From an uncultured Phycisphaerales bacterium (lineage in GTDB: Bacteria > Planctomycetota > Phycisphaerae > WQYP01), in the NCBI GenBank assembly GCA_903845195.1, contig CAIMWO010000057.1:9186-73185 (forward strand): a stretch of 64,000 nt of DNA. Direction: 5' to 3'. The notes beneath the pieces were generated by a model. It did no database searches. It had not been told where the DNA came from and worked only from the letters and a program-made list of their open reading frames with translations. The position numbers and the translations under genes are program-made. Shown piece after piece: positions 1 to 64,000 of the stretch. How positions within the stretch are numbered: position 1 is the first letter of the stretch; each line of letters begins with the position of its first letter.

Positions 1-8
1 GTTTGTGT

Positions 9-554
9 TCATTTCGGGTAGTCCGATTTTTGGGCCCAGTCGAGTTCGACGGAGCCGGGGATGCCGTGGTATTCGCGGGGGAAGGCGTAATCTTTGCGGA
101 GGGGGTGTCCGACCCAGTCATCGGGGAGGAGGATGCGGCGGGGGTGTGTGCCGAGGTGGTCGGTGACGGAGTCTGGGTGGTTGGTGAAGCGGATGCCGAG
201 GAGGTCGAAGGTTTCGCGTTCGTGCCAGTCGGCGGCGCGCCAGAGGTGGGCGACGGAGGGGATTTCGGGGTGATCGCGGGGGACGGAGACTTTGATGCAG
301 AGTTCGTGGCCGAGGTCGAAGCTGAGGAGGTCGTAGGCGGCACAGAGTTGGCGGCGGTCGGGGTAATCGAGGCCGGTGAGGCAGCGGAGGAGGTCGAACT
401 GGAGTTGGTGGTCGTTGCGGAGGAAGGCGGCGATTTCGAGCCAATGGGCGGCGGGGACAGCGATCCAGGGGTGGAGGGTGTCTAAGGAGGAGGCGGTGAC
501 GGCGTGGGGGCCGAAGCGTTGGAGGATGAGTTGGGCGATGTCGGAGGGTGACAT
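9..554 (-). CDS. nuoC: NADH-quinone oxidoreductase subunit C
   Basis: ORF 9..752(-). The C-terminal part fits the NuoC/Nqo5 pattern (HLWRAADWHERETFDLLGIRFTNHPD...RRILLPDDW). I moved the start to the internal ATG at 554 (MSPSDIAQL) because the upstream 66 codons are S/P-rich low complexity. Confidence 0.85.
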   Translation of the reverse strand: MSPSDIAQLILQRFGPHAVTASSLDTLHPWIAVPAAHWLEIAAFLRNDHQLQFDLLRCLTGLDYPDRRQLCAAYDLLSFDLGHELCIKVSVPRDHPEIPSVAHLWRAADWHERETFDLLGIRFTNHPDSVTDHLGTHPRRILLPDDWVGHPLRKDYAFPREYHGIPGSVELDWAQKSDYPK

Positions 555-734
555 GCGGGCTCCAATAAGGGTGTTTTCGGGTGGTTTTAGAGATGAGGAA
601 GTGTAGCCGATGCGGTGCGGGATGTCATCGGTTGGGGGTGGGGAAGAAGAGGAAAGGGTAATTCTACGGTGTGTTTCTGTTGACCCGGTGGCATACGCCA
701 GTAAGATGAGGCCGATTGGCGAAGAAGGAGTCCA

Positions 735-1877
735 ATGATGGCGTTGCGTCACTTGATGTTGTCGGCTGTGGCTGTGGTCGGATTGTGCGGTGCGCTAGGG
801 CTTTCGGGATGCGAGAGCGTGGAGAGCCGCATGGCCAGGACGTACACTGGCGATCTGGACATTCTTTCGTTGCAGCACGCGGGGCTGCGTCCGCGCTGGA
901 CGCACACGGTGGGACTGGCGCCGAATGAGAAGTTGAAGAATGTGTGGCGCGTGGGGGATGCGATTTATGCGGCGACATCGCAGGGGCACCTGGTGTCGGT
1001 ATCGGCCAGCGCGGGAACGCGGAACTGGGATGTCGATATCGGAGTGACGGCGCACGACATTTTCCGGCCGGCGCTGTCGACGGATGGCAAGGACGTGATC
1101 ATCATCAACCAGGGGAAGGTGATGGCCGTGAACAAGCTGACCGGGGGAATTGTTGCGACGCGCGACCTGGGATTTTTCGCGACGACCGATCCTTATATTA
1201 TGGACAATGTTCTGTGCGTGGGGAGTTCGCACCACTTCTACGGATTGTTCCTCGATCCGCTGGGCGGAAAGAAGTGGAATATTCCGGCGGCACAGGATTA
1301 TTTTGTAGCACGTCCGGCGCCGGTCGGTCCGAACGGCACGGCGCTGATTGTTGCGGGGGCCGAGACGGGATTGCTGTGGCGTTTGCAGGTGGCGGATGGA
1401 GATCCGGTGTGGCGCGACCGCAAGGTCAACGGGCATGTGACGGCAGGTCTTGCATCGGATTTGCGTAACGTGTACGTGGCATGCATGGACGGGCGCGTGT
1501 ATGCGTTCGATCAGAATAACGGCGGATCTCTGTGGGATACGCTGCTGGAAGGGAAATTGAATCTAGCGCCGGTATCGGCAAGTGCTGCGACGCTGCTGGT
1601 TCCGACGACGGGCGGCGGGCTGTACGCGTTGTCGACGGAAAAGGGTGACATCAAATGGCGGTTGCCGGACATTTCGAAGATCGGAACGGTCACGGGCGAC
1701 AAGTTCTACGCAGGCGACAAGGACGGGAACCTGTTGTGCATCCTGGTGGATACCGGCGAGATTCTTTCGAAGGTTAAGTTTCCGGGCCTGGCGAATGTGT
1801 TGCCGAACCGCACGGACAACCTGGTTTACGTGGAGCTGAAGGATGGGCGGATCGTGGCGCTGGAGCCGTCGAAGTAA
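735..1877 (+). CDS. PQQ-like beta-propeller repeat lipoprotein (BamB-like)
   Basis: Signal peptide with a canonical lipobox (GLSGC). Repeated ...G.VYA.. / DG.L.A.D..TG motifs are typical of PQQ/BamB-type propellers. Confidence 0.6.
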   Translation: MMALRHLMLSAVAVVGLCGALGLSGCESVESRMARTYTGDLDILSLQHAGLRPRWTHTVGLAPNEKLKNVWRVGDAIYAATSQGHLVSVSASAGTRNWDVDIGVTAHDIFRPALSTDGKDVIIINQGKVMAVNKLTGGIVATRDLGFFATTDPYIMDNVLCVGSSHHFYGLFLDPLGGKKWNIPAAQDYFVARPAPVGPNGTALIVAGAETGLLWRLQVADGDPVWRDRKVNGHVTAGLASDLRNVYVACMDGRVYAFDQNNGGSLWDTLLEGKLNLAPVSASAATLLVPTTGGGLYALSTEKGDIKWRLPDISKIGTVTGDKFYAGDKDGNLLCILVDTGEILSKVKFPGLANVLPNRTDNLVYVELKDGRIVALEPSK

Positions 1878-1887
1878 GGAATTGCTT

Positions 1888-1924
1888 GAGAAGCAAGAAG
1901 TAAGAATCAAGAAGCAAGAAGTAA
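1888..1924. repeat. Heptamer tandem tract, AGAAGCA family
   Basis: gagaagcaagaagtaagaatcaagaagcaagaagtaa has a 7-nt period. The same family recurs at 3663-3696, 3741-3780 (inverted), 6044-6070 and 10561-10595. Confidence 0.8.
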
Positions 1925-1946
1925 TCGATATTTAGTGAATTACACT

Positions 1947-1990
1947 GCGGCACGATTGCGACTGCGATCGTGCCGCGGCGTTTCTATTTG
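1947..1990 (+). terminator. Intrinsic terminator candidate
   Basis: A 10-bp perfect stem (GCGGCACGAT / ATCGTGCCGC) with a 10-nt loop is followed by a T-rich run (cgtttctatttg), downstream of the lipoprotein gene. Confidence 0.6.
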
Positions 1991-2001
1991 ATGAGGATGA
2001 C

Positions 2002-3657
2002 ATGCACGTTCCGACCCAATCGACGACTCCCGAGATGGTGCAGATCAAGCGGGCGCTGATCAGCGTTTCCGACAAGAGCGGCATCGTGGAATTTGCTGCG
2101 GCGCTGCAGAAGGAATTCGGGGTGGAGCTGGTTTCGACGGGGGGAACGGCCAAGGCGCTGCGCGAGGCGGGGCTGAAGGTGGCGGACATTTCGGAGGTGA
2201 CGGGGTTTCCGGAGATGATGGATGGGCGGGTCAAGACGCTGCATCCGAAGGTGCACGGCGGATTCCTGGCGCTGCGGGATAATCCGGAGCACCTGGCGGC
2301 GATGGAGAAGCATGGGATTCAGCCGATCGACCTGGTGTGCGTGAATCTGTATCCGTTTGAGGCGACGGTGGCGAAGCCGGGGTGCACGTTTGTCGAGGCG
2401 ATTGAGAATATCGACATCGGCGGGCCGGCGATGATTCGGTCGGCGGCGAAGAATCACCGGTCGATCTGCGTGGTGACGGACGCGGTGCAGTACGAGAAGG
2501 TGCTCAAGCACATGCGAGCGAATAACGGGGCGACGCCATACCGGTTCCGGCTGGACCTGGCGATGTGGGCGTATACGCGGACGGCGCAGTACGACGCGGC
2601 GATTTATCCATACCTGGCGGCGGCGTATTTCAAGGAGGATGCGGAAAAGGTGGCGGAGCAGAAGGGATTGCTGCCGGCGCTGACGCCACGATTGAAGAAA
2701 ATTTCGGATCTGCGGTATGGGGAGAATCCGCACCAGGCGGCGGCGTTTTACGAAAATGCAGAATGCCGTGGGCAGAACGGGGGATCGGTTTCGACGGCGA
2801 AGCAACTGCATGGCAAGGCGCTGTCGTACATCAATATTCTGGATGCGGATGCGGCGATCGAGCTGGCGCGGGAGTTTTCGCAGCCGGGTGCGGCGGTGAT
2901 CAAGCATACAAATCCGTGCGGCTGCGCGATCGGCCGGACGCTGGCGGAGGCGTTTGACCTGGCGTATGCGGGCGATCCGGTGGCGGCGTTCGGGGGGATC
3001 GTGGCGTTGAACCGCGAGGTGGATGAGGAGACGGCGAATCACATTGTATCCGGGAAGCGGTTTCTGGAGGTGGTGATTGCGCCGGGGTATACGCCGGGGG
3101 CGCTGGTGACGCTCAAGGATCGGTGGAAGGACTGCCGGATACTGGCGACGGGGCCGCTGGGGGGCGGAGCGGCGAAGGGCGGCGGGGAGTTGCAGTACCG
3201 GTCGGTGACGGGCGGGGTGCTGGTGCAGCAGCGGGATGTGGCGGGGTTCGATCGGGGGGCGTTTACGGTGGCGTCGGTGACGCAGCCGAGCGAGGAACAG
3301 TGGCGGGATCTGGAGTTCATCTGGCTGACGACCAAGCATGTGAAGAGCAATGCGATTGCGCTGGCCAAGGGCGGACAATTGCTAGCTGCGGGAGCGGGCC
3401 AGATGTCGCGGGTGACATCGTCGAAGCTGGCGATTGAACTGGCGCGGCAGAATGGGCATGGCGATGCGATCAAGGGCGCGGCGGCGGGATCGGATGCGTT
3501 TTTCCCGTTTGCAGATGGGCCGGAAATTTTGATCAGTGCAGGTGTGACGGCGATCATCCAGCCGGGCGGGTCGAAGAAAGATCAGGATACAATTGATCTG
3601 TGCAACAAGCATAACGTGGTGCTGGTGATGACGGGGCGGAGGCATTTCGCGCACTGA
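2002..3657 (+). CDS. purH: Bifunctional AICAR formyltransferase / IMP cyclohydrolase
   Basis: Full-length PurH-like sequence (ALISVSDKSGIVEFA, STGGTAK, MDGRVKTLHPKVHGG, C-terminal IQPGGSKKD...MTGRRHFAH). An alternative start is the ATG at 2035 (MVQIKRAL). Confidence 0.95.
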   Translation: MHVPTQSTTPEMVQIKRALISVSDKSGIVEFAAALQKEFGVELVSTGGTAKALREAGLKVADISEVTGFPEMMDGRVKTLHPKVHGGFLALRDNPEHLAAMEKHGIQPIDLVCVNLYPFEATVAKPGCTFVEAIENIDIGGPAMIRSAAKNHRSICVVTDAVQYEKVLKHMRANNGATPYRFRLDLAMWAYTRTAQYDAAIYPYLAAAYFKEDAEKVAEQKGLLPALTPRLKKISDLRYGENPHQAAAFYENAECRGQNGGSVSTAKQLHGKALSYINILDADAAIELAREFSQPGAAVIKHTNPCGCAIGRTLAEAFDLAYAGDPVAAFGGIVALNREVDEETANHIVSGKRFLEVVIAPGYTPGALVTLKDRWKDCRILATGPLGGGAAKGGGELQYRSVTGGVLVQQRDVAGFDRGAFTVASVTQPSEEQWRDLEFIWLTTKHVKSNAIALAKGGQLLAAGAGQMSRVTSSKLAIELARQNGHGDAIKGAAAGSDAFFPFADGPEILISAGVTAIIQPGGSKKDQDTIDLCNKHNVVLVMTGRRHFAH

Positions 3658-3662
3658 GGTGC

Positions 3663-3780
3663 GAGAAGCAAGAAACAAGAATTAAGAAGCAAGAATGGCT
3701 GACGCCGGGAATGGGGTTTCCATCGCCGGGATGGCTATTTCTATTCTTGATTCCTGCTTCTTGCTTCTTGATTCTTTCTT
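3663..3780. terminator. Inverted heptamer tracts between convergent purH and yggS (possible bidirectional terminator)
   Basis: An AGAAGCA-type tract (3663-3696) faces its reverse complement (3741-3780) across a spacer of about 45 nt. The two can pair as a long imperfect hairpin. Confidence 0.4.
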
Positions 3781-4508
3781 TATCCGAATAGGGCGGTGCC
3801 GATGCGGACGATGGTGGCGCCTTCTTCGATGGCGACCTGGTAGTCGCCGGACATGCCCATGGAGAGGTGTTTGAAGCGTTCGCCGCCGATTTTTCGGAAG
3901 CGGATTTCTTCGAAGATTTCGCGGAGGCGGGTGAAGTGGGGGCGGGCGTTTTCGGGGTTCTGGGAGTAGGGGGCCATGCACATGAGGCCGACGAGGCGGA
4001 CCTGATCCATGGTGTCGATCTGCTCGGCGAGGTGGAGGGCGGCGCCGACGGCGCAGCCGAACTTGGTGCCTTCGCCGGCGACGTTGACTTCGAGCAGGGC
4101 TTCCATCGGTTTGGCGGTTTTTTCCGCTTCATCCTGAATTTCTTCAGCGAGGCGGAGGGAATCGATGCTGTGGATCATGCGGACGATGCCCATGACGTGG
4201 CGGACCTTGTTGCGCTGCAGGTGGCCGATCATGTGCCAGCGGATATCGGCGGGGGCAGGGAGTTTTTTTTCTGTGCGGCCTTGCTGGCGGAGGAGCCATT
4301 CTTCGATCTGGGCGGAGCGCTGCTGGAGTTGCAGGACGCGGCTTTCGCCGAGGTCGTGCAGGCCGATTTCGATGAGTTGTTTGATTTGATCGGGGGTGGC
4401 GGACTTGGTGACGCCGACAAGGGTGATTTCGGAGAGATCGCGCCGGCCCTTGGCCGCGGCGGCGGCGATGTTGTCGCGGATCTTTTTATACTTATCTTGT
4501 ACGCCCAT
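3780..4508 (-). CDS. yggS: YggS-family pyridoxal-phosphate homeostasis protein
   Basis: 242 aa. LVGVTKSATPDQI...GESRVLQL...WHMIGHLQRNKV...LSMGMSGDYQVAIEEGATIVRIGTALFG is the YggS/PROSC signature. Confidence 0.9.
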   Translation of the reverse strand: MGVQDKYKKIRDNIAAAAAKGRRDLSEITLVGVTKSATPDQIKQLIEIGLHDLGESRVLQLQQRSAQIEEWLLRQQGRTEKKLPAPADIRWHMIGHLQRNKVRHVMGIVRMIHSIDSLRLAEEIQDEAEKTAKPMEALLEVNVAGEGTKFGCAVGAALHLAEQIDTMDQVRLVGLMCMAPYSQNPENARPHFTRLREIFEEIRFRKIGGERFKHLSMGMSGDYQVAIEEGATIVRIGTALFG

Positions 4509-4641
4509 GCATTTCCTCTTTTTGCGTCGGGGCTATTATCGCTGAACGCGGGCAAACGTCCACCGGGTGGAGGTGGGCAAATTTTGCGTGGTGATTTTGG
4601 GGAGGCGTCAGGCGGATTAGCGCTGCATAGCTAACTGACGT

Positions 4642-4680
4642 AAATTAGCCACAAATGAACACGAATGAACACAAAGACTG
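4642..4680. repeat. Solo copy of the TTAGCCACAAATGAACACGAATGAACACAAA element
   Basis: It is nearly identical to both arms of the inverted repeat at 53264-53391. Confidence 0.8.
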
Positions 4681-4728
4681 AATTGGACCACGCGGTGGCG
4701 AATGGCGGGCTTCTTGGGGGAGAGGCTG

Positions 4729-5793
4729 TCAGGCGGCTTCGATGAGGTCGTCGGTAATGGGGGCGATGCGGCCGGCGTGGAGTTGTTCATCGTAATCTTT
4801 GCGCCAGTCCTGGAACGCGGAGACGACGGTTTCGAAATCGGCGGCGGAGTTGATTTGGCGCATGGGGTCCTTGAGCTTGCGGCAGGGGGACATGGTGCGT
4901 GCGTACCAACTGATGCGCTTGCGGAATTCGAGCACGGCGATTTGTTCTGTGCGGTACTGGCAGAGGCCGTGGAAATGGCGGCGGATCATGGCGCATTTTT
5001 CGTCGATGGTGGGCTCGGCGGGGATGATGCCGGTGGTGAGGTGGCTCCAGATGTCGCGGAAGAGCCAGGGGCGGATGAGTGCGCCGCGGCCGATCATGAT
5101 GCCGGCGCAGCGGGTGTATTCGATCATGTGGCGGGCGTCTTCGGGGGTTCGGACGTCGCCGTTGCCGATGACGGGGATGCGTTGGACGCTGGCGACGACC
5201 TGGGCGATGCCGTCGAGGCGGGCCTGACCGGTGAATTTCATGGCGGTGGTGCGGCCGTGGATGGTGATGAGGCTGACGCCGACATCTTCGAGGCGGCGCG
5301 CGAGGTAGGGGGCGACGATGGAGGAGTCATCCCAGCCGAGGCGGAGTTTGCAGGTGAGGGGCGTGCGGAGGAGGCAGGATTTGATTTGTTCGACCATGCG
5401 GAGGGTTTGGTCGGGGTTGCAGAGGAGTTTGGAGCCGCCGTCTTTCTTGGTGACTTTGTCGACGGGGCAGCCCATGTTGATGTCGATGACGTGGGCGCCG
5501 CGGTCTTCGGCCCACATGGCGGCTTCGCAGAGGCGGTCGATGTCGCTGCCGTAGAGCTGCATGCAGAGGGGGGAATCTTCGGGGCAGGTGGCGGCGAGTT
5601 CGAGGGAGCGTTTGTTTTCGCGGAGGACGCCTTCGGGGCAGAGGAGGTCGGTGGAGGCCATGCCGACGCCGCCGCAGGAACGGGCGACGAGGCGGAAGGC
5701 GAGGTCGCAGTAGCCGGCGATGGGTGCGAGGAGGAGGTTGGTGGCTAAGCGGAGGGGGCCGATGGTGAGAGGGATGGGGGCGGTGGGAAGCAT
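4729..5793 (-). CDS. dus: tRNA-dihydrouridine synthase
   Basis: 354 aa. LAPIAGYCDLAFR, DINMGCP..KV, TIHGRT and GNGD motifs of the Dus family are present. Confidence 0.9.
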   Translation of the reverse strand: MLPTAPIPLTIGPLRLATNLLLAPIAGYCDLAFRLVARSCGGVGMASTDLLCPEGVLRENKRSLELAATCPEDSPLCMQLYGSDIDRLCEAAMWAEDRGAHVIDINMGCPVDKVTKKDGGSKLLCNPDQTLRMVEQIKSCLLRTPLTCKLRLGWDDSSIVAPYLARRLEDVGVSLITIHGRTTAMKFTGQARLDGIAQVVASVQRIPVIGNGDVRTPEDARHMIEYTRCAGIMIGRGALIRPWLFRDIWSHLTTGIIPAEPTIDEKCAMIRRHFHGLCQYRTEQIAVLEFRKRISWYARTMSPCRKLKDPMRQINSAADFETVVSAFQDWRKDYDEQLHAGRIAPITDDLIEAA

Positions 5794-5837
5794 GAGGGAA
5801 AGTTTAGCAGATTGGGGGGGGGGAGAGAAATTCAGAA

Positions 5838-6080
5838 TTCAGAGTTCGGAATTCAGAATGGGGGGACGACGTTACCACGAAGACGCGAAGTGCACGAAGG
5901 ATCACGAATTTTCACCACAGAGTCACAGGGGGACGGAGGACGCACAGAGAGTTCAGAATTTAGAGTACGAAATTCAGAATGACGGGGCGGAGGGGGTGGC
6001 AAGGTGACATGGTGACAAGGGGCCGTTCATTCTGGCTTCTTGGTTCTTGATTCCTGCTTCTTACTTCTTGGTACTGGCCA
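5838..6080. repeat. Composite of at least five different short-period tandem tracts
   Basis: Consecutive tracts are AATTCAG-type (5838-5869, 5951-5990), CACGAAG-type (5884-5918), CACAGAG-type (5923-5950), GGTGACA-type (6009-6028) and CTTCTTG-type (6044-6070). Confidence 0.8.
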
Positions 6081-6125
6081 CTCGATTGTTCTTTCCAAAG
6101 CGGGGGGAGGCGGTAAGATGGGGTC

Positions 6126-6653
6126 ATGCGACGATGTTGGATCATCAGGGGGATTTTTGTGGTGCCGGTACTGCTCTGCGCATTCGGGTGGTGGTGGAGT
6201 GGAACGCATATTAGCCGAAGCGTCTATTTTCATCAGGGACGATCGGTAACATGTCTTCTGTGGCATGGTCACATTGACCTTATTTTTGCGCGGGACTATC
6301 AAAGTTGGTCCAGCGGCTGGGGGTTTAGTTCTTCCACTGAGGCTGCCCAGTTTTGGCCCGGAGCCTACGATCGTCCCCGGTACGGTTTCGGCGTTCAGCA
6401 TCGTGGGCGTGATCACTATTACGATACCAGCTTGGTAGTTCCGTTCTGGTTTCTCAACGTCGTGTTTTCGGCGATCTTGTTTGTAGTCTGGCGAAAGACG
6501 GGGGCCAAGGTTCGGGCGGCGGCGGCGTTTCCGGTGGAGGTTGCTGCCGCTAAGGCAATCACGGCTAATGCTTGGCATACGCTAACTGCTCCCGACACGT
6601 TGGTGGCACCGAATACAGCCCCGACAAATCAAATTGGAAACACAGCGACCTGA
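6126..6653 (+). CDS. Small two-TM protein, divergent member of the four-copy paralogue family
   Basis: MRRCWIIRGIFVVPVLLCAFGWWWS...PFWFLNVVFSAILFVVWRKTG...AAFPVE aligns with the ORFs at 8946, 9478 and 10026. It has an extra C-terminal tail of about 30 aa. TAAGAT lies 6 nt upstream of the ATG. Confidence 0.65.
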   Translation: MRRCWIIRGIFVVPVLLCAFGWWWSGTHISRSVYFHQGRSVTCLLWHGHIDLIFARDYQSWSSGWGFSSSTEAAQFWPGAYDRPRYGFGVQHRGRDHYYDTSLVVPFWFLNVVFSAILFVVWRKTGAKVRAAAAFPVEVAAAKAITANAWHTLTAPDTLVAPNTAPTNQIGNTAT

Positions 6654-6679
6654 CCTTGATTGCTCAATAAAGGCAAAAG

Positions 6680-8239
6680 ATGAGACATTCCATCACTACG
6701 GTGTTCATGATCATTTTGATATGCATCGCGGCACCTAGCTGTGCTGATCGGCCTGTGCCCAGACCGGCGAACGCTTCTTCGCAGGCCGCGCCAGCCACGC
6801 AGCCGACGACAACGGATCGTACAAAGCATTGGAATATTATCCTCGGCGAAATTACCTCGTGGGTCCGGAACGACGACGTTCCACATGGCATTTTCGTTGT
6901 GACCATAGAAATAAGAACAATCAGTGACAAACAGGGAAAAATTGAGCCCGGTACCCTGGTACGTGTGCAGGCCGAATACTCGCTGGGACCGGTGTTCACT
7001 AATTCAGGCCACGACCTTCCCGCAAAGGAACCCAACGGCTCTATCATCGCGTGGCTGGTTGCTGAGACCGAGACCAAGAACAGATACGAGTTCTTAACTG
7101 CCGAACTTCATTGGGGCCTGATAGAAAACGATGCGATTCCGCCGGTGAAGTTGGCCGACGCCAGGGCCGCGTTTGCGGAATCGACCATGACAGACGCTCT
7201 AGGCGAGCCGAAGGAGTCCGAACACAGGCGTGCCTACGAATTGATCAATGGAAACAACGATTACCTGTGGTCATTGGGCGTGTGGCGGCTTTCCCGGAAG
7301 GCCACCCGGTCAGACTATGGAATATTGAAAAAGCTCTATGTTGAGCAAGACCTTACGATAAAACAGGCGTACTGGCTTGATTCCTGTATCGGATCAATGG
7401 CCAGTGCTGACCATGAGTATCCTGATGACCACGTATGTCATGGCCTCTTGTTTGAGTACTTGCGGAAGCATCAGCACAAATTGGCTGCTACGCATCCCGC
7501 AAAGCAACAAAATAGTCCGGCCACGCAGGCCGCTCCAGCGACGGCTCCAGCGCAGGAGAATATCGTTTTAGGCGAAGTGATATCGTGGAAGGAAGAAGCT
7601 GCGGATCAGAACGGGGTCACCGTAGAAACCGTTCAACTCAAGGTGGCGGCCGACAAACAAAGCAATATCAAGCCCGGGGCCGTGGTGAAAGTGATCAAGT
7701 TCCACGAGATGACAGCGATCCGGGAATTTGGACCGCAACTTCCCAAGAAAGTGCCTGACGGGTCCATCGTCGCGTGGCGCATAAAGGCGACCGGCAGCGG
7801 ACAATATGCCTTTCAAACCAGCGATCTTCCTTTCGGGCTGCGCGACGACGATACGATTCCGCCGGAGAAGTTGGCGGACGCCCAAGCGGCACTGGTGGAA
7901 TTCTCGTGGGCGGATGTGCAATGGTCGGTACGACCGTCACGCGCCAACGCGTACGAATTGATCGCGGGGCACAACTATTATCTCTGGGCATTGGGTGTAT
8001 GGCGGATCACTCAAAACGCGACAATGCCGGACATTGAGCGATTGGAGCGACCATTACATAAAGATCTGACGATGGACCAGGTGGTGTGGCTGGATCTGGC
8101 CTTGCGGAATCTTAACCCTGCCGACAACGAGCCACCTACCCTTGCACCGAACTTTCGGGAGCTTCACCAGTTCCTGCGCAGTTGGATGTGGCGTCAAGTC
8201 TATGAGCAGCCGCCAACGATCCAACCAATAATGAAATGA
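6680..8239 (+). CDS. Secreted or lipid-anchored protein with an internal tandem duplication, unknown function
   Basis: N-terminal signal-like helix ending in ..APSC. Two halves (about aa 50-290 and 295-519) align: NI(I/V)LGE(I/V).SW...K.G..V.V, DGSI(I/V)AW, (I/T)PP.KLADA.AA, AYELI.G.N.YLW.LGVWR, DLT..Q..WLD. G+C looks lower than the flanks. Confidence 0.6.
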   Translation: MRHSITTVFMIILICIAAPSCADRPVPRPANASSQAAPATQPTTTDRTKHWNIILGEITSWVRNDDVPHGIFVVTIEIRTISDKQGKIEPGTLVRVQAEYSLGPVFTNSGHDLPAKEPNGSIIAWLVAETETKNRYEFLTAELHWGLIENDAIPPVKLADARAAFAESTMTDALGEPKESEHRRAYELINGNNDYLWSLGVWRLSRKATRSDYGILKKLYVEQDLTIKQAYWLDSCIGSMASADHEYPDDHVCHGLLFEYLRKHQHKLAATHPAKQQNSPATQAAPATAPAQENIVLGEVISWKEEAADQNGVTVETVQLKVAADKQSNIKPGAVVKVIKFHEMTAIREFGPQLPKKVPDGSIVAWRIKATGSGQYAFQTSDLPFGLRDDDTIPPEKLADAQAALVEFSWADVQWSVRPSRANAYELIAGHNYYLWALGVWRITQNATMPDIERLERPLHKDLTMDQVVWLDLALRNLNPADNEPPTLAPNFRELHQFLRSWMWRQVYEQPPTIQPIMK

Positions 8240-8520
8240 AGGGAGCTATGGCGACAACCTCTAGGGCTTTTCGCATGGACGCTGTAACTTCAATAGCGTC
8301 AACATATGGTGATCTACTCCCGGTCCTATGTCTGTGCTACTTACCGTAATGACCCGACATGATTGGCAGTAAATAGGAGGACCAAATTAGGCCTTGAGTC
8401 TTGGGTCTTGGCCAGTGGACAGAAGGTCACCTCGCCATTCTGAATTCATCATTCTGCATTCTGAATTCTTCCCGCCTTCCCGCCCACCAACCCTCATTTT
8501 TGACCTAAAAACGCGGTTTC

Positions 8521-8884
8521 GATGCTTCGGGAGGCTCATCCGGTGCTTCGGGAGCCTCTTCCGATGCTTCGGAAGGCTCATCCGAAGCAGGGAATGCCTC
8601 ATCCGACCCTTCGGAAACCGCATTCTCTGCTTAAAATGGCCCTTTCGACGCTTCGGATGCCTCATTCCATCCATGGAATGCCACGTTCCATGCTTACAAA
8701 GGGTCATTGCATGCTTACATTGAGGCGTTGCAGGCTTACATTGAGGCGTTGTAAGCATGCAAAGGATCATTGCATCCATGCAATGAGGCGTTGCAGGCAT
8801 GAAAAGCCGTTTTTCAGGCTTACAATGAGGTTTTGTAAGCCTGCAATGGGACGTTGGAAGCCTCCATCGAGGCATTGCAATCCC
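8521..8884. repeat. Degenerate tandem array of mini-hairpins with a period of about 21 nt
   Basis: About 17 units of 19-23 nt. Clear stem-loops are at 8566-8588, 8672-8692, 8734-8756, 8757-8775, 8779-8795, 8800-8816, 8818-8840 and 8860-8873. Confidence 0.75.
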
Positions 8885-8945
8885 CCGAAAAGCATTCTTG
8901 CTCCGTCACGGACCACGGCTCACGATCCACGGCCCACGAGCGATG

Positions 8946-9401
8946 CTATTGCGTCTTGCCGCCCGGCTCACTCCGCGGCGCGGTGAGCTCCACCGGAAAC
9001 GCCCGCCCCGTCCCGCGCGGCCGCGTCTTGCGCCAGACTACGAACAAGATCGCCGAGAACACGATGATCAGAAACCACCAAGGGGCGCCCAGCCGGGTGG
9101 AGGTGTGCGTCATATTATGCCGATCGGAATACCGAAACCCCAGAAAGGAATTGACACCGCGATAGTCCGGCCAGAACTGGGCGTAGGTTTGCGGCTCAAT
9201 TTGGCACCACCACCCGTCAGGCTCTCCCGTATTGGTGCCCCACTGCACATCGGCAGATCCCCACCAAGATTCGCACATGACAAAGCGGCCGTGATGGCCA
9301 TACCCGATCCACGTCGAGTGCGACCGGCTCCATCCCCACGCGCCGAGGCACAGAAGAATCGGCACCATGAAGAAGCTACGGATGATCCAACGTCGAAGCA
9401 T
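8946..9401 (-). CDS. Small two-TM protein, paralogue family copy 2
   Basis: 151 aa: MLRRWIIRSFFMVPILLCLGAWGWS...PWWFLIIVFSAILFVVWRKTRPRGTGRAFPVELTAPRSEPGGKTQ. Both ends are near-identical to copies 3 and 4. Confidence 0.7.
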   Translation of the reverse strand: MLRRWIIRSFFMVPILLCLGAWGWSRSHSTWIGYGHHGRFVMCESWWGSADVQWGTNTGEPDGWWCQIEPQTYAQFWPDYRGVNSFLGFRYSDRHNMTHTSTRLGAPWWFLIIVFSAILFVVWRKTRPRGTGRAFPVELTAPRSEPGGKTQ

Positions 9402-9477
9402 GGCGGCATCTTACTGCGCCACCCAACCGAGAGACACTCGCCCCTCCGCCATCACTCCCCCCGCACCGCGACCGGCG

Positions 9478-9921
9478 CTATTGCGTCTTGCCGCTAGGCT
9501 CACTCTGCGGCGCGGTGAGCTCCACCGGAAACGCCCGCCCCGGCCCGCGCGGCCGCGTCTTGCGCCAGACCACGTACAAGATCAAAGAGAATACGACGAT
9601 CAGAAACCACCAGGGGGCCTTCAGCAGGTGCAAGGTTTGCGTCGTAATACGCCCATGGAAATACCGAAACCCCCAAAAGAAATCGACCGGCCAGAAATGG
9701 GCCTGGAGTTGCAGCACAGTTCGACACAACCACCCGTCAGGCTCTCCTGTATCGATTCCCCACTTCACACCGATAGTTCCCCACAAAGATGTGCACGCGA
9801 CAAAGCGGCCGTGATGACAATATTCAACCAAAATCAAGTGCGACCGGCTCCATCCCCATGCGCAGAGGCACAGCAGAATCGGCAGCATGAAGAAGCTACG
9901 GATGATCCAACGTCGAAGCAT
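9478..9921 (-). CDS. Small two-TM protein, paralogue family copy 3
   Basis: 147 aa with the same N- and C-terminal modules and a divergent middle segment. Confidence 0.7.
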   Translation of the reverse strand: MLRRWIIRSFFMLPILLCLCAWGWSRSHLILVEYCHHGRFVACTSLWGTIGVKWGIDTGEPDGWLCRTVLQLQAHFWPVDFFWGFRYFHGRITTQTLHLLKAPWWFLIVVFSLILYVVWRKTRPRGPGRAFPVELTAPQSEPSGKTQ

Positions 9922-9971
9922 TGCCGTATCTTACTGCGCCACCCAACCGGGAGACACTCGCCCCTCCGCCC

Positions 9972-10025
9972 TCACGGCCCACGGTCCACGGACCACTGAC
10001 CACTGACCACTGACCACGAACCACG
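9972..10025. repeat. Heptamer tandem tract, CCACGGN/CCACTGA family
   Basis: cacggcccacggtccacggaccactgaccactgaccactgaccacgaaccacg. Related tracts are at 8907-8940, 10528-10563 and 56017-56052. Confidence 0.8.
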
Positions 10026-10478
10026 CTATTGCGTCTTGCCGTCCGGCTCACTCCGCGGCGCGGTGAGTTCCACCGGAAACGCCCGCCCCGTCCCGCGCGG
10101 CCGCGTCTTGCGCCAGACCACGTACAAGATCGCCGAGAACACGATGATCAGAAACCACCAAGGGAACTCCAGCAAGGTCGAGGTGTGCGTCTCAGTACGC
10201 TCATAAAAATAATGAAACCCCGGAAAAGTAGTACCGCGATAGGCCGGCCAGAAACGGGGATGGTCTGCCGGCCAAGTATGGCACCACCACTCGTCAGGCT
10301 GTCCGTGACTGGTTCCCCACCGCACGTCGACAATTCCCCGCGCAGAATAGTACGAGACAAAGCGCTCGTGATGACAATACCCGATCCGCATCCAGTGCGA
10401 GCGGCTCCATCCCCACGCGCCGAGGCAGAGCAGAATCGGCACGATGAAGAAGCTACGGATGATCCAACGTCGAAGCAT
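10026..10478 (-). CDS. Small two-TM protein, paralogue family copy 4
   Basis: 150 aa with the same modules. The 3' end of about 137 nt differs from copy 2 at about 4 positions by hand count. Confidence 0.7.
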   Translation of the reverse strand: MLRRWIIRSFFIVPILLCLGAWGWSRSHWMRIGYCHHERFVSYYSARGIVDVRWGTSHGQPDEWWCHTWPADHPRFWPAYRGTTFPGFHYFYERTETHTSTLLEFPWWFLIIVFSAILYVVWRKTRPRGTGRAFPVELTAPRSEPDGKTQ

Positions 10479-10527
10479 GGAGGCATCTTACTGCGCCACC
10501 GAATCGGGAGACACTGGCCTCTCCGCT

Positions 10528-10617
10528 CTCACGGCCCACGGCTCACGAACCACGACCCACGATCTTCTTGCTTCTTGCTTCTTGCTTCTTGCTTCCACCT
10601 TCTAACTTCTAACTTCC
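10528..10617. repeat. Three abutting heptamer tracts (CCACGNN, CTTCTTG, CTTCTAA)
   Basis: cacggcccacggctcacgaaccacgacccacg, then (cttcttg)x4, then (cttctaa)x2, just upstream of dapA. Confidence 0.8.
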
Positions 10618-10671
10618 AGTCCCCGTCCGTGATACAATGGGACTCTGTTCGATTTTACAGGAGCGGCAGAC

Positions 10672-11565
10672 ATGTTTCGTGGTTCGATTACGGCGCTGGT
10701 CACACCCTTTAAGAACGGCAAGTTTGACCGGGCGACATTTGAGAAGCAGATCGGGTACCAGGCGGAGAATGGGACCAACGGGATCGTGCCGGTGGGGACG
10801 ACCGGGGAGTCGCCGACGCTGAGCCATGCGGAGCACCATGAGGTGATCGAGGTGGCGGTGAAGGCGGCGAAGGGGACGGGGATGAAGGTGATCGCCGGGA
10901 CGGGCTCGAACGCCACGGACGAGGCGTTGGATTTGACGGTATTCGCCAAGAAGGTGGGCGCCGACGGCGTGCTGCAGGTGGTGCCGTATTACAACAAGCC
11001 GACGCAGGAAGGGCTGTACCGGCACTTCAAGGCGATTGCGGGTGCGGCGGACATTCCGGTGGTGCTGTACAACATTCCCGGGCGCACGGGCATCACGATG
11101 AGCAACGCGACGGTGGCGCGGCTGGCGAAGGATTGCCGGAACATCGTAGGCATGAAGGAAGCGACGGGGAGCCTGGATAGCGCCAGCGAGTTGTGCCGCA
11201 CGATCGGCAATGGATTTGTGGTGCTGTCGGGCGATGATTCGCTGACGGTGCCTATGATGAGTGTCGGTGCGGTGGGCGTGATCAGCGTGGCGACGAACAT
11301 CATTCCGAAGCAGATTCGGCAGATGGTCGATGCGGCGCTGGCGAATGATTTTGCGGCGGCGCGGGCGATTCATCACCGGTATTCGGATCTGATGAAGGCG
11401 TTGTTCGTCGAAGGCAACCCGATGGGCGTGAAGACGGCGATGCAGATTCTGGGCCGCGATACGGGCGAGATGCGCTTGCCGCTGTGCGAAGTGAGTAGTG
11501 CGGCGTGCGGGACGATACGGGCCGCTTTGTTTAATGTGGGATTGATTGAGGATGGCAGGGCGTGA
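10672..11565 (+). CDS. dapA: 4-hydroxy-tetrahydrodipicolinate synthase
   Basis: 297 aa. GSITALVTPF, GIVPVGTTGESPTLS and YNIPGRTG are DapA hallmarks. Confidence 0.95.
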   Translation: MFRGSITALVTPFKNGKFDRATFEKQIGYQAENGTNGIVPVGTTGESPTLSHAEHHEVIEVAVKAAKGTGMKVIAGTGSNATDEALDLTVFAKKVGADGVLQVVPYYNKPTQEGLYRHFKAIAGAADIPVVLYNIPGRTGITMSNATVARLAKDCRNIVGMKEATGSLDSASELCRTIGNGFVVLSGDDSLTVPMMSVGAVGVISVATNIIPKQIRQMVDAALANDFAAARAIHHRYSDLMKALFVEGNPMGVKTAMQILGRDTGEMRLPLCEVSSAACGTIRAALFNVGLIEDGRA

Positions 11566-12200
11566 TGAGAATTCAGAATTCAGAATTTAGAATTCAGAAT
11601 GCTGCTGGGTGGGGGCGGTGTGCGGTTTTTGCGGTGCTGATCGGGGTGATTGGGGGGTGTCAGGGATTGGAGAAGAAGCCGGCGGGGGGTGTGGCGACGC
11701 AGGAGGTGACGGGCGAGGGGGTGAGTGCGACGGAATTGCGGGATGTGCTGGCGGATCTGGGGCGGGCGCATGGGCAGAAGGTGCAGTTGGCGTGGTGGGT
11801 GAGTACGCCGCTGCGGCCGGTGAGTCCGCAGTTCGTGAAGTTTTACGAGAACATGGGAGTGCAGCAAAAAGAACTGCAGACGGAGTTGAAGGGGTGGGCC
11901 AAGACGCACCAGGTGGATCTGACGTTTCACTATACGTCGGATGTCTACAGCGAAGGGCAACGCATCATGGAGCAGCGCCAGGAGAAGATGGTGCGGGATG
12001 ATGACCAGCCAAATTTTGAGCGGGACAATTTGATGCAGATGCATCAGGATTACGAGTGGCAGGTGAGCCTGATCAGGGCGCTGCTTCCGAGCGTGAAGGA
12101 GGCGGGGCTGAAGGCGTATCTGGAAAAGAGCCTGGCGGTGCATGAGGCGGGGTCGAAGGAGATCGTGGGGCTGCTGCGGGGATTTAAGTTTCAGAAGTAG
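11562..12200 (+). CDS. Putative lipoprotein, DUF4142-like (tentative)
   Basis: Start overlaps the dapA stop. Lipobox-like VIGGC. The C-terminal FERDNLMQMHQDYEWQVSL...LKAYLEKSL resembles the DUF4142 pattern. The first codons lie in an AATTCAG heptamer tract, so the true start is uncertain. Confidence 0.45.
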   Translation: MMRIQNSEFRIQNAAGWGRCAVFAVLIGVIGGCQGLEKKPAGGVATQEVTGEGVSATELRDVLADLGRAHGQKVQLAWWVSTPLRPVSPQFVKFYENMGVQQKELQTELKGWAKTHQVDLTFHYTSDVYSEGQRIMEQRQEKMVRDDDQPNFERDNLMQMHQDYEWQVSLIRALLPSVKEAGLKAYLEKSLAVHEAGSKEIVGLLRGFKFQK

Positions 12201-12205
12201 GCGGG

Positions 12206-12241
12206 GGAGTTTTTTACCACCAAGACACCAAGACACCAAGG
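12206..12241. repeat. GGAGTTTTTTACCACCAAGACACCAAGACACCAAG element, copy A
   Basis: An 8-nt-period CACCAAGA tract preceded by GGAG+T6. A near-identical direct copy lies at 14238-14273. Confidence 0.8.
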
Positions 12242-12272
12242 TTATTACTGGTGACGGAGTGTCGGGGGGGGG

Positions 12273-13004
12273 TTACGGGGTGAGGCGAGAGGCTTGCAGG
12301 GCGTGCCAGCGAAGAAGGGTAACGGGCATACCCAGCCACATTGAATTGTTTCCAGGATGAAGGACGATGACACGCAGGATGGTGGGATCGGCTTCGATCC
12401 AGTCGCCCTGACCAGCGTAGGCGATGACGTGAGAACCATCGGCAGTGACGGCGACGTCGCCGGGTTGAAATGTGGCGGCATCAATCTCTCTTATAGATGG
12501 TATCGAGGCGATGCGCACGAAACGACCGTCATAGCCGGTGGGCATATCGCGGGCGGCGACATCGTTCCACCAGAGCCAAAGTGATTCGCGGAGGAGAGCG
12601 GGATTGGCACTGCGGCAGGCCTCCGAGAAGCAGGCATCCATCATGCCTGCGCGGATCAGCCCCGAGCAATCAATGCCGAAATGATTCTCACCGCCCCAGA
12701 CGTAGCGGGTGTTTCTGTAATTAAGAAGGGAATGAATATAGGCGTTGCGAAGTGCGTTGGGGTCATGAACGCGGCCTGGGAGGAACACGATGGTCATTGA
12801 GGCGAGGAGTGCACACACAAGGCCGATACGAAATAATCGGCGCTTCCAGGCCACGATGAGGAGGAGGGAAAGGATCGTGGCCACGGTGAGGACGATGACG
12901 GGGCGCGTGATGCCGCTGCGGACGGGATAAATCAAGAGAAGGATCGCGAAGATACTGAGTGCGATGAGAAGGCGCATGGCGGCGCGGTATTTGGTGCGAG
13001 TCAT
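12273..13004 (-). CDS. NlpC/P60 (C40) family peptidase with N-terminal TM helices
   Basis: YVWGGENHFGIDCSGLIR catalytic-Cys motif, plus three predicted TM segments. I moved the start to the ATG at 13004 (MTRTKY), because the longer ORF overlaps the GH43 gene and is P/S/T-rich. Confidence 0.75.
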   Translation of the reverse strand: MTRTKYRAAMRLLIALSIFAILLLIYPVRSGITRPVIVLTVATILSLLLIVAWKRRLFRIGLVCALLASMTIVFLPGRVHDPNALRNAYIHSLLNYRNTRYVWGGENHFGIDCSGLIRAGMMDACFSEACRSANPALLRESLWLWWNDVAARDMPTGYDGRFVRIASIPSIREIDAATFQPGDVAVTADGSHVIAYAGQGDWIEADPTILRVIVLHPGNNSMWLGMPVTLLRWHALQASRLTP

Positions 13005-13041
13005 TTGCTGTTCCGAAATAACGTGGCTGTAACGCCTTGTT

Positions 13042-14139
13042 TCAGCGGTCGGTGAAGTAGGAGAGGTCCCAGGAGTTGAACCATTCGATGTGGGGGGTGT
13101 CGGCGGTGAAGTCGATGGGGAGCCAGAGGTAGCGGCCGTCGATGGCGTTCTTGGGTTGCCAGCGGTCGGCGAGGAAGATGTAGGCGTCGGGGATGCCGGG
13201 GACGGGTAGGACGTGGGTGGCTTGGCCGTCGAAGGTGAGTTCGGCATTGGGGCCGATGCAGGGGTTGCCGAGTTCGGTCCAGGGTCCCCAGATGGAATCG
13301 GCGACGGCGGAGCGGGCGGCGTTGGGGTCCCAGCCGGTGCAGCCGGAGGAGAGCAGGTAGTACTTGCCGTTGCGTTTGAAGAGTGCGGGGGCTTCGTTGA
13401 ATTGGCCGGGGAAGAAGCGGGCGTATTTGCCGGAGGGGCGGAGGTAATCGGCGGTGAGCTGCGAGATGTGGAGGACGCCGTTGTCTTCGGAGGCGTGGAT
13501 GTGATAGGCGGCGCCGTCATCGTCGACGAAGAGGGTCATGTCGCGGGACATCTGGCCACCGGCGAAATCGCGGCGGAAGATCTGGTCGGTGGGATAACCG
13601 GGGGTGGGGCCGCCGTGGAGATTGAGTGCGGCGAGGGTGGCCGATTCTTCGGGGGTGAGGGGCTTCTTGAGTTCGTCGGGGACATTGATGGGCCAATGGC
13701 CGGCGTTGGGGCGGAAGGATTCGAGGAATTTGTACGGGCCGGTGGGGGTGTCGCTGATGGCGGTGGCGGTGCGTGCGGCCTTGTAACTCTGGCCGGCGAG
13801 TTCGAGGTGGAACCACATGACGAACTTGCCGGTGGCGGCGCAGTGGATGACCTTGGGGCGTTCGATGACGTTGCCTTTGACGATGTCGCTGGCGGGATCG
13901 TCGGAGACGGCCAGGGCGATGCCTTCATCTTTCCAGTTGTAGAGGTCGGTGGAGGAGTAGCAGTGGACGCCGACGTGTGCGGCGTTGCCGGCGGTGCCTT
14001 CGATTTTGTGTTCGCCGAACCAATAGTAGGTGCCTTCGTGGAGGAGGATGCCGCCGCCGTGGGCGTTGATGTGTACGCCGTTGTTGTCGGGCCAGAGTTC
14101 ACCGGGGTAGAAGGTGTCGAGGGCGGCAATTGTGGTCAC
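13042..14139 (-). CDS. Glycoside hydrolase family 43-like protein
   Basis: DNNGVHINAHGGGILLHEGTYYWFGEHK, VIERPKVI and DDDGAAYHI resemble five-bladed-propeller GH43 proteins. A GTG start at 14139 has AAGGAG 7 nt upstream. The upstream extension is a repeat tract. Confidence 0.7.
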   Translation of the reverse strand: MTTIAALDTFYPGELWPDNNGVHINAHGGGILLHEGTYYWFGEHKIEGTAGNAAHVGVHCYSSTDLYNWKDEGIALAVSDDPASDIVKGNVIERPKVIHCAATGKFVMWFHLELAGQSYKAARTATAISDTPTGPYKFLESFRPNAGHWPINVPDELKKPLTPEESATLAALNLHGGPTPGYPTDQIFRRDFAGGQMSRDMTLFVDDDGAAYHIHASEDNGVLHISQLTADYLRPSGKYARFFPGQFNEAPALFKRNGKYYLLSSGCTGWDPNAARSAVADSIWGPWTELGNPCIGPNAELTFDGQATHVLPVPGIPDAYIFLADRWQPKNAIDGRYLWLPIDFTADTPHIEWFNSWDLSYFTDR

Positions 14140-14237
14140 GTAAAGCTCCTTGTGGAATTTCAAAGACAGAGTGTCGAGGTTTGAGAGGGAAGTATCAAGG
14201 GGATATAAGCGAATTCGGCGCGGGTTCGGAAATGAGT

Positions 14238-14302
14238 GGAGTTTTTTTACCACCAAGGCACCAAGACACCAAGAATTTTCAATTATCAATTTTCAATTTT
14301 CG
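14238..14302. repeat. GGAGTTTTTTTACCACCAAGGCACCAAGACACCAAG element (copy B) plus a TCAATTT heptamer tract
   Basis: Direct repeat of 12206-12241 with one indel and one substitution, followed by ttcaattatcaattttcaattttc. Confidence 0.8.
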
Positions 14303-15569
14303 AAAAATTGGGGGTGGCCGTGGGTTGGAGGGGGGTGCGGCCGCGGTAGGCGATGAAGGATTGGACGAGGATGCCGAGGAGCATGACGGCGGTGACACTA
14401 ATGGCGATACGGGCGAGGGCGGCGGTGGAGAAATCGTTGCCGCCGGCGATGGCGCCGACGGCGGGTCCGATGGCGATGCCGGCGCCGATGAGGGCTTCGT
14501 GGACGCCGGCGTGTCCGCCGTGGCCGGAGGATACGTGCATGGCGTAATAGAGGCTGGAGGAGTAGACGAGAGCGGCGGAGAGGCCGAAGACGCCCTGGGC
14601 GAGGCCGAGGGTCCAGGGGTTGGAGTTGAGGAACATAAGGGCGAAGGAGAAGGTCAGGGCGATTTGCGAGCCAATGAGCCAGCGATTTTTGTAATGCCAG
14701 CCGGCCCATTTCCACGTGAGGCCGAAGCCGACGAAGCGCATGAAGCTCCAGATGGAGGTGACGAATGCGACGATGCGGAGGTCGGTGAAGCCGGCTTCGT
14801 TGGCGAGGCGCATCTGGACGGGGGTGACGACGTTGATGGCGACGTAGGCCAGGGTGTTGCCGATCCAGGCCATGATGAGGAGATTCTTGGCGCGGCGGCG
14901 GATGGCGGGATCGTCGACGTCGTGCTCGCCACCGGATTCCTCGGGGACATGGTCGGCGCTGATCATGGCGGCGGGGATGGCGCGGGTGGCGAAGATCAGC
15001 AGGGCCAGGGCCGAGGCGATGGCCGGGGCGATGAAGATCATGGACCAATCGAGGTGTTCGAGCGTGCCGCGGGTGAAGAGGGCGGCGAAACCGGCGGAGC
15101 CCCAGGAGAGGTTATAGATGGCCATACGCGTGCTGAGGCGCATTTTGGCGGGGGAACGGGTGATGGCGGATTCGAGGGCGGGCCAGATCATGGTGCTGGT
15201 GATGTTCATGGGAAGCATGACGGCCAGGAGGATCCAGATGCTGTGCATGTGGATGGCGATGAGGGCCAGAAGGGTGGTGGCGATGCAGCCGGCGATCATG
15301 GTGCCGACGACGCGGCGTGGGCCGAGCTTTTCGGAAAGCCGGCCGGCGCCCAGGGCGATGAAGATGTAGGCGAATCCCCAGGCGGCGCTGAGCCAGAGGC
15401 GCGCGGCGGGCGTGACGTGGAGGATTTCGTCGGCGTAGTCGTAGCAACCGGCGCAGAAGAGCGTGGCGGCGTAGGAGTTGAGAAATTCGATGATGTACCA
15501 GGGGAGAAGCGTGCGGCGGCCGGAGAGATGCGGTTGCATTGGGTCGGCGGTGGCGGGGGAGAGAGACAC
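14286..15569 (-). CDS. MFS transporter
   Basis: 427 aa with about 12 hydrophobic segments and a GAGRLSEKLGPRRV loop between TM2 and TM3, typical of MFS. An alternative start is the ATG at 15539. Confidence 0.8.
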   Translation of the reverse strand: MSLSPATADPMQPHLSGRRTLLPWYIIEFLNSYAATLFCAGCYDYADEILHVTPAARLWLSAAWGFAYIFIALGAGRLSEKLGPRRVVGTMIAGCIATTLLALIAIHMHSIWILLAVMLPMNITSTMIWPALESAITRSPAKMRLSTRMAIYNLSWGSAGFAALFTRGTLEHLDWSMIFIAPAIASALALLIFATRAIPAAMISADHVPEESGGEHDVDDPAIRRRAKNLLIMAWIGNTLAYVAINVVTPVQMRLANEAGFTDLRIVAFVTSIWSFMRFVGFGLTWKWAGWHYKNRWLIGSQIALTFSFALMFLNSNPWTLGLAQGVFGLSAALVYSSSLYYAMHVSSGHGGHAGVHEALIGAGIAIGPAVGAIAGGNDFSTAALARIAISVTAVMLLGILVQSFIAYRGRTPLQPTATPNFSKIEN

Positions 15570-15633
15570 GGAGACTCCGGGTAAGACAAGGGGGGAGTTT
15601 CGAGGTTAACGGGACAAGTTTCAAGTGAGGTCG

Positions 15634-15680
15634 CGCCAGCATGCTCAGCGGGGCCCCTGCCCCACTGAGCATGGCACCCG
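15634..15680. repeat. Palindromic hairpin element, intergenic copy
   Basis: cgccagc-ATGCTCAGCGGGGC-ccct-GCCCCACTGAGCAT-ggcacccg: a 14-bp stem with one mismatch. A second copy lies inside ileS at 19320-19370. Confidence 0.85.
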
Positions 15681-15703
15681 TGATCGTGGTTCTGCGGTGC
15701 ACT

Positions 15704-17032
15704 TCAAGGGAAGATGCCGCGCTGGATGTAGGCTTTGTTGATGTGGTCGATGGCGGTGACGTAGGCGGCGGTGGACATGTCGATGGAGAATTGCTGGGCG
15801 GCGAGGCGCACGCGGCGGGCGGCGTTGACGATCACTTTCTTGAGTTCGGCATCGACGCGGTCGAGTTCCCAGCGGACGCCGGCTTTGTTCTGCACCCATT
15901 CGAAATAGCTGACGGTGACGCCGCCGGAGTTGCAGAGGATGGCGGGCAGGTGGCCGATGTTGCGGTAGGCGATGATGGCGTCGGCCTCGGGGGTGCAGGG
16001 GCCGTTGCCGCCCTCGGCGAGGACTTTGCAGTCGAGCCATTCGGCGATCTGTTTGGTGATCATGCGTTCCATGGCGGCGGGGATGAAGACATCGACGGGC
16101 GTGCGGAAGAACGTTTCGCTGTCGATGGATTCCAGGCCGGACTGGTCGTAGCCTTTGATCGAGCCGGTCTTGGCGACGTGGTCGGCGAGTTCTTTGGCGC
16201 GGATGAAGCCATCGGCATGTTGGGAGCGGATGCCGCCGGTGTGGTCCATGACGGCAACGAGTTTGGCGCCGAGGGATTCGAGGACGGTGGCGGTGTGCGC
16301 GCCGACGTTGCCGAAGCCGAGGAGGCTGAAGCGCATGCCTTCGAAGTTGATGAGGAATTCGGGGAGGAGTTCCTGAAGGACGTAGACGATGCCCTGGCCG
16401 GTGGCCTTGTCGCGGCCTTCGGAGCCGCCGCAGGGGAGGCTTTTGCCGGTGACGACGTGCTTGAGGGCCTGACGTTCGGAGCCTTCGTGGGTGTTGAGGT
16501 AGGTGTCCATCATCCAGTCCATGATCTGGGAATTGGTGCCGACATCAGGGGCGGGGATGTCGTGATCCGGTCCGATGGTTTCGCCCAGGGCGGCGGTGAA
16601 GCGGCGGGTGAGGCGCATGAGTTCGTTGACGGAAAGTTCGCGAGGATTGACCTTGACGCCGCCTTTGGCGCCGCCGTAGGGGAGGCGCATGAGGGCGCAT
16701 TTCATGGTCATCCAGAGGGCCAGGGCCTTGCCGTCATCGAGGGACATTTCGGGGTGATAGCGCATGCCGCCCTTGTAGGGACCGAGGATGTTGTTGTGCT
16801 GGATGCGGTAGCCTTTGAAGATCTTGTAATGGCCATCATCCAATTGGACGGGGAAGTTGAAGATGAATTCGTTCTTGGGCTGGCCGAGGATGGCGCGGAC
16901 GTAGTCGGGGGCGTTGAGGACATCGCAGGCGCGATTGACGGCATCGACGGCCATGGCGAAGAGGGATTCAGGATCCTTGGGGGTGAGGGGTTCGGCGGGT
17001 GGGAGGTCGGTGGGTTGGGGGGTGATAGCCAT
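15704..17032 (-). CDS. gdhA: Glutamate dehydrogenase (Glu/Leu/Phe/Val dehydrogenase family)
   Basis: 442 aa. YKGGMRYHP, PYGGAKGGV and GFGNVG Rossmann motifs are present. GGAGAG lies upstream of the ATG. Confidence 0.9.
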   Translation of the reverse strand: MAITPQPTDLPPAEPLTPKDPESLFAMAVDAVNRACDVLNAPDYVRAILGQPKNEFIFNFPVQLDDGHYKIFKGYRIQHNNILGPYKGGMRYHPEMSLDDGKALALWMTMKCALMRLPYGGAKGGVKVNPRELSVNELMRLTRRFTAALGETIGPDHDIPAPDVGTNSQIMDWMMDTYLNTHEGSERQALKHVVTGKSLPCGGSEGRDKATGQGIVYVLQELLPEFLINFEGMRFSLLGFGNVGAHTATVLESLGAKLVAVMDHTGGIRSQHADGFIRAKELADHVAKTGSIKGYDQSGLESIDSETFFRTPVDVFIPAAMERMITKQIAEWLDCKVLAEGGNGPCTPEADAIIAYRNIGHLPAILCNSGGVTVSYFEWVQNKAGVRWELDRVDAELKKVIVNAARRVRLAAQQFSIDMSTAAYVTAIDHINKAYIQRGIFP

Positions 17033-17057
17033 GGGCGCTCTCCAATTGATCGAATCG

Positions 17058-17716
17058 CTAAAGCCCGCCGACTATGTCGGCGTGGGCCGATCTCTGCAAC
17101 ATCTTAGCTCGGGATATTCCGAAACGACCACACCCATGCGCCTTCTTTTCCTGCATGATCGAGGATGTAGTGATATACAGCGACGCCATGAGGCCGGCAC
17201 ATTATTGGTTTGACACCGCTTTCGCCTTCCCAAAGCTTCTGGCGCGTGCGCGAGGTGGCATCGCTGATCGGTGAGAAATTAAACATGACGTGCTTCTTGG
17301 CATGGCCGAGGATGGGGTTGGGACGATTGTTTTCGCATTGTACGAGCGCATGGAAGTGCGTGGCGCCGACGGCAAGAGCAAGAATAGGAATTCGCTGAAG
17401 GGTAAAAGTTTCGAGAAGAAGGCAGCCAATGGTCTTGCGATCAGCCGGTGCGATGAGATAGGGTTCGCCCTTCATTATGCATTTAGAGTATTGCCACCGA
17501 CGGGCATGAAATTCTGAAGGAGGAGGTGGAGTTTTGTAATCTCCATCGACGTGTTCGTGATGGTCACGTTCGCGCCAACCGCGTTTGTCTCCGGGGAGCC
17601 ATTGCGCGTAGGTGCCGACGGTGCAGTGGTACCAGTTGCGCCATGCAGTTGCGATCATGATGTCTCTCCAGAGGTAAGGTGGATCGGCCCGCGCCGACAT
17701 AGTCGGCGGGCTTTAG
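17058..17716 (-). mobile_element. REP-flanked RAYT unit (Y1 HUH transposase between inverted 35-bp repeats)
   Basis: Left repeat 17058-17092 (ctaaagcccgccgactatgtcggcgtgggccgatc) and right repeat 17682-17716 are reverse complements with one mismatch. Each contains the hairpin CGCCGAC-tat-GTCGGCG. Confidence 0.75.
17104..17658 (-). CDS. REP-associated tyrosine transposase (IS200/IS605-like Y1 HUH enzyme)
   Basis: WYHCTVGTYAQWLPGDKRG at the N-terminus, HUH motif THFHALV, and a Tyr-containing C-terminal helix VAVYHYILDH. Start set at the ATG at 17658 (GGAGAG upstream), because the longer ORF runs into the right repeat. Confidence 0.7.
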   Translation of the reverse strand: MIATAWRNWYHCTVGTYAQWLPGDKRGWRERDHHEHVDGDYKTPPPPSEFHARRWQYSKCIMKGEPYLIAPADRKTIGCLLLETFTLQRIPILALAVGATHFHALVQCENNRPNPILGHAKKHVMFNFSPISDATSRTRQKLWEGESGVKPIMCRPHGVAVYHYILDHAGKEGAWVWSFRNIPS

Positions 17717-20700
17717 GTGCCCTTTCGCAGGGCACTGACCACCGCGGCGTCGCGGGCGCTGAGGTCGGGGTAATCCTTGTCGGAGCCGACGTCGGGGCGG
17801 CGTTTCCAGGAGCGGGCGCAGGAGGGGTATTTTTCGCGGGTGTCTTCGATCTTGATGTCCCAGATTTCTCCGTGTTCGATGCGGTGGAAACCTACGCCGA
17901 GGGCGTCTTCGATTTCCGGGCCGTATTGGGCGATGAGCTTGGCCACGTCGTCGTTGGTGGAGGGGACGATGATGACGGCTTCGGCGTCGAGGGCGTTGCC
18001 GAGGCCGACGGATTTCTTGAGGTCGTCGAGTTGCTTGTTGCCTTTCTCGATAAGCGGCATGAGGACGCCCCAGTGTTTCTCTGCGTGTCCCATCGGATTG
18101 CATTCGAAGACTTCAAATTGTGCCAGATGCACACTGCGAGTCAGAGAGCCACCCCCTGGAAGTTTGCGCATTTCATTCCACGCTTCCTCCGCAGTAAAAG
18201 CAAGGATCGGAGCAATCAGCTTGACGAGATGCTCGAGAAGGAAGCAGCACATCAACTGTGAACCTCGTCGTTTCTTGGAATCAGGCAGTTCGCAGTAAAG
18301 GCGGTCTTTAATGGCTTTTGCATAAACGGCGCTGATCTCAACATTGCAGAACTCGTATACGAGTTTGAAGACATTATGGAATTCGTAGCGTTCGTACGAG
18401 CTGAGGACTTGTTCCTGCAACTGCGAGAATCGCCATTCCATCCAACTGTCAATGGAATAAGGTTCAAAACCAATGTGGACACCCGTTTCGTAGTTGAAAT
18501 CGTAGAGGTTGCCGAGGAGATAGCGGATAGTGTTGCGGATTTTGCGGTAAGCGTCGGCAGTCTTGGCCAGGAGGTTGGGGCCGCAGGGGATGTCGTTTTG
18601 GTAATCGACGCTGGAGACCCAGAGGCGCAGGACATCCGCACCATATTGCTTGAGGGCGGTTTCGACTTTGATGCCGTTGCCCTCAGCCTTGGACATCTTG
18701 TGGCCTTTTTCGTCGACCACGAAGCCGTGGGTGAGCACTTGCTTGAAGGGTGGCTCGCTCTTGTAGCCGCTGGCTTCGAGGAGTGAGGACTGGAACCAGC
18801 CGCGGTGCTGGTCGGAGCCTTCGAGATAGAGGTCCGCAGGATAACCAAGCTCGGGGTGAGTGCATTCGAGGACGGCGTGGTGGGAGGCGCCGGATTCGAA
18901 CCAGACGTCGAGGATGTCGGAGGACTTGGTCAATTCTGAATTCTGAATTCTGAATTCTGAAATCAGGCGTCCATCGGGTGTGATGACCGTGTCGGTCCAT
19001 TCTTCTGCACCGAGGAGTTGGGCGGGGGTGTGGGTGTACCAAGAGTCGGCGCCGTGCTCTTTGAAGTAGGCGCCGATGCGGCGGACGGATTTTTCGGTGA
19101 AGAGGATGTTGCCCTTGTCATCGAAGAAGGCGGGGATGGGGACGCCCCAGGAACGCTGGCGCGAGATGCACCAGTCGGGGCGGGTGTCGAGCATGCCGTC
19201 GATGCGGTTTTTGCCCCAGGCGGGGATCCATTGGACGGAATTGACGAAGGCTTTGGCATTGGACCAGAGGGGGGAGGAGGCTTGAGTCTTGAGTCTTGAG
19301 TCTTGAGGTGCGGTGGATTCGCCAGCATGCTCCTGACGGGGCCCCTGCCCCATCAGGAGCATGGCACCCGAATCACCCGATGGGGTGTCGTCGGCGGAGG
19401 CGGCTTTGACGAACCATTGTTCGGTGGCGCGGAAGATGACGGGCTTTTTGCAGCGCCAGCAGTGCGGGTATTCGTGGTCGAACTGCTGGTGGTGGAAGAG
19501 GGCGCCGGTTTGCGTGAGCTTGTTGATGACCATTTCGTTGGCGGCCCAGATGGATTGGCCTTTGAGGAAGTCGGGGACGGTGTCATCGTATTTGCCGTCG
19601 GCGAGGACGGGGTTGTAGATTTCGAGGCCGTACTTGATGCCGGTCTGATAGTCTTCCTTGCCGTGGCCGGGGGCGGTGTGGACGAGGCCGGTGCCGTCGT
19701 CGAGGGTGACGTAGTCGGCGAGGACGACGGGTTGGATGCGATCACGGACTTGGCTGTGCGAGCCCGTTAGCCCATCAAGTTCCATCTGTTTTGAGCCGTC
19801 GTGATTGTCAGGCATTCCGAGTGGATGGAAATACTTAAGTCCCATTTCGACTAGATCCCGGCCGCGCACCGAGCCATTTGCCTCCGATCTCGCGAAATAA
19901 CCCAGGTTGCGGATTCGATCGTGTGCTTCTGCCGCAACGATCACGCATTTTGTGTAGTCGCCATTGGATTCCGGGTCAGTCTTCTCCCGGTACCAATACA
20001 CTATGTATTCGTGATCAGGATGAACCGCGACCGCACGATTTGCGGGGAGGGTCCAGGGAGTCGTTGTCCAAATCATTAAATACGCATGGCCAGTGAAGGG
20101 TTGGAGTTGCTTGATGAAATGTTCAGTGGTGGAGTTTGATGGTTTCAATGCGGCTACATTAGCGAGCTTAAAATTGACATAGATCGAATGATCCTTCCGC
20201 GTCGCGTACTCGAGTTCCGCCTCCGCCAGTGCCGTGCGGTCATTGGTGCACCAGTGGACGGGTTTCTTTTTGCGGTAGACGAGGTCGCGCTTTACGAGTT
20301 CGGCGAGGACGTCGAGGATGCCGGACTCGTATTTGGGGTTGAGGGTGAGGTAACGGTCCTGCTCACCGGGGCCGAAGAAGATGCCGAGGCGGGCGAAGCT
20401 GTCGGACTGGAGTTGGACGTACTTCATGGCGTAGTCGTGGCACTTCTGGCGGACCTGGTCTTTGGAGAGCTCGCGGAACTTGGGGCCGAGTTCCTTCTGG
20501 ATGGCGGACTCGATGGGGAGGCCGTGGCAGTCCCAGCCGGGGACGTAGGGGGCATCGTGGCCCTGCATGGTGCGGAACTTGATGACGATGTCTTTGAGGA
20601 CCTTGTTGATGAGGTGGCCCATGTGGATGTCGCCGTTGGCGTAGGGGGGGCCGTCGTGGAGGACCCACTTGCCTTTGGGGTGCCCCCCCCGGCGGTCGCG

Positions 20701-20856
20701 GATTTTCTGATAGAGGTTTTCATCCTGCCACTGCTTGAGCATCACGGGCTCACGCTGGGTGAGGTTGGCCTTCATGTCGAAGTTGGTCTTCGGCAGGTTG
20801 AGGGTGTCTTTGTAATTGGGGGGAGTGGGGGGGGTGGGAGCGGCGGGTTCGGTCAT
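17713..20856 (-). CDS. ileS: Isoleucine--tRNA ligase
   Basis: PYANGDIHMGH (HIGH), HKMSKAEGN (KMSKS), WTTTPWTLPAN, RPDWCISRQRSWG and LYLEGSDQHRGWF. Start set at the ATG at 20856 (MTEPAAP). The reading frame is intact despite embedded repeat elements. Confidence 0.95.
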   Translation of the reverse strand: MTEPAAPTPPTPPNYKDTLNLPKTNFDMKANLTQREPVMLKQWQDENLYQKIRDRRGGHPKGKWVLHDGPPYANGDIHMGHLINKVLKDIVIKFRTMQGHDAPYVPGWDCHGLPIESAIQKELGPKFRELSKDQVRQKCHDYAMKYVQLQSDSFARLGIFFGPGEQDRYLTLNPKYESGILDVLAELVKRDLVYRKKKPVHWCTNDRTALAEAELEYATRKDHSIYVNFKLANVAALKPSNSTTEHFIKQLQPFTGHAYLMIWTTTPWTLPANRAVAVHPDHEYIVYWYREKTDPESNGDYTKCVIVAAEAHDRIRNLGYFARSEANGSVRGRDLVEMGLKYFHPLGMPDNHDGSKQMELDGLTGSHSQVRDRIQPVVLADYVTLDDGTGLVHTAPGHGKEDYQTGIKYGLEIYNPVLADGKYDDTVPDFLKGQSIWAANEMVINKLTQTGALFHHQQFDHEYPHCWRCKKPVIFRATEQWFVKAASADDTPSGDSGAMLLMGQGPRQEHAGESTAPQDSRLKTQASSPLWSNAKAFVNSVQWIPAWGKNRIDGMLDTRPDWCISRQRSWGVPIPAFFDDKGNILFTEKSVRRIGAYFKEHGADSWYTHTPAQLLGAEEWTDTVITPDGRLISEFRIQNSELTKSSDILDVWFESGASHHAVLECTHPELGYPADLYLEGSDQHRGWFQSSLLEASGYKSEPPFKQVLTHGFVVDEKGHKMSKAEGNGIKVETALKQYGADVLRLWVSSVDYQNDIPCGPNLLAKTADAYRKIRNTIRYLLGNLYDFNYETGVHIGFEPYSIDSWMEWRFSQLQEQVLSSYERYEFHNVFKLVYEFCNVEISAVYAKAIKDRLYCELPDSKKRRGSQLMCCFLLEHLVKLIAPILAFTAEEAWNEMRKLPGGGSLTRSVHLAQFEVFECNPMGHAEKHWGVLMPLIEKGNKQLDDLKKSVGLGNALDAEAVIIVPSTNDDVAKLIAQYGPEIEDALGVGFHRIEHGEIWDIKIEDTREKYPSCARSWKRRPDVGSDKDYPDLSARDAAVVSALRKGT
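18931..18963. repeat. AATTCTG heptamer tract inside ileS
   Basis: caattctgaattctgaattctgaattctgaaat is 33 nt and translates in frame as ISEFRIQNSEL. It is the same family as the intergenic tracts at 5838, 8437 and 11568. Confidence 0.85.
19281..19370. repeat. CTTGAGT heptamer tract plus palindromic hairpin element inside ileS
   Basis: (cttgagt)x3-4 occupies 19281-19308. The 51-nt hairpin element at 19320-19370 is homologous to 15634-15680. Confidence 0.85.
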
Positions 20857-21164
20857 GTCGGGGCCCTTTTTGAGGATGGAGGCACAAAGGCACAGGGGCA
20901 CTTAAAGTTTATCTCAAAAGCTCTTTTACGATGCACTAAGGCGCGAATTCACCGTCTTTGGAGGGGCTTCTGAGATAGCGTCTTAGGCACTCAGTGATGG
21001 ATTCAAATTGTACAAGGGATCGCGAGGCGATGGGCTAAGCGAGGCATGAGCCTCGGTCAGCCCAGCATAATGGGGATGGCCTCAGTGGTCTGGCGAGGCA
21101 GGATGATGATCTGAACGTTCTTCATAGAGGAAATGATAGCGGCGAACAGCATGTCAGACAATCG

Positions 21165-21545
21165 TCACAGGCATGTCGAAATCACTTCGGCGTACAGGAA
21201 ATCGACGAGACTCATCATGATGCCGGTAATCGCAAGTCCGATGGCTAATCCTTTCCAGCGCGTTGGGTGTGCGCAGACGCGGATGAGTCCTGAAATGCCG
21301 TACACGGTTCCGAGGGTGGGCGGTCCGAGATACAGCAGCACTGCGAGGCTGAGCATCAGAGCGTCATAGAGCGTGTGATCATGATCGTGAGGGTTGTAGT
21401 CCAAGTTCGTCGTGAAAGATAACACGGTTGAAAGGACGGGCGAGGCAATGGCTGCGATAAGGCAGATCCATAACTGACGCGGCCAGCGGCGTGTCGTAAC
21501 ACGTGTTGCGTACTCGATCACGATGTGCGATGGCGTTGCGCCCAT
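21165..21545 (-). CDS. Small hypothetical membrane protein
   Basis: 126 aa with 3-4 hydrophobic segments. It shares VYG(I/L)SG.(I/L)R and GL.(I/A)..(I/L)...(V/I)(D/E)(F/I)L(Y/F)A.(V/I).ST with the next ORF. It sits in a patch of lower G+C. Confidence 0.45.
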   Translation of the reverse strand: MGATPSHIVIEYATRVTTRRWPRQLWICLIAAIASPVLSTVLSFTTNLDYNPHDHDHTLYDALMLSLAVLLYLGPPTLGTVYGISGLIRVCAHPTRWKGLAIGLAITGIMMSLVDFLYAEVISTCL

Positions 21546-21608
21546 GCCATTCTGTACGTTGTGAATCGGAAGTGGTTCATTCGGCGTTAAGCTGTGGGTT
21601 GGAAGGAG

Positions 21609-21980
21609 TCAGGTCCAGCCGAGGGTTGTGGATGTGATGTTGGCGAAGAGGATCTCGACGAGACCGAGCGCGGCGGCGGTGAGGCCGGAGCCGCCTCCCA
21701 TGATGCCGGCGTTTTTCGCGCGAAGGGCGCCGGATAGTCCGTAGACCAGCACGGCTACCGGAAGCATGTAGTAGCGGGCCACCGCCACGCCGAACCACCA
21801 ATCACTTCCGCCGCTGCGGACGACGAAATGTTGGGAGAGCAAGGTGCCCCACACCCCGTGGCAGAAGCCGAGCCAAAATGGGGTAACAAATGCGAGGATC
21901 CAACTCACATTGATCTGCCATGGCACGTCACGGGAGAGAAAGCGTGGGGGAATGTCGGATATGTCCCATCGAGTTTGCAT
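21609..21980 (-). CDS. Small hypothetical membrane protein, paralogue of 21165-21545
   Basis: Start trimmed to the ATG at 21980 (MQTRWD), because the longer ORF overlaps the 3' end of the upstream gene and is S/P/A-rich. Confidence 0.45.
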   Translation of the reverse strand: MQTRWDISDIPPRFLSRDVPWQINVSWILAFVTPFWLGFCHGVWGTLLSQHFVVRSGGSDWWFGVAVARYYMLPVAVLVYGLSGALRAKNAGIMGGGSGLTAAALGLVEILFANITSTTLGWT

Positions 21981-22104
21981 GCGTATGCTACGTGCGGTGG
22001 GTGAAAAAGTTCGCGTGGATGGGGAGTGCGTTGCGATTGAATGGTGGCGCGGGCGGGGACGCCCGCGAGACTGCGGACAGGATGTCCGCACCACTTCGTG
22101 AGTT

Positions 22105-23637
22105 TCAGATGAACTTGATTTTGCGGGCGGCGAAGGCGCACATGCCGAGGAGCATGAAGCCGTGGCGGAAGCGGGAGATGTTGGTGCTGCCATAGGTGCG
22201 TTGCTTGTAGTGGACGGGGACATCGGTGATTTTGAGGTTGAGGCGGGCGGCGCCGAAGAGGAGGTCGAAATCGCCGAAGGGATCGAAGTCGCCGAAGTAG
22301 GCGCGGTTGGCGGCGATCTTTTCGTAGTCTTCGCGGCGGAGGACCTTGGTGCCGCAGAGGGTGTCGCGAATGCGCTGGCCGAGGAGATAGGTGAACATCC
22401 AGCCGAACATTTTGTTGGCGATCATGTTGAGGGTCTGCATGGCGTGCTTATCCATGGGGTAGACGAGGCGGCTGCCGTTGGCGAACTCGCACTGGTGGCG
22501 GGCGAGGAGGTCGACGAAGCGGGGGAGTTCTTCGGGAGGGACAGAGAGGTCGGAGTCGAGGATCATGAGGATGTCGCCGCCCCCCCCCGTGGCTTTGGAG
22601 AAGCCGAGGCGGACGGCGTCGCCTTTGCCGCGGCCGGTTTGCTGGTAGCAGGAGAGGGCGAGGCGAGGGGTCAGTGGATCGCCGGGGCCGGCGACCGGCG
22701 CCGTGTTGTATTCTGCGACGGCTTTCTGGATGGTGGCCCAGGTGTCATCGGTGGAGTGGCCTTCGATGAAGATGACTTCAGTTTTTTCGCCCATGAGCGG
22801 GATGCGGTCGAGGAGTGGCTTGATGTTGCCGGACTCGTTGCGGGCGGGAACGATGATGCTGACGCATTTGGGGGTGTCGAGCCGGTTGCTCCGCGGCAGC
22901 AGGCGGGCGACGGTGAGCGTGCAGAGGTTCAGGTGGTTGATCAGCGGCAGGGGGGCGATCCAGCGATTGACGAGATTGGAGAGCAGCGGGATGCCCAGCG
23001 GCCAGAGGATGTTGTGTTTCTGGGTGATGATCGAGAAATCGCACTGGGCGAGGAGGCTGCGGACTTCGTAGGGGGGAATCCAGCTTTCATCGGGGACGCG
23101 GGCCTTGAGGCGGGTCATTTCGCTGAGGCCGATGACCGGTTGCCAGAGGCGGCTGAAGGTGCAGACGATGATGCGGGTGCGTTCGTGGCAGACGGTGCGG
23201 AGGGCTTCGAGGGTGGTGTGGAGGTCGTAGAGTTGCGGCAAGACGCCGGAGAGGATGATGTAATCGAAGCCGGGGCCGGCGTCGGGCGTGGCGGCCAGGC
23301 GGGCGACGTCTTCGGCGGCCATGTCGTGAAAGGTGAGTTCGGGATACTTGGCGCGGGCGTCGGCGATAGCGGCGGGGTTAAGATCGATGCCGACGCCGTG
23401 GGAGGGCTTGAGGGCCGCGAGCATGTCGCCGCCGGCACAGCCGATGTCGAGCACACGCGAGCCGGGAACGACGTGGTGGGCGACGAGGCGGGCGAGGTAT
23501 CGATGGAAGTAGCCGTGACGGCGGCGGCTGGCCTTGAGAGCGGCGTAACGCGATTGGCCAAAGGTGCGGAGTGATTGGCGATGTGCTACGTCCGGCGAGG
23601 GAAGCGGGCTGGCGGAAGTTGTGGTCGTTTCGGCCAT
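22105..23637 (-). CDS. Fused class I SAM-dependent methyltransferase / family 2 glycosyltransferase
   Basis: The N-terminal half has VLDIGCAGGDM (SAM motif I). The C-terminal half has VSIIVPARNE, IFIEGHSTDDT and DSDLSVPPEE (GT2 DXD region), plus C-terminal hydrophobic segments. Confidence 0.75.
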   Translation of the reverse strand: MAETTTTSASPLPSPDVAHRQSLRTFGQSRYAALKASRRRHGYFHRYLARLVAHHVVPGSRVLDIGCAGGDMLAALKPSHGVGIDLNPAAIADARAKYPELTFHDMAAEDVARLAATPDAGPGFDYIILSGVLPQLYDLHTTLEALRTVCHERTRIIVCTFSRLWQPVIGLSEMTRLKARVPDESWIPPYEVRSLLAQCDFSIITQKHNILWPLGIPLLSNLVNRWIAPLPLINHLNLCTLTVARLLPRSNRLDTPKCVSIIVPARNESGNIKPLLDRIPLMGEKTEVIFIEGHSTDDTWATIQKAVAEYNTAPVAGPGDPLTPRLALSCYQQTGRGKGDAVRLGFSKATGGGGDILMILDSDLSVPPEELPRFVDLLARHQCEFANGSRLVYPMDKHAMQTLNMIANKMFGWMFTYLLGQRIRDTLCGTKVLRREDYEKIAANRAYFGDFDPFGDFDLLFGAARLNLKITDVPVHYKQRTYGSTNISRFRHGFMLLGMCAFAARKIKFI

Positions 23638-23645
23638 GGAGATCC

Positions 23646-23712
23646 AAAAAATAGAAAATGAAAAATAGAAAATAGAAAAATGGGAACTTCTGTTTTTTCT
23701 ATTTTTGCTTCC
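23646..23712. repeat. AATAGAA heptamer tract with an inverted partner
   Basis: aaaaaatagaaaatgaaaaatagaaaatagaaaaatggg ... ttttttctatttttgc. The arms can pair. Confidence 0.7.
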
Positions 23713-23777
23713 AATCTACAAAAAAGGGCCCGATTCCTTGCGGAACCAGGCCCATTTATTCTAACCGATCGCGTGGA

Positions 23778-25226
23778 TCAGGTCGCGTTGCTGGTGCTGT
23801 GGGAGACGCCGGTCACGTTGGGGCCGACGTTCGTCAGCGGGGGCAGATTCTTGAACTCTTCGGCCAGCGCCTTTTCGTCGATGTCGGTGATTTCGGCGGT
23901 CTCCAGAATCTTGTCGACGACCTTGCCGTCGCGGATCTGGAGGTAAAGTTGTTCGAGCTGGCCGTTGGCGGACATCTGGCTCTTGAGCTTTTCGGGGCGG
24001 CGGCCGTACTGGGTGGCGATCGCGGCCACGCGTTCATTGACCTCGCCATCGTTGACTTCCACGCCGAAGCTTTCGGAAAGCTTGCTCATGATGAAGAAGA
24101 GGCGGAGATCGACGCCGGCCTGCTGGGCCGAGCTGATCCGCAGTTCATCGATGTGCTGCACGATTTCGGCTTCCGGCACGCCCTTGCTCATCATTTCGGT
24201 GGCGCGGCGGCGAAGGACATTGGCCATCTGGCGCTGCGAGAGTTTGGAGGGCAGTTCCAGGCTGGTGTTGCTGAGCAGGTAACGATAGACCTGCTGGGCC
24301 ATGGCGCCCTTGCATTCCTGTTCGAGCTGCGTGACGAGGCGTTCGCGCAGGTCTTTCTTGAGGGCTTCGAGGTCGTCGAAGCCGAGCATCTTGGCGAAAT
24401 CTTCGTTGACTTCGGGCAGGTGCTGATGCTTGACGCCTTTGACGGTGAGGGTGACGGTGATTTTCTTGCCGCGAAGTTTCTCCTCGGGGTGATCGGCAGG
24501 GAAGGTTCCTTCGAGCGTCGCGACGCTGGCGATGGAGAGGCCCGTGAGCTTCTGGCCGAGGTCTTCGAAATGCACGCCGGCGATGTTGCCGGCCTTGGGC
24601 TGCAGGTTGACCTGGGCCTGTTCGGCGACGACTGCGCCGTCTTCGCCGGTGACTTTGACGTCGGCGACGACGGTATCGCTTTCCTTCACCGGTTCGGTGG
24701 AGTCATGCCAGTTGCCGAAGTACTTGCGAAGGTTTTCGATCGCCAGGCCGAGGCGTTCATCGTTGGCTTCCAGCTTCGGCCGCTTGACGGCGACCTTTTC
24801 GATCGACGGCAGGACGAATTCCGGTGTCACTTCCACTTCGATCGTGAGGGTGAGCGGGCCGGACTCCGGCAGCTCGACCTTGGTGAGGTCCACATCGGGT
24901 TCGCCGATGGCATCCAACTTGTGTTCTTCGACGGCCTTCTCGTAGGCCTCAGCGACGACTTGCTGCTTGACGGAGTTTTTCAGATCGCCGCCGAAACGCT
25001 TTTCGATGAGGCGTTTGGGGGCGCGTCCGCGGCGGAAGCCGGGGAGGACGGCATCGCGGGCCAACTCGCTGTAGGCATCCTTGAGCTTGCCGGCGATACG
25101 TTCGGCGGGGATTTCGATTTTGATGCGTTTCTTGGCAGCGCCGGCGTCTTCGACGGTGGTAATGGCGGGCGGCAGGGGGTCTGGTTCTTTTTCCTGGCCC
25201 TGATCCTTGGTTTCGACTTGCGACAT
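23778..25226 (-). CDS. tig: Trigger factor
   Basis: KIEIPAERI...LPGFRRGRAPKRLIEKRFG is the ribosome-binding signature region, with full-length trigger-factor layout. The ATG at 25226 has AAGGAG upstream. Confidence 0.9.
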   Translation of the reverse strand: MSQVETKDQGQEKEPDPLPPAITTVEDAGAAKKRIKIEIPAERIAGKLKDAYSELARDAVLPGFRRGRAPKRLIEKRFGGDLKNSVKQQVVAEAYEKAVEEHKLDAIGEPDVDLTKVELPESGPLTLTIEVEVTPEFVLPSIEKVAVKRPKLEANDERLGLAIENLRKYFGNWHDSTEPVKESDTVVADVKVTGEDGAVVAEQAQVNLQPKAGNIAGVHFEDLGQKLTGLSIASVATLEGTFPADHPEEKLRGKKITVTLTVKGVKHQHLPEVNEDFAKMLGFDDLEALKKDLRERLVTQLEQECKGAMAQQVYRYLLSNTSLELPSKLSQRQMANVLRRRATEMMSKGVPEAEIVQHIDELRISSAQQAGVDLRLFFIMSKLSESFGVEVNDGEVNERVAAIATQYGRRPEKLKSQMSANGQLEQLYLQIRDGKVVDKILETAEITDIDEKALAEEFKNLPPLTNVGPNVTGVSHSTSNAT

Positions 25227-25629
25227 GATTTGGCTCCTTGCCGTAGGGGGTTCCTGATCGGTTGGCTGTGGGGATCGCGACACAGGGTCGCAAAAACGCA
25301 AACGGCCAAACCGCCAGGCGTCGTTTGCCCGGCCATTTGGCCAGATCTCGTCATCCGCGACCAACGCCTGGTTACTCACCGGTAACTCGCGGGACGTTCT
25401 TCATTAAGAATAATGAAGAGAGGTAAGTATACCCCTGTTCTGGAGGAAAGGGAAATTGGGGCTGGGCAATCTGTGAGGAGCGGGTACGACGGGGTTGCGT
25501 CCGATAACGAATATTTACTCCTTTTAAGCATAAGTTAAGGGCCGGTATCAGGTCAGACGATGTAAAGATAGGAAACTTGAGCAGTTTCGGGAAGCAGGGT
25601 AATCTGCTGGCCAAGGAGTCTGCTCTTCA

Positions 25630-26319
25630 TTGGATGTTCTCTTTATGGCCATTGAGGGCCGATTGGAGTTTAACGTGAGCGCCAACCCAGATATTCCTCC
25701 CTCAGCGTCAACGCCTGTGCCCGGATCATCTCCGGTGAACGGATCGCCTGCGCCCAAGGACGTTTACACGACGGGCGAAGCCGCGGAAGTCTGCAAGGTT
25801 TCGCAACAGACCATTATCCGGTGCTTTGATGCCGGCAGATTGACCGGTTTCCGTGTTCCAGGGTCGAAGTTCCGCCGCATTCCGCGCGATGCGCTGGTCA
25901 GGTTCATGAAAGAAAACGGCATCCCGCTGGACAACCTGGAGTCCGGACGCCGCAAGGTGCTGGTCGTCGATGACGATGCCGAGATCGTGGAGCTTTTCGT
26001 GGACGTGCTCACCCGGGATGGCCGCTTTGAGGTGAAGACCGCCGCCACGGGCTATGACGCCGGGGTGCTGACGCAGGAATTCAACCCGGATTTGATGATC
26101 CTGGATTACATGCTGCCGGACATCAACGGCAACGTGGTGTGCCAGACGGTGCGTACGAATCCCAAGTTCGAGCAGATGAAGATCATCATTGTGTCGGGCG
26201 TCGTCAACCAGGAGGAGATCAACGAACTGCTCCAGGCCGGTGCCGATGAGTTCGTCAAGAAACCGTTCAATATCGAGAAACTGATTGAACGGATGAGCGA
26301 ACTGCTTCAGTTGACCTGA
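25630..26319 (+). CDS. Response regulator with N-terminal excisionase/MerR-type HTH and C-terminal receiver
   Basis: YTTGEAAEVCKVSQQTIIRCFDAGRL is the HTH. The receiver has VLVVDDD, MILDYMLPDING, IIVSG and FVKKPF (all canonical residues). A possible GTG start at 25675 has GGAG upstream. Confidence 0.8.
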   Translation: MDVLFMAIEGRLEFNVSANPDIPPSASTPVPGSSPVNGSPAPKDVYTTGEAAEVCKVSQQTIIRCFDAGRLTGFRVPGSKFRRIPRDALVRFMKENGIPLDNLESGRRKVLVVDDDAEIVELFVDVLTRDGRFEVKTAATGYDAGVLTQEFNPDLMILDYMLPDINGNVVCQTVRTNPKFEQMKIIIVSGVVNQEEINELLQAGADEFVKKPFNIEKLIERMSELLQLT

Positions 26320-26378
26320 GTGTCACCGGGATGACGTACTTTCACACGACGGATCGCAAGAGAGGCATTGAGGCCTGA

Positions 26379-28733
26379 ATGACCCGAGTGGCGGCCAATT
26401 CTCCTACCAGTCCCGCGCCTAGCGGCGGAGCGGATGAGATCAAGACCCGCAAGGTCGAGCTGGTCCTGCAGCAGTTGGACAGTCTTCCGACGCTGCCGGC
26501 GATCGCCATGCGCCTGCTCACGCTGACGGGGAACCCGGAAGCGAAGATCCAGGAAGTGGTGTCGCTGCTGTCGGCAGATCAATCGCTGACCAGCAAATTG
26601 CTTTCACTGGCTTCCAGTTCGGCCAGCGGCGTGCGCACGTCAATTACCAGCGTGCAGCAGGCTGTGGTGATGCTGGGCTTTGAAACGCTGCGGAACCTGG
26701 TGCTTTCGCTGAAGGTGTTCGAGGTTTTTCAGAACGCCGAAGACCAGGGTCAGGAACAGTTTGAATCGGCCTTCAACCGGGCGGAATTCTGGAAGCATTC
26801 GCTGGCCGTGGCGACCGCGGCGGAAATGCTGGCGGGGCGCTGCAAAACCAAACTCAACATTCATGATGCGTTCGTCTGCGGGCTGCTGCACGACATTGGC
26901 AAGGTTGCTTTCGACACCGCGATGCCCAAGAGCTTTTCGCGCGTCGTCGAGGCGGCGGTGCTGACCCGCGGCGACGTTGCGGATATCGAACGCCGCATCA
27001 TCGGCCTCGATCATGCGCTGGCCGGGAAACGGCTGGCGGAAGCGTGGAATCTTCCGCAGCTGATCACGCAGGTCATGTGGCTGCACGGATCGCCACCGCC
27101 GGCGTCGCCGTCGTCGGCCAAGCAGGGGGTGATCAATCCTCAGATGGTGCTGGTGGTGGGCCTGGCGGACATGCTGGTTCGCCGGCAGCACATCGGTTTT
27201 TCAGGCAATTTTCTCTTTCCCTACGACACCGCACAGTTCACCCAGCCGCTGGGACTGAGCGAGCACGACATCCACGAAGTCACCAGCCAGCTTACGGAAG
27301 CGCTGGAAGTTCGGGCCCGCGCGATCGGCCTTTACGATGTGGAATCGAAGCAGTTGTATCTGCAGTCGATCGCCAACGCCAACGCGGAACTGGGCCGGGT
27401 GAATCAGCAATTGGCCATGCAGAATCGCAAGCTGGGCGCGCGGAGCACGTGCTTCGAAATGATGACCGGTTTTTATCAGCGGATCGTTCCGTCGGCCAGT
27501 CCGGCGCAACTGCTCATGGAGATCGGCAACGTCGCACACCAGTTTCTGGATTCGCACAAGCTCGTTCTTTTCTCACAGGATCCCGACCAGGCGGTCGGCG
27601 AGGTCCTGCAGTTCGATCCCACAGCCGGCGGGCACGACAGCTTTCTCATGAATATGCCGGCGCATGCGGGTGATCAGCGTGTCGGCCGCGTCAACCAGAA
27701 TTTCACGCGCCCGGCGAGTCCGCAACTCGACTGGCTGCTGGAGCGGGTGCAGCAATTCCTCGGCACCAACAACTGCTGGTTCATGCCGCTGCTTTGTGGC
27801 GGCGAAGGGGTCGGCGGCGTGGTCTGGGTGGCCAAGGAGACCGGCAATTCGATGACCGGTCTGGCCGACCTGGTGCTCGTCAGCCAGGCATGGGGGATGA
27901 CGCTTCGCACGGCGCAGGTGCGCGAGCAGCAGAATATTCTTACCGAGTCGCTGGCGGGGGCCAATCGCGAACTGGGCACGCTGCAACAGCAACTGGTCCG
28001 GGTCAAGAGCCTTTCGGGGCTGGGTGAAATGGCGGCCGGGGCAGCGCACGAGATGAACAACCCGCTGGCCGTGGTCTGCGGGCGCGCCCAGTTGCTGGCG
28101 TCGAAACTCTCCGATCCGCAACTCAAGCAGGAAGCGAGTCTCATTGCCCAGCAGGGGGATCGGCTCAGCCAGATCATTACTGACATGATGGAGTTCGCCA
28201 AGCCGCACCATCCGGTTTACGGCCCGCTGAATATTGCGACGATTGTCGAGCAGTCCATTGCTGACGCGCGGGAGCATGCCGGAGGGGTGAATCAGGACAC
28301 GCCGGTGCAGTGCGAAACCGCCGCCAATCTTCCCACGGCGCTGGGCGATGCCAAGCAGATTCGCAGCGCCATTACCGAAGTGGTGATCAACGCGATTCAG
28401 GCGTCCAAGGCCGCCCTGCACGCGAAGGGCAAGCTCATTGAGGGAACTGCAGCCGGCGGCGAAGTGCTCGTGCAGACGCGATTTGACGCGCTGGACAACC
28501 AGATGATCGTCCAGGTTACCGATCATGGCATCGGCATGAGTGAAGAAACGATGCGTCATGCGTTCAGCCCATTCTTCTCCATGAAGACTGCGGGCCGGCA
28601 ACGCGGCATGGGGTTGGCCAAGGCTCTGCGCTGGATCGAAAACCATGGGGGAACGATCCGTCTCGACTCGATCCTGGGCGGCGGCACGACGGCCGTCATC
28701 ATCTTCCCGCTCAACGGCTCTTCCGAACACTGA
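26379..28733 (+). CDS. HDOD-domain sensor histidine kinase
   Basis: N-terminal HDOD pattern (LPTLPAIAMRLL...LSADQSLTSKLL...LLHDIGK), a middle region of about 300 aa with unknown fold, HisKA (AAHEMNNPL) and HATPase_c (DHGIGM...GMGLA). Confidence 0.8.
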   Translation: MTRVAANSPTSPAPSGGADEIKTRKVELVLQQLDSLPTLPAIAMRLLTLTGNPEAKIQEVVSLLSADQSLTSKLLSLASSSASGVRTSITSVQQAVVMLGFETLRNLVLSLKVFEVFQNAEDQGQEQFESAFNRAEFWKHSLAVATAAEMLAGRCKTKLNIHDAFVCGLLHDIGKVAFDTAMPKSFSRVVEAAVLTRGDVADIERRIIGLDHALAGKRLAEAWNLPQLITQVMWLHGSPPPASPSSAKQGVINPQMVLVVGLADMLVRRQHIGFSGNFLFPYDTAQFTQPLGLSEHDIHEVTSQLTEALEVRARAIGLYDVESKQLYLQSIANANAELGRVNQQLAMQNRKLGARSTCFEMMTGFYQRIVPSASPAQLLMEIGNVAHQFLDSHKLVLFSQDPDQAVGEVLQFDPTAGGHDSFLMNMPAHAGDQRVGRVNQNFTRPASPQLDWLLERVQQFLGTNNCWFMPLLCGGEGVGGVVWVAKETGNSMTGLADLVLVSQAWGMTLRTAQVREQQNILTESLAGANRELGTLQQQLVRVKSLSGLGEMAAGAAHEMNNPLAVVCGRAQLLASKLSDPQLKQEASLIAQQGDRLSQIITDMMEFAKPHHPVYGPLNIATIVEQSIADAREHAGGVNQDTPVQCETAANLPTALGDAKQIRSAITEVVINAIQASKAALHAKGKLIEGTAAGGEVLVQTRFDALDNQMIVQVTDHGIGMSEETMRHAFSPFFSMKTAGRQRGMGLAKALRWIENHGGTIRLDSILGGGTTAVIIFPLNGSSEH

Positions 28734-29048
28734 CCATCGGCGTCGGCACGCCATTGTGCGATCAGCCGAATTCCTCCTTCTCCGACATTCCTATAAAGCC
28801 CTGGGTGTACGCCCGAGAAAATGCGCTCTTCAGCCGGGGGCGTTGCCGCACAATATCGGCCTGCGCAAAGCCCGCGCGTCGCATATTTCAATTGCCATTT
28901 GTCAAGCGGAATCTGGCGTATTCCCACCCAAGCACCCGCGGAAACGCGACGATAACCAATGGCAGGCATACGTCAGTGCATGGTGATTGCGGTTCGTCCG
29001 CAGCGCCATGGAGAGAGAGTGATTGTCGATACCCAGTAGGAGGCGTGG

Positions 29049-30116
29049 ATGAAGTGGAGCTTTGAATCAAAAGTCCGCACAGGATCGTGGGATGTCCTGG
29101 TTGTGGATGCCGATCCGGCTACCGGTGATATCGTCCGCCAGGGCTGCCAAACGGTGGCGGGCAAGGTGCGGATCGCCACCAGCGTCGATCAGGCTGCCGC
29201 CGAGATGACGCGTCGCCCGGCCGACCTGCTTCTGGTAAACGTGCAAATCAACGATAACGCCGGGCTGGAACTCCTGCGCAGTCTGCGCAAGAAATATCCG
29301 GGCACCGAGGCGATTGCCGTGTCGCGGGTACGCCGCTCGGAGTTGTGCCTGGATGCTTGGCGTGCCGGGGCCGCCGACATGATCGTTGGCCCGGTGACGG
29401 TGGAGGAAGTGCAGCGCTCGGTCGAAGAGGTGGCGCACAAGCGTCATGGCGTCGAGCGGCTTCTGGCGCGGAATGTCCGTCTGCGTCAAACCTGCCGGCG
29501 GCTCAACAAGGCGCGCCACGAGATTTCGCAGCAGGTCGATCTGCTGTGCAACGATCTGGTCCGCGCGTATCAGGAAATGGCGCAGCAGCTCAATTTTACG
29601 CAAGTCACGACAGAATATGCCGCGATGGTCGAGGACGAACTCGAAGTCGAAGGCGTGCTCCGCAAGACGATGGAATGGGTGCTGAAGAAGCTTGGCCCGA
29701 TCAACGCGGCGGTCTATCTTCCCGATGCCGAGCACAAGTTTGCGCTGGGCGCGTACCTGAATCTCGACACCCAGGCCGACGCCGAGCTGATCAGTGCGGT
29801 CGGTGAAACGCTGGTGCGGGAGGCCGACGCTTCGGGACGTTCGATTCACATGGAGAACGACCAGCAGTTGCTGGAGCATTTCGGCGAACAATCCGCGGCC
29901 TTGAGAGGTCGTGCCTGGTTTGCGGCAGGCTGTTTCACAAAGCGGGAATGCCTGGCGGTGATGGTCATCTTCCGTCGTCAGGGAGAACCTCTCGATGCCC
30001 ATCTGAAAATGCCTATTGAGTCCGCCTGCCCGTTGCTAGCGGAAAAAATTGAGCAGGCTTTGGAGCTTTACAACCGATTGAACCCCATGGAAGATGATGA
30101 CCCCACCGAGTCATGA
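29049..30116 (+). CDS. Receiver-like (probably pseudo-receiver) protein with a GAF-like C-terminal half
   Basis: A REC fold is recognisable (VLVVDAD...LLLVNVQINDNAG...AIAVS), but the phospho-acceptor position reads N and the conserved Lys position reads G (IVGPV). AGGAGG lies upstream of the ATG. Confidence 0.6.
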   Translation: MKWSFESKVRTGSWDVLVVDADPATGDIVRQGCQTVAGKVRIATSVDQAAAEMTRRPADLLLVNVQINDNAGLELLRSLRKKYPGTEAIAVSRVRRSELCLDAWRAGAADMIVGPVTVEEVQRSVEEVAHKRHGVERLLARNVRLRQTCRRLNKARHEISQQVDLLCNDLVRAYQEMAQQLNFTQVTTEYAAMVEDELEVEGVLRKTMEWVLKKLGPINAAVYLPDAEHKFALGAYLNLDTQADAELISAVGETLVREADASGRSIHMENDQQLLEHFGEQSAALRGRAWFAAGCFTKRECLAVMVIFRRQGEPLDAHLKMPIESACPLLAEKIEQALELYNRLNPMEDDDPTES

Positions 30117-30239
30117 CCCTGGAATAGTTCTCAGGCTCCGGAGTAGAGGTCACGGGCTGAAAGCCAACAGGCGGCTGCGTTTCCGTCTACTCTTTTGTTA
30201 TGACTCCGGCATCCGGCACGCTATTATGAACGTATTCGT

Positions 30240-31685
30240 GTGGGAATCAGAGGCTCAGAGGCAGTGATGACAATCCTCGGCGCAACCAGTTTCACGTTCT
30301 CCATGATCCTGCAGCCCTACATGCCGGTATTCTACGTGTCGTTTCTCGTCACGTTGATCCTCACGCCCATGATGCGTCTGCTGGCGCATCGCCACGGCAT
30401 CGTCGACGATCCGGATGGCAAGAGAAAAGTCCATACCCAGCCGATCGCATATTTGGGTGGCGTGTCGATCTTTCTCGGCTGGCTCGCGGGGGTCTCGATT
30501 TCGGTCTTTCTGCGTCCGCACAATGCCGAGCAGATCGCCCAGAGCTACGTGCAGATTCCGCCGGGCATACTGCTCGGAGCGGCCATCATCGTGCTCTTCG
30601 GATTGATGGACGATGTGTACTCGCTGTCGCCCAAGATTAAACTCGTCGGGCAGCTCCTGGCCGCGATGTTCCTGATTCTGCCGGGCGCTATTCACATTGG
30701 TTCGGACTATTTCCTCGGCATCGGCGGCGGGACCGGCGAAGGACCCTCGCAATCCGGCGCCGCATGGATGTTCATCATGCCGTTGCAGCACTATGGGATA
30801 TTCGGAAGCATCGGCCAGATGGATCCGCAGATGCAGCACTGGCTGATTCTGGGGGCTTCCAGTTTTTCCTGTCTGTTCGCGGTTTTCGTGATCATTGCGG
30901 CCTCGAACGCGACCAATCTTCTCGACGGGCTGGATGGTCTGTGCTCCGGGGTGACGGGCGTCATGTCGGTCGGCTACCTGATCCTGGCGGTTTACCTGGC
31001 GTACAAGGTGATCGGCACCGACGGCGGATCGCCGCTCGACCCCACCCGCATTACGCTTTCGCTGGCCCTGCTGGGCGCCGTCATGGGCTTCCTGCCGTTC
31101 AATTTCAATCCTGCATCAATTTTCATGGGGGATACCGGCTCCATGTTCCTCGGCTACATCTGCGGCACGATGATGCTGCTCTTCGCCCAGAACGGTACGA
31201 TCCGCTGGTTCCTCTCGGCGATCATCATGTTCGGCCTGCCCATGCTCGATACCTTCCTGGCCATCGTGCGGCGCAAGCTCAACGGCAAGCCGATTTTTTC
31301 GCCGGATTCCAATCACTTTCACCACTTCCTGATCCGCCGCGGATTGTCGGTGCGCCAGGCGGTGCTGCTGAGTTACGCGGTTGCGGCGGTGTTTGTCAGT
31401 TTCGCGCTGGTCATCGTTATCGTTCCGACGCGCATGGCGATCGGGCTGTACCTGGTGCTGTTCGGGTGGATCATCGTCAGTGCCTTCAAGATGGGCATGA
31501 TCTTTCAGAACGCCACGGTTGTGGCGTCAAACAACAGCATCAATGCGGCCGTCATGGGTACCACGGTCGCCAACAATGAGCCGCTGCATACCGCCGACAA
31601 GCCCAACCTCCCACCGGACAGCGGCGCCCTGAATGGCATCGACGGCCCGGTTCCCGATGCGGTCAAGAAACGAACGTTTTCCTAA
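30240..31685 (+). CDS. Polyprenyl-phosphate N-acetylhexosamine-1-phosphate transferase (GT4, WecA/MraY family)
   Basis: MDDVYSLSP, NATNLLDGLDGL, FMGDTGSMFLGY and about 10-11 TM segments. An alternative ATG lies at 30267. Confidence 0.8.
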   Translation: MGIRGSEAVMTILGATSFTFSMILQPYMPVFYVSFLVTLILTPMMRLLAHRHGIVDDPDGKRKVHTQPIAYLGGVSIFLGWLAGVSISVFLRPHNAEQIAQSYVQIPPGILLGAAIIVLFGLMDDVYSLSPKIKLVGQLLAAMFLILPGAIHIGSDYFLGIGGGTGEGPSQSGAAWMFIMPLQHYGIFGSIGQMDPQMQHWLILGASSFSCLFAVFVIIAASNATNLLDGLDGLCSGVTGVMSVGYLILAVYLAYKVIGTDGGSPLDPTRITLSLALLGAVMGFLPFNFNPASIFMGDTGSMFLGYICGTMMLLFAQNGTIRWFLSAIIMFGLPMLDTFLAIVRRKLNGKPIFSPDSNHFHHFLIRRGLSVRQAVLLSYAVAAVFVSFALVIVIVPTRMAIGLYLVLFGWIIVSAFKMGMIFQNATVVASNNSINAAVMGTTVANNEPLHTADKPNLPPDSGALNGIDGPVPDAVKKRTFS

Positions 31686-31782
31686 GCCCGCCATCCTTTC
31701 TGGCGTTCGATGGTTCAATGCTTTTCTGCCATTGTGCCGGGATCGCTTCGTGTCTTCGCCCCTTCGTGGTTAAACTATCTCC

Positions 31783-33795
31783 ATGGCCTCGTCTTCCGCC
31801 GACATATTTCAGACCGTTCGCGCCGCCGTCGACATTGTCGAAGTGATCGGCGAGCACGTGGCGCTGAAGAAAGCCGGGCGCGAGTTCAAAGGACTCTGTC
31901 CGTTTCACGATGACCACAAGCCGTCGATGGCGGTCGTTCCCCACAAACAGATTTTTCACTGCTTCGTCTGCGGCACGGGCGGCGATGTCTTCAAGTTCGT
32001 CAAGGAATATCACAAGATGGGCAACGGCGAGGCCCTGCGCTTCCTCGCACAGCGCGCCGGCATCGCCCTTCCGGAGCTCCCACGCAGCGGTTACGGCGGG
32101 GGGGCACAGAAGGAAGGCCCCAGCATCCGCGAGCAGATCGCCCAGCTCAACGAGACGGCCTGCCAGTTTTTTCAGAAACATCTCCGCTCGCCGCAAGGCA
32201 AAGCGGGACTCGATTACCTCCACTCTCGCGGCCTCACCGATGAAACCATCGATAAATTTCGTCTCGGCATGTCACCGGACTCGTGGACCGGCTTTGCCAC
32301 CCACGCCTTGCGTCTGGGTATCACGGGCGATCAACTCGAAGCCGGGGGCCTGGCCAAGAAACGACAGGATGGCTCCGCCTACGACGTCTTTCGCAACCGC
32401 GTCATCTTCCCCATCATCGACTCCACCAACCGCGTCATCGCGTTCGGCGGGCGCATCCTCGTCGAAAAACGCGATGAGCAGGGCGTCGTCGTCGATGCCA
32501 AATACCTCAACACGCCGGAAACGCGTCTCTTCAACAAGTCCGAATCCATCTACGGGCTCAATCACGCCCGGCAGCATATCGTTCGCGCCCGCACGGCCGT
32601 GGTTGTCGAAGGGTACATGGATGTCATCGCGTGCCATCAGGCCGGCGTCGGGAATGTCATCGCCACACTGGGCACCGCGCTGACGCAGGAACACGCGCGG
32701 ATGCTCAAGAATTACGCGCAAACTATCGTCCTCATTTTCGATTCCGATGATGCGGGTTTCCGCGCTGCGGATCGGGCACTTGAGGTTTTCATTCGCTCCC
32801 CCCTGGACATCAAACTGGCCTCCGTCCCGGATGGTAAAGATCCCTGCGATTTCTGTATGAAGAACGGCGGCGCTCCATTCCAAAAACTCATCGACACTTC
32901 GACCGATGCGCTGGTTTACCAATGGCAGCGCCTGCAGAAACAATTCAATGCCACCGACTCGCTCTCGGCCCGCCAGGATGCCACGAAGCAGTTCATGCGT
33001 TTCGTCGCCATCGCCATGGAAAGCGGCACCGGCAGTGCCGGTGGGGGAGGCAGCGGGGGCGAGATGGACCCCGTGCGGCGCGGACTGATGCTTTCCAAAA
33101 TTTCCAGCCTTGTGGGCATGCCGCTGGAAGATGTCAGTGAGATGCTCAAGCGGCTGGCCCGCGCAGAGCCGCAGCAGCGTGCGGCTTCCGTGTCCGCGTC
33201 AGACCCACCGGCTGCTTCCGGTTCGGTCCAGGCGCAGGCTGCTCCCTCCGAAGGCTACGCCACTCCGCCCGTTCAACACCTGCAGATTCGCAGGCTCAAG
33301 GGTGGTTCCGTTTCTGAAGCGTGGGTGCTCGGCGCACTGCTGGCGGATCCCAAACTCTTCGACCGTGTACGCGACCAGCTCGACGCCCAGCTCTTCGCCG
33401 TTGATTGCCTTCGTCCCATGGCGCTGGTCCTGATCGAATATCTCGAAAATGCTTCTGACTTGGGCGATTGCAGCCTCGCCGACTTCATTTCTCTGACCAA
33501 CAACCAGGAGTTAGTGCGGCAGGCCATCGAACTCGAAGCCTTCGCCAGCGATTGGCTCCAGGCCTCCGGCATTTCTCCCGCCAGCGAGAAACTCGTCAAA
33601 CAATTCCACGAAGACGCCGGCAAGGTGCTCGAGCATCCGCTCCTCGGCGGCTTGCGCGATCTCGTCCGCCGCGCTGAGGAATTCTCCCGTCCCACCACCC
33701 GCATCGAAGACCCTGCCGAGCTTCAGGCCTTTCTCGATCAAGCGCGGACCCGCAACCAGCAGGGCGGCGATCCCCGCCGCATCGGCGGTCGGTGA
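31783..33795 (+). CDS. dnaG: DNA primase
   Basis: Zinc-binding CPFHDDHKPSMAV...FHCFVCGTGGDVFKF and Toprim EGYMDVI...DSDDAG. Confidence 0.95.
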   Translation: MASSSADIFQTVRAAVDIVEVIGEHVALKKAGREFKGLCPFHDDHKPSMAVVPHKQIFHCFVCGTGGDVFKFVKEYHKMGNGEALRFLAQRAGIALPELPRSGYGGGAQKEGPSIREQIAQLNETACQFFQKHLRSPQGKAGLDYLHSRGLTDETIDKFRLGMSPDSWTGFATHALRLGITGDQLEAGGLAKKRQDGSAYDVFRNRVIFPIIDSTNRVIAFGGRILVEKRDEQGVVVDAKYLNTPETRLFNKSESIYGLNHARQHIVRARTAVVVEGYMDVIACHQAGVGNVIATLGTALTQEHARMLKNYAQTIVLIFDSDDAGFRAADRALEVFIRSPLDIKLASVPDGKDPCDFCMKNGGAPFQKLIDTSTDALVYQWQRLQKQFNATDSLSARQDATKQFMRFVAIAMESGTGSAGGGGSGGEMDPVRRGLMLSKISSLVGMPLEDVSEMLKRLARAEPQQRAASVSASDPPAASGSVQAQAAPSEGYATPPVQHLQIRRLKGGSVSEAWVLGALLADPKLFDRVRDQLDAQLFAVDCLRPMALVLIEYLENASDLGDCSLADFISLTNNQELVRQAIELEAFASDWLQASGISPASEKLVKQFHEDAGKVLEHPLLGGLRDLVRRAEEFSRPTTRIEDPAELQAFLDQARTRNQQGGDPRRIGGR

Positions 33796-33829
33796 GTAGC
33801 CTTACACGTTTTTAGAATAGGACCTTATT

Positions 33830-34774
33830 TTACTTTGCCGGCATCGTTGCGGCCGCATCGTCGTTGGCCTTCTGTGCCAGCAGATCATCAATGGCCTTGC
33901 TGAAAAGCTGCGATGTCAATGCCGAGACCTCCTTGTGCTGCTTGGCGGCGATCACCTCGAGCTGCCGATATTGCCGCACGGTCAGCGATTTCCAGACATC
34001 GAAGTTGACACCGCCGGGAATGTCGAGCCACACGTTTTCGGCCTTGTCCAACTGCTTCTCATCCATGCCGAAAGCTCGCAGGATACCTTTGGCCATCAGG
34101 AAATGTCCGCGAGCGTTGGGATGAACGCCGTCGGCAGTCAGCATCGAGCCTGGCTTGTTGCCTGCCTTCGTGGCGTCATTCAAGACGCCCAGAAAGTCCG
34201 CGTTGAGGTCCGCAAGGAGACAATTCTTCTGCTTGGCCAACTCGCGAAGAAAGGCGTTGTAGTCGATCAGCTTCTTGTTGTTGGGATTCGCCACGTCCTC
34301 GCCGATCACCGTCGCAGTCAGAATCATCACTTTGATTCCGGTGGCCTGCGCCTTGTCGACGATGGCCGTCATGTTTGTTTTGTATTTTTCGAGCGGCACA
34401 CCATTGTCGCCATGCCAGACGTCATTGACGCCGCAACTGACGAGCATCCAATCCGGCTTCTTGGCGATCACATCATGGTCCAGGCGGCCCAGCATGTCGT
34501 TCGATTTATGCCCTGACACTCCGGCCGGTACGACTTTGATTTTGATGTCATTGGTTTTCAATGCACTGGCCACGAGATTGACATAGCCCACCGGCGAAGA
34601 GACGCCGCCGGCCGTGATGGAATCCCCAAGGAATGCCACCGTCTCGCCATCTTTCACGACCACGTCTGCCCGCGATGCTCCTGCCGATCCGAGCAATAAA
34701 GCCGCGACTGCCGTCCAAGTGAAAAAGTTGAAATTGCGCACGATTCCTCCCAAGCAAAAGCAACAAAGGCACAC
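33830..34774 (-). CDS. SGNH/GDSL-family hydrolase (secreted)
   Basis: Blocks FLGDSITAGG, GVSG, NDVWHG and DGVHPN, plus an N-terminal signal-like helix. Confidence 0.8.
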   Translation of the reverse strand: MCLCCFCLGGIVRNFNFFTWTAVAALLLGSAGASRADVVVKDGETVAFLGDSITAGGVSSPVGYVNLVASALKTNDIKIKVVPAGVSGHKSNDMLGRLDHDVIAKKPDWMLVSCGVNDVWHGDNGVPLEKYKTNMTAIVDKAQATGIKVMILTATVIGEDVANPNNKKLIDYNAFLRELAKQKNCLLADLNADFLGVLNDATKAGNKPGSMLTADGVHPNARGHFLMAKGILRAFGMDEKQLDKAENVWLDIPGGVNFDVWKSLTVRQYRQLEVIAAKQHKEVSALTSQLFSKAIDDLLAQKANDDAAATMPAK

Positions 34775-35038
34775 TGAGTTGCCAATCGATCCCTGAACAA
34801 CGATGCCATCAAGGTGTTCTTACCTACATTTTGGCGAAAGAATTGAGGCATCAAGCATAGCAGTATCAGGTGGGCAATGGGGAATTGTAAATCATAATAG
34901 CGAATTTACATCTGTCTTGGATCGCAACGTTCATATCAAACGCGTTACCTAGCAATAGTAAGTCTCCGCGGTCGTTCTTTGAGGTGGCAAAAAGCCGACA
35001 CTGCAGGCGTCTGGTTCCAGCCGAATTTCCGGATGGTC

Positions 35039-35068
35039 TTGGCACAAAGTCATTTTGCGGTGTACAAT
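35039..35068 (+). promoter_or_regulatory. Candidate sigma-70 promoter for rpoD
   Basis: TTGGCA (35039-35044), an 18-nt spacer, then TACAAT (35063-35068). This implies a leader of about 310 nt. Confidence 0.3.
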
Positions 35069-35384
35069 AATGGGCTTGGTAAGGGGTTAAGTGCAGACAT
35101 CCCCTGAGACGAGTGGCGAGGTACGTCGCGTGGCGCGCCCACGAACATCGCGTTTATGAGGTTTGCACAAAACGGTGGTCCGAGAAGAACACTCGGCCCT
35201 GGTGAAGTAGTTCAATTACCGGCACAGTCTTTTGCCTGCTCGAGTGGTCGTCATGCGACGACGGGCCTGTTGGATTCGACGCGTTCGATCCCAGATGCCT
35301 TCTTCACTTCGATGCCGCGAAAGGTTGCCCCGGACATTGAGAAGTGCTGACGCAACCGCACAGCGCTTGGGTTTCGGAGGTCAT

Positions 35385-37214
<1,830 letters not shown>

Positions 37215-37292
37215 GCCGCTTCGTCAAGAAATCAGTGCAAATTATCCAGGACCCGCGTCGAAAGCCGCGGGTCCTTTCTTTTGGGGTGCGCA

Positions 37293-37739
37293 CTACCGTT
37301 CCACATGACCCAGATAGAAGGATAGCAGCAGGAAGAACAGCACGATGGCGGTGATCACGGCGAAACGGCGGTCCTTTTGGTAGATGAATGCGAGGATCGA
37401 TACGGCCACGCGCATCACCGGTGTGGCGATCAGCAGGATCAGGCCCAGAAGAATGTAGGATTCGCCGCGGAAATTTGCGATGCCTTTGCAGACATCCCCG
37501 AGGGTGTGTGGGAATGCGCGATCACGTTCGATAAACTGGTGATAGTCCGACGGGGCGTGCAAAAAGTCCGGGTGGTGGACAAAAAAGACGATGGTGCCGA
37601 AACAGATTATCGCGAAGCTGGTTCCCACGCCGACGCGCAGGAGGTTGCTGAGAAACAGTTCGACGCGACGGACTTTTCTCTCGGCTTCCGTCTCCACGTC
37701 GACCTGCGGTCCGGGAAAGTCATGAGTTGGGTGCGTCAT
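37293..37739 (-). CDS. DUF1634-domain membrane protein
   Basis: The pattern LLRVGV....I..G......H and LLGLILLIATPVMRV..S...F...D.RF fits the family. An ATGA start/stop overlap with the upstream TauE gene suggests translational coupling. Confidence 0.7.
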   Translation of the reverse strand: MTHPTHDFPGPQVDVETEAERKVRRVELFLSNLLRVGVGTSFAIICFGTIVFFVHHPDFLHAPSDYHQFIERDRAFPHTLGDVCKGIANFRGESYILLGLILLIATPVMRVAVSILAFIYQKDRRFAVITAIVLFFLLLSFYLGHVER

Positions 37740-38575
37740 GAGGTAAATCCTTGCCAGAGCATCTGTGCCGAGACCCATACAAGCATGATCACAAAGGCGA
37801 CGCGGATTGATTTGCTTTTCAGTTTACCCATGAGTTTCGAGCCGGCCACGGCGCCCACCAGCACGCCCGCGGCGACAGGTGCGGCGATGAAGGGATCGAT
37901 GTCGCCCCGCGCAAAGTAAACCCCGGCCGAAGCCGCCGCCGTCACGCCGATCATGAAATTGCTCGTGGCCGTGGAAACTTTGATGGGCAGTCCCATGGCC
38001 AGGTCCATGGCGGGTACTTTCAGTGCGCCGGAGCCGATGCCCAGCAGTCCGGAGATGATGCCGGCGAGATACATGAGGGCCAGACCGAGTTTCGTGCGTG
38101 CCACGCGGTAATGGATCTCCCGGTGTTCGGCTTCGTCAAAATATTTGCCGTGGAGTTTCAGGCGATCCGCCCAGGGATCAGGCGGAGCGGGCTTGTTCGC
38201 ATGTGATCCGCCGTTCTTGTACATGACCAGTGCCGAGTAACCCATGACCAATCCGAAAATGATGAAGAGCCACTTTCCGGCAAGAATTCCCGCCAGCATC
38301 GCGCCGGTCAACGCCCCGCTGGTGGTGCCCAGCTCCAGAAGCATGGCGACGCGAAGGTTGGTCATATGCTCGCGAATGTACGCGGCGGCCGCGCCCGAGG
38401 AAGTGGCGATGATCGAGACGATCGAGGCCCCGATGGCCAGGCGGATGTCGATCTTCAGCAGCAGGGTGAGTGCCGGAATGATGATGAGGCCGCCGCCGAT
38501 GCCCAGCAGCGAGCCAAGCACTCCGGCAGCGATCGAGAGCACAAAGGTAAGAAGGGTGAATTCGAGCGGAGTCAT
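37736..38575 (-). CDS. TauE/SafE-family anion exporter
   Basis: 279 aa with about 8 TM segments. Duplicated GxGGG-type motifs (LLGIGGGLIIIP, LLGIGSGALKVP) are typical of DUF81/TauE. Confidence 0.8.
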   Translation of the reverse strand: MTPLEFTLLTFVLSIAAGVLGSLLGIGGGLIIIPALTLLLKIDIRLAIGASIVSIIATSSGAAAAYIREHMTNLRVAMLLELGTTSGALTGAMLAGILAGKWLFIIFGLVMGYSALVMYKNGGSHANKPAPPDPWADRLKLHGKYFDEAEHREIHYRVARTKLGLALMYLAGIISGLLGIGSGALKVPAMDLAMGLPIKVSTATSNFMIGVTAAASAGVYFARGDIDPFIAAPVAAGVLVGAVAGSKLMGKLKSKSIRVAFVIMLVWVSAQMLWQGFTS

Positions 38576-38796
38576 TCCGCGAGGGTAGGGAATCCTAAGC
38601 TGCAGAGCAAGCGGTTTGCCCGCGAGAATTCAGAAGTTGAATTGCCCGAATGCATGTAGGAAATATAGGGAATCACAGGGTGATGACGCCATGGCCCATG
38701 ACGCATGGGCCACAAGGGCATCGTTTGGGTTGCTTCCAGCCGGGTTTGATTTGATACTGGGGCAGATTCGCTCATTTTGATTCTGGTGCATACGCA

Positions 38797-39558
38797 ATGG
38801 CAATCAAGCCGCATTTTCTGGTGACCGCCGGCTCCACGCACGAAAAAATCGATGATGTGCGCCAGTGGAGCAACATCTTTACAGGCAAGACGGGCCTCGA
38901 TGTGGCGCTGGCGCTGCTCGATCTCGGCGATGTCACGCTCCTGACGAGTAATCGCCAGCACGCCGTGGAATTCGACGGCTTCTACGGTAAGGGCGGGATG
39001 CTCGGGATTGAAACCTTCGGCAGCCATGCGGAACTGCGCGATCTCCTGCAGGAACGCATGACCTCCGGCGATCGCGTCGATGCCGTGGCGATGAGCGCCG
39101 CGGTTGCCGACTATCAGCCGGCGGGAACGTATCGCGTGGTGAAGAAGATCAGTCTTCAGGAAGCAAAACTCGATGGCCCGCCAGGCGCCCAGGTCTGGGT
39201 CGTCGAAAATGTTCAGGCGCCCAAGGTCAGAAGCACTCACGGCGAAATTGCGGTGCTCGGCACGGCCACCGAAAAACTCGTCGACCTGTTCCGCACCGCC
39301 TGGGCCTTCCGCGGCATGCTCATCAAGTTCAAATTGGAAGTCGGAATCAGCGAAGAGGAACTGGTCCGCGTGGCCGGCGAAAGTCGCCGCGCCAGCGGGG
39401 CAGACCTTATCATTGCCAACACGCTGGCGATGGTCGGCGGCACGAATGCGGGGGCATATTTTATCGATGCTGCCGGTGCGATCCGGGTGGCTCGCACACA
39501 ACTGGCGGCAGAAATGCGGGAACGCGTGGTGCGTCAATTGGGTACGCCGCGATCTTAA
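38797..39558 (+). CDS. Phosphopantothenate--cysteine ligase-like (CoaB/DFP C-terminal domain) protein
   Basis: LVTAGSTHEKIDDVRQWSNIFTGKTG and SAAVADYQP match the CoaB nucleotide-binding pattern. No CoaC half is present. Confidence 0.65.
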   Translation: MAIKPHFLVTAGSTHEKIDDVRQWSNIFTGKTGLDVALALLDLGDVTLLTSNRQHAVEFDGFYGKGGMLGIETFGSHAELRDLLQERMTSGDRVDAVAMSAAVADYQPAGTYRVVKKISLQEAKLDGPPGAQVWVVENVQAPKVRSTHGEIAVLGTATEKLVDLFRTAWAFRGMLIKFKLEVGISEEELVRVAGESRRASGADLIIANTLAMVGGTNAGAYFIDAAGAIRVARTQLAAEMRERVVRQLGTPRS

Positions 39559-39597
39559 ACCATTCAACAACGCCAGCCGCCGCTGCGCCTGAAGAGT

Positions 39598-39690
39598 CAG
39601 AACCGTGACCAGAAGGGAGCGCCGGGCGGGTGCGCGGAGTCAGCCGGGGGAGTGGTTTCTATCCGGCGCTCCCTTGAGGTCACGGTCCTG
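39598..39690. terminator. Long hairpin between convergent genes
   Basis: cagaaccgtgaccagaagggagcgccgg (39598-39625) pairs with ccggcgctcccttgaggtcacggtcctg (39663-39690). That gives about 25 bp with a few mismatches and a 37-nt loop. Confidence 0.55.
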
Positions 39691-39780
39691 ATTGTTCGGG
39701 TTGTGGCGTTTCTTACGCCTACGGGCGAACACGCGATGGACGCGTTTCCGGTCCGCAAATATACCTACGGATTTCAATGA

Positions 39781-42700
39781 TCATCGGTCCGGCAGAGAGG
39801 ACGCGGGCATCGACGCGGCTTCGGCGGGACTCGTTGCGGCTTGCGCTGCGGCCGGTGCTGTTGCCGCGGGCTGCGTGGCCTGCGACGGAGTGAGCTTGCG
39901 CGGCGCCGCGTGAGACTCAAAGAATCCCGTGGCTTTCGCCACGACTTGCGCAACGCTGGTCTGCGGGATCGTCACCGTCAGCCATTTGAGAGAAATCGGA
40001 TAATTTGCCAGGACATCGCGCCCCGCAATCTGCACCTTCACGCCGTAACCAGGATCACCCGGCATCAGTGGCGTGCGCGAATAGTCCAGATGAATGCGCA
40101 GCTCGCCGTCCTGATCGCTCGCCTTGACCATGCCGGAGCTATACGGGTAATTCGCCAGTTGATCGGTAACGATTTGATCGAAGGTAGGCGGAAGGGTGCT
40201 GACGGCCAGCGCCGCTTCGCGCGCCACGGGGGCAATTTGTTTCTCCGCGGTTTCGTGATCGAAATGCAGCACTCCCGGCCCCTCCGTAGCCAACTCGATA
40301 TTGCCCACGAGCTGATCGCGATCGTTGCGTTTGATGGCGACTTCGCCGCTGACCATCCCCTCGGCCGTGAAGCGATCGGGAGCGAGATTAGCGGTGAGCA
40401 CCGCCTGGTCCAGGTGCGTGAACTTCAGATTGGCCGAAGCGAGGGAGCCCATGGGCAAGTCGATCTGCGCGGTGCCGGTGATAGTGCCGCCGGCGAAGGA
40501 AACCTTGAACTCCGGTGAGAAGACGAGCTGCCCTTTGTCCAGCGTCGCCTGCGCGTGGAGATTGCCCAGCGTGTTGGTTCCGCTGGTGAGTTTGTCGAGC
40601 GCGATGATGGCGCTGGAGCAGGTGACCTGACGCAGCGGATCGGCAGTAGACCAGGGCGATGCCATAGCCGCGTTAAGCGAGCAATTCTTGACCTCAAATG
40701 CGGAGCCGGAGTCCAGCATCGCATTACCGTCGAGGCCGGAAACATCGATGATTGCCGAGAGATGAGGATGAGCCGAATCCGACGAGAGGGCGGCCGAAAT
40801 GGCATACCAGGAGAGCGTCAGCCCATTTTTGAAAGGGTGGCTCGGCAAATGCGTGAGCTGTTGCAGCAAGGCGTCATCGACTCCCACGGCCTTGAATCCG
40901 ACGGCTTTGATCTGCGCATTAAAGCTGCTCTGAAAATCACGCGCCACCGTCGCATACGCGGCTACCACCGGATGCCCGCTGATCGTCGCGAGCCCTTCAT
41001 TGAGACTGATGGTCGATCGCTCCGGCAACACCAGTGTGGCATTGATGGCGTAGGGATCATCCTGTGCGCTGGGCCGCGTGAGCATCACCGATAAATCAGC
41101 CGCGGTCTCGACTTCCATGCCCGCCGGCAGCCATGACGCCAGCGCGGCAGAGGTCACGTGGGATGCCGACAGCGACGCGGCGGCAATGCTTCCGTCGGAG
41201 AAATCGTAGCTCCCGGAGAAAGTCAGCCGGGAGTCCTGCCCGAGCACGCTGTGGAGCGATTTGACGCTCACGATCTGGTCCTGGAACAACACGTCGGCGG
41301 AGAGGTCCTTAAAGGAGAATCCGGCGAGAGACAACCCATCGGCGTGGAACATGCCTTTCGTCAGCGCAGGCCATTCCTGGGCATTGCCCGACCAATCCAT
41401 CTGACCGTTGATCGAAGCGTTGTGCAACACCACGGCCCCTAGCCCGGCGGTGCGGGAAGACTGAATCTGAAAATCGTCGCCCGTTCCGAGTTCCACGTAA
41501 CCGGAAAACTTGTCATCGGTCTGGCTCGTGAACGTGAGCTTGCCGCTGAGCGTTCCATCGACCGTCAGCGCCAGTTGATTGCGCAAATCATCAGGCAGGC
41601 GTGCGAGAATCCTGGCGGCGTTGACGGCCCGCGCATTGATCGTGCCGCGAGAAGGGAAACGTGCATCCAGCGGCCAGATGGCACTGCACACCAGCGTGCC
41701 ATCGGAAAAAGCCGCCTGCGCTTTGATGATATCGAGTCCGCTGTTGTCGAGCTCAAAATCGGCTGACGCACGGGACAGCCGCCATGGGCCGCACTGTAAC
41801 GCATCCCAACTGATGGTCGCCCCCGAAATACGCAGAGTTTTGCGAAACGTTTCATCCAGCGGTGCCTGAATTCGTGCCTGCAGGGAACAATTGTCGAGAT
41901 TCAACGGCGGGTTTTCCGGCCGCGCCGCCACTGCGAAATTGCCGACATCAAGATTGACGTCGATCTGCGAAGCGCCGCCGAGCGTCAGCTTCCCGGAAAG
42001 CTGAATGGCATCGGCGGACGAATCGAAAGCCCTTTGAAATGCCGGATCGCATCGATCGAACCCGGGAATCAAGGCCGAGAGTTGCACCGCCGAAAGCACT
42101 GCATGGCAGCGTCGCAGACTGATGCCGTCGATAGCGATCTCGTAATCACCGCTGCGCTGCGGCTTGATCGTCAACCTCGCGCCAAGCGACGGCAATGTGC
42201 CGAGCAACACATCGCGTTCTCCCATGAGTAGACTGATGTTCCGCGTCGGAAGATCGCGGCTGCCGGACGACTGAATGCGAAGCTGGAGCGGAATTTCCCC
42301 ACCAACAGTTTCCGGAAGAGCCTTTTGCCAGGCCTCAAATCCTTCCACGTGAACCATTCCGCTGAGCAGGAGTTGATCGAACCATAGCGGCACACGCGCG
42401 GCCGGTCTGGTTGTGGCGGATGGCGAACCGGAAACGTAATCGCTGAGCTTGAGCAGACTCATGATCGTCAGCGGCTGCTCTCGGCCCGCGCGCAGATAAA
42501 CCTGCAGCCCGGAAACGTCGACGGTCTGCATTCGTTGCTGCCACACCTGCGTCCATGAAAAATCCAGCCGAACCCTATCGGCCGAAACCAGGGTCTCGCG
42601 CGCTGACTGCTCTACATCCTGTATTACCAGATTGTCGATCGACAACGACCCGGTCGGACTCAGCCGGGCCTTTTCAAAGGTAATCCCATACGGCGCAAAA

Positions 42701-42837
42701 TCGGAATGCGCCAGATAGTACCGAACGAGGGGCGTGGTGAAGACGAACGGCCCACTGGCCAGCACCGCGCCGACGATCGCGGCGGCGGCAGCCACACGAA
42801 ACCTGCGTTTCTTCGTCAATCCTTGCAGAAAGTGCAT
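39781..42837 (-). CDS. Large N-terminally anchored envelope protein, AsmA/TamB-like (tentative)
   Basis: 1018 aa with a single N-terminal TM, then a long beta-rich, S/A/L/G-rich sequence with no catalytic motifs. The call rests on architecture only. Confidence 0.4.
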   Translation of the reverse strand: MHFLQGLTKKRRFRVAAAAAIVGAVLASGPFVFTTPLVRYYLAHSDFAPYGITFEKARLSPTGSLSIDNLVIQDVEQSARETLVSADRVRLDFSWTQVWQQRMQTVDVSGLQVYLRAGREQPLTIMSLLKLSDYVSGSPSATTRPAARVPLWFDQLLLSGMVHVEGFEAWQKALPETVGGEIPLQLRIQSSGSRDLPTRNISLLMGERDVLLGTLPSLGARLTIKPQRSGDYEIAIDGISLRRCHAVLSAVQLSALIPGFDRCDPAFQRAFDSSADAIQLSGKLTLGGASQIDVNLDVGNFAVAARPENPPLNLDNCSLQARIQAPLDETFRKTLRISGATISWDALQCGPWRLSRASADFELDNSGLDIIKAQAAFSDGTLVCSAIWPLDARFPSRGTINARAVNAARILARLPDDLRNQLALTVDGTLSGKLTFTSQTDDKFSGYVELGTGDDFQIQSSRTAGLGAVVLHNASINGQMDWSGNAQEWPALTKGMFHADGLSLAGFSFKDLSADVLFQDQIVSVKSLHSVLGQDSRLTFSGSYDFSDGSIAAASLSASHVTSAALASWLPAGMEVETAADLSVMLTRPSAQDDPYAINATLVLPERSTISLNEGLATISGHPVVAAYATVARDFQSSFNAQIKAVGFKAVGVDDALLQQLTHLPSHPFKNGLTLSWYAISAALSSDSAHPHLSAIIDVSGLDGNAMLDSGSAFEVKNCSLNAAMASPWSTADPLRQVTCSSAIIALDKLTSGTNTLGNLHAQATLDKGQLVFSPEFKVSFAGGTITGTAQIDLPMGSLASANLKFTHLDQAVLTANLAPDRFTAEGMVSGEVAIKRNDRDQLVGNIELATEGPGVLHFDHETAEKQIAPVAREAALAVSTLPPTFDQIVTDQLANYPYSSGMVKASDQDGELRIHLDYSRTPLMPGDPGYGVKVQIAGRDVLANYPISLKWLTVTIPQTSVAQVVAKATGFFESHAAPRKLTPSQATQPAATAPAAAQAATSPAEAASMPASSLPDR

Positions 42838-42977
42838 TACGCCATCTTAACGCCATTTGCTTCCCGCGAAACTCTTCCGCATGATCTTCTTGAAATGTTG
42901 CTGGGCATCCTGTGTGCTCTTCATATAATCGGTACACGGCGTTGGGCTGGCTCGACAGGACTGAAGCGGGAGATTTT

Positions 42978-43871
42978 ATGCCGCGGCAAGCTAAGTTCAC
43001 GATCGGTGTCATTCAGATGGCCTGCACGGCCGATCCGCGCGCCAACCTGGAAAAGATCATCGATAAAATCCGCGAAGCCGCGCGCCTGGGCGCTCAGGTG
43101 ATCTGCACGCAGGAATTATTCCGTTCGCAATATTTCTGCCAGCTCGAAGACCCCGCGCAGTTTGATCTTGCCGAGGAGATCCCCGGCTCCAGCACCGAAA
43201 CTCTCGGCAAACTGGCGAAGGAATTGAACGTCGCTATCGTCGCCAGCTTGTTCGAGCGTCGAGCCGCGGGAATTTATCACAACACAGCCGCCATCCTTGA
43301 TGCCGACGGCTCCCTCATGGGCCTCTATCGCAAGATGCACATCCCCGATGATCCGCTCTATTACGAGAAGTATTACTTCACGCCGGGCGATCTAGGATTC
43401 CGCGTCTGGCCAACGCGACATGGCCGCATCGGCGTCTTGATCTGCTGGGACCAGTGGTACCCCGAAGCTGCCCGCCTGACGGCACTCCAGGACTGTGCCG
43501 TTCTCTTCTATCCCACCGCCATCGGGTGGCATCCCCGAGAAAAGGCAACCCTCGGCGAGGCCCAGGCCAATGCCTGGGAAACCATTCAACGCAGCCACGC
43601 CATCGCCAACGGGGTCTACGTCGCGGCAGTCAACCGTGTCGGCCTGGAGAAAATCCCAGGGGCGGCGGGGGAGGGCATCGAATTTTTCGGCAACAGTTTC
43701 ATTGCCGACCCCTTCGGACGGCTGCTCAAAAAGGCCTCCGCATCGCAGGAGGAAATCCTGATCGCACAGGTCGATCCCGCCCTGCAGGAAGAAACCCGCC
43801 GCAACTGGCCGTTCCTACGCGACCGCCGCATCGACGCCTACGACGGCCTCACCAAACGTTTCGCCACATGA
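42978..43871 (+). CDS. aguB: N-carbamoylputrescine amidase (carbon-nitrogen hydrolase)
   Basis: QELF...YFCQ, YRKMHIPDDPLYYEKYYFTPGD, ICWDQWYPEAAR and YPTAIGW closely follow the AguB/CPA pattern. Confidence 0.85.
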   Translation: MPRQAKFTIGVIQMACTADPRANLEKIIDKIREAARLGAQVICTQELFRSQYFCQLEDPAQFDLAEEIPGSSTETLGKLAKELNVAIVASLFERRAAGIYHNTAAILDADGSLMGLYRKMHIPDDPLYYEKYYFTPGDLGFRVWPTRHGRIGVLICWDQWYPEAARLTALQDCAVLFYPTAIGWHPREKATLGEAQANAWETIQRSHAIANGVYVAAVNRVGLEKIPGAAGEGIEFFGNSFIADPFGRLLKKASASQEEILIAQVDPALQEETRRNWPFLRDRRIDAYDGLTKRFAT

Positions 43872-44013
43872 CTGGTCGTGCGGGTTGTCCAGCATGCACC
43901 TCCAGCCTGCCGTCGAATTCCCCACCCGCAAGCCCGCAATAGCTTGAACATCCGGCTCTCAAGGCGCAAGATACGGCTAGGCGTGGCAGGAATTCGAATG
44001 TGAAAGGGTCTCC

Positions 44014-45003
44014 ATGGCTGCATCTTCATCCAAAGTCGGTCTGTATATCGGCCTCGGCATCTCGGGACTTCTCCTCTTCATCGTCGCGATCGTGCTCATC
44101 GTGGTGTTGAACGTCGGAACGTCCATCGGTGAACCGACCTCCGCCACCACCGACTTCGGCAAACTCGACAAAATGGAACTCCCTCTCGATACCAGCGGAC
44201 TCTTCGCCACGCCCACCGGCAGTGGGGGGGCTGATGGACTCTACAAAGAGGCCTTCCGCGCCGCCGTGTCGATGGGCGGCAGCGTCGGGTTTGAAGAAAT
44301 GGTCAAACACACCGCCGAGCCGGAGAAGGATGGGAAGCTCAAGCCGATCATCGAGAAACTTCTTAGTGCCGCGGATACCGGCATGTCTTCGGATGCGGAG
44401 TTGAATTTTGACAGCGTGCTGGTCTGCACGCCCAAGACCACCTGGCCCATCCGCGATCGCATCGCCGACATGGCCCTCTGCCTCAACACCGCCGGCCTCA
44501 GCTATCGCGCCGACAAGAGCCCCGATATGGCGGTCCGGTGCTTCCGCGCATCGACCATCTTCGGCAAACGTCTCTGGGACAACGGGGTCTTCGTCTCGCA
44601 TAAGGCGGGGGCCCTCTCGGCCATCGGCTATGGCCTCTCCAACCTCGAACGTAATTACAAGGAATTTCAAAGGGATCCCGCCAAGGCGGAACTGGCCCAC
44701 ACGCTTTATCTCCAATACCTCGAAGTCTCCCAGAAATGGTCCACGAAGGAACGCATCGAACGCACCGTGCAGCCCGTCACCGGCGACCTCTGGAACCTTG
44801 CCGAGAACGACAAGGATCGCGCCTGGCGCATCGAGGGCGTCATGTTCATGGGCTTTGCCAAGTTCACCGTCTCGGACAGCCGCGCCCCGACGATCAGGAG
44901 TTACCTCCAGGGCAAAACCAGCAACAGCGATCCCCTGATTGCCCTGAAAGCCAAAGAGGCCCTGCTCTTCTCGGAAGCCGACGCCCGATCGCTTCCCCAG
45001 TGA
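44014..45003 (+). CDS. Hypothetical single-pass membrane protein
   Basis: N-terminal TM (LYIGLGISGLLLFIVAIVLIVVL) followed by a helical soluble domain of about 290 aa. I recognise no motif. Confidence 0.5.
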   Translation: MAASSSKVGLYIGLGISGLLLFIVAIVLIVVLNVGTSIGEPTSATTDFGKLDKMELPLDTSGLFATPTGSGGADGLYKEAFRAAVSMGGSVGFEEMVKHTAEPEKDGKLKPIIEKLLSAADTGMSSDAELNFDSVLVCTPKTTWPIRDRIADMALCLNTAGLSYRADKSPDMAVRCFRASTIFGKRLWDNGVFVSHKAGALSAIGYGLSNLERNYKEFQRDPAKAELAHTLYLQYLEVSQKWSTKERIERTVQPVTGDLWNLAENDKDRAWRIEGVMFMGFAKFTVSDSRAPTIRSYLQGKTSNSDPLIALKAKEALLFSEADARSLPQ

Positions 45004-45013
45004 GAATCGTAGC

Positions 45014-45457
45014 GTGACGGATCATCCGCCCAGCGACGCGAAGAAACAGGTGGACGTGGCGATTGCGATTGTCTTCGATCCGCCGCGCCGGCAGGTGCTC
45101 ATCTGCCAGCGGAAATCCGATACCGTGCTCGCGGGCTATTGGGAACTTCCCGGCGGAAAATGTGACCCCGGTGAAACCCCTGACGTCTGTGCCGTTCGCG
45201 AGGTGCGCGAAGAGGTGGGCATCGCCGTTCGCGCCATCCGCGGCCTCGAGGTCATCGAACACGAATACGCCTACGCCCACGTTCGCCTCTTCCCGTTCGT
45301 CTGCGAGCATCTCGACGGCCGCGTCCAAATGATCGCCGTCGCCGATGCCAAATGGGTTCCGCCCGCTGACGTGCTCACCTACCGCTTCCCCGAAGCCAAC
45401 GCCGCACTCATGCAACGCGTCGCACAGGGCTGGTCCAGCCTTATTGAACAGACTTGA
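45014..45457 (+). CDS. NUDIX hydrolase (MutT-like)
   Basis: Nudix box GYWELPGGKCDPGETPDVCAVREVREEVGI. GTG start. Confidence 0.85.
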   Translation: MTDHPPSDAKKQVDVAIAIVFDPPRRQVLICQRKSDTVLAGYWELPGGKCDPGETPDVCAVREVREEVGIAVRAIRGLEVIEHEYAYAHVRLFPFVCEHLDGRVQMIAVADAKWVPPADVLTYRFPEANAALMQRVAQGWSSLIEQT

Positions 45458-45521
45458 TGTCGAGGCCTGCTACCGTCGCAGCAGTTGCCTCCATTCATGC
45501 ATTTCGGTAGTGTGCTATTGC

Positions 45522-45603
45522 CGCTCGGGTGGCGAAATTGGCAGACGCGCAGGATTTAGGTTCCTGTTCCGAAAGGAATGAGGGTTCGACCCCCTCCCCG
45601 AGC
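45522..45603 (+). tRNA. tRNA-Leu (anticodon UAG)
   Basis: Hand-folded. Acceptor GCTCGGG/CCCGAGC, anticodon stem CAGGA/TCCTG with loop TT-TAG-GT, long variable arm TTCCGAAAGGAAT, T arm GAGGG-TTCGACC-CCCTC, discriminator A. No CCA is encoded. Confidence 0.9.
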
Positions 45604-45717
45604 ATTCCCCCCTGTTCTGCAGAATCGTGAATCGTCCTGCCGATCACTGCAAACCCCTACAAGACCAGCCGTTTCAAGCGTTTCCGGCTTTTGACTCCAC
45701 AGCAAGGCGCGCACCGC

Positions 45718-47892
45718 TTACTGACTCCCGGCCCACTTCTGCCACATCTGGCGATAGGCGGCTTCGATGTTGCGGGCGAAACGCGGGGCGTCCATGAGGG
45801 GGGATTTCTGCATTCGCAGGCGGAGGGTTGAACGAAGCTCAGTGAGACGGGGGAGGTCTTGAGCAAGGGATGTGGCGATCTGCACGTACTCATCGGGTGT
45901 GGATGCGACGAGTTCGGGAAGGCCAATGTTGGAGAGGATGCTCAATCCGGCGCGGCTGACGGCGGTGTTGCCGGCAAGACTGACTACCGGCACCCCCATC
46001 CAAAGGGCGTCGCAGGTGGTGGTGCCGCCGCCATAGGGGAAGGGGTCGAGGGCGATGTCCATCTGCGAATAGAGTTGCAGATACTCGGACAATGGCACCT
46101 TGCTGACAACACGCAAGCGCGCCGGATCGATCCCCCACTGTGTCAATCGCTCGGCGGTGCGCTGGCGATGAGAACCCTCGGCCGCATGCAGGAGCAGTTG
46201 CGAATGGGGCACGGCGTGAAAAATACGAGCCCAGATGGCAAGGGTGGGATCCGTGACTTTGCAGAAGTTATTGAGGCAGCCGAAGGTGGTGTGGCTGGCG
46301 GAACTGGCGGGCAGGGGGCCGACGGGCGATGTGTCCTGGGGTTCGTAGCACCAGTAGGTTTCGGCCAAGCGGATTGTTTGTTCGCTATAGACGGACTCGT
46401 CAATGCCCGGTGGATCGAGGTAGGGGTCGCTGAGGCGGCAATCCATGGTGGCGAGGCCGGAAGTTCCGGCATAGGCCAGGTAAGTGACCTGGACCGGTGC
46501 AGGTTTACGGGCGAAGACGAGGAGGCGATTGTGGGCCATGTGCAAGGTCAGATCGACCAGTATGTCGATGCCGTCATCGCGAATGAGTTGGGCTGCCTGT
46601 TCGTCGGAGAGCCCGATCGTGCTGCACCAGTGATCGGTAAGTTCCCGCAGGCGTGCGGTCACGGCATCCGGGGCGCGCACATGGGCATAGCAGAATATCT
46701 CAAATCGGGAGTGATCGTGGTTCGCCAGCAGCGGCAGCATGAAATGGCCGACCACATGATCACGGAAATCGGGGGAGACGTAGCCGATGCGCAGGCGACG
46801 GTCGGGTGTGCGGTCATTGGGGTGGGGTTGGATCGATTGCCGCAACGGTTCAGCGTGTTGTTGATTCCAGCGCTGATGCTCGTGGTGGATGGCACGGGCG
46901 CTGTAGTCGGGATGGAAGTGGAGGGTGTAGACGAGATTACTGTCGGCTGCGACGTAGTCCGGTTTGACCGCGACCGCCTGTCGATAGGCAGCGATGGCTT
47001 CATCCAAGCATCCCATGTCCTTCAGCGTATTGCCAAGGTTGCTGTGCGCTTCGGCATAGTTGGGTCGCAGCGCGATGGCCTGCCGGTAAGCGGCGATGGC
47101 CTCATCGAGTTGCCCTTTATCTGTCAGTGCAGCGCCGAGGTTGGTGTGCGCTTCCGGGTAGTTGGGCCGCAGTGCGATGGCCTGCCGGAAAGCGGTAATG
47201 GCTTCATCAAGTTGGCTCTTTTCTGCCAGGGCATTGCCGAGGTTGTTGTGCGCTTCCGGGTAGTTGGGCCGCAGCGCTATGGCCTGCCGACAAGCGGCGA
47301 CCGCCTCATCGAGTTGCCCATAATCTCTCAGGGTATTGCCGAGGTTGTTGTGCGCATCCGCGTAGTTCGGCCGCAGTGCGATGGCCTGCCGGTAAGCGGC
47401 AACGGCCTCATCAAGTTGGCCCTTTTCTGCCAGGGCATTGCCGAGGTTGCTGTACGCTTCCGGGTAGTTGGGCCGCAGCGCGATGGCCTGTCGGAAAGCG
47501 GCAATGGCCTCAGTGAGTTGGCCTTTTTCTGCCAGGGCATTGCCGAGGTTATTGTGCGCTTTCGGGTAGTTGGGCCGCAGCGCTATGGCCTGCCGACAAG
47601 CAGCGACCGCCTCATCGAGTTGCCCATTATCTCTCAGGGCATTGCCAAGGTTGTTGTGCGCTTCCGCGTAGTTCGGCCGCAGTGCGATGGCCCGCTGAAT
47701 CAAGTCCACGGCCATGTCATTACGGCCTACCTGATGGGCGATGACTCCAAGGAGATGCAGGGCGTCGGGCTGATTGGGCTGGTGGACCAGAATCTGGCGG
47801 TAGAGTTGCTCAGCCTCAGTGAGTCGGCCTGCCTGATGGTGCTGCACGGCGGTCTGAAACAACTGGTCGAGGTTAGTGGTGACATTCAGCAC
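45718..47892 (-). CDS. TPR-repeat protein with a SPINDLY/O-GlcNAc-transferase-like (GT41) C-terminal domain
   Basis: There are at least 9 TPRs, seven of them near-identical, followed by RIGYVSPDFRDHVVG...VTYLAYAGTSG...FGCLNNFCK...YSQMDIALDPFPYGGGTT. Start proposed at the GTG at 47892, by analogy with the MLNVTTN start of the paralogue. Confidence 0.8.
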   Translation of the reverse strand: MLNVTTNLDQLFQTAVQHHQAGRLTEAEQLYRQILVHQPNQPDALHLLGVIAHQVGRNDMAVDLIQRAIALRPNYAEAHNNLGNALRDNGQLDEAVAACRQAIALRPNYPKAHNNLGNALAEKGQLTEAIAAFRQAIALRPNYPEAYSNLGNALAEKGQLDEAVAAYRQAIALRPNYADAHNNLGNTLRDYGQLDEAVAACRQAIALRPNYPEAHNNLGNALAEKSQLDEAITAFRQAIALRPNYPEAHTNLGAALTDKGQLDEAIAAYRQAIALRPNYAEAHSNLGNTLKDMGCLDEAIAAYRQAVAVKPDYVAADSNLVYTLHFHPDYSARAIHHEHQRWNQQHAEPLRQSIQPHPNDRTPDRRLRIGYVSPDFRDHVVGHFMLPLLANHDHSRFEIFCYAHVRAPDAVTARLRELTDHWCSTIGLSDEQAAQLIRDDGIDILVDLTLHMAHNRLLVFARKPAPVQVTYLAYAGTSGLATMDCRLSDPYLDPPGIDESVYSEQTIRLAETYWCYEPQDTSPVGPLPASSASHTTFGCLNNFCKVTDPTLAIWARIFHAVPHSQLLLHAAEGSHRQRTAERLTQWGIDPARLRVVSKVPLSEYLQLYSQMDIALDPFPYGGGTTTCDALWMGVPVVSLAGNTAVSRAGLSILSNIGLPELVASTPDEYVQIATSLAQDLPRLTELRSTLRLRMQKSPLMDAPRFARNIEAAYRQMWQKWAGSQ

Positions 47893-48013
47893 GGTCTCTT
47901 CCCGCAAGGGGTGGCAACGTCTGTGGCCATGGTCGGCCTGATGGTGAATGGAGTGGAGTATCCAGTACGATGCAGCTTCAGCGGCGGCTGGTGCGCGAGG
48001 ACGCCGTGAATGG

Positions 48014-48184
48014 CTATTTTGAACGTTCGCTAAGCGCCAGGCCAACCGCGCCGCCGGCGATCAAGACCGCTGACGTCACGAAGGAATCGGGGATATCCAC
48101 CAGTGCCACGACGCGCAGTAGCCGCAGCACAAATAGCACGATCCCAACCACCAGTAGAATGATCGATATGATCTTGGCTGCCAT
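48014..48184 (-). CDS. Small (56 aa) two-TM hypothetical protein
   Basis: MAAKIISIILLVVGIVLFVL...AVLIAGGAVGLAL, with GGAGAGG upstream of the ATG. Confidence 0.45.
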   Translation of the reverse strand: MAAKIISIILLVVGIVLFVLRLLRVVALVDIPDSFVTSAVLIAGGAVGLALSERSK

Positions 48185-48262
48185 GGAAACCTCTCCGAAA
48201 GTGTGAACCGTGTCGCTGACAACACACGGCTCATTATAGGAGTGCATATGGGTATCGGCTGG

Positions 48263-49714
48263 CTACGAAAGCGCGAGCTTAAACCCATTGGCCTCGATCC
48301 AGAGTTTCATCTCCGGATCCACAGCGGGCGTTTCAAACGGAATGTCCGGCGTCGGCGCGGGCAACTCCCACAGCCGGAAATATTTTCCATCGCGATTCGA
48401 CGCCAGTTGGATCGTGCAGATGATCGCTTCATGGCCGTTCATTGGACTGTGCACGTCGCGATACGTCGCCACCACCTGCGGCCAGCATTCCAGAATCTGC
48501 CAATGCCCCGCGCGATCGCCGTAATGAATGAACGCATAGGCCTTCTTCCGGAATAGCTCGATCGTCTCGCCGTGGATCTCCCCAATGTCATCGTCCAGCA
48601 AACGCGTCACCTGGCGTGGAATCTCCACCAGCATGGCGCCGAACCCAGCCGTTTCCGGCGGCGGTGGAAAACGCCGGAATTGCCGGTCGACCATCACCGC
48701 AGCCGTCCCGGTCTTAGGCATCTCGCGAATGCAGATATGATGGATCATCGAACGCGTGCCATCGCCGAATTTGAGCAATCCCGCCGCACGCATCGTCCGA
48801 AGATTGGCCATCTCGTCGCGGAAGACCTCCAGGGCCTCCTTCTGCCGGGCCATCTTTTCGGCCAGCGACCGGAACACCAGTTGCGTCGAATCGAGTCCGA
48901 CATTGATCGCGCACTCCGAGCGTTCCTTATCCCGGATCACCGCGTCCATCGCCTGCTGGGCCACCGTCAGGCCCGGCTGCAGCGTCAGCGCCTGCTGAAA
49001 CGCCGTAACCGCTTCATCAAACTTCCCGCACGCCCGTAGCGCCACGCCCAGGTTGTGATGGATCATCGGCTGATCGGGCAGCCCCGCCAACGCCTTGCGA
49101 TACCATTCCACCGCATCGGCATTCTGCCCCTTGTCACGCAGGGCATTCGCCAGGTTATTGCATGCATCGGGATAATCCGGTCGCAGCACCAGTGCCTTGC
49201 GGCACGCCGCAATAGCCTCGTCCAGTTGGCCCTTGGCCCGCAGGGCATTGCCCAGATTGCTCTGCGCCTCGGCAAGATTCGGCTCCAGTTCCAGGCCATG
49301 CTGATATGCCGCCACCGCTTCATCCCAATGCCCCTGCATTCCCAGGGCATTGCCGAGATTATTGTAAGTCTCCGGCATGTCCGGCTTGAGATGCGCCGCC
49401 GTGTTGTAGGCCGCCACCGCATCTTCAGGCTTGCCCGCCGCAGTGAGCGCCGCTCCCAGGTGATTGTAATATTCCCCCACTCCCGGATTGGCCGCCACGG
49501 CGCGCCCCAGCAGATCGACCGCCGTCTTGGCCTGACCCACCTGGTACGCCAGCACGCCCAGCAGATGCAATGCATCCGGATGGTTCGGTTGCCGCGCCAG
49601 CACCTGCCGATAAATCTGCTCGGCCTCTTGCAGCTTTCCGGCCTGGTGCAACTGCACACCAGTCTTCAGCAGCTCCGCCGTTTGAGTCGCCGCATTCGTC
49701 GTCACATTCAGCAT
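48263..49714 (-). CDS. TPR-repeat protein with an uncharacterised C-terminal domain
   Basis: The N-terminus MLNVTTN...QAGKLQEAEQIYRQVL and about 7 TPRs parallel the neighbouring OGT-like gene. The last 235 aa or so have no motif I recognise. Confidence 0.65.
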   Translation of the reverse strand: MLNVTTNAATQTAELLKTGVQLHQAGKLQEAEQIYRQVLARQPNHPDALHLLGVLAYQVGQAKTAVDLLGRAVAANPGVGEYYNHLGAALTAAGKPEDAVAAYNTAAHLKPDMPETYNNLGNALGMQGHWDEAVAAYQHGLELEPNLAEAQSNLGNALRAKGQLDEAIAACRKALVLRPDYPDACNNLANALRDKGQNADAVEWYRKALAGLPDQPMIHHNLGVALRACGKFDEAVTAFQQALTLQPGLTVAQQAMDAVIRDKERSECAINVGLDSTQLVFRSLAEKMARQKEALEVFRDEMANLRTMRAAGLLKFGDGTRSMIHHICIREMPKTGTAAVMVDRQFRRFPPPPETAGFGAMLVEIPRQVTRLLDDDIGEIHGETIELFRKKAYAFIHYGDRAGHWQILECWPQVVATYRDVHSPMNGHEAIICTIQLASNRDGKYFRLWELPAPTPDIPFETPAVDPEMKLWIEANGFKLALS

Positions 49715-49901
49715 ACGACATCCCACAACTCTTGCCGGGGTAATGAGAAAATGATGAATGGCAGTATCGTAACTCCAAGCATCCCTTGGAAACAACTGCC
49801 CTTCTATGCGTAATCGGGGCTATTAAACCACTAATGCCTGAACACTTTACACAATGGCCGCGAGTGGGGCCAATGAAAAACGCCCCCTCCCTCCCCCGCG
49901 A

Positions 49902-51917
49902 TTATGAGACGATGGACGCCGGCGCCTTCCGCAGATACTCCATCTCGTTCATCAACCCCGCCTCCAGGAGAAATTGCGACGGCCGCGCCAACTCGAACTT
50001 CACGCCCTTCCCCCGCACAAATCCCCCTTGCCGCTGCTGGCAATAGCTCACAAACAGATGCTTCCGCGCCCGCGTGAACCCCACGTAACACAGCCGCCGT
50101 TCTTCGTTCAACCCCGCCTCCGGCCGCTCCATCACCGCCTTCTTGTGCGGCAGCAGATTATTCTCAACCCCCACCATGAACACCGCATCAAACTCCAGCC
50201 CCTTGCTGGAATGCAGCGACATCAACTTCACCGAGCCCCCATCATCCTTGTCATCCGCTGACGTCAGCAGAACGATATACCCCAGATAATCCGCAATCGA
50301 CCCCTCCGGATTGTCCCCGCACCACAGCGCCAGCGAATTGATCATCTCATCGACGCACCGCTTCCGCTCGTCGATTTTCCCCGGCTCCTCCTTCTCATTG
50401 GCCTCCAGGTACTTCTTGTAATTATTCCGTGACACCACCTCCGACAGCAGATCCGCCACCGTCTTGCCTTTCTGATCCATTCCATAAATGAAATGCATCT
50501 GCTTCACCGCGTCCGCAACATGCTCATCATCCGCAAACAGCTCATCCACATGCGCACAGGCCGCGATCAAATCCACCGACTTCATCGCCGCAAAATTCTC
50601 GATCTTCCCGATCGTCTTCTCCCCGATCCCCCGCTTGGGCTTGTTGACCACCCGCGTAAACGCCGCCGCATCCTTAGGATTATTCAGCAGCCGCAGCATC
50701 GCAATGCAATCCCGGATTTCCGCCCGATCGTAAAACGACTGCCCGCCAAACACCTTGTACGGAATCTGCCGCCGCGCCAGCGCCGTCTCCACCGCCCGCG
50801 ACATATCGTTCAGCCGGTAAAAAACCGCGATCTCCTCCGGCCGAATCCCCAGCAGATGTATGCACGCCTTCACCTTCTCCGCGACCGCGCTCGCCTCCAG
50901 TTCCGGATTGTTGAACGCATCCAATCGCGGCGGCTTGCCAATCGACGCCCGCGCCGCCACAAACTCAATCGCCATCCGGTTCGGCGAATGCTTGATCAGC
51001 CGATCCGCCGTCGCAATGATCTCCGGCGTCGAGCGGTAATTCGTCGACAGATGGTAAACCGCACACCCCTTCTTTCCTTTCCCGCGATTGATGAACTTCC
51101 CGATCCCCTCGGGATTGGCCCCGCGCCACTCGTAAATCGACTGGTCCTGATCGCCCACCGCCAGCACGTTGTCCGAATCCCCCGCCAGCAATTCCACAAT
51201 CTCGTTCTGTGCCACATTCGTGTCCTGGTATTCATCCACCTGGATGAACCGGTATTGCCTATGCAACTGGTTGATCACCCGTTCCGCCGCGGCCACCTTC
51301 GGCTGGGCCGTGCCCAGCAACCGCACCGTCTCCGACAGCAACCCTGAAAAATCGGTCGAATTGTGATGATGCATCCGCCGCAGATATTCCTGCATCACCG
51401 CCAGGTCGTGCTCCGGCAACTCCTCATCGTACACCATCTTCTGCAGCACACTCATCGGCTCCAGATTCTCGCGATGATTGTTGATCATCAGCAGAAGCTT
51501 GCGAATCTTCGGCTTCGTAAAATCCACCGAATGATCGTCCGCATACTTCTGCCGCGCAATCTGCGCCATCAGATCTTCCTGATCCTCCGAATCCAGAATC
51601 GTCATCTTCGGCGTATACCCGATCACGCCCCCGTACCGCCGCAGCAATTCCCCCGCGAGCGCATGAAACGTGCAAATCTTGATCTTCTTCCCCACCGTGT
51701 ACTTCTGCGTGATGCGCTCCCGCATCTCCTGCGCCGCCTTGTTCGTAAACGTCAGGCATAAGATCTGCGTCGCCGGCACCCCACGCAAAAGCAGTTGCCC
51801 CACCCGCGCCGTGATCGTCGAAGTCTTCCCAGACCCCGGCCCCGCAATCACCAGCGCCCGATGCTGGAAATGCTCCGCCACCGGCTGTTGCTGAGAATTC
51901 AATGGCATCCGTTCCAT
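49902..51917 (-). CDS. UvrD/PcrA/Rep-family ATP-dependent DNA helicase
   Basis: Walker A AGPGSGKT, QVDEYQDTN, GDQDQSIYEWRGA, VGFTRAR. Confidence 0.9.
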   Translation of the reverse strand: MERMPLNSQQQPVAEHFQHRALVIAGPGSGKTSTITARVGQLLLRGVPATQILCLTFTNKAAQEMRERITQKYTVGKKIKICTFHALAGELLRRYGGVIGYTPKMTILDSEDQEDLMAQIARQKYADDHSVDFTKPKIRKLLLMINNHRENLEPMSVLQKMVYDEELPEHDLAVMQEYLRRMHHHNSTDFSGLLSETVRLLGTAQPKVAAAERVINQLHRQYRFIQVDEYQDTNVAQNEIVELLAGDSDNVLAVGDQDQSIYEWRGANPEGIGKFINRGKGKKGCAVYHLSTNYRSTPEIIATADRLIKHSPNRMAIEFVAARASIGKPPRLDAFNNPELEASAVAEKVKACIHLLGIRPEEIAVFYRLNDMSRAVETALARRQIPYKVFGGQSFYDRAEIRDCIAMLRLLNNPKDAAAFTRVVNKPKRGIGEKTIGKIENFAAMKSVDLIAACAHVDELFADDEHVADAVKQMHFIYGMDQKGKTVADLLSEVVSRNNYKKYLEANEKEEPGKIDERKRCVDEMINSLALWCGDNPEGSIADYLGYIVLLTSADDKDDGGSVKLMSLHSSKGLEFDAVFMVGVENNLLPHKKAVMERPEAGLNEERRLCYVGFTRARKHLFVSYCQQRQGGFVRGKGVKFELARPSQFLLEAGLMNEMEYLRKAPASIVS

Positions 51918-52142
51918 CCCCTAAACCGCCATCGCAATCGCGATGCAATCGCGGCAGAAAAATATCGCCCATTCAAAGGAGGGGTGTGATATCACAACGC
52001 CCCCTCGCGGTAAAGCCGATCCCCCTAAACTTTCACTATTCACCATTCTCCATTCACTATTCCCCACCCTTGACACCTTTTCATCTATCGACCATCATCA
52101 ATACTCCTTTTTCGTACCCCTCTTTCCGCTCAAGGAGCTCTC

Positions 52143-53150
52143 ATGCAGTACACCAATCTCGGCCGCACCGGCTGCAAAGTCTCCCGCCTCTGCCTCGGTA
52201 CCATGAACTTCGGACCCCGCACCCCGGAACCCGAATCCCACGCCATCATGACCAAAGCCCTCGAACTCGGCATGAACTTCTGGGATACCGCCAACGTCTA
52301 TGGCGGACCCAACAAGGGCGGCACCGAAGAAATCCTCGGCAACTTCTTCCGTGCCAACCCCGGTCAACGCGAAAAAGTCGTCCTCGCCACCAAATATCAG
52401 GGCAACATGGCCGACGGCCCCAACGATCGCGGCGCCTCGGCCGTCCACATCCGCCACGCCGCCGAAGCCTCCCTCAAACGCCTCAAAACCGATTACATCG
52501 ACCTCTTTCAAATGCACCACATCAACCGCGACACCCCTTGGGATGAAGTCTATCAGGCCCTCGAAACCCTCCGTCAGCAGGGCAAAATCATCTACGCCGG
52601 CGTCTCCAACCATCCGGGCTGGGGCATCGCGGAAGCCGTCGAAGCCGCCCGCCGCATTGGCGTCCTCGGCATCGTCTCCGAACAATCCAAGTACTCCCTC
52701 TTCTGCCGCCACATCGAACTCGAAGTGCTCCCCGCCTGCCGCCGCTACGGCGTCGCCGTCATCCCCTGGTCACCGCTGGATGGCGGCTTCCTCGGTGGCG
52801 TCCTGACTGAAGTCAAAGGCGGCCGCCGCGCCCACGAAGGCACCGTCAAGAAGATCGCCGCCCACCGCCCGCAACTCGAAAAATGGGAAAGCCTCTGCAA
52901 ATCCATCAACGAACAACCGGCCGACGTCGCACTCGCCTGGATGCTCGCCGTCCCCGGCATCACCGCCCCCATCATCGGCCCGCGCACCATGGACCAACTC
53001 ACCGGTTCGCTTCGCGCCCTCGAAATCACCGTCACCGATGACCTCAAAAATAAACTCGACGAAATCTTCCCCTCGCTCCGCCATCCCGATATGTCCTGGA
53101 ACAACAACAGCCCCTACAAGTACGAGGCCCCCGAAGCTTACGCCTGGTAA
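52143..53150 (+). CDS. Aldo/keto reductase
   Basis: GTMNFG, WDTANVYG and DLFQMHH motifs, length 335 aa. Confidence 0.9.
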   Translation: MQYTNLGRTGCKVSRLCLGTMNFGPRTPEPESHAIMTKALELGMNFWDTANVYGGPNKGGTEEILGNFFRANPGQREKVVLATKYQGNMADGPNDRGASAVHIRHAAEASLKRLKTDYIDLFQMHHINRDTPWDEVYQALETLRQQGKIIYAGVSNHPGWGIAEAVEAARRIGVLGIVSEQSKYSLFCRHIELEVLPACRRYGVAVIPWSPLDGGFLGGVLTEVKGGRRAHEGTVKKIAAHRPQLEKWESLCKSINEQPADVALAWMLAVPGITAPIIGPRTMDQLTGSLRALEITVTDDLKNKLDEIFPSLRHPDMSWNNNSPYKYEAPEAYAW

Positions 53151-53263
53151 TCGTAGAGAATCACCCCTAGCCCCGTCCTGGAAAGGCGGGGCTCCCGCGC
53201 GCCAAGAGAACGGGCCCCTCGCCACTTCGGTAGCTTGTTTAGCACTTCATCGCTAACGACCAT

Positions 53264-53391
53264 AAATTAGCCACAAATGAACACGAATAAACACAAAAAC
53301 TGAACCAGAAAAGGCTTGAATTTCACTATCAACTCCCACCTCTTCACTTCACAAAAATTTGTGTTCATTAGTGTTCATTTGTGGCTAATTT
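53264..53391. repeat. Long inverted repeat of the TTAGCCACAAATGAACAC element
   Basis: Arms 53264-53297 and 53355-53391 are about 33 bp and nearly perfect, separated by about 57 nt. A solo copy lies at 4642-4680. Confidence 0.85.
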
Positions 53392-53503
53392 ACCGTCGTC
53401 TTCCCTCCTTATAGTGCTAGTCGTTGAGCGAACTGCGGTATTCAGATGATTGTGCCGCGTTGACAATGATGGATAATACGTCAGGTCACTCTGGAGAACC
53501 CGC

Positions 53504-54127
53504 ATGAAAAAATTTATCGCGATGGGATGCGTCGGCGCCTTGGTGCTTGGGGCGTTGATCCTGCTGCTCACGGGCATCGGGATTTACAACGGCCTTGTTA
53601 AGCGCTCCGCAGCCGTAGATGCACAGTGGGCCGTGGTGCAGAGCAAATACCAGCGGCGGGCCGATCTGATTCCGAATGTGGTAGAGACCGTCCAGGGCGC
53701 TGCGAATTTCGAAAAGTCGACCCTGACCGAAATTGCCGATGCCCGCGCATCGGTGGGGCGGGTGACGATCGATGCGAGCAAAGCGCCGGAAGATGCGGCA
53801 AAGCTCGCGGAATATGAAAAAGCCCAGGGACAGCTCTCGCAGGCGCTCTCACATCTGCTGATGATCACGGAAAATTATCCGCAGTTGAAGGCCAATGAGA
53901 ATTTCCGCGACTTAACGGCAGAACTGGCCGGAACGGAAAACCGCATCTCCGTGGAACGCGACCGCTACAACGAGGTGGTCCGCGATTTCGATGTGGCCGT
54001 GCAGACGTTTCCGCGTGTGCTCTTCGCCGGCATGATGGGGTTCAAGACGAAGCCCTACTTCCAGGCGACGACCGAAGCACAAACGGCACCGAAGGTGAAC
54101 TTCGATTTTAGTACGCCGAAGAGGTGA
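53504..54127 (+). CDS. lemA: LemA family protein
   Basis: N-terminal TM plus the LemA pattern (YNGLV...QWAVVQSKYQRRADLIPN...ENYPQLKANENF...EN RISVERDRYN). Confidence 0.9.
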   Translation: MKKFIAMGCVGALVLGALILLLTGIGIYNGLVKRSAAVDAQWAVVQSKYQRRADLIPNVVETVQGAANFEKSTLTEIADARASVGRVTIDASKAPEDAAKLAEYEKAQGQLSQALSHLLMITENYPQLKANENFRDLTAELAGTENRISVERDRYNEVVRDFDVAVQTFPRVLFAGMMGFKTKPYFQATTEAQTAPKVNFDFSTPKR

Positions 54128-54189
54128 TCGAGGCCAGTTTTTATTCCCGGAGCACGAAGGTTTCACCCCAGAGTCACAGAGAGCCACGG

Positions 54190-55053
54190 ATGCAAATGAC
54201 AGTGCGGAAGAGCTTCTTAGTCTTACTGCTGATGGTGGGAATGCTGGCGGTGACGTTCACCGCGCGGGGGGCCGCAGCTGCGGAGGTGATTCCTCCCAAA
54301 CCCACGGAGTATGTCATCGACGCCGCGGGCGTCCTGCAGACCCAGACGCTCCGGGAACTCAGCCAGACCCTGAAAGACTTCGAAGCGGCCACCAGCAACC
54401 AGGTGGTAGTGGCAATCTATCCGCGGCTGCCCGAGGGGGAGGTCCTTGAACAATACACGGTACGCGTCGCACAACAGTGGGGCGTCGGACAAAAGGCCCG
54501 CAACAACGGCGTCGTTCTGTTCTGTTTCATGCAAGATCGGAAGATGAGAATCGAGGTCGGCTACGGCCTGGAAGGGGCGCTACCCGACTCCCTCGCCAAA
54601 CGGATAATCGCCGACGAGATCACCCCGTCTTTCAAAGCGGGAGACTACGACGCCGGCATTCGCCGCGGCGTCGCCGGGATCATGGCTGCGACGAAAGGCG
54701 AGTACAAAGGAAGCGGCAGGGTTCTGGGAGTCCACGTAGATGGCGGTGGGATCACCCTGATCGTTTTCTTCGGTTTTCTGCTGGTGCTGGTCGTACTGAT
54801 CATCCTTTCCTATTACGTGCCGCAGGGACAGGTTTATTCTTCCGCCGGTGCGGTCGCGGGCAACATCCTGTGGAATCTTCTCTCGATCATTCTGCAAATG
54901 TTGTTGGAAGGACTCTTGAGCGGCGGCCGCGGGTCATCATCCGGAGGATGGTCCAGTGGTGGCGGCGGATGGTCGAGCGGCGGTGGGGGTGGTGGCGGAT
55001 TTTCCAGCGGCGGCGGAAGTTTCGGCGGCGGCGGCGCGTCAGGATCATGGTGA
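54190..55053 (+). CDS. TPM-domain protein (YgcG-like) with a Gly-rich C-terminal tail
   Basis: Signal peptide, a TPM/phosphatase-like domain (VIDAAGVL...QVVVAIYP...NGVVLF...RIEVGYGLEG), a TM segment, then an SGGW/GGGG tail. Confidence 0.8.
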   Translation: MQMTVRKSFLVLLLMVGMLAVTFTARGAAAAEVIPPKPTEYVIDAAGVLQTQTLRELSQTLKDFEAATSNQVVVAIYPRLPEGEVLEQYTVRVAQQWGVGQKARNNGVVLFCFMQDRKMRIEVGYGLEGALPDSLAKRIIADEITPSFKAGDYDAGIRRGVAGIMAATKGEYKGSGRVLGVHVDGGGITLIVFFGFLLVLVVLIILSYYVPQGQVYSSAGAVAGNILWNLLSIILQMLLEGLLSGGRGSSSGGWSSGGGGWSSGGGGGGGFSSGGGSFGGGGASGSW

Positions 55054-55061
55054 GGCCCACA

Positions 55062-55496
55062 ATGAAACATCGCGAATTCTTATCCAAACTTGAGCACGAG
55101 TCCATCGTCCAGGCGATCCGCGATGCCGAAGCCCGCACCAGCGGCCAGATCCGCGTCTTCGTCTCCCACAAGGCCGCGCCCGAAGCGCTCCCCGCAGCCC
55201 AGAAACAGTTCGACAGACTTCGCATGTACAAGACGAAACAACGCAACGCCGTCCTGATCTTTGTGGCTCCCGTATCGCAGACCTTTGCGATCGTCGGCGA
55301 TGCCGGCGTACACGCCAAGTGCGGCGAGGCCTGCTGGCAAGACATCGCTTCTGAAATGTCCACGCATCTCAAGGCGGGAGCCTTCACCACCGCCATCGTC
55401 CACGCCATCCGCCGCGCCGGCGACCTCCTCGCCGAACATTTCCCACCAAATAAAGATGATCGTAATGAACTGCCAGACGGTGTCATCGACGGCTGA
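55062..55496 (+). CDS. TPM-domain protein (cytoplasmic type)
   Basis: IRDAEARTSGQIRVFV...NAVLIFVAP....FAIVGDAG. This is the third gene of the conserved LemA-TPM-TPM arrangement. Confidence 0.75.
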   Translation: MKHREFLSKLEHESIVQAIRDAEARTSGQIRVFVSHKAAPEALPAAQKQFDRLRMYKTKQRNAVLIFVAPVSQTFAIVGDAGVHAKCGEACWQDIASEMSTHLKAGAFTTAIVHAIRRAGDLLAEHFPPNKDDRNELPDGVIDG

Positions 55497-56121
55497 TTGC
55501 TCACACGCGCACGAGAGCCTGTCGGCTATGTCGGCGCGGTCTCTCCGCCCCCTCCCAACTGTGCGCACGCCCATCACCCCCCATCCGCCCCCAGCAAAAA
55601 ATATTTCCGCCGCTAACTCCCGCCCCTCCCATTACCTACAGATTCTCCCCTCCACACCTGTGCGCACAAACATGGTCCTCCACCCCTTATATATACGCCC
55701 AATCCGTGCGTTCACTTACAGCTGACCACATAAGGTGCCCGCATGAGCTTCTCACTGAAATCTCTCCGTGCTGGCTCCGCGTCCTCCGTACCTCCGCGTT
55801 CCCGTACTCCGTCGTGCCGTCGTGTCGCCGTGGTTGAAATCCCGCCTCTCTCGATAATCGTTTGCGCATCTCCCTCACAAGAACCCCCCTCCGCACCCAA
55901 CCCTCGGACCCAGTGCGACTTAGAAAACCAAAACAAAAAACACGCCCTGCGCAGGTGCGCAAAAAAACCTGCGCATCTCCCCCCAAGAATCTGCGCAGGT
56001 GCGCAAACCCCCCTCGGCCCACGGATCACGACCCACGAGCCACGAGCCACCCTCCCCATTCTTTTGCGTTTTCCCCCTAATCGCCCTAAACTGCTCCGCT
56101 CATTTTGAGGTACCAAAAGGT

Positions 56122-57351
56122 ATGGGAATCATCGTCCAGAAGTTCGGTGGCACGTCGGTCGCCACGGCAGAAAAAATCCACAGGGCCGCCAAGAAAGTCG
56201 TCGCTGCCAAGCAGGCCGGCCACAAGGTCGTCGTCGTCGTCTCTGCCATGGGCCACACCACCGACGAACTCATCGCCCTGGCGAAAAACGTCTGGGGCAC
56301 CGCCGCCGGCCAGCCCCCCAAACGCGAAATGGATCAGCTCCTCGCCACCGGCGAGCAGGTCACCATCGCCCTCATCGCCATGGCTCTGGCCGCCCAGGGG
56401 CACGAAGCCATCTCCTTCACCGGCGGACAGATCGGCCTCATCACCGACGCCTTCCACTCCAAGGCCCGCATCCAGGCGCTCGACACAAAGAAAATTGTCA
56501 ACGAACTCGATAAAGGCAAGATCGTCATCGTCGCGGGATTCCAAGGCGTCACCGAATCCGGCGATGTCACCACCCTCGGCCGCGGCGGCTCCAACGCCTC
56601 GCTCGTCGCCCTCGGCGCCGTCCTCAAAGCCGATGTCTGCGAAAACTTCACCGATGTCGACGGCATCTACACCGCCGACCCCCGCATCGTCCCCGATGCC
56701 CGGCTCATCAAGGAAATTTCCTACGACGAAATGATGGAACTCTCCAGCGTCGGAGCCTCCGTGCTTCAAACCCGCGCTGTCGAATTTGCCAAGAAATACA
56801 ACGTACCCATCCACGTCCGGAACTCGCAGCACGACGGGCCCGGCACGATGATCACTGCGGAGACCAAGGCCATGGAACATATTGTTGTCAGCGGTTGCGC
56901 TCTTAAAAAAGACCTGACCCGCGTCACCCTCAAGCACGTGCCCGACCAGCCCGGCGTGGTCGCACAGATTTTCTCCGTCGTCGGCGAAGCCAACATCGTC
57001 GTCGATGACATCATCCAGAACACCATGGAAGACGGCACCGCCAACGTCTCCTTTACGGTCGAGCACGGCGACGTCGCCGACCTCAAAATCGTCGTCGACA
57101 AGAAACTCAAAGAACTCGGCGGTGGGTCCGCCATCTACGACGCCAACCTCGCTAAGGTCTCCGTCGTCGGCGTCGGCATGAAACAATCCACCGGTGTCGC
57201 CACCAAAATGTTCGGCGCCCTGGCCCGCGAAAAGGTCAACATCCAGAACATCTCGACATCCGAAATCCGTATCTCCTGCATCATTGCCAAAGCCGACGCC
57301 GAGAAGGCGTTGAAAGCCGTCCACGCCGCCTTCGACCTCGGCAAAGCGTGA
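56122..57351 (+). CDS. lysC: Aspartate kinase
   Basis: MGIIVQKFGGTSV, VVVVSAMG.TTDEL and two C-terminal ACT domains. Start trimmed to the ATG at 56122. Confidence 0.95.
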   Translation: MGIIVQKFGGTSVATAEKIHRAAKKVVAAKQAGHKVVVVVSAMGHTTDELIALAKNVWGTAAGQPPKREMDQLLATGEQVTIALIAMALAAQGHEAISFTGGQIGLITDAFHSKARIQALDTKKIVNELDKGKIVIVAGFQGVTESGDVTTLGRGGSNASLVALGAVLKADVCENFTDVDGIYTADPRIVPDARLIKEISYDEMMELSSVGASVLQTRAVEFAKKYNVPIHVRNSQHDGPGTMITAETKAMEHIVVSGCALKKDLTRVTLKHVPDQPGVVAQIFSVVGEANIVVDDIIQNTMEDGTANVSFTVEHGDVADLKIVVDKKLKELGGGSAIYDANLAKVSVVGVGMKQSTGVATKMFGALAREKVNIQNISTSEIRISCIIAKADAEKALKAVHAAFDLGKA

Positions 57352-57369
57352 TCATTTTGTTGCGAACTG

Positions 57370-58380
57370 GTGGCTCATAGGGTCGGAACGTATGATTCTC
57401 CCATGACCGCCGCGCCCGTTACGCCTGCTCTCGCCGACGCCGATCCCATCGGGACCCCCTGGTTCCTGGCCCGCCGTCGTTTCCGCAAAAATATCCTCGC
57501 TGTTGTTGGCGGAATCCTCGTCGCTCTGATCCTCCTGGCCTGTTTCGCCAGCCTGCCGTGGTCACTTCCCCGCTACGCCGATCAACAGCAACTCCGTTAC
57601 ACCTACCATGCCCCATCCGCCCAATTCCCGCTCGGCACCGACCGTCTCGGCCGCGATCTCCTCGCCCGCTTTCTCCTCGGCGGCGCCATCTCGCTGACCA
57701 TCGGCCTCGTCTCCGCCGCCATCGCCGTCCTCATCGGCACATCCGTCGGCCTCATCTCCGGCTATGTCGGCGGCCGCCTCGACGCGTTGCTCATGCGCAT
57801 CGTCGACGTCGTCTACGGCCTGCCCTACATCCTCCTCGTCATCCTCATGCGCGTGGCCCTCGTCGCCCCCATGCAAACCTTTCTCATGCACCCGGATAGC
57901 TCGGGCAAATCTCATTGGCTCGACGGTTCCGCCGCCGGACAATGGGCCAACATCGTCGTGCTCCTGGTCGGCATAGGCTCCGTCAGCTGGCTGACCATGG
58001 CCCGCGTGGTTCGTGGGCAGGTGCTCTCGCTCCGCGATCAACCCTTCGTCGAAGCCGCCCGCGCCATGGGCTTCGGCAATCGCCGCATCCTGCTGGGCCA
58101 CATCCTCCCCAACCTCGTCGGACCCATCCTCGTCTACGCGACCCTGACCGTCCCGCAGGCCATCCTTTCTGAATCATTTCTGTCCTTCCTGGGCCTGGGC
58201 ATTCAAGCACCGCTGCCAAGCTGGGGCAACCTCGTTTCCGACGGCACCGATGCCCTGAATCCCATTATGATCCGCTGGTGGCTGATCACCTGGCCCTGCA
58301 TCGGCCTCTCCGTCACCCTCCTCTGCCTCAACTTCCTCGGCGACGGTCTACGCGATGCCCTCGATCCGAAATCACATTGA
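57370..58380 (+). CDS. Peptide/nickel ABC transporter permease (OppC/DppC type)
   Basis: GTDRLGRDLLARFL followed by a BPD_transp_1 core (EAARAMGFGNRRILLGHILPN). An alternative ATG lies at 57403. Confidence 0.85.
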   Translation: MAHRVGTYDSPMTAAPVTPALADADPIGTPWFLARRRFRKNILAVVGGILVALILLACFASLPWSLPRYADQQQLRYTYHAPSAQFPLGTDRLGRDLLARFLLGGAISLTIGLVSAAIAVLIGTSVGLISGYVGGRLDALLMRIVDVVYGLPYILLVILMRVALVAPMQTFLMHPDSSGKSHWLDGSAAGQWANIVVLLVGIGSVSWLTMARVVRGQVLSLRDQPFVEAARAMGFGNRRILLGHILPNLVGPILVYATLTVPQAILSESFLSFLGLGIQAPLPSWGNLVSDGTDALNPIMIRWWLITWPCIGLSVTLLCLNFLGDGLRDALDPKSH

Positions 58381-58443
58381 CGTTACTATTCGCAAGATGT
58401 CGCCGCCCGCGGCAACGACTAAGGCCGTCCCGTTCATCCCTCA

Positions 58444-60345
58444 TTGCTCAACGGAGTGCGCATGGACAATCGCTTCACGCTCAAAGATTTCATTTTTGTA
58501 ATACTCTTTTTCGTCGTAATCGCCTCCGTCGTTCTGGCGATTTACCAGTACAGCTATCAAGAGGACCGGCTAAACGGCTTGAAGGTCGAACTCCAGCGCC
58601 TCAACGAAGCTCAAAAGCAGCAACTGACGGTTCTGACCGATATGCGAAACATGCTTCGTGACGGCGTCCGTACTACCAGCGGGGTCGAATCCACTACCCA
58701 ATCCAATACGACGCAAGCCAGCGCCGACGGCCGCATCCGCCGCAAGAATCCTGACGGTTCCCTTTACGTCTATTACCCAACCCCGCCCAAATCGCCGCGG
58801 GATCCCCGCGCCGCATCTGATTTCAGCGCCGGTGACTGGCTCGTTCGCAACCTCGGCAACGAGCCCAAGGTCATCGCTCCCTTTATTGAAAAAGACTATT
58901 ACGGCCAGATCGTTCACGACCCGGTTCTCGAATCGCTCATCGCCCAAAATCCCGAAACTTTTGAATATGAGCCGCTTCTTGCTGAGAGCTTTCGGCAGAG
59001 TGCCGACGGCCTCAAGTTCACCTTCAAACTGCGTAATGGCCTCACATTCAGCGACGGCCACCCGCTGACGGTCGATGATGTCGTCTTCAGCTACAACACC
59101 GTCATGACCGATGGTGTCGATTGCGCTCCCCTCCGCGGTTACTACGAGCATGTCAAAGCCTGCAAGAAGATCGACGATCGCACCGTGGAATTTACGATGG
59201 ACGAACCCTATTTCCAGGCGATGGATTTCATCGGTGGTCTGACCATCATTCCGCAGCACATCTACAAGTTTGACAAGCCTGAAGATTTCAACCGTATGGG
59301 CGCGATCCTCATTGGATCTGGCCCTTACATGATCGAGAAATGGGATCGCGGACAGCAGATCACTTTGGTGCGTAACGAGCATTACTGGGGCGAACGCCCG
59401 ACGTTTGATCGCGTCGTCATGAAGTTCATTCAGAATCCCCAGACGGCATTCCACGCGTTCGAAAACGAACAGATCGATGCCGTCTCTCCCGATCCTGAAC
59501 AATTCACCAAGTATTCCAAAGATTCGGATTTCACGAAAAAGTTCACGGTCAGGCTCTTCCCGCGACCGAACGCGGGCTACGCATTCCTGGGTTACAACCT
59601 CACCAAACCTATGTTCAAGGACAAGCAGACGCGCCAGGCCCTGACGATGCTGATTGATCGCAAGGCGATTATTCACACGTTCTTGAAAGACCTGGCGATG
59701 GAAATCACCAGCCCCTTCAGCACCCTCACACCGCAGAATGATCCGAGCATCAAGCCTTGGCCTTACGATCCGGAAGTCGCCCGCAAGAAACTCGCCGACG
59801 CGGGCTGGAAGCCGGGCGATGATGGCGTGCTCACACGCGACGGAGTGCGTTTCGAATTTGATTTGTCGATGGGTACGGGAAACCCGGTGGCCGAACGTGT
59901 CGCCAACTACATCAAGGAGCAGTTCGAAAAGGCCGGCATCCGCATGCGGATTACGCCATGGGAATTTGCAGTCTTCACGGGCCGTCTGGATGAACGGAAT
60001 TTCGACGCGGCGTTCCTGAGCTGGTCAGGCTCAATCGAGGACGATCCGTACCAGATCTGGCACAGCGATTCGATCAAGGACAAGGGCAGTAATTTTGTCG
60101 GCTTCTCCAATAAGGAGGCCGACAAGATCATCGAAGAAGCCCGCCGCACGCTCGACTCCGATAAGCGTATGGCCCTCTGGCACAAATGGCAGGCGATCAT
60201 TGCTGACGAACAGCCTTATACTTTCCTGCAGGCGCCCAAGGATCGGCAGTTCATCAACGGCCGGTTCAAAAATACTGAGCCATACAAGACCGGTCTCGCT
60301 CCGTACGATTGGTACGTCCCCGCAGCTCAGCAGAAATATCACTGA
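58444..60345 (+). CDS. ABC transporter substrate-binding protein, family 5 (peptide/nickel)
   Basis: N-terminal anchor helix, length and motifs of SBP_bac_5 (FKLRNGLTFSDGHPLTVDDVVFSY, GSGPYMIEKW). An alternative ATG lies at 58462. Confidence 0.85.
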   Translation: MLNGVRMDNRFTLKDFIFVILFFVVIASVVLAIYQYSYQEDRLNGLKVELQRLNEAQKQQLTVLTDMRNMLRDGVRTTSGVESTTQSNTTQASADGRIRRKNPDGSLYVYYPTPPKSPRDPRAASDFSAGDWLVRNLGNEPKVIAPFIEKDYYGQIVHDPVLESLIAQNPETFEYEPLLAESFRQSADGLKFTFKLRNGLTFSDGHPLTVDDVVFSYNTVMTDGVDCAPLRGYYEHVKACKKIDDRTVEFTMDEPYFQAMDFIGGLTIIPQHIYKFDKPEDFNRMGAILIGSGPYMIEKWDRGQQITLVRNEHYWGERPTFDRVVMKFIQNPQTAFHAFENEQIDAVSPDPEQFTKYSKDSDFTKKFTVRLFPRPNAGYAFLGYNLTKPMFKDKQTRQALTMLIDRKAIIHTFLKDLAMEITSPFSTLTPQNDPSIKPWPYDPEVARKKLADAGWKPGDDGVLTRDGVRFEFDLSMGTGNPVAERVANYIKEQFEKAGIRMRITPWEFAVFTGRLDERNFDAAFLSWSGSIEDDPYQIWHSDSIKDKGSNFVGFSNKEADKIIEEARRTLDSDKRMALWHKWQAIIADEQPYTFLQAPKDRQFINGRFKNTEPYKTGLAPYDWYVPAAQQKYH

Positions 60346-60377
60346 TCTAATTTCCCTGTGTTATCAGTCAGGTTCGC

Positions 60378-61391
60378 ATGACGACGTACATTCTCAAACG
60401 CCTCTTGCTTATGATTCCGACACTCCTCGGGATGACGCTCGTGTTGTTTGCCATCGTTCGTTTCGCCCCCGGTCTCACGACGGGCGGAGGCGCTTTTGGC
60501 GCCGGTGGCGAAATGAAAAATCAGCAGGCGCGTCTGGCCGCCGAAAAACAAATGAAGAAGCGGCTCCATCTAGTGGATGCGGAGGGACATCCCATTTCGC
60601 TGCCCATGCAGTACGTTTATTGGCTGCGGGACACTTTCAGCGGCGACTTCGGCGAGTCGATCCAGTACAACGCTCCGGTGGTCCAGCTGGTCAAGGAACG
60701 TCTCCCGGCCACCATCGCACTGAATGCAATGTCCTCGATCATTATCTACCTGATCGCCATTCCCGGCGGCATGCTGGCATCGGTAAAACGGGGCAAGGCT
60801 TTCGATGTCCTGTGGGGCTTCTTCACGCTGGGGCTTTACTCGCTCCCGGTGATCTGGGTGGGGGACATGATGGTGGGCTTCCTGGCCAATCCGCGATTTC
60901 TGCCGTGGTTTCCGTCCGATGCCCTGCACAGTACCAACACCGAGTACCTGACGTTCTTTCAATATATGAAGGATTTTCTCTGGCACACGGTGCTTCCCGT
61001 GATGTGCCTGAGCTACGGGGGATTGGCGTTTCTGACCAAGCTCAAGCGCGCCGCGATGCTGGATAACCTCGGCCTGGACTACGTCCGCACGGCACGCGCC
61101 AAGGGGCTGGGCGAAGTGACCGTCGTCACCCGTCACGTATTCCGGAACAGCCTGCTGCCCATGATCACCATCTTCGCCGGGTTTATTCCCGGCCTGCTCG
61201 GAGGATCACTGGTCATCGAGCGTATTTTTTCCATCAAGGGAATGGGCGACCTCATGGTCACCGCAACGCTAGCCCGCGATCTGCCGATCGTGCAGGCCGT
61301 GGCCTTTGTCGGTTCGGTCATATCCCTGATCTGCCTGCTACTGGCGGACATCTGCTACGTGCTTGCCGATCCGAGGGTGTCGTATGACTGA
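60378..61391 (+). CDS. Peptide/nickel ABC transporter permease (OppB/DppB type)
   Basis: YILKRLLLMIPTLLGMTLVLFAI...DYVRTARAKGL. Confidence 0.85.
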   Translation: MTTYILKRLLLMIPTLLGMTLVLFAIVRFAPGLTTGGGAFGAGGEMKNQQARLAAEKQMKKRLHLVDAEGHPISLPMQYVYWLRDTFSGDFGESIQYNAPVVQLVKERLPATIALNAMSSIIIYLIAIPGGMLASVKRGKAFDVLWGFFTLGLYSLPVIWVGDMMVGFLANPRFLPWFPSDALHSTNTEYLTFFQYMKDFLWHTVLPVMCLSYGGLAFLTKLKRAAMLDNLGLDYVRTARAKGLGEVTVVTRHVFRNSLLPMITIFAGFIPGLLGGSLVIERIFSIKGMGDLMVTATLARDLPIVQAVAFVGSVISLICLLLADICYVLADPRVSYD

Positions 61392-62634
61392 ATTGCACAA
61401 TATCGCCTGCAGCGCGACCGCTGAGGTCCCCTCGCTGGCCGCGGAGTCGCGTGCGGCCGCATACTGGACCGTGGTCGGACGCGCCTTTCGCAGGAGTTGG
61501 ATCAACCGCCTCGCTTCCGGTTGGATTCTGCTGATCATCTTGATTGCAATCATCGTTCCGTTCCTCGCCAACGGCTCGCCTTATACGGTGGTTATTGATG
61601 GCCAACGCGAGTTTCCTCTGTTCCGTAACCTCACCCGGGCCGATTGGATCATCCTGGTCTGCGGCAGTGCAGCCGCAATCTACGCCATCGCACATTGGCG
61701 CATCGGCAAACGGCCGGGGACCAACGAGGAAGTTCGAGCAACGCGCGTGAAGTGGCTGCTCTCGCTGCTCCTGTGCGCGGCGCTGATCTCGGCGGGCATC
61801 TGGGAACTCAAGCATGACTATCTCGACGTCCGCGATTACCACGCGCTGGCCAAGCAGGGCAAACTGCAAGACGCTGTATTTGCACCGCTGCGTTGGGGTT
61901 TCGCCGATCAGGAACCGTTGGATGTCGACCATACTTTTGATTTTCCAACGCACGATCACGTGCTGGGCACCGACGGCAACGGCCGTGACGCCCTGGCACG
62001 CCTACTCTGGGGCGCGCGCATCGTTCTGGGCATCGGTTTGATCAGTGAAGTCATCGCCTTGGTGATCGGAGTCATGTACGGCGCGATCATGGGCTACTTT
62101 GTCGGCACCGCGGACATTCTCGGGATGCGCTTTGTCGAGATTGTCGAAGCCATCCCTACGCTATTTCTGCTGATTACCTTCGTCGCGATCTATGGCCGCA
62201 ACATCTACATGTTGATGGTCATCATCGGCCTGACCAGTTGGACCGGCATTGCCCGATTCGTACGAGCCGAGTTTCTTCGCATCCGCGCGCTCGACTACGT
62301 CACTGCCGCGCGGGCAGCCGGATTGCCCCTTTCCAGCATCCTCTTTCGCCACATGCTTCCCAATGGTCTCACGCCGGTTATTGTTACGTTTACCTTCGGC
62401 GTCGCTGCCGCGGTGACCTCCGAATCGATTCTTTCGTTCCTGGGCATCGGCGTCGAGCCGCCGACACCGTCCTGGGGTTCCATGCTCAACGAAGCCGGAA
62501 ACCCTGCCGAAACGTTTCGTTGGTGGCTCGCCATCGCACCTGGATTTCTTATTTTTCTCACCGTCTTCGCATATAACATCATCGGCGAAGGACTCCGCGA
62601 CGCCATCGATCCGCGATTGAACAAGGTGCAGTGA
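61384..62634 (+). CDS. Second OppC/DppC-type permease with a long N-terminal extension
   Basis: [16 protein letters not shown] and [11 protein letters not shown] follow an extension of about 200 aa. The start overlaps the upstream stop. Confidence 0.8.
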
Positions 62635-62638
62635 ATCT

Positions 62639-63709
62639 ATGTCCGACGCATCCGAACAACCGCTGCTCCGGGTCACGAACCTCATGACCCATTTCCGCAC
62701 CGATGCCGGTGTCGCCCGGGCGGTCGACGGGGTTTCGTTCGACGTGTTCCCCAACCAGGTATTCGCACTCGTTGGCGAATCCGGTTGCGGCAAGTCGGTC
62801 ACGTCCATGTCGATCATGCGGCTTCTTCAAACGCCGCCCGCGTTCTTTCCCGGCGGGTCGATTCACTTCAAGGGAAAAGAACTCCTGACTCTTCCCGAAA
62901 AGCAGATGCAGAAAATCCGGGGCGGCGAGATCGCGATGATCTTTCAGGAGCCGATGACGAGTCTCAACCCTGTCTTCACCATCGGCAATCAGATTGTCGA
63001 GGCCATCCTTCTGCATCAGCAGGTGGACTTGCGGCAGGCCTGGCAGATCGCCGAGGACGCGTTGCGAAGGGTCGGAATTTCCGAGCCACATCGTCGGCTG
63101 CTGGATTATCCGCACCAGATGTCCGGCGGCATGAAACAGCGGGTCATGATCGCCATGGCCCTCGCTTGCGAGCCGTCGTTGCTCATCGCTGATGAACCCA
63201 CCACCGCGCTGGATGTCACCATTCAGGCCCAGATTCTCGAACTGATGAAGAGCGTCCAGATCCAGACCGGCATGTCGATCATGCTGATCACGCACGATCT
63301 GGGTGTCGTCGCGGAAAACGCCGATGTTGTGGCCGTCATGTACGCGGGAAAAATCGTCGAATTCGCCGAAGTGCACGAACTGTTCGCCAATCCGCTGCAT
63401 CCTTACAGCAAGGGTTTGCTGGCCTGTGTGCCGCGGCTGGGTCAGGAGCACGAACGTCTTTTCACGATTCCCGGAATGGTTCCGAGCCCCACGAAGTATC
63501 CGCAAGGCTGCCGTTTTGCTGCACGATGCACGGAATGCCAGGGCAAGATTCGCCAGATGGAAGAGGCTGCATCGCCGGAACTTCGCGAAGTAAAGCCGGG
63601 CCATTGGGTCGCCACCTGGAACGCCCCGGGCTACGAAACCGCCCCGGTTACAGAACCGCGTTTGACCTATCGCCGCCCGCGCGAAGCCGCAAAGGTCGCA
63701 GCAATCTAA
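62639..63709 (+). CDS. ABC transporter ATP-binding protein (OppD/DppD type)
   Basis: Walker A GESGCGKS, signature MSGGMKQR, Walker [13 protein letters not shown] and the C-terminal oligopeptide-type domain. Confidence 0.9.
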
Positions 63710-63815
63710 ACGAAAGGAGGAACTGGCAACTCGTTATTGGGATTTGATCATCGTGGCTTTCCACCAAGGCATCAGCAATTGCCAATTACGACTTACCAGC
63801 TACTGATCCATATTC

Positions 63816-64000
63816 ATGACCACCGAAATCTCGCCATCTTCGCCCGCACCGCAGACCGTCAGCCTGCCGTTGCTCGACGTGCAGAACCTCCGCACCTATT
63901 TTCCTATCCGCAAGGGATTTTTCCGCAGCGTGGCCGGATATGTCCGTGCAGTGGATGATGTCAGTTTCACCGTCAATGCCGGCGAATCGCTGGGACTGGT
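63816..64000 (+). CDS. ABC transporter ATP-binding protein (OppF/DppF type), 5' fragment running off the window
   Basis: Hand translation gives MTTEISPSS...LLDVQNLRTYFPIRKGFF...VRAVDDVSFTVNAGESLGLV, the typical OppF N-terminus. It is truncated by the window edge. Confidence 0.75.
   Translation, partial: MTTEISPSSPAPQTVSLPLLDVQNLRTYFPIRKGFFRSVAGYVRAVDDVSFTVNAGESLGL

Follow-up and report, generated by a model that had tools for sequence, protein, structure and literature searches.

Tandem arrays of Phycisphaerae encode a large undescribed family of predicted two-pass inner-membrane proteins with constant ends and a variable middle

On balance we lean towards the view that the small tandem genes analysed here represent a large undescribed family of two-pass inner-membrane proteins of about 150 amino acids, whose arrays serve as repertoires, supplying alternative recognition modules for the periplasm on one shared chassis. 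The genes were found in a 64-kb stretch of DNA from an uncultured freshwater planctomycete of the class Phycisphaerae, referred to below as the window. They combine near-identical ends with a strongly diverged centre, and the corresponding pattern recurs throughout the family.

Three tandem minus-strand genes, C (10026..10478; 150 aa), B (9478..9921; 147 aa) and A (8946..9401; 151 aa), of which C leads and A is last, share one architecture with a diverged plus-strand copy, D (6126..6653; 175 aa), which is oriented convergently with them. It consists of an N-terminal RRWxIR motif, a first transmembrane segment (TM1), a middle of about 78 residues, a second transmembrane segment (TM2), the motif VWRKTRP…AFPVE and a short tail. 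The preliminary description had placed an array of paralogues at this site, and four ORFs that match it exactly in coordinates and length are indeed present there. They are the only family copies detected in the window by tblastn, and they match the family HMM with E-values from 2.5e-44 to 4.6e-62 (A, 5e-62; B, 4e-57; C, 5e-58; D, 2.5e-44). A, B and C are 64–72% identical to each other at the protein level and about 40% identical to D, which, like P0022 and P0024, is a member of a diverged subfamily whose tail reads RGGVRAAAAFPVEVAA. The array locus is 99.9–100% identical across seven assemblies, and the sequence of C is identical in the six other ones. In the spacer between C and B (9922..10025, minus strand) a heptamer tandem repeat (9973–10025; CACGGAC ×7.6 on the plus strand) is followed by a conserved upstream block. 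In the spacer between B and A (9402..9477, minus strand) the proximal 45 nt or so (GTGTCTC.CGGTTGGGTGGCGCAGTAAGATGCC.CC) are common to A, B, C and the related gene P0004.

Every stand-alone copy has a −10-like box of its own, which spans positions −12 to −7 relative to the ATG, a spacing as for leaderless mRNA. The box reads TAAGAT and ends 6 nt ahead of the start codon in all four cases (minus strand 10485..10490 for C, 9928..9933 for B and 9408..9413 for A; plus strand 6114..6119 for D), from which we infer that the transcripts are leaderless. Stop and start codons overlap between copies in other arrays, and these genes look translationally coupled. The start codon is that of M1; public gene calls put the starts of A, B and D at codon 12, i.e. 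11 codons downstream, and some of them report an antisense ORF in place of B. Arginine- and proline-rich antisense ORFs (8898–9497, 9367–9999 and 10029–10712) were rejected as genes, as they group together only by mirroring the family genes.

Each copy contains two hydrophobic segments, a basic N-terminal flank and a further basic stretch after TM2, where 5 of the 11 following residues are lysine or arginine, and the middle is net neutral with a tryptophan content of 5–9%. AlphaFold2 predicted helices at residues 2–25 and 108–126 of protein A and six strands between them (28–36, 39–46, 49–57, 63–70, 89–95 and 99–107), i.e. a TM-β6-TM arrangement (pLDDT 88.5; pTM 0.74). The two transmembrane segments that had been proposed are thus recovered both as hydrophobic segments and as predicted helices, and the charge distribution bears out the placement of the middle outside the cytoplasm by positive-inside logic. 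What had been called a loop needs correction, because a folded six-stranded β domain is predicted instead. According to the model and the charge pattern, both termini are predicted to be cytoplasmic and the antiparallel β domain to face the periplasm. A Foldseek search of the model against PDB and BFVD gave no match at E≤1e-3.

With the HMM that defined the AFPVE-tail two-TM family in this analysis, the family comprises no fewer than 1,633 clusters at 50% identity (representatives with E≤1e-3). The reading frame is kept in 76 clusters formed at 90% identity, none of which carries a Pfam domain, and its conservation in these clusters and in the 1,633 representatives excludes a chance ORF. Where the sources name an organism they indicate the Phycisphaerae, and the family appears to be specific to this class. 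Peptide patterns taken from the N- and C-terminus, used in two scans of GTDB species-representative genomes, found no confirmed member, nor did a scan with a single peptide pattern find one in viral contigs. Pfam, NCBIfam, PHROGs and PADLOC (54 members searched) and PDB sequences yielded no significant match, in keeping with the preliminary description, which had been unable to assign a named domain; a literature search on the motifs of the family likewise returned nothing.

The signature derived from 178 representatives reads R4 W5 I7 R8 … C18 W22 S25 at the N-terminal end, Y34 G48 GW LGF in the middle, and P-x-WF … VWRKTRP … AFPVE at the C-terminal end. Its residues are conserved at 76–99%, with R4, W5, I7, R8, W22 and S25 present in 84–97% of the representatives. 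All four window copies have the N-terminal [KR]RWxIR followed by TM1 with a GWxWS end, and all four have PxWF at the opening of TM2 followed by VWRKT(R)P and [AG]FPVE, a motif that is found in 164 of the 178 representatives. Its near-invariant form is VWRKTRP-x5-AFPVE, with VWRKTG…AAFPVE as the variant in D. Tandem arrays of 2–10 copies are usual, and the copy number per locus ranges from 1 to about 10 (three plus one in the window, about 10 in L014, eight plus fragments in L011, four in L004 and three each in L010 and L038). The family also includes fragments or pseudogene pieces and two-unit fusions that lack the first tail, so that these natural fusions are 4-TM proteins with one AFPVE tail. 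We regard it as established at the sequence level that arrays expand and decay by duplication and loss, as seen from the fragments, the fusions and the range of array sizes.

Several resemblances to known proteins were examined. Two long members, P0131 and P0183, are not domain fusions but read-throughs into adjoining genes. Weak matches to DUF4131 (the ComEC N-terminal domain) occur in 12 of 54 members, and these cover the transmembrane segment only and remain below the gathering threshold (best E 0.029). A C-terminal sorting signal of the PEP-CTERM or Loki-CTERM type was rejected too: Loki-CTERM matches on TM2 are sub-threshold (E 0.03–0.2; 12–14 bits against a cut-off of 19.9), and the basic cluster after TM2 is not terminal, since about 25 more residues including a conserved motif follow. 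At the N-terminus a Tat-like pattern (RR-x-hydrophobic-hydrophobic-K) precedes a very hydrophobic h-region; 100 of the 178 representatives have RR there and 43 have KR. No Tat-signal model reached its threshold.

The variable middles comprise codons 29–105 of C (10164..10394), 29–102 of B (9616..9837) and 29–106 of A (9084..9317, with the six predicted strands), all on the minus strand. In the comparisons A–B, A–C and B–C, respectively, there are 4, 4 and 6 mismatches in the first 84 nt, 56, 63 and 71 in the roughly 230 nt of the middle, and 12, 6 and 14 in the last 135 nt. Sliding-window nucleotide identity among A–C is 91–98% at both ends and 61–85% in the middle, where amino-acid identity falls to 42–49%. 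Upstream of the start codons 49–52 of 60 nt are identical between copies, mostly within the proximal 45 nt or so. There are two indels between the copies, both small and in-frame, and every reading frame is intact. The near-identical ends and 5′ flanks around a diverged centre that had been noted by hand alignment are therefore real. The same arrangement of constant ends and variable middle is seen family-wide (about 1,600 clusters), which makes purifying selection on the transmembrane and cytoplasmic motifs, rather than local homogenisation alone, the main reason for the conservation of the ends. Homogenisation, the cause first put forward, thus holds insofar as recombination does act in the ends, and not as the principal explanation.

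The middle and the ends also differ in their mode of substitution. dN is 0.34–0.46 in the middle against 0.02–0.07 at the ends (for C, 0.37–0.46 against 0.01–0.05), and pairwise ω in the middle is 1.6–1.9, values that may be inflated by depressed dS at a GC3 of 0.70–0.76. Star-tree estimates of ω are 1.2–1.5 for the middle, compared with 0.22 and 0.47 for the two ends; in an independently defined family-variable third ω is 2.5–3.2. The p values for ω>1 range from 0.04 to 0.27 overall and from 0.1 to 0.27 for the whole middle, and pairwise ω drops towards about 1 in older comparisons. Changes are most frequent at second codon positions, about twice as frequent as at third positions. Translation in any of the other frames does not explain this excess, and both the family HMM and the structure prediction back the frame given here; the other frames were therefore rejected as coding. 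Judged from these substitution patterns, amino-acid changes build up in the middle no more slowly than synonymous ones, and the ω of the middle is clearly unlike that of the ends. The proposal that the exposed middle evolves fast while the ends stay conserved is supported by these data. Diversifying selection in the middle is suggested by ω values of 1.2–1.9, and up to 2.5–3.2, which are nevertheless not significantly above 1.

Several lines of evidence argue for recombination between copies. When close paralogues from other contigs are included, synonymous divergence drops from 0.31 in the middle to 0.11 at the 3′ end (p=0.0007), with ranges over all pairs of 0.18–0.52 and 0.04–0.16; for A, B and C alone the ends are not significantly below the middle (p=0.26). 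Read by themselves, the latter dS values would suggest ends that are not homogenised at all, a reading that the added paralogues correct. A conversion tract links C of the window with P0007 over codons 114–144 (p=0.00025). Which of A, B and C is the odd one out depends on whether the middle or the 3′ end is compared (p=0.014), and the middles give a star whereas the last 10 residues cluster by array. In the strain variant L035 the middle and 5′ end at the C position are replaced by a P0007-type cassette, yielding a mosaic of three sources with only about 13 nt of identity at the 5′ junction; its 3′ junction lies within about 125 nt that are identical in both parents, and the mosaic could be an assembly chimera. 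P0081, a protein derived from a contig of only 599 nt, joins the body of C to the tail of B. Conversion tracts, mosaic genes, array-specific tails and low 3′ synonymous divergence together bear out the gene conversion that had been postulated for the conserved ends. As far as these sequences tell, recombination within the conserved 5′ and 3′ ends reassorts the middles and keeps the tails array-specific in the young A/B/C clade, which has at least 11 distinct middles. Part of the low synonymous divergence at the ends could come from selection on the nucleotide sequence rather than from conversion. In older arrays the middles are saturated, and the comparison of ends with middle is uninformative there.

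Immunity arrays against polymorphic toxins (CDI systems, Rhs orphan modules and acquired interbacterial defence clusters) are tandem sets of small paralogues that are diverse and include membrane proteins, and the preliminary description had drawn this analogy. On this view, each protein might shield the cell from a single variant of a polymorphic toxin acting on the membrane or in the periplasm, or might block phage genome entry. The occurrence of small membrane proteins in arrays, their fast-evolving exposed domain, cassette differences at the strain level and the proximity of two arrays to phage or mobile-element genes are compatible with such a role. The genomic context, however, speaks against it: neither a toxin nor another conserved partner gene lies beside the array in the window or in about 12 array contexts, in which no Rhs, CDI or secretion gene adjoins and the neighbours are housekeeping genes. 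When ORFs flanking the genes at 13 loci were clustered all against all, no conserved flanking gene emerged, and only secreted LRR proteins by the L011 and L014 arrays and the zinc-ribbon relatives described below were recovered; the 519-aa protein following copy D was not found at other arrays. Moreover, defence and immunity models (PADLOC, PHROGs and Pfam immunity families) gave no match, the pattern-limited scan of viral contigs was negative, and strictly conserved cytoplasmic motifs are unexpected in a simple toxin-binding immunity protein. The analogy is thus not borne out, and we consider an immunity function unlikely.

It is also conceivable, if rather less than probable, that the paralogues assemble into one hetero-oligomeric complex of the envelope or membrane and diverged by subfunctionalisation, each facing a different neighbour, and not in order to recognise variable partners outside. 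Natural two-unit fusions with four TM segments and a single AFPVE tail would fit this idea, as would overlapping stop and start codons in other arrays, which imply stoichiometric co-expression, the many deeply diverged intact copies kept in old arrays, and the flat six-stranded sheet, a shape that often pairs edge to edge. A fixed stoichiometry is difficult to reconcile with copy numbers from 1 to about 10, fragments and the replacement of a single cassette in a strain, and each window copy has its own promoter-like box. Structure prediction of a two-unit fusion was poor (pLDDT 63; pTM 0.52) and is uninformative on this point because the single-unit homologues all aligned to the second unit only. 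Mere drift of the middle, with constraint relaxed by redundancy after recent duplication and ω near 1 in the absence of selection for diversity, would agree with an ω that is not significantly above 1 and approaches 1 in older comparisons and with the pseudogene fragments in the family. We regard it as quite improbable given that all frames are intact apart from the two small in-frame indels, that the family-wide structural residues (Y34, G48, GW, FWP and LGF) are kept, that seven assemblies carry identical sequences, that second positions change about twice as much as third ones, and that intact members with an unchanged fold signature persist in old arrays. A variable segment between constant ones superficially resembles the variable region of a diversity-generating retroelement (DGR), which brings to mind a targeted mutator of this kind. 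Such a mutator was excluded, and its probability is negligible: the window encodes no reverse transcriptase (the sole ORF with YxDD is a UvrD helicase), the substitution spectrum is mixed, with many C/T, G/T and C/G changes and no restriction to adenines, and the array is 99.9–100% identical in the seven independent assemblies.

We therefore return to the repertoire of recognition modules as the preferred reading, in which function is inferred throughout. The periplasmic β sheet would act as a specificity surface selected to differ among paralogues, and the constant cytoplasmic motifs would tie all of them to one common partner or process; the two assumptions together lead to the array as a set of periplasmic recognition modules. 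Candidate ligands or antagonists might be sought among phage or toxin components that get as far as the inner membrane, envelope polymers and partner proteins. A more specific version, tentative and in our opinion not very likely to be correct in all its parts, is a recombination-driven repertoire whose cassettes are replaced as a whole between strains and which controls access to, or passage across, the inner membrane (e.g. phage genome entry or envelope-acting toxins) or senses variable envelope ligands, with the AFPVE and zinc-ribbon tails addressing one cytoplasmic effector. If true, this variable-receptor system would be of a kind new to bacteria and would rest on an undescribed fold.

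The zinc-ribbon tails occur in a set of unnamed cousins from Phycisphaerae whose core, which extends from the N-terminus to the end of TM2, is homologous to that of the AFPVE family (hhalign probability 98.7%; E=2e-16). Their middles are longer, and a CxxCGYDLR…CPECG tail takes the place of AFPVE, so that the zinc ribbon would stand in for the AFPVE motif. The cousins are interleaved with family members in the same arrays (L013, L014, L011 and L010), and P0074 is a hybrid of the two types; the zinc-ribbon tail is absent from A–D and present in 1 of the 178 family representatives. A search for the cousins returned 3,893 clusters at E≤1e-3, some of which match the ribbon only. They are a larger set than the AFPVE family and likewise undescribed, and this set, first found here, and the −10-like boxes with leaderless spacing are the new elements of the present analysis.

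Two-TM receptors such as histidine kinases and chemoreceptors have a cytoplasmic N-terminus, TM1, a periplasmic domain, TM2 and a cytoplasmic C-terminus. The proteins described here have the same predicted topology, in which membrane-proximal parts are conserved and the periplasmic domain between them varies; unlike these receptors they possess an AFPVE tail of only about 25 residues in place of a cytoplasmic output domain, and the predicted β-meander differs from the PAS, Cache and four-helix-bundle folds of sensors. In Neisseria pilE/pilS, Borrelia vls and Anaplasma msp2, conserved flanks let recombination swap a variable exposed segment. Such systems combine a single expression site with silent, promoterless partial cassettes and switch at high frequency. 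The conversion tracts and mosaic genes found here likewise reflect recombination in conserved sequence on either side of a variable segment, whereas all copies are full-length with their own −10-like box and the locus is stable in seven assemblies.

A further parallel is the tandem lipoprotein (lpl) cluster of Staphylococcus aureus, where, according to the published account, a conserved segment within the ORFs is a site of homologous recombination that shuffles variable segments between strains, and the evolutionary unit crosses gene boundaries (Tsuru & Kobayashi 2008; PMC2568036). On that description, both cases involve tandem paralogues in which recombination in a conserved segment reassorts variable parts; the geometry is inverted, with a conserved centre and variable ends in lpl and conserved ends and a variable centre here. 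The sequences are unrelated, and lpl genes encode lipoproteins of a host-associated pathogen as opposed to predicted two-pass inner-membrane proteins of a free-living freshwater planctomycete.

Our analysis provides a natural example of modular gene evolution in bacterial tandem arrays that complements the lpl case of S. aureus. For annotators, it draws attention to start calls that are 11 codons short, to apparently leaderless genes and to an antisense ORF that is annotated in some assemblies. Genomes of Planctomycetota contain many unexplained paralogous families, and the one described here together with its zinc-ribbon cousins accounts for thousands of clusters. It has no name, Pfam model or structural relative, yet its confidently predicted fold and sharp motifs make it ready for definition. 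If the variable domain is a recognition surface, the arrays would provide an environmental lineage of bacteria with a novel type of variable-receptor or protection system.

The array is genuine, and neither an artefact nor existing annotation accounts for it. Four ORFs encoding small proteins with two transmembrane (TM) segments were found at the positions and with the lengths given in the preliminary description: three tandem minus-strand genes, A (8946–9401; 151 aa), B (9478–9921; 147 aa) and C (10026–10478; 150 aa), and a diverged plus-strand copy, D (6126–6653; 175 aa). No fifth copy was detected by tblastn over the whole window. Protein identity is 64–72% among A, B and C and about 40% between these three and D. 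Divergence along the tandem genes is uneven, as had been claimed: nucleotide identity in sliding windows is 91–98% at both ends and 61–85% between them, the mismatches (A–B, A–C and B–C, respectively) numbering 4, 4 and 6 in the first 84 nt, 56, 63 and 71 in the roughly 230 nt of the middle, and 12, 6 and 14 in the last 135 nt. In the 60 nt 5' of the starts, 49–52 positions are identical. Each of the four proteins has two hydrophobic segments with flanks that are basic, as in cytoplasmic regions, and a net-neutral, predicted periplasmic middle containing 5–9% tryptophan. GC content dips to 0.53–0.55 at 6001–9000, a stretch that includes copy D, an adjacent 519-aa gene and a hairpin-rich spacer, and is about 0.60 elsewhere.

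These genes define a large, undescribed protein family whose predicted fold is unmatched. A profile of the four copies matched 76 clusters at 90% identity, with a Pfam domain in none of the 76 and "hypothetical protein" as the only name given by any source. When 1.84 billion representatives were searched exhaustively with an HMM, 1,633 proteins passed E≤1e-3 and 125 of these also E≤1e-30; most are 135–180 aa long. The earlier statement that no named domain can be assigned was borne out by Pfam, NCBIfam, PADLOC, PHROGs and PDB sequences, none of which recognizes the family, and a full-text literature search for its motifs gave no match; the sole recurring weak library matches, DUF4131 and Loki-CTERM, are sub-threshold and lie on a TM helix. 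A bigger group of relatives combines the same core with a C-terminal CxxCGYDLR…CPECG zinc ribbon. This group is homologous to the family with the VWRKTRP…AFPVE tail (profile–profile probability 98.7%, E=2e-16) and is likewise undescribed, with no name or literature match. Its genes are interleaved with AFPVE-type genes inside the same arrays, on contigs L013 (309–2019, 7233–8297), L014 (7063–8417, 9393–10001), L011 (15791–16615, minus strand), L010 (6796–7377, minus strand) and L037 (8001–8495). The source organism is an uncultured member of the class Phycisphaerae, and the closest named homologues of its DapA come from Phycisphaerales/Phycisphaerae MAGs (73–79% identity). Organism-named family members belong to Phycisphaeraceae and one zinc-ribbon relative to Tepidisphaeraceae; no family member was returned by two peptide-pattern scans of species-representative genomes or by one single-pattern scan of viral contigs.

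Among 178 representatives, near-invariant positions (76–99% conserved) are found in the N-terminus and TM1 (R4, W5, I7, R8, F11, L17, C18, W22, S25), the middle (Y34, G48, GW, LGF), and TM2 and the tail (P-x-WF, VWRKTRP, AFPVE). The N-terminal [KR]R-W-hydrophobic-I-R element (window residues 2–8) follows the pattern of a twin-arginine (Tat) export motif; among the representatives, 100 have RR and 43 have KR. As TM1 is among the best-conserved parts of the protein, it probably stays as a helix rather than being a signal peptide that is cleaved. An AlphaFold2 model of copy A, built on a 54-sequence alignment (pLDDT 88.5, pTM 0.74; tail of low confidence), contains helices at residues 2–25 and 108–126 and six strands at 28–36, 39–46, 49–57, 63–70, 89–95 and 99–107. 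Given these strands and the model's confidence, the segment previously taken for an exposed loop does lie between two helices but is predicted to be a folded beta-meander. Foldseek against PDB and BFVD found no match with E≤1e-3 or a TM-score above 0.3.

All family genes that do not overlap an upstream neighbour carry a TAAGAT or TAGAAT box separated from the ATG by exactly 6 nt, in a survey covering the window and contigs L004, L010, L011, L016–L018 and L027, where the remaining upstream sequence is unconserved. In the window, TARRAT-N6-ATG occurs six times against 0.75 expected, four times at family starts; the other two sites (30320–30334 and 42835–42849, both minus strand) may mark further leaderless genes. 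Transcription beginning at the A of the ATG would call for a −10 element at just this spacing, so by established promoter geometry the box points to leaderless family mRNAs. The box also fixes the start codon as M1; public gene calls place the starts of A, B and D 11 codons too late, at codon 12, and some public assemblies annotate an antisense ORF in place of copy B. Long R/P-rich antisense ORFs (199–227 aa) lie over each copy (8898–9497, 9367–9999 and 10029–10712, plus strand), and another is present at L033 3370–3987. The remaining family members overlap the preceding stop codon, which suggests translational coupling.

The middle has certainly been freed from the constraint acting on the ends. 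Comparison of A, B and C gives a dN of 0.34–0.46 in the middle and 0.016–0.07 at the ends, a dS of 0.18–0.26 and 0.06–0.18, respectively, and a pairwise omega of 1.6–1.9 for the middle. Second codon positions are the most changed in the middle (e.g. 24/32/14 changes at positions 1/2/3), the opposite of the pattern left by purifying selection, and no other reading frame explains this excess. A conservative star-tree count yields omega values of 0.22 and 0.47 for the ends and 1.2–1.5 for the middle, the latter not significantly above 1 (p=0.1–0.27); in the most variable third of middle positions, defined from 46 independent family members, omega is 2.5–3.2 (p=0.04–0.11). The GC3 of 0.70–0.76 may inflate these values. 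The diversifying selection proposed at the outset is thus upheld as far as the middle, with omega of 1.2–1.9, differs from the ends, but the excess over 1 is not secured; positive selection probably, though not provenly, acts on a subset of middle sites.

Conserved ends around a variable middle are seen across the whole family, and purifying selection is therefore the main cause of this pattern rather than the gene conversion first invoked, for which there is nevertheless evidence in tracts, mosaics and low 3' synonymous divergence. When only A, B and C are compared, the synonymous contrast between ends and middle is weak (p=0.26). More can be learned from the close paralogues P0004, P0005, P0007–P0010, P0023 and P0077, which must share species or genome with the window, since even the nearest foreign DapA reaches only 79% identity. 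The middles are related in a star-like manner: identity is 42–49% among the window copies and rises to 54% with copies on other contigs. The last ten residues, by contrast, group strictly by array. Synonymous divergence over all pairs is 0.04–0.16 in TM2 plus motif and 0.18–0.52 in the middle (0.11 versus 0.31 over three independent pairs; p=0.0007). A GENECONV-style permutation test found significant tracts; that between C and P0007 spans codons 114–144 (p=0.00025), with about 125 nt identical between both genes. Among A, B and C the odd one out is C in the middle and B at the 3' end (p=0.014 for the switch). The strain-variant contig L035 matches the window exactly in B, A and the spacers but has another gene at position C, a mosaic whose 5' end resembles an L010 paralogue, whose middle is 98.5% identical to P0007 and whose 3' end is that of C. 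Its 5' junction has only about 13 nt in common with either source, which excludes misassembly there; the 3' junction might be an assembly artefact. P0081 (C body, B tail) and P0043 (A/B/C-type middle, D-type tail) look like further mosaics. The gene conversion first proposed thus holds up in altered form: the conserved ends serve as recombination substrates, and exchange there reassorts middles and keeps tails array-specific. The lpl cluster of S. aureus is the nearest described parallel, with inverted geometry (PMC2568036).

All longer contigs examined carry tandem runs, with copy numbers of about 10 (L014), 8 plus fragments (L011), 4 (L004) and 3 (L010 and L038, each); several short contigs have 2 copies. 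Decayed fragments are present in L001, L025 and L026. In genuine two-unit fusions the tail of unit 1 is lost and unit 1 is joined directly to the RRWxIR of unit 2. The genes beside the arrays change from one locus to the next: the window has Dus, DapA, GH43 and NlpC/P60, L004 has GlnA3 and dCMP deaminase, L010 has HrpA and HrpB, and L037 has nuo genes. At two loci, remnants of phages or mobile elements are located a few kb from the array: an SU10-type major capsid protein and an SPP1-type portal fragment (L038 2141–4030), and a Prim-Pol/D5_N primase (contig of P0036). Secreted leucine-rich-repeat proteins are encoded upstream of two arrays (L011 7664–9882, minus strand; L014 2–880 and 3406–4293, minus strand); as these loci may be orthologous, they are no independent evidence of a functional link. 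The 519-aa protein (6680–8239, plus strand) begins 27 nt after copy D. Its N-terminus is signal- or lipoprotein-like, and two repeats, each of about 250 aa, can be made out within it by eye; Pfam and NCBIfam gave no match, and the protein did not turn up beside other arrays.

Many intergenic spacers contain period-7 repeats with varying units (AGAAGCA, AATTCAG, CACGGAC, CTTCTTG, AGAATTC and others), in the window at 1889–1921, 3664–3780, 5829–5859, 6030–6070, 9973–10025, 10564–10603, 11568–11600, 14274–14301, 18932–18961, 19277–19307, 52032–52066 and 56027–56050; AGTAGAC heptamers occupy the equivalent place near the L027 paralogue (about 430–470 and 1010–1040). In the spacer between the convergent 519-aa gene and copy A (8240–8945), period-21/42 repeats form serial hairpins (fold of 8500–8860, minus strand: z-score −8.6), and a publicly called 162-aa ORF there (8387–8875) is probably spurious. 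A tandem repeat at 47022–47830 (102-nt unit, 306-nt super-unit, 2.6 to 6.5 copies) is probably coding.

Going beyond the documented architecture, predicted topology, family, arrays, mode of evolution and promoter geometry, we consider it somewhat better than an even bet that the proteins present a variable recognition module on a constant chassis. The periplasmic sheet would be a specificity surface selected to differ among paralogues, and all variants would be linked to a common partner or process by the invariant motifs in the cytoplasm or, in the cousins, by the zinc ribbon. The two-unit fusions and the coupling would also suit paralogues that are subunits of a hetero-oligomeric assembly, a reading we regard as unlikely. 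An immunity or entry-exclusion role, in line with the earlier analogy to immunity arrays, is more doubtful still: clustering of flanking ORFs revealed no conserved partner and no toxin beside the arrays, and PADLOC, PHROGs and Pfam gave no defence signal or match.

Neutral relaxation of constraint we rate about equally low. Pure decay is improbable in view of the intact reading frames, the retention of fold-defining residues and the 99.9–100% identity of the locus in seven independent assemblies. A DGR-type mutator is ruled out by the identical assemblies, a mixed substitution spectrum and the lack of a reverse transcriptase in the window. The array documents well how genes in tandem arrays can diversify in a modular fashion with the help of recombination.

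Follow-up and report, generated by a model that had tools for sequence, protein, structure and literature searches.

The isoleucyl-tRNA synthetase gene, ileS, carries a REP hairpin and a heptanucleotide array within a single in-frame insert. The gene lies in a stretch of 64,000 nucleotides of DNA that was analyzed as a whole (the window). We assign a probability of roughly 70% to the reading that a REP of a Planctomycetota family, together with a heptamer array, occupies a permissive loop of IleRS, where it is tolerated and translated. The original prediction described an intergenic-type palindrome and a heptamer tract in frame, comparable to Rickettsia palindromic elements, and this core reading is supported by the evidence given below.

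The insert in ileS and its two kinds of repeat

The ileS gene is on the minus strand at 17713..20856. It encodes 1047 amino acids from the ATG at 20856, and its ORF reaches up to a GTG at 20901. The homologues of its product are IleRS proteins of Phycisphaerae with the domains PF00133 and PF08264, and against IleRS in the PDB the product matches with E = 4e-64. HMMER breaks the PDB match around an extra segment, which the alignments place at 19276..19395 on the minus strand (120 nt, residues 488 to 527, ADDTPSGDSGAMLLMGQGPRQEHAGESTAPQDSRLKTQAS). From sequence alone, the spacing between TEQWF and VQWIP had been put at about 57 residues, compared with about 17 in E. coli. We counted 58 residues here, about 16 in 8C9E, the nearest solved IleRS, and 21 in the IleRS of the basal clade. 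The insert is a composite of unique DNA, the REP, and the heptamer array, with the hexamer GCCTCC as a direct repeat at both of its ends (114 to 120 nt). Since the REP, its flanks, and the array total 120 nt, the frame is kept, and the 1047-residue translation bears out the prediction that the ORF stays open across the element. Searching 1.84 billion representative proteins with the 41-residue insert peptide by phmmer gave one match, a spurious repetitive ORF, and no real match. We found no intein or intron signature in the insert and no match in Rfam. The tryptic peptides predicted from it are AASADDTPSGDSGAMLLMGQGPR and QEHAGESTAPQDSR. A third insert, specific to the IleRS of the window (23 residues, 19750-19818), contains no repeat and its fold is not significant (z = -0.8); this insert is unrelated to the repeats.

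The hairpin within the insert, copy A, is 51 nt long and lies on the minus strand at 19320..19370. In the sense orientation it reads CGGGTGCC-ATGCTCCTGATGGGGC-AGGG-GCCCCGTCAGGAGCAT-GCTGGCG and encodes (S)GAMLLMGQGPRQEHAG(E). It has a 17-bp stem and a 4-nt loop, a further outer stem of 6 bp extends it to 19316-19374, and a partial duplicate of its head stands directly upstream (TCGGGTGAT|TCGGGTGCC). As sense-strand RNA, copy A folds with -49.6 kcal/mol (z = -6.2), and none of 200 shuffles folded equally well. The intergenic hairpin, copy B, is 47 nt long (15634..15680, minus strand) and has the same orientation as copy A, from which it is 3.7 kb away. It begins 23 nt past the stop codon of gdh (15704..17032, minus strand), a member of the Glu/Leu/Phe/Val dehydrogenase family (PF00208 and PF02812) whose 3' end precedes it, and ends 64 nt ahead of an MFS transporter gene (14286..15569, minus strand; PF07690). 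Its stem is 15 bp with a 4-nt loop (fold z = -3.7), and with an outer stem it spans 15629-15685. CGCCAGCATGCTC, GGGGCCCCTGCCCC, and GAGCATGGCACCCG are common to both copies, and the middle of the stem differs between them with compensation (CTGAC/ATCAG versus AGC/ACT). Scanned over the 64 kb, the covariance model R1 recovered copy B (43.6 bits, E = 1e-7) and copy A (41.3 bits, E = 4e-7) only, the next match scoring 13.8 bits. Thus, the hairpin, the heptamer tract, and the intergenic copy of the original prediction were all confirmed in place by TRF, by folding, and by the covariance model. Neither hairpin matches any family in Rfam at gathering thresholds or in permissive mode. We rejected an intrinsic terminator, as no T-run follows the hairpin and none was called at either copy. 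A reading of GGCACCC as a sigma-54 -24 element was rejected as well, since none of the copies, when inspected, showed a TTGC at the spacing that such an element needs.

The heptamer tract named in the original prediction is present in the insert; it is an element of a separate kind, a heptanucleotide simple-sequence array. At site 1 (19277..19307, minus strand), TRF found 4.4 copies of the unit GAGTCTT (sense AAGACTC) with 95% matches, encoding (P)QDSRLKTQA. A second array in ileS, at site 2 (18932..18961, minus strand), has 4.3 perfect copies of TCAGAAT/CAGAATT in the sense direction and encodes SEFRIQNSEL, which AlphaFold2 models with confidence as a beta-hairpin; the unit family of this array recurs in intergenic arrays at 5829 and 11568. 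Such arrays are a feature of the whole window, where 19 period-7 arrays were observed versus 1.27 expected (about 15-fold); none of 30 shuffles had more than 4. Period 7 is the only period with perfect arrays of at least three copies. Many units coexist, of which AAGAAGC and AATTCAG recur, and in the sense orientation the arrays often begin 0 to 11 nt from a stop codon. The arrays would be replication-slippage microsatellites typical of this genome, and those within genes would change only by steps of three units (21 nt). Across the five assemblies available, copy number was identical at both ileS arrays, with no sign of phase variation. In relatives, the site-2 segment is made of other heptamer units, and site 1 has arrays of other units (AATCGAA, ACTCAGG, TCAGTCC, and AAGAAGC). 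That relatives share arrays might suggest that the site-1 array is older than the REP; we rejected this argument since the units differ widely and neither the sister P0060 nor P0031 has an array at site 1. The site-1 array is separate from the hairpin and need not have come with it. The arrays at site 1 may be either ancestral with turnover or gained recurrently.

A dispersed hairpin family and a Y1-fold neighbor

A scan of the collection turned up about 28 loci, all in genomes of Planctomycetota, at which a hairpin has the same base (CCAGCATGCTC...GAGCATGGCACCC); in that scan, the same-base matches from other phyla were not hairpins. The family can be described by the pattern CATGCYC-N(4-40)-GRGCATGGCACC as well as by model R1. 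Aligning 35 copies, drawn from about 20 genomes of Planctomycetota, shows conservation of both a basal stem, CATGCTC/GAGCATG, and a tail, GGCACCC. The cells of the basal stem are paired in 92.6% of cases, compared with 21 to 46% when the partner is slid, and 5 of its 10 pairs change on both sides. Outside the window, copies sit between genes or within 5' leaders, and inverted doublets with members 55 to 110 bp apart occur in L006, L011, L019, L025, L033, and L057. In L011, a RAYT gene (1584-2171) is flanked by REPs at 1397-1439, 1482-1523, and 2326-2368. In L056, a RAYT gene (1448-1993) lies between inverted REPs at 1379-1421 and 2063-2105. Candidates for further copies within coding sequences were rejected: L027 is ordinary coding sequence (MoeA-like by eye) with no hairpin and so a chance match, the frame in L005 is a shadow over two genes of the opposite strand, and L010 and others sit in 5' leaders.

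We identify the hairpin as a REP because the other copies are intergenic, often form inverted doublets, and flank RAYT genes in two genomes. The palindrome is short and stable, its family is dispersed and co-varying, and its location is mostly extragenic. Judged by these sequence features, the window hairpin is a REP of a RAYT-associated family that is differently tagged: the hairpin ends in CGGGTGCC (sense 5') and GCTGGCG, the tail conserved across the family is GGCACCC, and neither a GTAG nor a CGTC tag is present. The original prediction was right in calling the hairpin a palindromic element of intergenic type, and REP of a RAYT-associated family is the more exact name for it. Since its base and tail are common to copies that flank RAYT genes in many genomes, the element type would be dispersed, if not mobile. 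That the family is active in this genome is hypothetical, as the 64-kb window has just two copies and no canonical RAYT. The hairpin arms can be read as terminal inverted repeats, as in a MITE. The sole flanking direct repeat is GCCTCC, and a target-site duplication is doubtful because the insert that it bounds is composite.

A gene for a protein of 184 amino acids (17104..17658, minus strand) begins 54 nt past the ileS stop codon; one REP copy lies on each side of it, at distances of 1.4 and 1.6 kb. Pfam had no match for the protein alone, which is divergent. By hhalign and Foldseek, it has a Y1 (HUH) transposase fold like that of RAYT or IS200 TnpA. Against a PF01797-positive protein, hhalign gave a probability of 98.3% (E = 1.5e-14), and the best Foldseek match was 4ER8, a RAYT-REP complex, followed by IS608, IS200, and ISDra2 TnpA. 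The protein retains an H-F-H motif and the conserved Tyr, and several homologues have lost the first His of the HUH motif. The gene keeps its place beside ileS in relatives, and the two genes are probably in the same operon. No tie between this neighbor and the REP family is supported: L062, which has the same neighbor, lacks any R1 copy, and the hairpin in its ileS is of another family.

Repeated filling of one loop and the readings weighed

The insert of the window is absent from all 43 of the other IleRS orthologues compared, the sister P0060 and P0031 included. It is therefore lineage-specific, and the same residues did not occur in any orthologue without the repeat. In the AlphaFold2 model, residues 490 to 526 have a pLDDT below 50 and no secondary structure, lie between a strand (472 to 484) and a helix (529 to 540), and contrast with a confident core. 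In this model, the segment is a surface loop, unstructured and of low confidence. The insert has the features of a REP-decorated protein: the repeat is wholly within the ORF, the frame is kept, orthologues are without the repeat, and the predicted position is a loop.

The same loop has been filled in other lineages. In the DNA of six relatives it holds other long hairpins (L060 to L064) or a heptamer array (L059), and across the clade it holds at least four unrelated REP/REPIN families as well as heptamer arrays. The REPIN that fills it in L064 does carry a GTAG tag. What the loop contains is unrelated from one sister lineage to the next, and in many lineages, the basal ones among them, it is empty. 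In the valS gene of L060, on scaffold_516_c1 of ERZ12294693, a whole RayT ORF lies in frame between hairpin arms in the homologous loop. It could be that the (E/D)QWF-strand loop of class Ia synthetases (IleRS and ValRS) is a preferred landing pad for Y1-mobilized hairpins in this Phycisphaerae clade, and not just a site that tolerates them, a suggestion that we regard as rather improbable.

The sequence of events that we propose is as follows. One REP copy sits just downstream of gdh, the usual place of a REP. The other would have landed, presumably through a transposase, in sense orientation in an exposed, length-variable loop that leads from the ...EQWF beta-strand to the next helix in the catalytic domain. 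Insertions elsewhere in essential ileS would be lost, so that those in the loop alone would persist. Because the loop would be such a permissive site, different REP/REPIN families and heptamer arrays could fill it in different lineages. Most likely, IleRS carries about 40 extra residues, disordered in the model, that would be translated and are tolerated rather than useful.

It is also conceivable that the hairpin, possibly with the heptamer tract, is kept for a role in RNA or DNA, the peptide being a by-product. It could act as a barrier to RNase, as a site of ribosome pausing between the N- and C-terminal halves of the enzyme, or as a protein-binding site that tunes ileS. The stability of the sense-strand hairpin fits such a role: a structure of -49.6 kcal/mol would be costly in an essential mRNA, and this could leave room for selection at the RNA level. 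The C.A mismatch of the plus strand is a G.U pair on the transcribed strand, both copies keep one G.U-compatible mismatch, and the differences between their stems are compensated. However, compensated stems and G.U pairs are general in REP families. At ileS site 2, two relatives have a perfect palindrome of 28 nt that is nucleotide-identical even though their IleRS differ by about 30%, which may point to selection on the nucleic acid of ileS itself. The ileS of L059 holds three heptamer arrays, compared with one in 20 kb of flanking DNA, and REPs located after genes are thought to be RNA elements (PMC3733652). Nevertheless, the loops of sister lineages are unrelated in content and many are empty, so no conserved RNA element is required there. 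The lack of an Rfam match and of any T-run or terminator-like tail after the hairpin also speaks against this role, which we consider unlikely.

We reasoned further that the ileS hairpin may have been copied locally, by gene conversion or template switching in either direction, or may have grown stepwise in an expanded loop, in which case the copies would be a local pair and not members of an active dispersed family. The proximity and shared orientation of the two copies would fit this origin, as would the unusual distal stem and loop, GGGGCCCCTGCCCC, which is in both copies and not in other genomes. A metagenome scan for this type of hairpin (CAGCATGCTC..GGGGCNNNNGCCCC..GAGCATGG) gave 0 matches. 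The partial duplication of the head just upstream and the GCCTCC repeat that bounds the entire insert can be read in the same way. However, the conserved base and tail are found in many genomes, where they flank RAYT genes, and between copies A and B the mid-stem differs at no fewer than 6 positions and by 4 nt in length, which disfavors a recent conversion. A local origin is therefore doubtful, and arrival of a REP in a permissive loop is the reading that we prefer.

A strong hairpin in a coding gap also resembles translational bypassing, which is known from phage T4 gene 60. The insert might then be absent from the mature protein, because ribosomes bypass it or because it is excised, either from the mRNA or from the protein. 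We consider this very improbable. The frame is open across the insert, whose total length is a multiple of three, and it has neither an intein or intron signature nor an Rfam match. In addition, hairpins inserted in relatives avoid in-frame stops, for example by CCGTTAGGG in L060, at the spot where other copies of that hairpin family presumably have GTAAGG. Finally, mis-assembly classically strikes repeats and hairpins, but an artefact of sequencing or assembly is already refuted here and has next to no probability, because the insert sequence is identical in five contigs from five samples and different assemblers, with 99.9 to 100% identity across 3 to 5.5 kb.

Comparison with known systems

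In-frame REPs are already known, those in tRNA synthetase genes included, and the ileS case adds a member to them. Di Nocera, De Gregorio, and Rocco (2013, PMC3733652) described "REP-decorated proteins" in several phyla, in which genes for known proteins carry in-frame REP units or dimers that add about 20 to 80 residues. Among the hosts are tRNA synthetases of X. oryzae, E. litoralis, and S. alaskensis; in Opitutus terrae, a PVC bacterium, many genes carry such REPs. The authors read these REPs as probably neutral and located in loops or linkers (PMC3733652). An intragenic palindrome like those of Rickettsia is thus upheld for ileS, and its novelty is less than the original prediction implied, because in-frame REPs are documented well beyond Rickettsia (PMC3733652). 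The REP in ileS is of another family than the REPs of that study and comes from another phylum-level lineage, the Phycisphaerae. More novel are the recurrent colonization of one loop and the in-frame fusion of an entire RayT into the valS gene of a relative; a loop of one enzyme that heptamer arrays and no fewer than four unrelated REP/REPIN families fill across a clade is a pattern not found in PMC3733652.

The insert is a clean and reproducible example of an essential enzyme that has taken up a selfish or structural DNA repeat without being broken by it, and it comes from a phylum that has been little studied. A REP family without GTAG or CGTC tags that nevertheless flanks RAYT genes across Planctomycetota is of interest for work on REPINs and RAYTs, as is the RayT frame in valS, which sits at a structurally equivalent loop. 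Independent re-filling of the loop in sister lineages is a natural experiment on the insertion-tolerant positions of a class I synthetase and on the rate of insert turnover. If targeting of the loop is active, or if the Y1-like neighbor acts in cis, this would be site-directed protein remodeling by REP/RAYT on essential translation genes. For annotators, such inserts explain odd low-complexity peptides of Planctomycetota, such as GAMLxxxxEHAG, RPLGSG...LPYGRGSD, and 7-residue periodic motifs.

Like the REP/REPIN-RAYT systems of E. coli and Pseudomonas (4ER8), the family consists of imperfect short palindromes with a conserved single-stranded head or tail by the stem and a distal stem that varies with compensation. 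Its members are likewise mostly extragenic, lie just downstream of genes, form inverted doublets, and flank RAYT-type Y1 genes (L011 and L056). In contrast to described REPs, whose super-families carry a GTAG or CGTC tag (PMC3733652), the tag of this family is GGGTGCC/GGCACCC. In addition, the stems in the window are longer than most (15 to 17 bp plus the outer stem), and one copy is intragenic.

The heptamer arrays resemble other heptanucleotide simple-sequence repeats, namely the LSSR of Mrazek et al. 2007, the cyanobacterial STRR, and the TAACTGA repeats of Beggiatoaceae (PMC4679880), in having 3 to 8 tandem units at many loci, mostly intergenic. Heptamers are the commonest class of long SSR, and slippage has been proposed as their source; slippage may likewise have produced the arrays seen here. 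Unlike those repeats, two arrays in the window are in frame in an essential gene, and orthologues carry different units at one position.

The likeness to Rickettsia palindromic elements lies in palindromes that are both intergenic and in frame in functional, often essential protein genes, at positions compatible with the protein surface. Those elements were reported by Ogata and colleagues in 2000 (cited in PMC3733652), both between genes and in frame within them. RPE-1 is longer (about 100 to 150 bp) and is not known outside Rickettsia. Unlike them, the element in ileS belongs to a type that is RAYT-associated in related genomes, and its host is a member of the Phycisphaerae. The likeness drawn here is functional only.

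Insertion in a predicted disordered loop of IleRS

Counted from the ATG at 20856, the product of ileS in the window (17713-20856, minus strand) is 1047 aa long, and the ORF of this gene continues to a GTG at 20901. The original prediction was that a palindromic element and a heptamer tract had been inserted in this gene in frame. At the insert the sense strand reads ...TEQWF VKAAS [ADDTPSGDS GAMLLMGQGPRQEHAG ESTAP QDSRLKTQ AS] SPLWSNAKAFVNS VQWIP.... If the GCCTCC hexamers on either side are taken to bound it, the extra segment comprises 120 nt, or 40 codons (19276-19395, minus strand). The IleRS proteins most similar to that of the window (67-71% identity at most) come from Phycisphaerae (Planctomycetota). 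We compared 44 orthologues and found that 59 residues separate EQWF from the W/F-I/V/Y-P-x-WG motif in the window protein, against 21 in the basal lineages (P0030, P0032, P0033, P0047, and P0057). The spacing is also 21 in several other orthologues, P0016, P0019, P0021, P0026, and P0040, and it is 24 in P0031. In the nearest solved IleRS, 8C9E, about 16 residues lie between the same blocks, and the HMMER alignment of the window IleRS to 8C9E was split around the insert. On this alignment of orthologues, the extra DNA is, as had been proposed, an insertion and not an ancestral loop. The residues encoded by the repetitive extragenic palindrome (REP) were found in no other orthologue of this comparison. 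The sister of the window IleRS (neighbor-joining tree, 583 core columns) is P0060, whose loop holds a different peptide, duplicated in tandem.

In the AlphaFold2 model of the window IleRS (mean pLDDT, 83.9), no secondary structure is modeled for residues 490-526, where pLDDT stays under 50; this segment lies between a strand (472-484) and a helix (529-540). Our preferred reading, with a probability of about 0.7, is that a REP of a family associated with a REP-associated tyrosine transposase (RAYT) became fixed in this permissive loop and that the 40 extra residues are a tolerated decoration. The REP would have been fixed in frame and in sense orientation, and slippage would have generated the heptamer array beside it. 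Elsewhere in the protein, a 23-residue insert (19750-19818, minus strand; MPDNHDGSKQMELDGLTGSHSQV) is missing from 38 aligned orthologues, and P0031 has a similar one in the same place. This insert has low pLDDT and is AT-richer than the remainder of ileS, and neither a repeat nor a hairpin was found in it.

The hairpin in ileS (copy A; 19320-19370, minus strand) is the predicted 51-nt element; its stem has 17 bp and its loop 4 nt. The folding energy of the sense-strand RNA is -49.6 kcal/mol (z = -6.2; 200 dinucleotide shuffles), and the sole mismatch of the hairpin, C.A on the plus strand, becomes G.U on the transcribed strand. That this fold was selected for a role at the RNA level seems to us unlikely. 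The predicted intergenic copy (copy B; 15634-15680) follows a gene of the glutamate dehydrogenase family, 23 nt from its stop codon, and precedes an MFS transporter gene. The two copies have in common their flanks (CGCCAGCATGCTC and GAGCATGGCACCCG) and the distal stem with its loop (GGGGCCCCTGCCCC). Copy B has the same G.U-type mismatch and a shorter midstem whose changes are compensated. Within the window, only these two copies matched R1, the covariance model of the family (43.6 and 41.3 bits; next best, 13.8), and the ileS surroundings of six relatives (115 kb) gave no match. No Rfam family was matched by the hairpins. Local copying between such copies, instead of transposition, is quite unlikely in our judgment. 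Translation of the window confirmed that the ileS reading frame is intact through the insert, and it is very improbable that the insert is not translated. Identical inserts were present in five contigs, each from a different sample; therefore, an assembly artifact is excluded.

Long imperfect palindromes (one has its arms at 8779-8825 and 8833-8879), heptamers, and tandem repeats of 21 and 42 nt crowd a 700-nt intergenic stretch in another part of the window (8393-8940), and a weak match to the REP model lies inside it at 8710-8759.

The hairpin family and the same loop in relatives

We scanned one genome per species with the pattern CCAGCATGCTC-N(10-40)-GAGCATGGCA and obtained 58 loci. About 28 of these belong to Planctomycetota (Pirellulales, Planctomycetaceae, Gemmatales, and Phycisphaerae) and are true hairpins, most of them with the tail CCC after them. 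Loci from other phyla show no fold and are apparently chance matches. A looser search found further copies among the fetched loci. Many copies form inverted doublets, 55-110 bp apart (loci L006, L011, L019, L025, L033, and L057). When 35 copies were aligned, CATGC and GCATGGCA did not vary, stem pairing was 92.6% versus 21-46% with the partner slid, and five stem pairs were changed on both sides. The Phycisphaerales locus L011 holds a canonical RAYT (PF01797; motifs VIMPEHVHLLL and YIHANPV) with family copies on either side. In L056, two inverted copies lie on either side of a RAYT that is 49% identical to that of L011, at distances of 27 and 70 nt from the gene ends. In its anatomy, the family of the window hairpin matches a REP/REPIN family with its RAYT. 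The remaining members outside the window are intergenic or in 5' leaders, and the few that appeared to lie in coding sequences elsewhere were chance matches or shadow frames.

We then read the DNA of the ileS loop in six relatives (L059 to L064). L060, L061, and L062 have long hairpins with arms TCCGAG(C/A)CGCGACCGT(T/C)AGGGAGCG, encoding peptides RPLGSG...LPYGRGSD. The loop of L063 holds a dimer with a 26-bp stem (GAGCCGCGGGTGGAAACCCGCGGCC...) and that of L064 a GTAG-tagged dimer (GTAGCTCCGGGCGGAAGCCCGGGGC...); both dimers are REPIN-like in that every arm forms a small palindrome of its own. L059 has only a heptamer array there, 4.6 copies of AATCGAA. Judged by their peptide signatures, P0003, P0012, P0058, P0060, P0061, and P0074 have like loop content. 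The simplest reading is that hairpin elements land widely and that only this disordered loop of an essential synthetase tolerates them, so that selection would act as the filter; that the elements actively target the loop is doubtful. Directly upstream of ileS, L062 has another long hairpin (L062:4874-4966), whose 35-nt arms consist partly of CACAGAG-type heptamers.

Heptamer arrays

The predicted heptamer tract beside the hairpin (site 1) was recovered by Tandem Repeats Finder at 19277-19307 (4.4 copies, 95% matches). The window has 19 period-7 arrays, with 1.27 expected and never more than 4 in any of 30 shuffles, and perfect arrays of at least three copies occur with period 7 only. By crude gene calls, 15 arrays are intergenic, 2 overlap predicted 5' gene ends, and 2 are in ileS. 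Examples of arrays across the window are at 1889-1921, 3664-3695, 3744-3780, 9973-10025, 10530-10618, 11568-11600, and 52032-52066. Several arrays that begin 0-11 nt past a stop codon keep one unit orientation relative to the gene. The unit AAGAAGC forms five arrays, three of them beginning 0-11 nt past a stop codon in sense orientation, and AATTCAG forms three, one of which is the second ileS array (site 2; 18932-18961). A 102/306-nt tandem repeat at 47022-47830 (minus strand; ORF 45718-48045) proved to be an ordinary TPR run in a TPR and glycosyltransferase-41 protein.

Site 1 arrays in relatives have unrelated units, and the array is absent from P0060 and P0031. Site 2 is modeled as a confident beta-hairpin. 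Its orthologous segments have equal length and other heptamers (AAATCGA in L059, AAATCAA in L062, and CCAATTA in L063), and many other orthologues have 7-residue-periodic peptides there, which suggests concerted turnover of the unit. In other relatives, site 2 is a 28-nt perfect palindrome, CAAGCCCAGGGATTGCAATCCCTGGGCTT, identical in L060 (11727-11757) and L064 (11772-11802; coordinates approximate), whose proteins are about 30% apart; its peptide, QAQGLQSLGF, is kept in many relatives. L059 ileS has three arrays, the third of which, (CCCGAAC) x 5 at L059:12616-12650, encodes PNPEPRTPNPE in frame and belongs to a further region of variable length, close to the C-terminal domain. Because five assemblies from the population of the window agree in copy numbers, nothing points to phase variation. 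Heptanucleotides are described as the commonest long simple-sequence repeats in prokaryotes, usually explained by slippage (Mrazek et al. 2007, as summarized in PMC4679880).

Y1-fold proteins and comparison with known systems

A 184-aa gene (17104-17658, minus strand) starts 54 nt past the ileS stop codon. The protein alone had no Pfam match, and its 21 homologues are all hypothetical proteins of the same clade. A Y1/HUH transposase fold emerged from two comparisons: hhalign matched the family to a PF01797-positive Y1 transposase (probability, 98.3%; E = 1.5e-14), and the top PDB match (Foldseek) of its AlphaFold2 model (pLDDT, 83) was the RAYT-REP complex 4ER8, followed by 29 matches that are all IS608, IS200, or ISDra2 transposases. 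The protein retains the H-F-H motif and the conserved Tyr; the first His of the HUH motif is gone in several homologues. The gene, perhaps a domesticated transposase, is kept beside ileS in several relatives: L062 has it there, and contigs whose lengths agree point to this arrangement in P0017 and P0025. One REP copy is found 1.6 kb upstream of this gene and the other 1.4 kb downstream, both in the same orientation, which is suggestive of a functional link but is not evidence for one. L062 keeps the same neighbor beside ileS, yet has a different hairpin in ileS. At L011:1224-2368 (Phycisphaerales HK-STAS-PLAN-14), the RAYT with window-family REPs adjoins a truncated remnant of the 184-aa family, a gene that the REP doublet appears to have interrupted.

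The hairpin arms of the L060 ileS recur in its valS (L060:15331-19071; scaffold_516_c1 of ERZ12294693), a 1246-aa ORF with an embedded RayT-like domain. Between two inverted arms, in a loop that is flanked by SDQWFV and DWCISRQ and homologous to the ileS site, this ORF encodes in frame the complete domain of a Y1 transposase (PF01797, E = 5.6e-7); a second arm pair follows further on, after DTWFSS. The domain has 685 homologues (JGI name, RayT). The best 120 of the 685 are all free-standing proteins of 157-276 aa, none of them embedded in a larger protein. Three results deserve a specialist's look: that different repeat families have repeatedly refilled a single loop, that a Y1-fold gene is linked to ileS, and that a RayT sits in frame in this valS.

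An in-frame REP in a gene is a phenomenon already known, because Di Nocera et al. (2013; PMC3733652) reported such REPs in several species, each insert being a single unit or a dimer that codes for 20-30 residues. Intragenic REPs were most numerous in Opitutus terrae (PVC) and Rickettsia conorii, the genes included tRNA synthetase genes of three proteobacteria, and inserts in loops or linkers were viewed as likely neutral. The same study recorded REP families with GTAG or CGTC tags in eight phyla, Planctomycetes among them. As far as it could be tested, the window hairpin is like REPs except for this tag: its family is tagged GGGTGCC/GGCACCC and not GTAG or CGTC, as in the described superfamilies. 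The predicted analogy with Rickettsia palindromic elements was supported at the level of function: the window insert works likewise, yet it probably lies outside those families.
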